Positions 1 to 64,000 of a DNA stretch of 64,000 nt are shown piece after piece (the stretch's first letter is position 1; each line of letters opens with the position of its first letter). Below the pieces are notes generated by a model that did not search any database, was not told where the DNA came from, and was given only the letters and a program-made list of their open reading frames with translations. The DNA is from Octopus bimaculoides (Eukaryota), in contig NC_068992.1 of assembly GCF_001194135.2 (NCBI RefSeq), positions 2,873,312-2,937,311 of the forward strand, given 5' to 3'. The translations under genes were made by a program, and so were the position numbers.

Positions 1-120
1 ACTCCTGAATCTATATTTGAAAAATAGTTTCTGGAACAACAACTTTTCACTAACCCAAGACATTAAGGTTAGTTTGTATTGAATTCTTAGACGTCTGTAA
101 GTTCCCTTTTAACAGAACAT

Positions 121-214
121 TATTATTTACATTATTTACATTTGACGGATATTTGTCCTCATCTTGTTGTTCGTTAACAGAACGTTTTGGCTGATGTATT
201 CTCCAGCCTTCATC
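121..214 (-). mobile_element. Inverted 3' part of the hammerhead-bearing SINE (ribozyme stem II, ACGT, tail)
   Basis: Reverse complement reads GATGA-A-GGCTG-gagaatacat-CAGCC-AAAACGTT-ctgttaacgaacaacaagatgaggacaaatatccgtcaaatgtaaataatg, matching 7416-7509. Confidence 0.85.
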
Positions 215-215
215 C

Positions 216-394
216 AACCCCAAGATTCCGAGTTTGATTCCAGGCAGTGACCTGATTAATGGTAATGATAATAACATCAGAAAAATATCTCAGGAATGTG
301 GACCCAGGTTCAAAATTCCCTCAGGACAAATATTCATCAAATGTAAATAATGTAAACAATGTACATAATTCCTCATCTCTCAAATATAGAACTG
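216..394 (+). mobile_element. Partial copy of the hammerhead-bearing SINE with the ribozyme segment deleted
   Basis: aaccccaagattccgagtttgattccaggcagtgacctga matches the tRNA-like head at 7280-7322. The sequence then jumps from aaattccc to aggacaaat and ends in the tail ...aaatatagaactg. Confidence 0.8.
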
Positions 395-453
395 CAGAAC
401 ATTATTATGTCTTTCTGAAGATTTTTTTAATAATTTATCTCTATAATTATTGG

Positions 454-640
454 TTTCCAATTTTGGGCACAAGGCTAGCAAGTTTAGAGAAGGGGCTAAG
501 TCAATAACATTGACCCCAGCGCACAACTGGTACTGATTTTATTGACCTCTGAAAGGGATGAAAGGCAAAGTCAACCATTGCAGAATTTGAACTCAGAACA
601 TAAAGACAGACGAAATTCTGCTAAGCATTTTACCTGAGCG
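454..640 (-). mobile_element. tRNA-derived SINE, local family F
   Basis: Shares tttcaaattttggcacaagg...gatgaaaggcaaagtc...gaatttgaactcagaa with copies at 2973, 13362, 27612 and 38535. Confidence 0.8.
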
Positions 641-1232
641 TACATGGTGGTGCTCCAGCATAGCCACAGCTGCCTGGCTGAAACGAGTAAAAGCTTACCA
701 CCTGAGTTATGTCTATAATTATTGAGCTTCATACGATTGAAGTAAAACCTATTTTCGCTCATAATAGTTTTACTTGTATGAAATACAGTTATACTTTGCA
801 ACCATTTCCACTGAGAAAAATCTTCAAAATTTCTGTTTTGTTCTGTGATTCCAGTGAAAGTCTCCAAACTTGTTGCATTTCAGATATTTCTTCATTTTAA
901 ATGCTCAGTATTTACAGACTCTATTGTTTGCTGTAGCTTGTTCTCCAAAGTCGAATGGCAACTATTCATGTTGATTTTTCCAATTATTACAATCCAATAC
1001 CGATATAGCCGACCTCCTCTTTTCAGGTTTTCACTTCTGTCTGCTGGTTCTAAAATTACATGATGTAAAGAGCTCAAACAGAGGTCAATGCATTTGATGT
1101 CAATTGGGTAATCTTCAAAACTTCATTGTCCAAATTTCCTATTTCCTCAGAACAATTGTTCTGAGTGATATTAAATACAGAATACACAGCAGTAGTAGCC
1201 GTTGGTTTTGTACAGTGGCTATCAACTGGGGT

Positions 1233-1568
1233 GAAGATGCATGGCTCAGTGGTTAGACCGTCGGGCTCACAATCATGAGGTAGTGAGTTTGATTCCTGGA
1301 CTGGACTATGTTGTGTTCTTGAGCAAGACACTTTATTTCATGTTGCTCCAGTTCACTCAGCTGTAGAAATGAGTTGTGACGTCACAGGTGCCAAGCTGTA
1401 TCATCCTTTGCCTTTCTCTTGAATGACACTGGTGGTGTGGCGAGGGGAAACTGGTATGCTTGGGTGACTGCTGGTCTTCCATAAACAACCTTGCCCTGAC
1501 TTGTGCCTCGGAGGCGAACTTTCTAAGTACAATCCCATGGTCAGTCATGACCAAAGGATGTCCTTCTC
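1233..1568 (+). mobile_element. tRNA-headed SINE with CORE-like middle, TSD-flanked
   Basis: A-box-like tggctcagtggttag and B-box-like gtttgattcc. TSD tatcaactggggt (1220-1232) / tattaactggggt (1569-1581). Confidence 0.8.
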
Positions 1569-1702
1569 TATTAACTGGGGTCCATAGAAGATTTTGATGT
1601 TAACCTTTATCTGCAATAAATTGGTTAAACTTTAACAATACACAAAATATTTTAATTCTTTATACAATTTTTAATAATATTTAATTATCTATAATAATAA
1701 AT

Positions 1703-1960
1703 GGCAAGTTTGTGTGTTTGTGAATTTGTTACTTTAACTCCGCTGAGATTATCCAACAGACCTTGATGAAACTTGACACGTGCATGGGACTTATGCCTAT
1801 ACGGTCACTTATACTCTTGGAATTTTTAAAAAATCGATTTTTAATCAGCATCGATTTTTCAAAAATTGTAAAATTTCGGCATTTTTCGCCGTAGCCATCA
1901 TGACATCAATTTGAGGAAAAACGCCGCATGGCATTTGCTTAGACATGTCTTCTCTTACAT
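1703..1960. mobile_element. Possible Helentron/DINE-like non-autonomous fragment
   Basis: CpG-richer island with ttgatgaaacttgacac and aatcgattttt motifs, ending at a long (CA)n. Resemblance is from memory only. Confidence 0.35.
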
Positions 1961-1972
1961 ACAGACTTTTGA

Positions 1973-2091
<119 letters not shown>

Positions 2092-2972
2092 CAGTATAAG
2101 TAGAAGAATAAATTTAACAAACAGTTGATAAAAAGGATAAAGAAGCAGTAGGTCTGCATAGCCATATACACCATACAGAGATTGTGACAGAGTTAACATC
2201 AGTGTTAGATGACCTTATATTACTAGGCTTGGTATCAAGCAACACACACACACACACACACACATAACTATGGTGATTTTTTAACGGTTTGGCAAGGAAG
2301 AATTCTTAGAGAAGAGTAAATTATTGTTACTTTTGATATTAGAAGAAACTTTATGACCTGATGGCTAAATTAAAATTTTGGAATAATATGTAGGTGCTTC
2401 CAAATTCTTTCTAAGCACGAAGGAGAATCGTCTTAGTATTGATTGACCTCCATCCCATCCTGGATTTTTGCTGGTTTGTCCACAGAGTAACCCATCATAA
2501 ATGATGAAGTTTCTACAGGAAGAAAGGTGGCATACTGTAGAACATGTACTTCAGAGTATCATGGGACACGTAAATAATTCTTGTCATCCTGCTGCGTCTT
2601 TGAAGCAACTTCACTTGTCATGTTTGCTTTGCTAATGGCTTAGGGGTGAAGCTGGCTAGCCCTCTCTCATTACGGTTTTAGTTCAGTACAGGTTAGGACT
2701 TAAACTTCCTTGAATGACAATTAGACAGCAGACCTTTCATTGCAGCAGTTGGGATGAAACTATAGAAGTTTTCAGAAACATAGAGGAACAGTTGCCCCTC
2801 TCCAGACATCTACATGGTCATTGTTGTGGTGTATGACTTTCTTCAATGGAAATTTGTTATTTGTTTTTTAACAGCTTGTGCAAATATCACATATATTGTT
2901 CTGCAATGTCCTGTCTTCAATATTTTTGAAATTAACTGCAAAGTTTTCTCAAAACCACTGAGCAAATATTAG

Positions 2973-3187
2973 TTTCAAATTTTGGCACAAGGTGAGCAAT
3001 TGCAAGGGATGAGACAGTCACTGACATCAACCCCCGTGATTAACTGGTACTAATTTTTATTGACCCTGAAAGAACAAAAGGCAAAGTCAACCTCAGCGGG
3101 ATTTGAACCCTGAATGTAAAGACAGACAAAATGCTGCTAAACATTTTCCTCAGCATGGCTAATGATTCTGCCAGCTTGCAGCCTTCC
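2973..3187 (-). mobile_element. SINE family F
   Basis: Full family-F body from tttcaaattttggcac to gattctgccagcttgc. Confidence 0.85.
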
Positions 3188-3769
3188 ACTGAGGTATTAT
3201 TTAAACGATTGAACTTAATCTGCTTTTCTACAAATGTGTTTTCATGTTTAACCATAATTGATCTCAGAACAAATGTACTTTAGCTGTGATTATCCTGTCT
3301 TTTTGTAAACTAGGAACTCTATTGTCCAAGATAACCTTTAAGATAGTAGGATGAACGTCTGAAAAACTTTCATTGCTTTGTTTTGCAGGCTACCACAAAG
3401 ACTGTTTTTGATTAGCTGTGTGTATGTTTTTGTGTTTGTGTGTGTGTGTGTGTGAGGTAACATTTAGCACTGAGTTTGTTAAACCTGACAGATTTCTGGT
3501 ACATGATGCTTCTACAATAAACAATCATAAAACGGTGGTATTGCTGGATTCAGCTTTGTGAATTTGGTGAATAATAAATAAGCTGGCGCCAGCTAGGAGG
3601 ACATCAGTGCAGCATTGTCCATATTCCATAAATATCTATTGTCAGCTTACTATTAATACTGCTACAACTACTAGAAATATGGTTGATCGGTTGGTTTGTA
3701 GACTTGTCCTTCTCTTTATACAAACATGTAACAAATACTGCGGATGTGAACTTGTCCTTATTTACTTGA

Positions 3770-3811
<42 letters not shown>

Positions 3812-4122
3812 TTAAACATATTACTCTGGAAGTAGCAAGAAGGATTAACGCTCATGTATGTATATATGTATGTATGTATTTATGCATACATACATAGATG
3901 CATACATACAAATGTGGAAATATCTACATGTATGCACATATACACATTTGTACATACATGTACATACATTCATACATCTGAACTGAATTATTGTGCATCT
4001 ACATGTGTATATAATTGTATGTATAAACGTCAGAATATGTATGTATATATGTGTGTGTGTGTGTGTAATACTATTTGCATTCATTTCTTAATTGAAGACC
4101 ATTCTTATCTTCTTCAAAGACT

Positions 4123-4152
4123 GACCTCTCTCTCTCCTCTCCTCTCTCTCTC

Positions 4153-4210
<58 letters not shown>

Positions 4211-4401
4211 TCTCTGTCTACTATTGATCAACGCCTAACTTTTCTTGATTCTCTGTTGGTGTAATTAATTTTTCCAAAATTTTTCATTCAAATGATGGCA
4301 GTTGCTTGTATGTCATGAAACCAATCTCGATATTTTGGAAATGAAATCTAGACGCTTTTTAACTTAGTATTCCACAATTATTCCTAATCAATATATGTTT
4401 G

Positions 4402-4463
<62 letters not shown>
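4123..4463. repeat. Two (CT)n microsatellites (about 4123-4216 and 4403-4463)
   Basis: Directly visible. Confidence 0.95.
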
Positions 4464-4465
<2 letters not shown>

Positions 4466-5676
4466 GTCCTTTTGTATCTGACATTCACAATGTCTTACTG
4501 CTCTTCAATTTCTTTACCTCGCATCTAATGTTTCTAAGTAAAATTGCTTCAGCTAAATTCACAGCACACTCGATCATAACAAATATTTTGCTTTCCACTC
4601 TTTGTTCCTCTGTTACTTTTCTTATATTTTGTCCATGAAGCTAGACAAGCTCAGAGAGGTACAATGTAGAAATAGAAAGAGAGAGAAGGAAAGAGAAGAG
4701 AAGAAATGCAATGTGAGATAAGTACAGTGACTGAAAGCAAAGGTTAATGAAATAAATCTTTGGTTTTCTATCTTCAGAAATCGTAAATTAATGAAATGAA
4801 TGCTTAAAGTTTTGACAGAAATATGTATTCAGCAGTTGTGTTTGTGATTGAGTGGTTTACAATAACAGAAGAGAGAATATTTGTGGTTGTTATTTACCTT
4901 AAGAAAGTCAACCCTTCTTGTAGAACAGTGAAACCATGAAAATCACTCAATGTACAGTCACAGTGTTGTTAATCTGGCTTTAGAGCTCAGAGTGTCATTT
5001 GGAATATTTATGTTTGAGAACTGTTTTGGGAATTGGTTAAATTAAATTTATGGTTCCATTTCACATGAGTCCAGTCAAGACTGCATCAGAAAAGCAAAGT
5101 TTCTATTCTGATCCACTGATAATAATTTTATCTTGGAACACCTCTGTCCCTCTCAGTTTGGTACTGGCACCAAATAGTAGTAGTCACAGCTGGGTGATTA
5201 TTATGCTTGCTTTGTAGTGAGATATGGATGCAGGCTTGATTCCTTTATGCAGCACTTTCAGCAAGTATCATCTATTATTGTTTGGGATTGACCAAAGCTT
5301 TGAGAATAAAAAAAATGGTGATTTTTGTGGAAGCCATCAGAAGAATTTGGTCTTATGTTTGGGTGGTAGACTTAATTTGTTGTTCTGGTTTCCTTTCGTG
5401 AAGAACACTCTTTTGTAACCAACCATTTAGGAAATGTAGTATCAATAAGTCTCATTCCTCCATCCTCTTGGAGGAAGTGTCCTTGCACTGAAACATCCCC
5501 GCACTGCAAAAAAATCTAAAGACACATCGACACATTCACATTATAGATCACATCTTTAGATAAGCTATTCACACTATGACCCCCACCCATTCTCACACCA
5601 TTTTTGTGGAAGGGAGAGGTGCTGTCTTCTAGAATGCATCATTGTAAAGGTGCAATGGGTGCCTAATTGCAGATAT

Positions 5677-6006
5677 GTTGTTGGCGCTCTGTCAGTTACA
5701 ACAACGAGGATTCCAGTTGATCCGATCAACGGAACAGCCTGCTCTTGAAATCAACGTGCAAGTGGCTGAGCACTCCACAGACACGTGTACCCTTAACGTA
5801 GTTCTCAAGGAGATTCAGTGTGACACAGAGTGTGACAAGGCTGGTCCCTTTGAATTACAGGTACAACTCATATTTGTCAGCTGAGTGGACTGGAGCAACA
5901 TGAAATAAAGTGTCTTGCTCAAGGACACAACATGTCACCAGGAATTGAACTCATGACCTTACAATCGTGAGTTGAATGCCCTAACCACTATGCCACACAC
6001 CTTCAC
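5677..6006 (-). mobile_element. Full-length tRNA-derived SINE (resembles octopus OR/OK-type SINEs)
   Basis: Minus-strand tRNA head at about 5930-6006. Tail shared with 23128-23503. Perfect 11-bp TSD attgcagatat (5666-5676, 6007-6017). Confidence 0.88.
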
Positions 6007-7234
6007 ATTGCAGATATAAGACTATTTCAACCTACATTAATTGTCACTTTTTTGTATGTTAAAAAGCAGTTCTGGACAGATGTGTTGCTTCATCAACAAT
6101 CTGCAACGACTAAAGCAAGTTGGAATTGTAAATATATGAAAATTGTGAAAACTGCATCTCAAATACTAGGCTTCCTGTGTAGGGAACAAACCATTTCACT
6201 TTGATAAGTGCCCATGTCTCTACAGAACTCCTGATTGCTGGCAAATCTTGGACAGAACTGCTGTGTTTAGCAGCAGTTCTGTCCGTGAATGTTCTAGATT
6301 GCGTAAAGAAATGCTACTCAGCAGATTTTCAAAGATTCATTCTCTAATCAGTACACAACAACCACTGACAAGATTATTGCCTTGGCAGTATAAAATGCCT
6401 CTGGTATTTAGTTATAATTCTTTGCATTCCTAGTTCTTCTAATTTCAGACCAAAATCTTTGTTTTTTCATCTTTCAAAGATGGCTAAAATAGATTTCAGT
6501 CAAATATTAGAATCAAATATAGAGAATCCTAGATGTGAATGAAATTATAAAACTAAGCTATAATGGATTCTGATCTTCTAAATTATCCAAACTCAAAACA
6601 CTTTTTAAACAAATACTCATTCTTCTTATATTGTCTTTCGCAACAAATTATTGATCAATCCTTCCTCCCCTAGCACTTTCAAGGCTCAATTTATAGACAT
6701 TTGAACTGAACATCAATTATTTCAGTCTCACTAGATTTCAAATAGGGCAGGAGGAGGAGTACTGATAATCTTTCAATTAAATAATAATAATTTTAAAAAA
6801 AATTAACTTTTGTTGTTTTACTCTCGCTTATTCTGTTCTGTGCCACCAAGATGGCAGGTCTCAACTCCAAGTAATAATCCTTTCTCCTATGACCCACAAG
6901 CCCTACTACAAGTGATAAGGCAAATCTTTCCACTTACCAGATAGGTTCAGTCCCACTGCGTGGAACCTTGGGCAAGTGTCTTCTACTATAGCTTTGGGCC
7001 GACCAAAGCCTCATGAGTGGAGTTGGTAGACAGAAACTGAAAGAAGCTCATCATGTGTGTGTGCATGTGTGCGTGCATGTGTGTATGTTTGTCCCTCAAC
7101 ATCACTTGACAACCGATGTTGGTATGTTTACATCCCTGTAACTTAACAGTTCAGCAAAAGAGAGCGATAGAATAAGTACTAGGCTTACAAAGAATAAGTC
7201 CTGGGGTCAATTTGCTCGATTAAAAAGGCAGTGC

Positions 7235-7317
7235 AGTTCTATATATGGGCATATGACATTGTGGTTAAGAGCGCAGGCTACTAACCCCAAGATTCCAAGT
7301 TCAATTCCAGGCAGTGA

Positions 7318-7361
<44 letters not shown>

Positions 7362-7509
7362 TCGAAAAATACCTTAGGAATGAGAACTCCGGTTTGAAAT
7401 TTCCCCATGACACCTGATGAAGGCTGGAGGGTATAACTGCCGAAACATTGTGTTAACAACAAACAAGATGAGGATAAATATCCATCTAATGTAAATAGTG
7501 TAAATAATG
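7235..7509 (+). mobile_element. tRNA-headed SINE carrying (AAT)n and a minimal hammerhead motif
   Basis: Perfect 14-bp TSD TAAAAAGGCAGTGC (7221-7234, 7510-7523). A-box-like tgtggttaagagcg, B-box-like gttcaattcc, and a repeated aatgtaaata tail. Confidence 0.9.
7408..7455 (+). ncRNA. Minimal type I hammerhead ribozyme-like motif (decayed)
   Basis: TGACAC-CTGATGA-A-GGCTG...CTGCC-GAAA-CATT-GTGTTA. Stem I is TGACAC/GTGTTA. The copy at 121-214 restores CAGCC and ACGT. Confidence 0.7.
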
Positions 7510-8660
7510 TAAAAAGGCAGTGCTCCAGCATGGCCGCAATCAAATGACTGAAACAAGTAGAAGAATAACAGAATGATTAATATTGTTCAAATAAGCATCA
7601 AAAAGACTTCATTCAGAAACTTTGGCAAATAGTTTTAGCTGATTCTTAGAACTGATTTTTCAAAACAGAAAATTAAAAGCTCCACTTCAATATTTATGTA
7701 TTGAATTGTTTGGGCTGTTTGGTTCATATTTTGACTGGACATTCATTCTCTTCTAACATAATTATAGAAAACAACAGTTAGATATGTAGATGCTTCTGGT
7801 CATCACACCATCATTGGTTCGATAATTGTTTGATATCTGTGGCAAATACTTGTATTGATGTGTTAACCTATTTCACACCCCATGTCAGTTAAATTATCAG
7901 TTAACTCTTGGGTGTCGCTGACTGAGTTGCTGAAGATAATGTAAAGAATAGAACTAACTATATTATCAGCTCTGACAACAGTTTTATAATCTCTATTCCA
8001 ACAGATAACAATTACTTAAGTTTGCACGAATAGCAATCTTCAACTGTTAACGTCCTTTCATATTGCTAAAGTTAGATCTGCTTCTATGAAAAATCTACGT
8101 TACTGGTACTTTGATATATCCGTATTAGGAAAAACATATATATGGTAGAATAGACCATTCTGTTAGAGGAAAGTTGTTATTCTTTTATTTACAGAACAAA
8201 CAGAACAGCAATTTTCATGACAAGAAAAATACATAACACTTCATTAACCACATTAATCTGGGAACTAAAAGTTAATATCTATCGTTCCATTTCCTGGTTT
8301 ATTATACAGAACTGCCTTTCCTTATGAGGGGGTCGCTTTGACTAATGTTCTGTGGAGGCACTTGAACTTCTAAGATACAAATCAATTCTAATTAATCTGT
8401 GTAATGAGCTGATAATAAGATGTAAACATTTAATCAACAGAAAATTCCTTAAATGCCATTTATCCAACCCATAAACTTTACTAACGTAGATGTGTGTCCA
8501 TCTCTTCTGTACCAAATGTATTTCTTTTACCTTTTGTATATAATGTTGAAATTCAACCTAAAAAGTCTTGGGATTGGCAACTTAACCTTGATTTACCTGT
8601 TTTTTCAACTACCTAAGATTTGTATACCAGCTAATGAATTTGACACTGTACATATATATA

Positions 8661-9139
8661 TCATCATCATCATCATCATCATCATCGTTTAACGTCCGCT
8701 TTCCATGCTAGCATGGGTTGGACGATTTGACTGAGGACTGGTGAAACCGGATGGCAACACCAGGCTCCAGTCTGATTTGGCAGAGTTTCTACAGCTGGAT
8801 GCCCTTCCTAACGCCAACCACTCAGAGAGTGTAGTGGGTGCTTTTACGTGTCACCCGCACGAAAACGGCCACGCTCGAAATGGTGTCTTTTATGTGCCAC
8901 CCGCACAAGCCAGTCCAGGGGCACTGGCAACGATCTCGCTCGAAAATCCTACAGGAGCCAGTCAGGCGGTACTGGCAACGGCCACGCTCAAAATGGTGCA
9001 TCTCATGTGCCACCCGCACAAGAACCAGTCCAGGGGCACTGGCAACGATCTTACTTGGCTTGCCGGGTCTTCTCACGCACAGCCCATTTCCAAAGGTCTC
9101 GGTCCGTAGTCATCGCCTCGGTGAGGCCCAATGTACGAA
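8661..9139 (-). mobile_element. Young RTE-clade LINE 3' end (ORF2 tip, 3'UTR, (GAT)n tail)
   Basis: Near-identical to 53575-53953 and 28209-28443. Its 9050-9139 part matches the sequence encoding ...TTDRDLWKWAVREKTRQAK* at 28751. Confidence 0.9.
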
Positions 9140-9173
9140 ATATATATATATATATGTGCGTGTGTGTATATAT

Positions 9174-9308
9174 TTTATTCTTTTATTTGTTTCAGTCATT
9201 TGACTGTGGCCATACTGGAGCACTGCCTTTTTTCGAACAAATCGATCCCATGACTTTTTCTTTGTAAGCCTAGTTCTTATTCTATCGGTCTCTTTTGCCA
9301 AACCTCTA
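9174..9308 (-). mobile_element. SINE family D, 3' fragment
   Basis: Reverse complement of the family-D tail. Confidence 0.85.
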
Positions 9309-9479
9309 AAAAGCACCCACTACACTCTCGGAGTGGTTGGCGTTAGGAAGGGCATCCAGCTGTAGAAATATTGCTAGATCAGATTGGAGCCTGGTGCAGC
9401 CTCCTGGCTCGCCAGTCTTCAGTCAAACTGTCCAACCCATGCTAGCATGGAAAACAAACGTTAAACGATGATGATGACG
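9309..9479 (+). mobile_element. RTE-tail repeat, older subfamily
   Basis: ggagtggttggcgttaggaagggcatccagctgtagaaa...cccatgctagcatgg...cgttaaacgatgatgatg. Confidence 0.88.
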
Positions 9480-9503
9480 TGTCTATATATTTATTGTTTA
9501 TAC

Positions 9504-9535
<32 letters not shown>

Positions 9536-10904
9536 GTGCATGTATGTATATATGAGTGTATAGGTATGTGTATGTATGTATGTATGCAGATGGTGATGAT
9601 GGTAAATACACTTAATGTTATAGAGTAACAACTATTACAAAAGGAAGTTATTTGAAGTATTTCAAAGCTAATTTACTTCTATTAAAAAAGATATATATAT
9701 ATATACAATGAGTTGGCTAATATGATACCCAGTGGAAAAATCAAAATATCAGAAACTTCTTTTTCCCATCTTCTTTCGTTGTTGCATTTTTTCCACTTTA
9801 GTTTTGTATCAGTTGATGACATTGGCTGCTAATTAAATGAAAACATATTCTAAAAAGAAACCATTGATATAACTCACACACGCAACAAACAGATACACTC
9901 ACAGACTTACTATCCATCTCCACACAATATTTTATTGAAATAGATACGGTGAATTCAGATTTCACTGTAGAACTTATCTTACCTGTATTTAATTTTACTC
10001 TAACACGAATCTCTGGGCACCTCTAGTATCTCATTCACTGACAGTTTTCTTGTAATTGTAGAAGGTTAAGACTTGAAGATATATGAGATTGATTAAGTTT
10101 AAACCTCTATAGTATTTAATGTGAAACTGACAGATAAGTTTAGAGAAGAACAAGTACATTTTTAAAGAAGAAGAAAAAATAAATGAGTAAATAAGTAAGC
10201 TTCAGGAATAATGAAAAATCTTGCCAGATCTGAAGAATTTGTTAGTCAAAACTTAACAGGATATTTCTGTGTACAGGGTAGAGCAAAAAACTTTTTTTTA
10301 TAATTTTGCAACATTGATTTATTAAAGAACAGTCACTGTATAAAAGATTAAGGTGCTTAGATATTAGATTAGCTGGTAAAGAGTTCAAACTCAGCATGTT
10401 ATCTAATGACTTGTAACAGATTTATATGTTTGCTCCATAGCAGAATGGTTAGTGGTAAACAGGCTGTAAAGTTTACAGTTTGCAAAGTAGATACATCACC
10501 ATCATGAAAAACATTCAAATTTGCTGGGGAAAAGCATATGTCATGTGGAGATAAAATCTGTGAGTGTAGGAAAAGGACTGCATACAATTTATTAATATTA
10601 AGTTTCATTCAATTTCCTAATATCAAATTTTATACAAATAACTCTTGTAGACCTTCATGCAATTCACTAATAGAGAATTCCATACAGTTCACTAATATAG
10701 AATTTTCTACATATCATTAACATTAAATTGTATGCATGCCATTAATATACACCAGTTTAAAAATTCAGAAACTAATGATGATGAAATAAACTTCTTGAAT
10801 ACATTGCCGTACATGTATCTAGTCTATCGTGGAATAAATTGTGATTAACTCTCCCACCCATGCCAGCATGGAAGACGGATGTTAAAAGATGATGATGATA
10901 ATGA

Positions 10905-11122
10905 CACCAACCCACCTCAGGCTGCCCCTTGCTCTGTGTTACAAACATCTCCTTTTCAAGAGTCCTGAATTAAAATCTTTCATCAGAATTTAGTGTTAAT
11001 TTATGATTCAAAGCACCAATCAACAATGGCAAAGTTATTTTACTTAATTCTTCTTTACTTTCAAAATAAATTGAAGTAAAGACAGAATATCTCAACAGGA
11101 ATATGGTGACAAAAGGATTAAA
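10905..11122. mobile_element. Diverged copy of the MITE at 20680-20903
   Basis: Shares accaaccc, gaattaaaatctt, aagttattttact and aattgaa blocks in the same order. Confidence 0.55.
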
Positions 11123-13361
11123 CAAGATAAATCTCTCCTCTTCTATGATGTAGATCTCATTATATCAATAGATTGTAATACAAGAAGAAATTAATGACTT
11201 GTAGGCACATGGTGTTTAATGTGTTTAATATATAAATTGGTATATCCAATAACATTACACCGCTAAATTTAGTGGCTATTTAAGCAATGAGATTGTAGCG
11301 GTAGCTAAATAGTTGAATGATCTCCCTTGAAAGAAAGATTATAGAGTAACCTCCCTTTACTAAGTTTCTCGAAGCATCTGTGTCATGAGGCATGATTCTT
11401 AATTATTCAAGAAGCTTAGCATTTCTCTTGGAAGTTTCTGGAATGTCTAGCGTTCCATTAATAAAAGAACAGTTTGCTAACCCAGCTCTTTGCTTCTTAG
11501 TCGATTAGACTTAGAGCCATTCACATCATTGCTATGTCCCTCTATTTCTCTATGCCACATGACTGAAAGCCACCACTTAGCTGTTATTTCTATATTTCTT
11601 ATCTCCGAACTTTCTTGCATAGATTACTTCATTCAACTAGATTCTACATTTTGATTCCATGTATCATCATTGACCAGTAAAAAGAATATATTCTTATGTA
11701 GTAAATATATAGTTCTTAAATTCATTCTGCTTTTGTATATGAACTCTTGTAATAATATACACACAACCACACCAACACCTGGTACAGAATATGTATTCCC
11801 ACTACAAGATCGTGGATGATTAATGACTTGGATGTGGTGTTGATGAAGGAGAAAGGACTCCTGAAATATGGCATGTATGCCCATCACCCATTTTTTCATC
11901 TTTGTTTTCGTTGTTTGTCTATATCTGACATCTCGGGTATGAAACATCGTAACAAAATCAGTGCTGGTTTATAATCTCCATAGAAAATCACAAGAGAAAA
12001 TGGTAAATCCAGAACTAACTAGTCAACTTCAATATAGTACTAAGGACTATTGTATACCAGTTAGTTTTTTGGTAATCTTAAGGAGAAATATAATCTCCTG
12101 TCAATATTTTTTCGGTCCACTTTAATTACATCTCAGATAATTAGACGAGGTAAGGGTATTTCCGATTTGACTTGAACAGCTACAGGTAGTTGGCTGTCAG
12201 GCCAAGAAATAAAGAGAAATGTAATTCCAGAGAGCAAAGATTGCACTTAGTGATTAGTATGGGTGAGAACAGTGGAAACGCAGAAGAATGGAGAGGTAGT
12301 TGCATTAATTAGAATTAGGTGGGGGTTGTCATCATACTAACACACTTAGAATAGCAGAAACTATTGTTGTAATGATAGAAAAAAAAAATTGAACAAATAA
12401 CTAACATAACTTGCAATTCATCTCCGTTGTAAGTAGTTAAAAGTTTGCCTATCAGCCATTTTTGCTATGCTTGAGCTGAAGATCTTAAGATACAATGTGT
12501 GTGTGTAAGTTAATTGAACTGTATGAATATGTTGCAATGTATGTTACTCTAATGTAGGCTATATTATGGCTTTGTAAAAGAGTTAGCATTTATTTAATGA
12601 GGAAGTATTTTTTCTTGTCTCTGAAAAGCAAGCAAAATCAGCTTATATGGTGATATTTTTATGCAAAAATTTATGCTTTCTTGAGTGATAACCAAATGTT
12701 CTCTCACACAGAGAATGTAATGGTTTGAGCTGTTCTATCCATGAATTCTACGATTTTAGTTCTTTGAATAATTTAATAATTTAATGGCTCATGGTATTTA
12801 TGGTTAAAAGCTTTCTTCTTCCAGCCCTAACATAGTATGAATATGATAATTTTGTGACTTTTTTAACATGAAATTGTCATATGAGGTCTTCAAGCCGCAT
12901 GTAACCAATAGCAATTTACTAGCTTCTATAGATACACAAGAGTCACTTTTCACATTACTCTGCTGCAGTACTGAATACTGTTTAAAATTACAAGCCAAAA
13001 GTAGGGTAAGAAAATCTAAGTTATGACTCATTAGCAAACTTAGGTTATCAGTTTTCATATTAAAGTGCAAACAATAGATTCCTGTGGTGTAAAAAAACAA
13101 AAACTGCCATACTGGTGAAAGTGTGTGTTACAGAAAAAGAGAATGATTCAAGTGAACATTACTGGCACATGCACGCATCACAAACACTAACTCTTTGTGT
13201 AAAATGTGCATAATGGTATGTCCTGGATATGGAGTTTTCCAACGATCTATATATTAATATCTGTATTCCTAAACTTCTTTGTAAAATATGTGTAACAGTA
13301 TGACCTGTACACACCTAATACTAACTACATAACATCAAAATGCTTCTTAAAATATTAATTT

Positions 13362-13573
13362 CAAATTTTGGCACAAGGCTGGCAAGTTTGGGGGAGGGAG
13401 TAAGTCAATTGCCTTGCCTCCAGTACTCAACTAGTACTTATTTTTATCAACCCCAAAAGGATGAAAGGCAAAGTCAACCTTGGCAGGATTGGAACTCGGA
13501 ATGTAAAGACTGACGAAATGTCACAAAGCACTCTTGTTTAGCCTGCTAATGATTCTGTGAGCTCACCACCTTC
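13362..13573 (-). mobile_element. SINE family F, TSD-flanked
   Basis: 22-bp TSD atgcttcttaaa(a/g)tattaattt (13340-13361, 13574-13595). Confidence 0.9.
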
Positions 13574-14290
13574 ATGCTTCTTAAAGTATTAATTTTTAAT
13601 TATATTATTAATTTATTTATTTCTTAAATGTTGAAATGAAATTTAGTGTGTTATGGTGGGCAATAATCATAGAGCACAACAGCAAGAATTGAACCAAGAG
13701 AGGCAGAGAAGATACCGGGCAAAGAATTTTGGAATAAAGAGAGGAGAATCAGGAATGACATGAAGAATTTACCCAGGAAGAAAGGAATTAAATTAATGCA
13801 AGAAATGGAGTTTGCCATATGATGAACATTAAAGACAAAGCTAATAGGAAAAGAATGAGAAATGTTAATCAAAACAAAAAAAAAACCCCCACAAAATGTG
13901 AACAATTATATTAATAGTTGGCAAGAATATTTTACATGAGTCAGAATGAGAAAAAGAGGCGGGAAGAGAAGATACAAGATTTCTTAGAAATTAATGAAAG
14001 GATTATAAAGGAAACGGCAGGATATTATTATCGTGTGGAGAAATATTTATGGCTGACATTGTACCAGAAAATGGGCTGCGGAATTTCCACAGGTACTGCT
14101 CATAAAGTTCATAGTACAATAAAGAATACGGTAAATGTTCTTATCCGTATTTAATGCAATGTTGATGGTAGGATTGTTGAATCTTCACCTCCCAGAGATT
14201 TCAGTGTGAGCATTAACTGATGCAAATTTTATTCTTTGTTCTTTCTTTCTCTTCCTCTGTCTGTCAGTCTCTCTCTCTCTCTCTCTCTCT

Positions 14291-14470
14291 TTGACCGTTG
14301 ACTGAACACTATTCAATTTTTTTTCTCCGTATTTTTCTCCTTGTCTCCGTATTCTTTCTGTTGAAGAGCGTAGCTCGAAACGTCAAAGACTTTCCGTATT
14401 CCCGAGCGTCATACTAATATATACTTTTGTTATTTACACCACCTGTCCTCGTCTGTTGTTATTTTTTGTA
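14291..14470 (+). mobile_element. About 180-bp hammerhead-bearing repeat between (CT)n and (TA)n
   Basis: CpG-rich island. Shares tcccgagc and gtcctc...gttgtt blocks with the reverse complement of 43612-43815. Confidence 0.6.
14353..14389 (+). ncRNA. Minimal hammerhead-like motif with A6>U core variant
   Basis: TCTTT-CTGTTGA-A-GAGC-GTA-GCTC-GAA-ACGT-C-AAAGA, with perfect stems I and II. Confidence 0.65.
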
Positions 14471-14479
14471 TATTCTCCC

Positions 14480-14515
<36 letters not shown>

Positions 14516-14544
14516 ATGCATATATATGTATGCATATATATATT

Positions 14545-14588
<44 letters not shown>

Positions 14589-14829
14589 CATATATATTTA
14601 TATATTTATATATTTATGTATATATGACTACGTGCCAATCAGGCTATCAGACGTTACACGTCGCTAGTCACAATGCACTTTTGCACTGTTTTAGCCTTCA
14701 AACGACACCACTTTGCTGGGCAGGCAAGCAGGTCAACATTTCTCCTTGATCAAAAAGGGGATGGGAACAACATGCACATCGCCCAATCAGGGAATCAAAC
14801 ACAGTCTAACTAACATGAGTGCAACAACC

Positions 14830-14866
<37 letters not shown>

Positions 14867-14874
14867 TATATAGT

Positions 14875-15028
14875 CCACTCTGTATGATGGTTGGCATTAG
14901 GAAGGGTATCCAGCCATAAAAGCCCTACCAAAACAGACTATTGGTGCCTGGTGCTGTTTTCTAACTCGCCGGCTCCTGTCCAACCATCCAACCCATGCCA
15001 GCATAGAAAACAGGCGTTAAATGATGAT
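14875..15028 (+). mobile_element. RTE-tail repeat, older copy
   Basis: ggttggcattaggaagggtatccagcc...caacccatgccagcat...cgttaaatgatgat. Confidence 0.8.
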
Positions 15029-15950
15029 ATGTATGTTGTCTCATTCATAGAAAAGAGATAAATGTTTATGCCTATGTCAATAACTGTTGCTTTCAGATTA
15101 AACGTATTTTCATAACTTTACATTTATGAAAGAAAATCTGAGTTAGAAATATAAATATACATTTTTTTCATTCAGCTGAATATGTCTTTCACTCATATAT
15201 ATTGTCTAAGATTCTCCAAAGGAATATATAACCAAAACTTTTTGAGTCACTCAGTGGCATCGTTATCAACATGATCGGTAACACTGGTTAATATTGTTTT
15301 AATCTTATGCTTCAATGCTGCTTTCATTCTAAAATTTAATCATTCAAAGACTACAATAGTATCACCATCACCATTAACACTTGGTGTTATACATTATTCC
15401 AAGTATGCAGTGGTGAAAATTTGTGATGAAAATGGGCTGAATTAATCGTCCATTCCAAACATGTCGCACTTGTTCTTGATTAATTCCTGTTAATAATGTG
15501 TTGTACTAGAATTCTCATTCAAAGCTTGATCATTGAATGGAATTTTATATTTTTGTTTTATTTGTACTCTTTAACACCCCTAGAAGGAGTATAAACCATA
15601 CCAGAGGTGTGAACCATATTGTATCAAAACAAGCAAGATTTATTCAAAACACTTTCAGTCATGAAAATTTTCATCAAAATTATGGAATGGCTGGAGCAGG
15701 GGAGTGAAATTAGTTTTTTAAAATATTTAAACTTTCATTTTTTTTTGTAATTACTTCTGCATTTTTAATTATTTCCTTGCTCTGCCATTGTTACCACAAC
15801 CACTATCACCACTACTACTATTACTCCTACTACTGATCATTATTATTATCGCATTACTGCCTTTGTTCCAGCTTTTTACACCAAAGTGAACTTTGCTTTC
15901 CAATTTCTGGGGTTGACAGAATAAAGCCCCAGTCAAGAGCAGGGATCAAT

Positions 15951-16350
15951 TTAACCCTTTAGCATTCAGATTAGTTTGTCAAATTTTATGTTTATTTATT
16001 CACATTGTTTTGAATTAATCATGGATTATCTCGTGATTTTGTGATTTTGATTAAGGGGAAAACAACAGCAAAAGACTAGGTACTGGTTCTCTTGTCTGTG
16101 AACTGAGACATAATGCTCTGTCTTGAGTTCAATATCTGAACCATTTAGCATTCAGGTTCCTCTATCAAAAGTAATGCTTTTTGATTCACATTGTTTTGAA
16201 TTAATCATGCTTCAAGATTTCAATGATATGATTGTTTGTTATTAAGAATGACATTAAGATGGGTGTGAGAGGCCAGAACTGATCACTTTGAAGATAGAAT
16301 AGGCAGAATATTTTCACCAAATTTGGCCGGTTTAAATGCTAAAGGGTTAA
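15951..16350. mobile_element. TTAA-flanked piggyBac-type MITE, composite of two partial copies
   Basis: Perfect inverted ends TTAACCCTTTAGCATT / AATGCTAAAGGGTTAA. An internal second start lies at about 16140. Confidence 0.75.
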
Positions 16351-16872
16351 ACATTCCTTTATTGTTTCTGTCTGCAGCCTGTACATTTACATCATCACAA
16401 TTTTTATGATGTTCTTATCCATTTATTAACATCACTATCATCATCATTGTTGCATAGATACATTAAAATAATGCGTTTTAAGAGTGACATGAATGACAAT
16501 CTGGAAGTATATATTTATGGTTTCTAATAGCAAGGAATAATGGATGAGTTATTCAACAATATGAAAGTCAGTGAATTTTCTCTGCTCTCTGCAAGGTATT
16601 GAATCTTGTCAACTTTTAGATGAGTAATGGTATTGAGTAAACTTTTTGTAAAAGGTCACCAGTTGAGAATAAGTGAATAACAACCATATTTATCAATCAC
16701 TTTGATATGACCCCCACCTGAAAACTTTGATTTTTAATAATAAAAAAGACTCTAACTTTAAGGTGTTTATATTTAAACATAAATCTTCCCTTCTAATTTG
16801 AAGTAAAACCTTTTGTCAAGTTATAATCCAAACAACTGTGTAATAAAAAATAAAGGATCAATCATTAAATCC

Positions 16873-17019
16873 TTCATCTGTCTTTACATTCTGAGTTCAA
16901 ATTCCGCCGAGGTCGACTTTGCCTTTCATCCTTTCGGGGTCAATAAATTAAGTAACAGTTGTGTACAAGAGTTGATCTCCTCAAAGCTTTTGGGCCTTGT
17001 GCCTAGAGTAGAAAAGATT
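16873..17019 (+). mobile_element. SINE family F, 5'-truncated
   Basis: gagttcaaattccgccgaggtcgactttgcctttcatcctttcggggtc, flanked by an attaaatcc repeat. Confidence 0.85.
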
Positions 17020-17624
17020 ATTAAATCCCTCCAAATTCTTGATAATTTTCAAAATCATTGCCTCATATCACATATCCTGTTAAAAATTTTCACCACATCT
17101 CGTCAATGCTACATATATAAACTTAAGATATTTATCCACATATTATGAATGAAATGTGTAGCATGGAAATGTAAGATCCATTTTGACTGCTCACTAGTTG
17201 AATACCTAGGGCTAAAATTGTGTCTCTAGATGTAAACTGAAACTAAACATCAGCAACTATCTGAATTCTGTTGTAACTTGAGGGAAGTGCCATCTATTGC
17301 CTCTAGGCTCGAAACTTAAGATTTATGTTTTCTTTCTAAGATCAATTTTTACTTTGTGAATATGAAATAGACTTTTTACTTTATTTTACTTTTTACCATG
17401 GCATCTTATCCCATCTGTTTTTTGCAAATTTTCTAATTAAAACCTGCCAAAAATTAGTGATATGCACATCTCCTTTATTTTTTATATTTCTTTTTCAATT
17501 TTCCACATTTATCAATATCCAGAAACTATAGTTAACTTCAGATATGATAAAAAAATTGTTTAATATTCTTTAAATTCAGCTTTGCTATAATTTTGTGAGA
17601 TTTCAATACATTTTGCTATGTTTT

Positions 17625-17770
17625 AATATGTAAATCTCCACTTTCATTTAATGTAATATTTCTAAATCTCCTCTTTCACATAATTTAATATATGTAAATC
17701 TCTTCTTTCACATAATTTAATATATGTAAATCTCCTCTTTCACATATTTTAATATATGTGAATCATTTTC
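17625..17770. repeat. 32-bp minisatellite, about 4 copies
   Basis: Unit taaatctcctctttcacataatttaatatatg. Confidence 0.85.
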
Positions 17771-18149
17771 ACATTTTCATTACATTGATTTAACTTAATT
17801 TCTTGATTTTCACATTCAAACAAGTTCAAAATCTCTTTTTATTTTTGTTTTTTTTTTTGTCATTTCTACAAGACTATGTTTTTGCCTCACTTTGCTCAGA
17901 TTTAGGGTTGTGTGTGGGGGGTGAGAGAGAGAGAGAGAGAGAGAGAGTGTGTGTGTGTGTGTGTGTGTCTTAGAGAGGGAGATAGAGTAAGTTTAATCAA
18001 TGAATTCTTTAAAATATCTCATTTGTGAATAATGTTATTTTCTTTATCTCTACTCCACCTGAAATTTCAAAGCAGAAGAGAACTTAGATGGTACTAACCC
18101 AACCCCCAGATTACCTAACACTTGGGTAATTGCACAACAAACCAGTTAG

Positions 18150-18960
18150 ACTTTAGTCTCACTAGAAATCAAGATAGGCAACTGATTTTCTAAATACCAA
18201 ATAGTTTTCTGGTCAAGAACTGTTCAGTCAACATAGATTAAGGATTAGTGACAATAAGAACTAGGCTTATTTAGAGACGAAAAACCATTTAGAGAGGGTA
18301 GAAATGGCAGCTGAAAGACCCCTTGACTAATCTTGAGAAGAAAGAGACAAAGAGACTTATATGATTCTATGAGATGACTTACCGAAAGTTTCTGACCAGT
18401 TCTGTGATTGATGCAAAGTCCCAACAAGACATAAGGTCACATGATGTTAGAATCATACTCTTAGTTTGAGCCATAAAAGACAAGTAAGTCTTGGAAAGTC
18501 TGAAAGGCAGTAGAGAGAAATATGTATGGAATATCAGCAGATGCTGAAAAGAAAAGGAAATGAGGAGAAAGTGTAAGAAATTAGGGATCCAACTCAATGT
18601 GGCCCCAGTTGTGTGATCAGCTGTCGTTGTATGGGAGATAAAATGATTAAGGATGTGAAGGCGGGGAAAGCATCTGATTTTGCATATAATCGTTTAAATA
18701 GATATTTGGTGAAATGAATTCATGCCAGTCACTTGCATAAGCAATCAGGTGGTACAAGAGATGTCATACTCCAATGGATATCACATGATGGTTGTAAATG
18801 TGTATCACTGTCATGAAAATGAGGCTGTTCACTTCCAGTCTCCAATAAAAAACATCTAGTCTAACTATGAGGAATAATACTCTCCTTTGAAAAAGTGAGG
18901 TTTGCCAACAGGAAAGGCATCCAACCATAGGAAATCTGTCTCAGTAAACCCCACCTTTGG
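18150..18960 (+). mobile_element. Heavily degenerate RTE LINE relic
   Basis: Residual peptides WQLKDP (18305) and DKMIKDVKAGKAS (18637-18675) resemble RTE linker and pre-RT motifs. A 3'UTR-like ggtttgccaacaggaaaggcatcc follows. Confidence 0.5.
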
Positions 18961-19066
18961 ATTTGTTATCTCATTCGATCAAATAAAAAAAGATATATAT
19001 ATTAATAGTCATAGTATGACAACAAAAGAGTGAATGAGACCTTGATATTATGTAATTAAAGGAATT

Positions 19067-19274
19067 TATCTGTAATATAATATGTGACAATTATTAGGTT
19101 ACCATAATAACGGTCATTTACATAGTAATTTCCCCATGTTTAACAGTCATTTTCATAGCATTCTTGCTTGTCTCAATAACTGACAAGATGCCGGAGCATA
19201 TTTCCGCTCCGACATCTGAAACTCAGAGTTTTATTATGGCAACCGAATAATTGTCACATATTATATTACAGATA
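19067..19274. mobile_element. Element with 44-bp inverted repeats (MITE-like), cut by a gap
   Basis: tatctgtaatataatatgtgacaattattaggttaccataataa (19067-19110) versus its reverse complement at 19231-19274, 2 mismatches. Confidence 0.7.
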
Positions 19275-19293
19275 TATCTATATATATATATAT

Positions 19294-19773
19294 NNNNNNN
19301 NNNNNNNNNNNNNNNNNNNNNNNNNNNNNNNNNNNNNNNNNNNNNNNNNNNNNNNNNNNNNNNNNNNNNNNNNNNNNNNNNNNNNNNNNNNNNNNNNNNN
19401 NNNNNNNNNNNNNNNNNNNNNNNNNNNNNNNNNNNNNNNNNNNNNNNNNNNNNNNNNNNNNNNNNNNNNNNNNNNNNNNNNNNNNNNNNNNNNNNNNNNN
19501 NNNNNNNNNNNNNNNNNNNNNNNNNNNNNNNNNNNNNNNNNNNNNNNNNNNNNNNNNNNNNNNNNNNNNNNNNNNNNNNNNNNNNNNNNNNNNNNNNNNN
19601 NNNNNNNNNNNNNNNNNNNNNNNNNNNNNNNNNNNNNNNNNNNNNNNNNNNNNNNNNNNNNNNNNNNNNNNNNNNNNNNNNNNNNNNNNNNNNNNNNNNN
19701 NNNNNNNNNNNNNNNNNNNNNNNNNNNNNNNNNNNNNNNNNNNNNNNNNNNNNNNNNNNNNNNNNNNNNNNNN
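19294..19773. other. Assembly gap
   Basis: Run of N flanked by (TA)n. Other gaps: 26620-26794, 28444-28483, 31111-31120, 31987-31996, 40588-40950, 42246-42288, 43330-43523, 56606-57303, 61375-61768. Confidence 1.
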
Positions 19774-19841
19774 ATATATATATATATATATATAGTCTGT
19801 GTATGTTGAGAACATTGTCAAATGTTCACATATGTAATGTA

Positions 19842-19881
<40 letters not shown>

Positions 19882-20589
19882 TGTATGAGGATGTAAATTT
19901 ATGAATGTAATCTTTTTTAGTACTTAAAAGTTTTTATGCGGATCAGTAAGTTTTGTAATATTACTAACTGCTGTACAATTCCAGTACTAAGTACAGAGTA
20001 GTTGCTGATCTGATTAAAACTTTTTTTTTTTTCCAATTATTGCATTTCGTCCATATTGATAGAGGTGTCAAACAGGAGATGCTGGAACTAACAAACTGGA
20101 AAGTGGAGGTTGTGGTCTTTTTGTCATGCTTCAGTTTGCATTAAGCCTAAAAAGCCTCTTAGAGGCCGTACAAGTACAGCTTGTCACATTAACACCAAGT
20201 TTAAGGTGATAAGAACAAATAAATCTTGAATACATCCCTGATAATTCTGACTTGTTTGACAGTGAGTCTCACACATTACTGCAGCTAGCAAATATAACTT
20301 ATGGTTATTCTTGAATTACTAGAGTTTAGACAATTTCCTTGGTGACACTTCAAAAGAATTGGTAATCCGAACAGTGAAATATTTATAGTCCAGGTTGCGC
20401 AGTAGAGAAGTGATTGGCGGGCCTTTGTTTTTATTAATTGTGTAGTAATAAAGCTGTTGACCTAATTAACCTCCAGAACTAATCTATTGGCCTTATTAGC
20501 CTCAAGAGTTATGAATTCAATAATATTAAAACTGATCATAATTGTTTATAATAATAATTATCATTATTATTTCTGTGGTGAAGTCAGTT

Positions 20590-20913
20590 AGCTGGTAGTG
20601 TTGTCAGCATACTGGGCTAAATGCTTAGCATTATTTCATCTGTCTCTGTGTTCTGAGTTCAAATTCTGCCAAGGTTGACTTAACCCTTTCATTACCAACC
20701 CAGCTGAAACCGACTCTGGCTCTGAGTACAAATGTCTTGTTTTCATAAGTTTTTAATTAAAATCTTCTACGAAACCTTAATCACAATTTATGCCCCTAAC
20801 ACTAGCTTAATGATAACTAAGTTATTTTACTAAATTCTTTGTTATATTTAAAATAATTGAAACACAGAGCATTTCAAAATAGATACAATAACTAGAGGGT
20901 TAACCTTTCATCC
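20590..20913 (+). mobile_element. SINE family F 5' part, interrupted by a MITE
   Basis: ctgagttcaaattctgccaaggttgac-[MITE]-cctttcatcc. Confidence 0.8.
20680..20903. mobile_element. TTAA-flanked piggyBac-type MITE
   Basis: TTAA-CCCTTTC...TAGAGGG-TTAA. The host SINE sequence resumes right after the second TTAA. Confidence 0.8.
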
Positions 20914-21039
<126 letters not shown>

Positions 21040-21169
21040 ACATTTATGTACACATATCAGATTAACACAATCAGACATGCACATGGAGAGTACAACATTG
21101 TATGTATACACACACTTTAACAAACATTTCTATAGCTTGTATAAATTAAATTTGTTCTTTCTTTGACAG

Positions 21170-21469
21170 CTGTTCACATCAGTGGGACTGACTATGTGGA
21201 GAACACCAAATCTATTGAAATTATATGTAACGCCACTAGTGGAGGTCGTCCACCAAAAGAGATCACATGGTTTAAAGATGGAGAAATTATTACTTCAGAG
21301 ACCAATAATGAACGGATACAGATCAAATCAGATGTTCACACGGTTGCACGGGCTTTGATAAGTAAACTTGTAATTAAACGGAGTCACTTAGATGATGCAG
21401 GGATATACGTGTGCAGAACATCTGACTTGAAAGCCACAGAGTTCAAAGTTCATGTGCTTAATACTTATG
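21170..21469 (+). CDS. Ig exon A of a Dpr/zig-8-like IgSF cell-surface protein (300 nt, phase 1/1)
   Basis: Acceptor tttgttctttctttgacAG, donor G|GTGAGT. Translation VHISGTDYVENTKSIEIICNAT...ITWFKDG...LISKLVIKRSHLDDAGIYVCRTSDLKATEFKVHVLNTY has the Ig B-strand Cys, C-strand Trp and DxGxYxC. The family call is from memory. Confidence 0.92.
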
Positions 21470-23127
21470 GTGAGTAATGAGATTCTTTTCCATTTTTTTT
21501 TTCTTGTTTTGTTTGTTTTTGTCAAAATGTTTGTCAAAAAAGTAAAACAATGAGAAAAAAAAACAGTTTTATTATACTACTCTGAAATGATGGATGATGA
21601 AGCAATAGTTTTAGCATAGCAATAGAAATTAAGACTTGCTTCCATATAAAGGTGCTACTCAATTGAATATGCTATAGATCTAAGTCTAGCTATTTTCCCC
21701 TGGTTTTTAAGTCTTGTAGATCTTAAATCCATTAATTAAAAATCATCAGAAGAATGAAAAGATAAGCTAACTTCAAGGAGTCAACTTCAAAAAAAATGAG
21801 GTTTTATTTATTAAAATTGCTATTTTATACTTTTTCTTGAAATCTTTTGTGCTTTGATTCTCTGTTTTCTGCTCTTCTGCTTATGTTTTGGTTTAAATAT
21901 GCCAAAACAGAATTCTTCTGTTTATTAATTTATATATTCATGCAGTTTGGATTTTTCTGTTAAAAATCTATTCCTTCTTCATATGACTTTTGCATATAAT
22001 GGCATAAGGAAAAAGGAGAATGATGTGAGAAAGCATTTAAAAATATTTATTCGTTTTGTTTCCTTCATCTTTAAGTGGGATTCCAATATTTTGAATAATT
22101 TGAAACGTGTTCTGAATTTCTGATAAGTCTCACAGCAGAAACAAATCTGCCATTATTGCTGCTACTGCCATTTTAACGATGGCAAATATTGAACAATAAA
22201 AGAAATTAAAACAGCAAGTCCTTACAAATAATATAACACACACTTTCAATCAATGTTCTTTTCTAAAAAAAATGTACTCTTTATTATTCAAAATATTACT
22301 GATAAATGTTTGCATACAATGGAGTTTATTTTAAAATACACTTTTTTTTTTTATTAAATTAAAAATATATTTGGAGAAGAGAAAAAACAAAGACATGTGA
22401 TTATTTTTTTAAAAGAAGAAATCTGGTCAAAGTATGCGAAATAAGAAATTGTTATTTAGTTTGAATATTAAGAAAATCTACAATTTGATTAAAAAGAGTT
22501 GGTCAAATATTTGAATTCACTTTTGAAGTAAAGACCATATCTCAGTTGTAAAGAGTTTCCAGATGTGATTTGTGTGATTGTTTTGTTTGAGACTAATACT
22601 TTTCCAAAGTTTCTGTTTTTGAAATTATTTTCTTTTTGCATTTCTCTGTGATGCCTCTGATGTTGATACATGATATTTTTAGCACTCTGATCTGATGGCA
22701 TGCGTTCTCTTGTTATGATATGCAAAAATGTTGCCTCAAATTTTACTTTTATGCATCTATTACCTCTTCATTTTCCCTCTTACCAACAAGGAATTGGCAT
22801 TTTGTTTGACAAAAGAAGCACAACCAATACATACCCTCTACAGAATAGGCAACTTGATGAAATGGTTAATTCCCACCATAAGCACCAAACTTCATGTTTA
22901 CAAGAGTTTAAAACTATAATGTTGATGATATTCTGAAGGGCTTTAGTAACATAATGGTCGTGCTTTTATATAACGGTGCTCCAATATTTATAAAGTTCGT
23001 AAAAGAGTCAAGCATATTTATTGAATAAAATTTTAAGACTTATTTTCATTGCAATGTTTAATCATTAGTCAAAATTAATTATTAGTCAAAAGAACATCAT
23101 TTAAATTTTTAGGTTTATTGGTTAATA

Positions 23128-23503
23128 TGGAGGCGCAATGGCCCAGTGGTTAGGGCAGTGGACTCGCAGTCATAGGATTGAGGTTTCAATTCCCAGACGA
23201 GGCTTTGTGAGTGTTTGAGTGAAAGCACTTAAAGCTCCACGAAGCTCCAACAGGGAGTGGTGGCGAACCCTGCTGTACTCTTTCACCACAACTTTCTGTC
23301 ACTCTTCCTGTTTCTCTTGTACCTGTAATTCAAAGGGGCCAGCCTTGTCACACTCTGTGTCACGCTGAATCTCCCCAAGAACTATGTTAAGAGTACATAT
23401 GTCTGTGGAATGCTCAGCCACTTGCACATTAATTTCACAAGCAGGCTGTTCCATTGATTGGATCAACTGGAACCCTCGTCATCGTAACTGTCAGAGTGCC
23501 ATG
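23128..23503 (+). mobile_element. Full-length tRNA-derived SINE (OR-type-like)
   Basis: Head ggaggcgcaatggcccagtggttagggcag...tttcaattccc. TSD at(t/c)ggttaata (23117-23127, 23504-23514). Confidence 0.9.
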
Positions 23504-23806
23504 ATCGGTTAATACATTTTGATTGATATGTAACAGAACCACATCAGCTGAAAATAGATGCAAACCAAAATGTTTAATTTAATGAAACAGTACAAACTTT
23601 GATGGCAGATTATTAGTTGCTGTTGATTATCTGTCAAAATTTATCAATTTAGTTGCTGTAATGATAAGCTCTGGAACTTATAGGCATAGATTTTCATACT
23701 CTCTGGTATTAATTGTTCCCTTGGGTACAGATTCTTTACTTGTTCTGTTTTCTGTTTGCTTGAAAGAAGCAAAATCATTTGAAAATACTAAATGCATCAG
23801 AAAACA

Positions 23807-24295
23807 CAGTTCCGTATTTAAGAGATGTGGAACTATGTACATTATTTACATTATTTACATTTGACAGGTATTTGTCCTCATCTTGTTTGTTGTTAACATA
23901 ACATGGCAGTCCTAGTTTAGGACTAATATTGCTGTAATTTAGCCCCAGGAGACATCGTCTCTAGCTGGCTATACGACACGGTCTGTCTCCTTATATTTTC
24001 AAACAAGGGAATCTAGCACCCCTACTCAACTCAAAAGGGTGCTAGATTCCCTTGTTTGAAAATATAAGGACACAGATCATGTCATATAGCCAGCTGGAGA
24101 CGATGTCTCCTGGGGCTAAATTACAGCAATATTCGTCCTAAACCAGGACTGCCATGTTATGTTGGCAAACAATCTTTACTACAAAGTACTGTTGCTGAAT
24201 ATCTTACGTTGTGAGATTTAAAAGCAGTAATTTTGTAACAAACAAGATGAGGACAAATATCCGTCAAATCTAAATAATATAAATAATGCATCATA
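23807..24295. repeat. Fold-back locus: 127-bp inverted arms plus outer inverted SINE tails
   Basis: Arms 23895-24021 and 24037-24163 (7 mismatches, 15-nt spacer). Tail copies at 23807-23900 (-) and about 24236-24295 (+). Confidence 0.92.
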
Positions 24296-50343: not shown

Positions 50344-51483
50344 TAAATTCCATGCAGATGATTACTCTGTAATATAACCTGAGTTTCTCAGTGGGAACAA
50401 GATCCTAAATTGTTGTTGTTCCTTTATACAATGTAAACAACTGTAATTATTGTTAAAATCTATGAAAATTTAAGTTAACAGTCTTTTTCAAACTGAATTT
50501 ATTCTCAAAATTCGCTTCAAGAAAGCAATTTCAACAGCTCTAGTTTATGGTATGAACCATTGAAGATTGAACAAGCTTTGATAAAAATGGAATATCTTTA
50601 TCTAAATGTTACATTTAATAGCAGAAGAGAGGAAAATTATTCATTCATCAATCAAATTCTATCAAAACAAATATTCAGAAGTTAAAAATAACTGAAGATT
50701 CATCAGTAAGTCATATTTATTGTAATTTTCTGTTATTATTTAGGCCCTGCTAAGAAGAAAGTAAATGTAGGTTTTTAATTTTGTTTTGTAATATCAGGAA
50801 TTACGATACCTTTGAATCTATTTTATTATCAAACCAAGCAATACGATTAGGTTTTGCAGATTTCAAAATCAATAGAATGCTAGTCTGTTGATGATTGAAA
50901 AATGAATTGTTTAGATTACATGAATGATATTGATCTGTATAAATGGTAAATAGATTTAAACAGCCAATAATTCAGTTAAACTTGCTATAAATTCTTGGAA
51001 TGTAGCATAATCAGGGACCAATTTATGCAGTAGATGAGCATCTCCTGTTGGTCACTGATATTAGTTACTGTTCTTGTTTCTGAGAAATATGTTTTTCAAC
51101 TGCTTAATGCCATAGAAGCTTGAATACTCTCTGGGATATGTCATCTATGGAGAGGCAGGTAACACACAGAAGAATCTGTGTAGAAATATAATTTCCAAAA
51201 TAATGCTCAACTATTAGTCCCCTGAACTTTTGTGATTTGTTCTTTTTCCTCAATTTTGAATTAAATAAATAAATAAATAAATGAAAGTCATTCCGTTTTA
51301 TGTTGGTTAAAAGCAAGTGAACCCATTCAAATGATGGCTCAGTATAATATTGATGGAATATTGAGATGATGCTGCTCCATTAATAAAACTGATTTGAAAG
51401 CAGTTCATAAGAATTATTGCAAACAGCAAACCAATATCTTTAAAACAATCTAGATGGGAAGTATGAAGGTGTATAAATTACTT

Positions 51484-51517
<34 letters not shown>

Positions 51518-51621
51518 AATGGATCTGATTTCTATCAGTTTCAACATTGAATATACCAGTCAGTTTGATGAACTGAACTGTCAAGCATAGTTAAGTGGGT
51601 GAGTATTCCATATCCCATAAA

Positions 51622-51905
51622 CATCATCATCATCATTTAAAGTCCGCCTTCCATGCTGGCATGGGTTGGACAGTTTCACTGAGGACTGGTGAGCAAGAGG
51701 CTGCACCAGGCTCAATCTGATCTTGCAAACTTTCTACAGCTGGATACCCTTCTTAATGCCAACCAGTCTGAGAGTGTAGTGGGTACTTCTACGTGCCACC
51801 AACACGAGGACCAGTCAGGCAGTTCTGGCAATGAATACACTCAAAAGGTGTTTTTTACATGCTACCTGCACAGGAGCAAATCCGGTGGCACCAGCAGCAA
51901 CCATG
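51622..51905 (-). mobile_element. RTE-tail repeat
   Basis: catcatcatttaaagtccgccttccatgctggcatgggttggac.... Confidence 0.85.
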
Positions 51906-52182
51906 CTCCCACCCTTAATAGAATGACACTCAAGTAGGATCAGTTTAACACAATGCTTAACTAGATTGGCCTTTTAATTATTAGAAATCATCAGTACAAT
52001 CTATCCAACAGGCTTCTTCATAGTTTCCATCTATTCATTTATACTGACAAGACTTGAATGAATCTGAGATAATAGCAAAACTCTTGCCCAAGATGCAGCA
52101 CATTGGTATGAAATCTGAGATTTCATGATTAGGAATCAGATTTCTGAATGTCTTGGGCCATGCTTGCATCCATTCTCCCCAA

Positions 52183-52184
<2 letters not shown>

Positions 52185-52278
<94 letters not shown>
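52185..52278. repeat. (CA)47 microsatellite
   Basis: Perfect repeat. Confidence 0.98.
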
Positions 52279-52280
<2 letters not shown>

Positions 52281-53265
52281 ACGTTATTCACACTTCATTG
52301 GGACTTTTTAAAGATTTAGAGAGAAAATAAATTGATATACAATCAGTGTAGTGATAGGGAGGAAATCTTATCTAATCAATTTGATATATGATTGATTTGA
52401 TTGAATTGATCATCAACCACTGATGTCAAAGATCGCTAACTGAAATGCATTGAAAGGCATTATGTCTCCAGTAAACACACTTTAATTATATTTCTTACTA
52501 CACTCTGGTTTTACAGTAGATACTGGTTCCATTTTATAATTAAAGCTTGATAAACTAAAAGATATCACTCACCAACACGTGTGGATTTCACCCCAGTGTG
52601 TGTGCAAATGTTTAAATATGAAGATTTGATCAACTTGAGATATACGATATGAAACATTGAGACGCGTAAACTAAGAAAACTAAATTAATTTTAAGAGCCT
52701 TGGCTCTTTGAATCCAGTGAGGATTGAGATTCTCGTAAGAATTAGCAAATCAGAGAAGAATCTCATCAAGTTTGTCTTTATAATGCTTCAACTATTCATT
52801 TTACATGGATTTAGAAGGCAAAAAATTCTTCCAATCTTTACCATTCACGCTCTCTTTCTTCCTTCATCTCCCTTTATCTCTTTTCTTAAATTAGCTATTT
52901 AAATGTTGAAGGTCCTGGCATCAGTGGTCAGCCTGGCATTGCACTGGACTGCACTACAGTGAATTGTTGGTGTATAGCAATACAAAAAAATGAAGAAAAA
53001 TCAATATCTCATTAGTGAGAACTATGTGAAATCCAACAGAAAATTGTGAAGAAAGTAAAAGTATAGAGAGGAAAAGGTGAGTGGGAGAAAGAGGAAGGGC
53101 TAATCTTGTTTGCTCTTTGCAATGAGCTTCAAGAAAGGTAATGAGTTTTTTTTATGCCCCACTGCAGAAATTGCCTATTATCAAAATAATTGTAGTCTTC
53201 ATATTTTAAATACAACAATTATGAAATAATGATTTTTTTGACCATGAATAAAAACTGCATTTGTC

Positions 53266-53332
<67 letters not shown>

Positions 53333-53359
53333 ACGCACACACGCACACATAGGTGTAGG

Positions 53360-53500
53360 TGTGGCTGTGTAATAAGAAGCTTGCTTCCAAACCACATGGT
53401 TCTGGGTTCAGTCTTGGGGCAAGTGCCTTCTACTATAGCTTCAGGTCAACCACAGCCTTGTGAATAGATTTAGTCAACATAAACTGAAAGAAGCTCATTG
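53360..53500 (+). mobile_element. SINE family D, 5' part
   Basis: gtggctgtgtaataagaagcttgcttcc...aactgaaagaagc. Confidence 0.8.
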
Positions 53501-53523
53501 TGTGTATATATCTAAATATATAG

Positions 53524-53574
<51 letters not shown>

Positions 53575-53575
<1 letters not shown>

Positions 53576-53950
53576 CATCATCATCATCATCATCGTTTAA
53601 CGTCCGCTTTCCATGCTAGCATGGGTTGGACGATTTGACTGAGGACTGGTGAAACCGGATGGCAACACCAGGCTCCAGTCTGATTTGGCAGAGTTTCTAC
53701 AGCTGGATGCCCTTCCTAACGCCAACCACTCAGAGAGTGTAGTGGGTGCTTTTACGTGTCACCCGCACGAAAATGGCCACGCTCGAAATGGTGTCTTTTA
53801 TGTGCCACCCGCACAAGCCAGTCCAGGGGCACTGGCAACGATCTCGCTCGAAAATCCTACGGGAGCCAGTCAGGCGGTACTGGCAACGGCCACGCTCAAA
53901 ATGGTGCATCTCATGTGCCACCCGCACAAGAACCAGTCCAGGGGCACTGG

Positions 53951-53953
<3 letters not shown>
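53575..53953 (-). mobile_element. Young RTE 3'UTR copy
   Basis: About two substitutions versus 8661-9045, by eye. Confidence 0.92.
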
Positions 53954-53981
<28 letters not shown>

Positions 53982-54528
53982 TGATAGATATTCATGTGTC
54001 TGTCCCTCCACCATTATTTACCAACTGATACTGGTGTATTCAGGTCCCCATAACTTAGCAATTCAGCAAAACAGACTGATAGACTAAGTACAATTTGTTC
54101 GACTAAAACCCTTTAAGGTGGTGCTCCAGCATGGCCACAGTCAGATTCCTGAATCAAGTAACAGAGTAAGAGAATATATTACAACAAGGATTTGCATAAT
54201 GTTTATTGCCTCTAGTAACCTGTGAAACTTTCAATTACCCCCACCACCACCGCCACCATTACTATAAGGAGCTGTAGATGATAGAATATGAAATCAAATG
54301 CCTGGCAGAATCAATCTATATATTCAGGGTTGAAAATCCAATTTCAATTGCTTGAGTCTCTTATCGATGATCAGTTACCAGAAAGGGCTAAGAAATACTG
54401 GGATTGAGTCAAATGTCTAAACTCTTTTCCTTCAAATTTCTGGCCACAGACCAATACACACAAGTAATTTAATTGCACATAGTCAACACCGCTGAGAGAT
54501 AGGACAATTTCCAATTAGTTTCCATATC

Positions 54529-54582
54529 TCCACCATCGGTTGTCAAGCAATGATGTGGGGAGAAACAGACACACAAACATAT

Positions 54583-54617
<35 letters not shown>

Positions 54618-54773
54618 CGACAGGCTTCTTTCAGTTTCTGTCTACCAAATCCACTCACAAGGCTTTTGTCGGCTTGAGGATATATTAGAAGACACTTGCC
54701 CAAGACGCCATGCAGTGGGAATAAACCCAGAACCATGTGGTTGGTAAGCAAGCTAATTACCACACAGCCACTC
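54529..54773 (-). mobile_element. SINE family D upstream of exon B
   Basis: Reverse complement of the family-D head and middle. Confidence 0.88.
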
Positions 54774-54842
54774 TTACGCATTAATTTCATGAGCAGGTTG
54801 TTCGGTTGATCGGATCAAATGGAACCCTCGTCATCATAACCG

Positions 54843-54901
<59 letters not shown>

Positions 54902-55293
54902 ATACACAGACAGACATATATGTATACACACACACCAAAGTTTCAATGTTCCATAGATATTTACTTCATATATATATTTATACTATATTCATATGTATGT
55001 ATTTTCTCATTATTATAACTAGTGTTAACTTTGTTAGTCAAAATACCATTTTGCTAATATATTCACTATATTTTTTTTGTTGCCTAGTTTTATTTTTTGT
55101 TTATTTTTTCTTCACATTATTTATTTTAACTTATGTTTTTGCAATTTGTTTTATTTAATGTGTTTTGTTTAATGTTTGCGCCTCATTTTTTTTTGTTTTT
55201 ATTTTTTGTAATTTTCTCTTAAAAACCCTTGCATCATAATATTAGTTGATTGTTAGACCAAGCTTTTTTTTTGTGCCCTGTCTTCCCCTTTAG

Positions 55294-55584
55294 ATGTGGT
55301 CGTTGTGAGGATTGCAGACCCCGTAAAACTTCAGTGTAACATTACCGCTAGCCACAAGAATCCGCAAGCTACTGCTATCCTTTGGTTCAAGCAAGATAAG
55401 CTCTTCACACCAAACTCTAAGGCGAAAATATTTATCAATCATTACTCTTTGCAACCACAAGGAATGCTTCTCAGTGTCTTTTCTATCATACACGCTAAAT
55501 ATGAAGATTCTGGGGTTTACAGTTGTAAAACTAGCAATTTTAATGAGATCCGCCGTTTCAAAGTGGAGGTTATAGGATCTAATG
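55294..55584 (+). CDS. Ig exon B of the same IgSF gene (291 nt, phase 1/1)
   Basis: Acceptor tcttcccctttAG, donor G|GTGAGT. Translation VVVVRIADPVKLQCNIT...ILWFKQD...LLSVFSIIHAKYEDSGVYSCKTSNFNEIRRFKVEVIGSN is a complete Ig core and splices in frame with exon A. Confidence 0.9.
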
Positions 55585-56226
55585 GTGAGTACGTGATGGT
55601 TTGGTTGTTGATTTCTTTGGTTTTTGAACCCAATCTTTCCCTCTTCCTCCTGTTATTGCTGCCGCTGCTACTGTTCTTGCTACTGCTCGTACTGTACTTC
55701 ACCAATTTCTGTACTTCTTCGGAACTGTGCATTTCCAGCTTTAGAGATTTCTATCTCTACCTTTCTGGATATTTTTCTGTTAAAATGGGAAAAACTTTTT
55801 TAATAAATATATATATATATTTATATATACATAAAAAAAAATTAAAAGGAAAAAAAAATACTTAACATGCATTGTATTTGCTTGACTACAAGAAAAAACT
55901 AACTGGCTGCTGTAGCAACTAACCGTTTTCAAGAATGGAATGCTTGGTTTTACAGGAAGTTTCTTAACAGTCTTATCTGGTTTCACTTGAGGAACATCAC
56001 TCCTTTCTTTCCTTCCAGCTCAAATATCTGCTTTTAAACTACCTTACGAAATCAAAGTGGTCAAAGACATTCATACATTCTATACGGAAAGTACACACAC
56101 ACACACACACATTATTGCATGTGTGTGTATGTGAATATGTAAATGTATGCATACCTATTTATCTATCTTTCTATCTATCTGTCTCTTTGTCACTGTCTGT
56201 CTCACATATACACACTCCCTCCCTCA

Positions 56227-56382
56227 GGAGTGGCTGTGTGGTAAGTATCTTGCTTACCAGCCACATTGTCCCAGGTTCAGTCCACTGCATGGCACCTTGG
56301 GCAAGTGTCTTCTATTATAGCTTTGGGCCGACCAAAGCCTTATGAGTGGATTTGTTAACTGGAAACTGAAAGAAGCCCATCG

Positions 56383-56447
<65 letters not shown>

Positions 56448-56605
56448 CTGTGTTTGTCCCCCCACCATCGCTTGACAACCAATGTTGGTGTGTTTATGTT
56501 CCCATAACTTAGCGACTCGGCAAAAGAGACTGATGAAATAAGTACTAAGCTTACAAAGAAATGTCCTGAAGTTGATTTCTTTGACTAAAAGGTGGTACTC
56601 CAGCA
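56227..56605 (+). mobile_element. SINE family D downstream of exon B, ends at a gap
   Basis: ggagtggctgtgtggtaag...aaggtggtactccagca. Confidence 0.9.
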
Positions 56606-57343
56606 NNNNNNNNNNNNNNNNNNNNNNNNNNNNNNNNNNNNNNNNNNNNNNNNNNNNNNNNNNNNNNNNNNNNNNNNNNNNNNNNNNNNNNNNNNNNNNN
56701 NNNNNNNNNNNNNNNNNNNNNNNNNNNNNNNNNNNNNNNNNNNNNNNNNNNNNNNNNNNNNNNNNNNNNNNNNNNNNNNNNNNNNNNNNNNNNNNNNNNN
56801 NNNNNNNNNNNNNNNNNNNNNNNNNNNNNNNNNNNNNNNNNNNNNNNNNNNNNNNNNNNNNNNNNNNNNNNNNNNNNNNNNNNNNNNNNNNNNNNNNNNN
56901 NNNNNNNNNNNNNNNNNNNNNNNNNNNNNNNNNNNNNNNNNNNNNNNNNNNNNNNNNNNNNNNNNNNNNNNNNNNNNNNNNNNNNNNNNNNNNNNNNNNN
57001 NNNNNNNNNNNNNNNNNNNNNNNNNNNNNNNNNNNNNNNNNNNNNNNNNNNNNNNNNNNNNNNNNNNNNNNNNNNNNNNNNNNNNNNNNNNNNNNNNNNN
57101 NNNNNNNNNNNNNNNNNNNNNNNNNNNNNNNNNNNNNNNNNNNNNNNNNNNNNNNNNNNNNNNNNNNNNNNNNNNNNNNNNNNNNNNNNNNNNNNNNNNN
57201 NNNNNNNNNNNNNNNNNNNNNNNNNNNNNNNNNNNNNNNNNNNNNNNNNNNNNNNNNNNNNNNNNNNNNNNNNNNNNNNNNNNNNNNNNNNNNNNNNNNN
57301 NNNATATGTATATGTATATATATATGTATATATATGTATATGT

Positions 57344-57405
<62 letters not shown>

Positions 57406-57446
57406 GTATATATATATGTATATGTATATATATATATATGTATATA

Positions 57447-57487
<41 letters not shown>

Positions 57488-57503
57488 ATATATGTATATG
57501 TAT

Positions 57504-57547
<44 letters not shown>

Positions 57548-57549
<2 letters not shown>

Positions 57550-57695
57550 CATTGTCATCATTTAACGTCCACCTTCCATGCTGGCATGGGTTGGACAGTT
57601 TGACAGGAGCTGGGCAGGTAGGAGCCTACACCAGACTTAAGATTGTTTTGACAGGGTTTTTATGGCTGGATGCCCTTCCAAACACCAACCACTTT
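57548..57695 (-). mobile_element. RTE-tail repeat fragment
   Basis: catcatttaacgtccaccttccatgctggcatgggttggac. Confidence 0.8.
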
Positions 57696-57835
57696 ATGTA
57701 TATATATATATATACATATACTTATATATATGCAAGAAGAAAATGGAGGAAAAATAACAGGAAGAAGTTGGTCATTTGCGCTAGTAAGTCATTAATTTAA
57801 TTAATTAATGAAGAAAAGTGGTATCTGTTTGTGTT

Positions 57836-58200
57836 CAAATTCCGCCTAGGTCAACTTTGCCTTTCATCGTTTTGGGTTGATAAGATAAGTACCCTTGAGC
57901 ACTGAGGTCGATGTAATCACCTTACCCCCACCCCTGACCCTTCTGGCCTTGTGCCAAAATTTCAGACCATTGTTAGTGTAACTTTATAATACAGCAAGCT
58001 GGTAGAATCTTTAGCATGTTGGGCAAAATGCTTAGCAGCATTTTGTCTGTTTTACGTTTTGAGTTCAAATTCCGCCAAAGTCAATTTTGCCTTTCGTCCT
58101 TTCAAGGCCGATAAAATAAGTACCAGTTGTACACTGGGGTCAATGGAATCAACTGATGCCTTCTCTTGAAATTGCTGGCCTCGTGCCAAAATTTGAAACC
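57836..58200 (+). mobile_element. Two tandem family-F SINEs
   Basis: Both end ccttgtgccaaaattt followed by accatt-ttagt-taa. Confidence 0.85.
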
Positions 58201-59321
58201 ATTATTAGTATAATTTCAATTGAATAAAAATGATTTAGTGTTCATCGCATTCGATATGTGAATATATATGTCTTCCATACTGAAGCCATATCTGAAAAAT
58301 GTTACAAAGTAAAATAATTTGACAGCCTTGTCATAATCAACCGTTTTGCAGTGACAGTTCATCTCTCTTTCTCTCCCTCTCTCTCCACTTTGAAAAACGT
58401 GTCTCGTGTGTAAAATACTCTTTCCCTTTGTTACATAAACCTCACAAAACTCCCCTCTTTCTTTTCCCTATTTTCCATATATTCTTGCTTTACTAATCTC
58501 CTCATTCTTTACCACTAATCATTATTCTTTCTAAAGTTAATCTTGTCAATTTACATTACATATACTGGTGGTGGTCAATTATTGCTTGAATAGTTTTGTT
58601 TTACTGTCTCATGTCTAATGTATCTAACAGCATTCCATTTCAATTGGTAAGTCATTCAACCGTCTTCAGGTGCTCTATTTCTAGAACTATATATGTACCT
58701 GTGATTGAGCATGAATCCAAATGCTTTTATTTTCTGCAGGCTTTCAACACATTTATTTGCTAAGAAACTGTCAAGTAATATGAATAAATGTCAAATTATA
58801 TGGTATTTAAATTTATTTACTAAAGTGACAACCACTTTAGGCTGAACTTGGTGAAAGGTTTACTAATTGGATTTTCAGGTAGTGATGAATGCACTTCTGC
58901 TTTTAGTTTTCATGAGGTAAAAACTTAATTAGTAAAATTTACTTCCAGTTCACTCCAATAGGGATAACATTGAGAATGGGTTATAAATTACATAAATTGA
59001 TTTTAATGCATACTGCTCCTCAGGGATGTAGTAGATAAGTATGTTGAAAGCCCGCAGGAAATATACATATATTTATATATACACTACTTATCTGTGACAC
59101 TGAGGTACCTCTATGGAACTATACATGGAAAATGGATTTATAGGTTCAATTCCAACCTGAGCACACAAACTTATCAATGGCAAGTTTTAAAATGAGGTCA
59201 AAAGCATGAAAATATGTTTTTGTTTTTCATTATTACAAATCACTTTATGATGATCCTGAATTTTTACTGATTGACATCTAAGCTAGAGAATGAAAGGAAA
59301 GTTCTTTGGATCTGTGGGTGT

Positions 59322-59352
<31 letters not shown>

Positions 59353-59894
59353 TGGCTTTTTTTCCTTTTCACTTGCCCAGCATGGCCGCAGTCTAATGAC
59401 TGAAACAAGTAAAAGATAAGAATAAACATGTTGTGGCTTCTTTGATTCTGCTTTGTCTTTGATCCTCTATCATTTTAACCCCAGTCTATATACTGAGTGT
59501 GTCTTCATATATCTCCCCCATTTCATATGATACGAATACATAATGAATATCACTTCCCTGCATTAGTTACTGTGTTATGTCTTTAATGTCTAACTCCTAC
59601 TTTTGTTCTCAATTGATTTCATTTTACTTAAAATACATCATAACATCTAGCATTTAGGGATCACTGGCAATGGTAGTTAAAGGGTTCCTACAGGTCAGTC
59701 AGTGATTCGCTGCAGTTAAAAGGGGCAACACTACCAACAGAACATGTATATAATTGAAAGAGCAATTGAAAGACAACAAATAACAAGGAAGGTATTTCTG
59801 TTACAAAGCACCAGTTTATTGGTTTTCTTGCTAATGTTTACATCTTTTGCTGATATACATCATTGAGAGACATACACCTATTTCTATACAAACA

Positions 59895-60302
59895 TATGGG
59901 TCCTGAGGAAGTACTGGAGGACAACCTCAGGACACTGATCCTTTCAGTGGAGATGACAATGGACCGAGGTATCTGGGGCCTTGTTGTATTCAAGAAGACC
60001 GGCCCTCCATGGCGGAAGTGTTAAGGCCACTCAATCTGATGAAGAGGATTGGCCTGCAGGAGTCCTGTGTTAGTGCCATGTAAAAAGCAATTGTACATGT
60101 AAAATCACTTGTGCCAGTGGCACATTAAAAGTACCCAACACCCCCTGTAAAGTGGTTGGCATTAGGAAGAGCATCCAGCTGTAGAAACTAAGTCAAATCA
60201 GACAGGAACTTGGTGCAGCTCTCCAGCTTGCCATCTCTGGTCAAGTCATCTAACCCATGCCAGCTTGGAAAATGGACGTTAAAGGATGATGATGATGATG
60301 AT
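59895..60302 (+). mobile_element. Older RTE 3' end with decayed ORF2 tip
   Basis: EEVLEDNLRTLILSVEMTMDRGIWGLVVFKKT aligns to AEVVRQDLRTLGLTEAMTTDRDLWKWAVREKT at 28751-28987. 3'UTR and (GAT)n follow. Confidence 0.8.
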
Positions 60303-60404
60303 GTGTATACATACATACATACATACATACATACACACATATGCATGCAATGGTCTTCTGCATTACTTTACAGGTTAGATCTACTACTTGTCTTTTATCC
60401 TATA

Positions 60405-60462
<58 letters not shown>

Positions 60463-60942
60463 TTTTGATTTGTTTCTTCTAGCTAACAGGCTATTCTATT
60501 TCCACACATTCTGTGACTGACTAACACCAAAATCCCTTCTGCTCACTTGTTTTAATTGAAATCAGTTGTCAGACTGATTTATAAATTCTTGTGTGGGAAG
60601 AATTCTCATTATCAATTTATTTATTTATTTGCATATTTATTTTAATTTATGTTTGATAAAAAGAATGAAAATTTCTATTCAATATTGTTGTACATTTTTC
60701 ACAAAACAGTTGTGATCTTTTCTCTCCAGATAGAGATGAATGGTTATTTAATCAGGTAAGAATATAAGTCAAACGAATAATTTGTGCTGTTAGTGTCTTC
60801 CAAGGCATTAGATATTTAGATTTACTTTAATTTGTGCACACACACACACACACGTCTTTGTATGCGTGAGAGCTCTTGTGTTTTACATATATATAATGTT
60901 GACAAACTATGTGTGACAACAAAAGAGATAAACGTCAATATG

Positions 60943-61215
60943 TATTGGGCAATATGTATTGCATATGACTATATTGTATTGTCTTATGTATACAATAAGA
61001 GTGTCACATACTGAATTTGAGTATGACAGTAAAACCTTGGGTGTGAGGTCATCACAGATGTATACAGCAACTCTACCATGGCTCCTTTCCCTTCTGTCTG
61101 TTCGCAGTATGGTATATTTTGGTACGCATACTTCTGCATCCTTTATATTATATATGAGGTGAGTTTCCACAAGTGCTATGAATAGGGCTTGATTGCATGC
61201 AGCAAGGTCTGTCAG
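60943..61215 (-). mobile_element. LINE APE-endonuclease fragment (CR1/L2-like)
   Basis: FIALVETHL...IKDAEVCVPKYTILRTDRRERSHGRVAVYI...SNSVCDTL...IVICNTYCP matches the ETWL / Y..R.DR..GGGVA.Y / IYRPP pattern. Confidence 0.8.
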
Positions 61216-61265
61216 GAAAAAAATTTTGCTTTTGTTATGATATTTATATATACATATTTATATAA

Positions 61266-61297
<32 letters not shown>

Positions 61298-61768
61298 CTA
61301 TATATATATATATATATATATATAAATATATATATTTATATTTATAAATATATATATATATATGTGGCCGTTGCNNNNNNNNNNNNNNNNNNNNNNNNNN
61401 NNNNNNNNNNNNNNNNNNNNNNNNNNNNNNNNNNNNNNNNNNNNNNNNNNNNNNNNNNNNNNNNNNNNNNNNNNNNNNNNNNNNNNNNNNNNNNNNNNNN
61501 NNNNNNNNNNNNNNNNNNNNNNNNNNNNNNNNNNNNNNNNNNNNNNNNNNNNNNNNNNNNNNNNNNNNNNNNNNNNNNNNNNNNNNNNNNNNNNNNNNNN
61601 NNNNNNNNNNNNNNNNNNNNNNNNNNNNNNNNNNNNNNNNNNNNNNNNNNNNNNNNNNNNNNNNNNNNNNNNNNNNNNNNNNNNNNNNNNNNNNNNNNNN
61701 NNNNNNNNNNNNNNNNNNNNNNNNNNNNNNNNNNNNNNNNNNNNNNNNNNNNNNNNNNNNNNNNNNNN

Positions 61769-61827
<59 letters not shown>

Positions 61828-64000
61828 TCACCTTACCCTCTCTTCATACTGATATTTCCCATCAATTGCACCTCCATCCTTGTACATCACTCACTACATT
61901 CACCTCTATCCCCATCTCTGACCATCTATAAATATACCCTTGCAATGTTATGAAACTCCCCCCTTTCTTCTCTGATCCTCTGTCAGTATCCTCTTTTATA
62001 TCTACCTTGCACACTTCATCTCATCGCCACCATCTTTATCTTTTTTCTAGCTACTCCTACCCAGCCATATATAATCTGGGTAGCGCTGTATCTCTTCTAC
62101 AGCAAGACACCTACGTTTCTAACCCTGTATCTTACTTTAGCCTCTCAACCATTTAGCATAAAACCATGCCCTCTCACTTATAAATACTCCTACACACATA
62201 CTTAGTACCAAATGGTAATCGTTATATCCAGCTTAATGTGGACATCTTATTAGAACACTGAATACTATGTTATTTGCTATGAGAGACCTTCTTATGTAGG
62301 TTCTTGGTGCATGAAAGCACACACAAAGATCATAACAGACCGGAATCATTTGTCATTGCCACCAGAATTCCACAAAGCCATTTTCACTCACCCTCTAGGC
62401 ATATCCTATTGAACTTTTCTTCAATGATTTTTATGGACTTGCTATTTTAGTTTAGCTCCCCCCACACACATACACTTGTCCCACTCATGCTAGCATGGAA
62501 GGCGGACGTTAAACAGTGATGATGATATATATATATATCATGGACAATCAATAGGATATAACATCCCACTTCACACAGCCTCTGTCTTCCACCTAAAAGT
62601 TTTAATGAATGCAGTGGTTGCCAAACCATATTAATATGTGCAGCTGTACCTAAGCCAATTTTTTCTAAGCTAACTCCAATCCAAATATCTATCTGTACTC
62701 TTATCTCTAGCCATGAATATCTTATTATATCTTATTGAACTTTTGCAAAGCTTACATTGGTTCTTTTTTCTTAATGTAGTTTTCTAGACAAAAATACAGT
62801 GTTACATAAATTATAATCAGATCAACGGTCTCTGATGATTTTTCTTGAAATCTCCTGATGTCAGACTTCTTCAAACTGGAGTTACTTTCAAAGAATTTCA
62901 TTTTGAATAGCTGGATGTAATTCTACGTGAAAGCTTTATTCTTATAAATGAAATGCATTTCCCTTTTTCAATAATATTATATTTGGATCTATGTCAGGAC
63001 ATAATGGTGGTAAACTTTACTTACTACATCATTCTAGTTTGAAAATTGCTGTCATTCTTTGAACATTGTGGAAAACATTCACCATTAATATTCTCCCTAA
63101 AATATAGTCAGAAATCTACTTCATAATTGAAATGAATTTATGGAAAGTGATGATTCACTTAATATTGGTTTATTATATTAGCACCATTCCACAAGTTTGT
63201 GGATGGTCCCTGTCAGTTGAAATGATTCATTTGAGAGGTTTGATCTTTATATTTTATCAATTGTAGAAGGATAAAATTTAATGCTGAATACAAGATTTGA
63301 ACTCAGAATGTAAAGGGATTTAATTAAAAACTACAAAATATTCAATTGAGTGCTGTATTGCTGTTTAACTTTCCTCAATATAATGCTTAGCTATGGTTAA
63401 AACAATATTTAAATTCAATGATTTGTACCTTTAACAATGTAAGTACTGCATTTTAGTTAGAATGAAGAAGTCCCTATGTTTTTCTTCTGAGATACACTAG
63501 GAAATATCTTTACTAAATTTGTTTTTCTAAATATTTATTTCAAGTAGAGGAATCAAGAAGACCCGATATGTGAGATTATGAAGTTCATATATGTAAATAA
63601 CAAGTTATTTCTGATCAAGTTATTTATTTCTTGGGTACTTTTGTTTAATCTCAGGTATTTAATATTGATTCTCCCCATGAGACAGAAATCTTCTTATCAG
63701 AGCCAAACATTAAGATTGCATGGTTTCCATGCCTTTCTCAAGGTTATTATTGTTGTAAATGAATTAAAACTTTACAGTTATCAAGGAGTGATAGTAAACC
63801 CTGCTTCAGATATAATCACTAATCTACAACACTCTAGTTTTAATATTAATTAGATAACAGGACAATGTTATTAGAATGTTAGTAGAGTAAAAGTCTGGCT
63901 TTTCTCATTACCATAATGATTAGTAATTCAATGTGGTAGGCAAGACAACTTTAATTAATCAAAACAATATCCTGATCAAAAGTAAAGAAGCATTGATGTA

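What the first reader, a model, noticed from the sequence alone, without database searches (positions are those of the whole stretch)
7235..7509. tRNA-headed SINE carrying a minimal hammerhead ribozyme, inserted with a perfect 14-bp TSD
Seen: a discrete 275-bp element nested in another SINE, with TSD TAAAAAGGCAGTGC. Its layout is Pol III A/B-box head, (AAT)n, hammerhead-like core, then a repeated tail. Combining this copy with 121-214 gives TGACAC-CTGATGA-A-GGCTG(10 nt)CAGCC-GAA-ACGT-T|GTGTTA. The differences between copies in the core are CpG-type decays. Established: Penelope-associated minimal hammerheads reduce stem III to a palindrome and cleave as dimers. Inference: this is a chimaeric Pol III/ribozyme retroposon. 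Copies include sequence 3' of the predicted cut, so uncut RNA is what retroposes, and dimer-dependent cleavage could act as a dose-dependent brake or a processing step. I do not recall such an octopus SINE being described, but could not check.
Basis: partly seen in the sequence, partly recalled or inferred. Interest (0 to 1): 0.85.

Follow-up and report, generated by a model that had tools for sequence, protein, structure and literature searches.

The report
Octopus SINE carrying a Penelope-type hammerhead
A 275-bp mobile element with a tRNA-gene-like promoter head carries near its 3' end a decayed copy of the minimal hammerhead ribozyme typical of Penelope-like retrotransposons. It was probably copied by such an element's enzymes, which makes it a mollusc counterpart of the hammerhead-bearing SINE-like repeats known from blood flukes.

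Summary
Positions 7235-7509 are a discrete 275-bp insertion flanked by a perfect 14-bp duplication, and paralogous copies of the host SINE read straight through the site.

The layout is:
- a Pol III-type head (A box 9/11, B box 9/11, tRNA-gene spacing, but no foldable cloverleaf);
- an (AAT)~13 run and a short body;
- a hammerhead-like motif at 7408-7455;
- a 55-nt tail.

A descriptor that accepts this copy hits shuffled windows about 0.005 times. This copy carries two disabling substitutions, the only other copy is 5'-truncated, and the intact ribozyme is a two-copy composite.

Two of the three insertions with this tail are inverted 5'-truncated pairs with a 33-nt extension at one end. That is a Penelope-like signature, not a LINE one.

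Best reading: a Penelope-dependent SINE whose hammerhead came with the borrowed 3' end and is not needed for copying. Schistosome Smα elements are a precedent. The dose-dependent brake idea is unsupported. No genome-wide consensus could be obtained.

The parts
7221..7234 (+). Left copy of the target-site duplication TAAAAAGGCAGTGC (host SINE sequence)
   Evidence: paralogous empty sites
7235..7246 (+). 12-nt leader AGTTCTATATAT upstream of the tRNA-like +1. Together with the next 3 nt it matches (13/15) the reverse complement of the distal end of the 33-nt extension seen at 362-394 and 23806-23839
   Evidence: reading
7247..7320 (+). tRNA-gene-like Pol III head: A box 7254-7264, B box 7298-7308, 44 nt start to start. 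No cloverleaf
   Evidence: alignment with other tRNA-type SINE heads in the window; negative ARAGORN; no Rfam tRNA hit
7322..7359 (+). Internal (AAT)12.7 microsatellite. Copy C has the degenerate form TGATTAATGGTAATGATAATAAC
7360..7407 (+). Family-specific body, shared with copy C (280-322)
7408..7455 (+). Penelope-type minimal type-I hammerhead motif, decayed. Helix I 7408-7413/7450-7455; CUGAUGA 7414-7420; extra A 7421; helix II 7422-7426/7437-7441 (U.U at 7425/7438); GAA 7442-7444; A15.1 7445; C7446-A7447 (CG in copy B); U16.1 7448; U17 7449; predicted cut 7449|7450
   Evidence: defining features from PMC4209133
7450..7509 (+). 3' tail module GTGTTAACAACAAACAAGATGAGGAYAAATAYCCRTCWAATGTAAATARTGTAAATAATG, shared by all five tail-bearing copies in the window. 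It overlaps the 3' strand of helix I
7510..7523 (+). Right copy of the target-site duplication
122..214 (-). Copy B: 5'-truncated inside the hammerhead (starts at GATGA). Helix II intact (GGCTG/CAGCC), AAAACGTT, then the tail. 84% identical to copy A
215..361 (+). Copy C: 5'-truncated at the anticodon-arm region, with head, body and tail but lacking 63 nt including the hammerhead (deletion flanked by ATGA). Joined head-to-head to copy B
362..394 (+). 33-nt extension TACATAATTCCTCATCTCTCAAATATAGAACTG after copy C's tail. The B+C unit is flanked by CAGAACATTATTAT at 113-126 and 395-408
23792..24293 (.). Sister insertion with the same tail and no hammerhead. Extension at 23806-23839; inverted arms 23840-24021 and 24037-24288 (93% complementary, 15-nt spacer, 68-nt extra segment in the right arm); flanked by ATGCATCAgAAAA / ATGCATCAtAAAA

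Best explanation
What it is. A non-autonomous retroposon of an Octopus-type genome. It consists of a tRNA-gene-derived internal Pol III promoter, an AAT microsatellite, a short body, and a 3' module. The 3' module is a Penelope-type minimal hammerhead directly abutting and overlapping a ~60-nt terminal tail.

How it most likely works.
1. (Inferred) Pol III starts near 7247 and reads through the element. There is no T4 run inside it; the first is at 7633.
2. (Inferred from the insertion architecture) The tail is recognised by the reverse transcriptase / GIY-YIG nickase of a Penelope-like element (PLE).
3. (Shown) Target-primed reverse transcription then inserted the copy into a CORE-type SINE with a 14-bp duplication.

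Role of the hammerhead.
- (Inferred) It came along as part of the borrowed PLE 3' end (pseudo-LTR).
- (Shown) In this copy it is a fossil with two disabling substitutions.
- (Inferred) In the source element it was probably intact. Like other PLE minimal hammerheads, it could cut only when two RNAs pair through the ACGU palindrome, and weakly.
- (Shown) Cleavage is not part of the copying pathway seen here. All copies contain both sides of the cut, the tail needed for priming lies 3' of it, and the same tail mobilises hammerhead-free sequences.
For: Insertion, duplication and empty sites.

Unit architecture recurs in independent insertions A, B and C.

Hammerhead.
- A descriptor hit occurs once in the window, against ~0.005 in shuffles.
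- Two of the four A/B differences at constrained sites are polarised by CpG decay towards the functional state. The same CpG logic independently restores the B box (CCGAGTTCGATTCC) from copies A and C.
- A scan of JGI metagenome contigs with only the core/helix II pattern returned one locus, seen in two datasets. It carries a perfect minimal hammerhead whose helix I (UCCC/GGGA) pairs with a different sequence, and helix I was not part of the pattern.

PLE machinery.
- Two of the three insertion events carrying this tail are head-to-head 5'-truncated pairs with tails outward and a homologous 33-nt extension at one end only.
- Craig et al. 2021 describe exactly this for PLEs and state that it is not observed in TPRT of non-LTR elements.
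- Duplication length varies between ~8-14 bp and 14 bp, as expected for PLEs.
- Octopus genomes hold recently active Penelope families and ~900 unclassified SINE families.
Against: - Only two hammerhead-bearing copies were available, one of them truncated.
- No autonomous PLE sharing this tail was found, and none could be searched for.
- The sister family and copy C lack the hammerhead. The motif is therefore not tied to the tail, and a separate origin cannot be excluded.
- A tail ending in short tandem repeats is also typical of CR1/L2-type LINE partners.
- Rfam hammerhead models do not hit the motif. They also miss the perfect control, so this counts for little.
- The head does not fold as a tRNA.
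- The PLE signature rests on three insertion events in one 64-kb window.
Confidence: 0.55

Rival explanations
1. Working ribozyme with a regulatory role. Source copies carry an active dimer-dependent hammerhead, and trans-dimerisation at high SINE (or SINE plus PLE) RNA concentration cuts off the priming tail. This would limit retroposition, or process read-through transcripts.
For: The motif has the full minimal-hammerhead architecture. The cut would separate head and body from the tail. PLE minimal hammerheads cleave as dimers in vitro, though weakly.
Against: There is no evidence of cleavage. In vitro activity of such motifs is very low even as dimers. A dispersed monomer has no partner in cis. 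Hammerhead-free relatives with the same tail are mobilised as well. This copy is mutated at two constrained positions.
Confidence: 0.12
2. The hammerhead fold is kept as a structural recognition element for the partner's reverse transcriptase, like the 3' stem-loops of stringent LINE/SINE pairs, and catalysis is irrelevant.
For: The motif sits immediately upstream of the shared tail and overlaps it, because the 3' strand of helix I is part of the tail module. The role of the hammerhead in PLEs is unknown.
Against: The sister family (23792-24293) and copy C have the tail without the motif, so recognition does not require it.
Confidence: 0.13
3. An ordinary LINE-dependent tRNA-SINE (CR1/L2-type tail with short tandem repeats) in which a hammerhead-like string arose by chance or is an unrelated relic. 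The inverted pairs are coincidental rearrangements.
For: The tail ends in 9-nt repeats, as many LINE/SINE tails do. Variable duplications and 5' truncation also fit LINEs. About 0.005 chance hits per window still means of the order of 200 per 2.7-Gb genome (2.7 Gb is from memory, not measured here), and this window was picked after reading. LINE fragments are present in the window.
Against: The motif also shows the bulged nucleotide, G10.1-C11.1 and the CG palindrome. It is inherited within a repeat family (A and B). Both arms of each inverted pair carry complete 3' tails, which single-RNA twin priming cannot give. The homologous 33-nt extension occurs at two independent loci. Such structures are reported as PLE-specific.
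Confidence: 0.15
4. Not a unit: two unrelated fragments (a tRNA-SINE piece and a truncated PLE end) that happen to lie side by side.
For: None specific. Nested insertions are common in this window.
Against: One perfect duplication brackets the whole 275 bp. Head, body and tail occur in the same order in copy C, and hammerhead plus tail occur in copy B.
Confidence: 0.03

Closest known systems
Smα / Sjα SINE-like retroposons of Schistosoma (Ferbeyre et al. 1998; Laha et al. 2000; now counted among metazoan retrozymes)
   Same: Short non-autonomous retroposon with a tRNA-derived Pol III promoter region (tRNA-Glu in Smα) and a type-I hammerhead, in an invertebrate that also harbours PLEs.
   Different: Smα has a canonical, demonstrably active hammerhead with loop-loop contacts. 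It is often tandemly repeated and yields unit-length or circular RNAs. Here the motif is the minimal PLE type (no helix III), there is one per dispersed monomer, it lies near the 3' end ahead of a 55-nt tail, and activity is untested. No sequence comparison was possible.
Minimal hammerheads of Penelope-like element pseudo-LTRs (Cervera & de la Pena 2014; Lunse, Weinberg & Breaker 2017)
   Same: CUGAUGA, then an extra nucleotide, then helix II closed by G10.1-C11.1, then GAAA, then a 2-nt palindrome, then U-H. Short helix I; dimer-dependent helix III. Thousands occur as dispersed single motifs in invertebrate genomes, and some as opposite-strand pairs 100-700 bp apart.
   Different: Those dispersed motifs were interpreted as truncated PLEs. 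Here the motif is part of a defined unit with its own Pol III-type head. Helix II is 5-6 bp, against the 7-8 bp reported for Schistosoma families.
Metazoan non-LTR retrozymes (Cervera & de la Pena 2020; Li, Clavereau & Pollet 2026 preprint)
   Same: Non-coding, hammerhead-bearing, thought to be mobilised by PLEs and related to their pseudo-LTRs. Monomeric 'solo' copies exist.
   Different: Retrozymes are defined by tandem units delimited by hammerheads and by circular RNA intermediates, and reportedly lack promoters. This element is a TSD-flanked monomer whose ends do not coincide with the cleavage site, and it has an internal Pol III-type promoter.
Classical tRNA-derived SINEs with a LINE-derived tail (e.g. 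octopus OK/OR1/OR2 of Ohshima & Okada 1994; CORE-SINEs)
   Same: Head-body-tail architecture, A/B boxes, 5' truncation, variable duplications, nesting. The host element here is such a CORE-type SINE.
   Different: The tail carries PLE-type insertion signatures (inverted pairs, 33-nt extension) and a hammerhead. No CORE domain is present.

Membership tests
Hammerhead ribozyme, Penelope-type minimal type I | Conserved core boxes CUGANGA and GAAA | tested here: met
   Copy A has CTGATGA at 7414-7420 and GAAA at 7442-7445. Copy B has GATGA (truncated) and AAAA, where G12 to A is a CpG-type change.
Hammerhead ribozyme, Penelope-type minimal type I | Helix I and helix II complementarity with a G10.1-C11.1 closing pair | tested here: met
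   Helix I UGACAC/GUGUUA is 6 bp (one G.U) in copy A. Helix II GGCUG/CUGCC is 4 of 5 bp in A and a perfect GGCUG/CAGCC in B. G10.1-C11.1 is present in both.
Hammerhead ribozyme, Penelope-type minimal type I | [quoted passage not shown] | tested here: met
   A at 7421, present in A and B. The feature is described in PMC4209133.
Hammerhead ribozyme, Penelope-type minimal type I | Palindromic 15.2-16.2 replacing helix III, then U16.1 and H17 | tested here: inconclusive
   Copy B reads A-CG-U-U and meets it. Copy A reads A-CA-U-U, a CpG-type decay, and does not.
Hammerhead ribozyme, Penelope-type minimal type I | Covariation / compensatory changes across a family of copies | not testable with these tools
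   There are only two copies in 64 kb, and no octopus DNA was retrievable. The cross-species control L001 shows a different but pairing helix I.
Hammerhead ribozyme, Penelope-type minimal type I | Match to the curated Rfam hammerhead covariance models | tested here: not met
   No hit at gathering score or at E<=10. The same search also misses the perfect minimal hammerhead in L001, so the models do not cover this subtype.
Hammerhead ribozyme, Penelope-type minimal type I | Self-cleavage (as a dimer) | not testable with these tools
   Needs in vitro transcription. Structure prediction only shows helices I and II as the dominant predicted pairings.
tRNA-derived SINE (SINE2) | Internal Pol III promoter: A and B boxes at tRNA-gene spacing | tested here: met
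   A box 9/11 at 7254-7264 and B box 9/11 at 7298-7308 (10/11 CpG-restored), 44 nt apart. The head aligns with other tRNA-type SINE heads in the window.
tRNA-derived SINE (SINE2) | Recognisable tRNA cloverleaf / identifiable parent tRNA | tested here: not met
   ARAGORN finds none at default or at 60-90% thresholds, and there is no Rfam tRNA hit. Similarity to the tRNA-Arg T-arm is from memory only.
tRNA-derived SINE (SINE2) | Dispersed repeat family, 5'-truncated copies, target-site duplications, no coding capacity | tested here: met
   Three family copies (A, B, C) in 64 kb, duplications of 14 and ~8-14 bp, and no meaningful ORF.
Non-autonomous element mobilised by a Penelope-like element | Inverted or tandem 5'-truncated insertion units | tested here: met
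   The B/C pair (122-361) and the pair at 23840-24288, with tails outward. Described for PLEs in PMC8557442.
Non-autonomous element mobilised by a Penelope-like element | [quoted passage not shown] | tested here: met
   Homologous 33-nt extension at 362-394 and 23806-23839, each on one end only.
Non-autonomous element mobilised by a Penelope-like element | 3' end shared with an autonomous RT/GIY-YIG element of the same genome | not testable with these tools
   No PLE carrying this tail is in the window: there are only five tail copies. The octopus genome could not be searched.
Metazoan non-LTR retrozyme | Tandem units delimited by hammerheads, giving circular RNA | tested here: not met
   There is a single hammerhead per TSD-flanked monomer, and the element's ends (7235, 7509) do not coincide with the cut site 7449|7450.

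The most novel reading that the evidence does not exclude
This is the founding example of a true SINE class that parasitises Penelope-like elements rather than LINEs. It would be a Pol III-transcribed tRNA-derived head fused to a PLE 3' end, whose minimal hammerhead is catalytically competent in source copies. Because it can fold only by pairing with a second RNA, it would couple SINE and PLE RNA levels through trans-cleavage that removes the priming tail. This would also explain a share of the thousands of 'orphan' minimal hammerheads in invertebrate genomes.
Probability: 0.15. Interest if true: 0.7.

Novelty: new member of a known kind. Interest (0 to 1): 0.42.

Why it matters
Thousands of minimal hammerheads lie scattered in invertebrate genomes and have been written off as truncated Penelope-like elements. 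A defined, Pol III-headed carrier would show that some of them are cargo of a dedicated SINE.

It would also give PLEs the kind of SINE partner that LINEs are known to have. That would provide a small, tractable substrate for studying two open questions: what PLE reverse transcriptase recognises, and what the hammerhead is for.

Octopus genomes are about 12% SINE, mostly unclassified, so the family may matter for annotation too. This single window shows a decayed copy and cannot settle activity.

Tried and rejected
RNA and tRNA model searches.
- Rfam at gathering score on the whole window, and at E<=10 on 7200-7530 and 1-420, gave no hammerhead or tRNA. A control on a perfect minimal hammerhead (L001) is also missed, so these negatives are uninformative.
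- ARAGORN at default and relaxed thresholds found no tRNA.

Attempts to obtain more family copies.
- A chimeric six-frame peptide of the SINE against the protein database gave no hit.
- The Ig-like exon at 55296-55865 gave no candidate.
- LINE fragments plus the exon at 21145-21474 hit Octopus sinensis hemicentin-1 (92%) and an Argonauta homologue. Their genes span 340 kb and 135 kb, so no DNA was returned.
- An ENA metagenome contig with a cephalopod-like LINE (L003) holds no copy.
- The tail pattern found nothing in JGI metagenome, viral or prokaryotic contigs.
- The core pattern found nothing in viral contigs, and only the unrelated locus L001/L002 in metagenomes.

Alternatives considered and rejected.
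- L1-type twin priming for the inverted pairs: rejected because both arms carry complete 3' tails.
- An alternative helix III hairpin GUUGU/ACAAC downstream of GAAAC: rejected because it leaves no U16.1/H17.
- A hidden hammerhead in the arms of the sister element at 23840-24288: none, with no CUGANGA or GAAA in register.
- A relaxed descriptor gives one further hit at 47834. It has a non-palindromic loop, and 0.19 hits are expected by chance, so it is treated as chance.

Literature. Searches found no description of a hammerhead-bearing octopus SINE or of a tRNA-SINE assigned to a PLE partner. The Ferbeyre 1998 and Lunse 2017 papers were not held.
Full report
**1. The observation**

Positions 7235-7509 are a discrete 275-bp block bracketed by two perfect copies of TAAAAAGGCAGTGC, at 7221-7234 and 7510-7523. 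The block sits inside another SINE. I joined the flanks with a single copy of the 14-mer and searched the window with the result. Several paralogous copies of that host SINE (9175-9298, 25623-25752, 41436-41560, 31584-31687) read straight through the junction as ...TTCGAcTAAAGGCAGTGCTCCAGCATGG.... These act as paralogous empty sites. The 14 bp are host sequence duplicated at insertion, so this is a genuine target-site duplication.

The host carries the ACCTTGGGCAAGTG... core typical of CORE-SINEs, the superfamily to which the classical octopus OR family belongs.

The window is a 33% GC draft assembly with N gaps. One exon (21145-21474) is 92% identical at the protein level to hemicentin-1 of Octopus sinensis. 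The window therefore comes from an Octopus species close to O. sinensis but not identical with it.

**2. Anatomy**

- **Leader (7235-7246).** Twelve nucleotides, AGTTCTATATAT.
- **Head (7247-7320).** The A box TGACATTGTGG (7254-7264) matches 9/11 to TRGCNNAGTGG. The B box AGTTCAATTCC (7298-7308) matches 9/11 to GGTTCGANNCC. They start 44 nt apart, which is tRNA-gene geometry. Copy C reads CCGAGTTTGATTCC where copy A reads CCAAGTTCAATTCC. Restoring the CpGs gives CCGAGTTCGATTCC, a 10/11 B box. The head aligns in register with other tRNA-type SINE heads in the window. However, ARAGORN finds no cloverleaf even at 60% of its thresholds, and Rfam gives no tRNA hit. 'tRNA-headed' is thus justified for promoter architecture, not for a foldable tRNA.
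- **Microsatellite (7322-7359).** (AAT)12.7.
- **Body (7360-7407).** A 48-nt family-specific segment.
- **Hammerhead-like motif (7408-7455).**
- **Tail (to 7509).** It ends in TGTAAATAR repeats.

There is no T4 run inside the element. The first downstream one is at 7633, so a Pol III transcript would read through.

**3. The hammerhead**

In copy A the motif reads:
UGACAC / CUGAUGA / A / GGCUG-(10 nt)-CUGCC / GAA / A-CA-U / U | GUGUUA.

This is a type-I layout, with helix I open. Helix I has 6 bp and helix II is closed by G10.1-C11.1. Copy A has two defects: a U.U mismatch at the fourth pair of helix II, and CA where a 2-nt palindrome is expected.

Copy B (122-214, minus strand, 84% identical) begins inside the core at GAUGA. 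It has a perfect helix II (GGCUG/CAGCC) and A-CG-U-U, but AAA instead of GAA and C instead of G at position 1.1.

Of the four A/B differences at constrained positions, two are CpG-type and are polarised towards the functional state (CCGAAA to CCAAAA; ACGU to ACAU). The other two are transversions of unknown polarity. All positions where A and B agree already fit the hammerhead.

Three lines of evidence argue that this is not a chance string.

- **Frequency.** A descriptor loose enough to accept copy A hits the window once. The descriptor requires CUGANGA, a 0-1 nt bulge, a 5-bp helix II with at most one mismatch, GAAANNUH, and a 5-bp helix I. It hits dinucleotide-shuffled windows 0.003-0.007 times. 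Over a whole genome, assumed from memory to be about 2.7 Gb, that rate still allows about 200 chance hits, and the window was chosen after reading. The next two points therefore matter more.
- **Unselected features.** Cervera & de la Pena (2014) define the minimal hammerheads of Penelope-like elements. [quoted passage not shown] The octopus composite has all three.
- **Cross-check in other data.** I scanned JGI metagenome contigs with only the core/helix II pattern GATGAAGGCTGG-N6-16-GCCRAAACRTT. It returned one locus, present in two datasets (L001 and L002): UUCCC-CUGAUGA-A-GGCU-(8 nt)-AGCC-GAAACGUU|GGGAC. The flanks form a 4-bp helix I of entirely different sequence, and helix I was not part of the pattern. 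The octopus core is thus of the same make as a bona fide minimal hammerhead in another eukaryote.

Rfam's hammerhead models hit neither copy A nor this perfect control. The Rfam negative therefore says nothing about this subtype. Secondary-structure prediction recovers helices I and II as the main pairings for copy A, for the composite and for the control. As in all such motifs, helix III can form only between two molecules (ACGU with ACGU, 4 bp).

**4. The family in the window, and what mobilised it**

Profile searches find five copies of the ~60-nt tail and no more. They belong to three insertion events.

- **Copy A.** The full-length monomer.
- **Copies B and C.** These are joined head-to-head at their truncated 5' ends (214/215) with the tails pointing outward.
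  - C has head, body and tail but lacks 63 nt including the hammerhead. The gap is flanked by ATGA on both sides.
  - After C's tail comes a 33-nt extension (362-394).
  - The whole unit is flanked by CAGAACATTATTAT (113-126 and 395-408).
- **The unit at 23792-24293.**
  - It has the same tail and a homologous 33-nt extension (23806-23839).
  - Its two arms are 93% complementary, separated by 15 nt.
  - It is flanked by ATGCATCAgAAAA / ATGCATCAtAAAA.
  - Its arms have a different body and no hammerhead boxes.

Head-to-head pairs in which both arms carry complete 3' ends cannot come from twin priming on one RNA. Craig et al. (2021) describe precisely these structures for Penelope-like elements: inverted 5'-truncated copies, and a 30-40-bp extension at one end only. 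[quoted passage not shown] They also report variable duplication length, and hammerheads near the 3' ends within pseudo-LTRs. Octopus vulgaris has recently active Penelope families and about 900 unclassified SINE families.

I therefore infer that the tail is a PLE 3' end and that PLE enzymes did the copying. This rests on three events in one window, and no autonomous partner was seen.

One curious detail remains. The first 15 nt of copy A (AGTTCTATATATGGG) match 13/15 the reverse complement of the far end of the extension. They lie upstream of the expected Pol III start. They may therefore be added at integration rather than transcribed.

**5. Mechanism**

Shown:
- a unit with a Pol III-type head and a PLE-type hammerhead plus tail was inserted with a 14-bp duplication;
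- all copies include both sides of the predicted cut;
- the same tail moves hammerhead-free sequences.

Inferred:
- Pol III transcription;
- recognition of the tail by a PLE reverse transcriptase / GIY-YIG nickase;
- the hammerhead arriving as a passenger with the borrowed 3' end;
- an intact motif in the source copy, able to cut only as an intermolecular dimer, and weakly, as reported for other PLE minimal hammerheads.

Cutting would sever the priming tail. Cleavage is thus at best antagonistic to retroposition, and the copies we see came from uncut RNA. A purely structural role is weakened by the hammerhead-free relatives.

**6. Comparison with what is known**

- **Smα/Sjα of Schistosoma.** This is the closest precedent: SINE-like, Pol III-promoted, containing a tRNA-Glu-derived segment and an active type-I hammerhead. 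It is now grouped with metazoan retrozymes.
- **Non-LTR retrozymes.** They are regarded as non-autonomous PLE derivatives related to pseudo-LTRs, and monomeric copies exist.
- **Dispersed minimal hammerheads.** They are abundant in invertebrates and were ascribed to truncated PLEs, including opposite-strand pairs 100-700 bp apart.

The octopus element differs in several ways. It carries the minimal, helix-III-less motif rather than a canonical one. It is a TSD-flanked monomer whose ends do not coincide with the cleavage site. It has its own promoter head. It fails the defining retrozyme feature of tandem, hammerhead-delimited units.

No paper in the held library describes a hammerhead in an octopus SINE, or a tRNA-SINE assigned to a PLE partner. 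That is absence from one library, not proof. Dfam, Repbase and SINEBase could not be queried.

**7. Verdict**

- The element is best filed as a new member of the known kind 'hammerhead-bearing, PLE-associated non-autonomous retroposon with a Pol III head', in a new phylum and with the minimal motif.
- The specific copy is a fossil.
- The main weakness is that only two hammerhead-bearing copies could be examined. Every route to more octopus DNA failed.
- Interest is moderate. It would rise if a genome-wide consensus shows an intact, covarying hammerhead and an RT/GIY-YIG partner with the same 3' end.

Noticed in passing
window 113-408: Copies B (minus) and C (plus) of the same family are fused head-to-head at 214/215 with tails outward. 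A 33-nt extension follows C's tail, and CAGAACATTATTAT flanks the whole unit. This is a Penelope-type compound insertion.
   Followed up: yes
window 23792-24293: A foldback insertion. Two arms are 93% complementary with a 15-nt spacer, and carry the same 60-nt tail and 33-nt extension but a different body and no hammerhead. The right arm has an extra 68 nt (24169-24236).
   Followed up: partly
window 7235-7249 versus 362-394 and 23806-23839: The first 15 nt of the full-length copy match 13/15 the reverse complement of the distal end of the 33-nt extension, and lie upstream of the expected Pol III start. They may be added at integration rather than transcribed. Unexplained.
   Followed up: partly
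window 305-335 versus 7400-7475: Copy C lacks exactly 63 nt spanning the hammerhead, and the gap is flanked by ATGA on both sides. This could be a microhomology deletion, a template jump, or a hammerhead-free subfamily. It cannot be decided from one copy.
   Followed up: partly
window 21145-21474 and 55296-55590, plus strand: Two Ig-domain exons. The first is 92% identical to hemicentin-1 of Octopus sinensis, whose gene spans about 340 kb. The SINE at 7235 therefore probably lies in an intron, in sense orientation.
   Followed up: partly
window 28754-29014 (minus) and 60910-61257 (minus): LINE fragments. One is a reverse-transcriptase C-terminal region (RLRWYGHVVRM...GRGRPRKTW), about 70% identical to RT+PHD proteins on ENA metagenome contigs. 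The other is an endonuclease N-terminal region.
   Followed up: partly
window 8666-8861, 28210-28405, 28484-28674, 42004-42199, 53568-53769 and others; L003 1844-2043: An abundant ~200-bp repeat is about 80% identical to the stretch about 350 nt downstream of the RT ORF stop (1494) on contig L003, a 'metagenome' contig that looks like cephalopod host DNA. This suggests a LINE/SINE pair sharing a 3' region.
   Followed up: no
L001 6749-6780 and L002 6113-6144 (minus strand): A perfect minimal hammerhead (UCCC-CUGAUGA-A-GGCU...AGCC-GAAACGUU|GGGA) lies in a non-coding stretch of two near-identical JGI/ENA metagenome contigs of unknown eukaryotic origin. All Rfam models miss it at E<=10.
   Followed up: partly
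window 5925-6015 (minus): Another tRNA-type SINE head, with better boxes (TGGCATAGTGGTTAGGGC ... GAGTTCAATTCCTGG), belonging to a different family.
   Followed up: no
window 47830-47872 (plus): A second hit of a relaxed hammerhead descriptor (GUUG-CUGAGGA-G-GUCA...UGAU-GAAA-GAAC-UU-UGAC), just after a long T run. The loop is non-palindromic, and 0.19 such hits are expected by chance. Probably fortuitous.
   Followed up: partly
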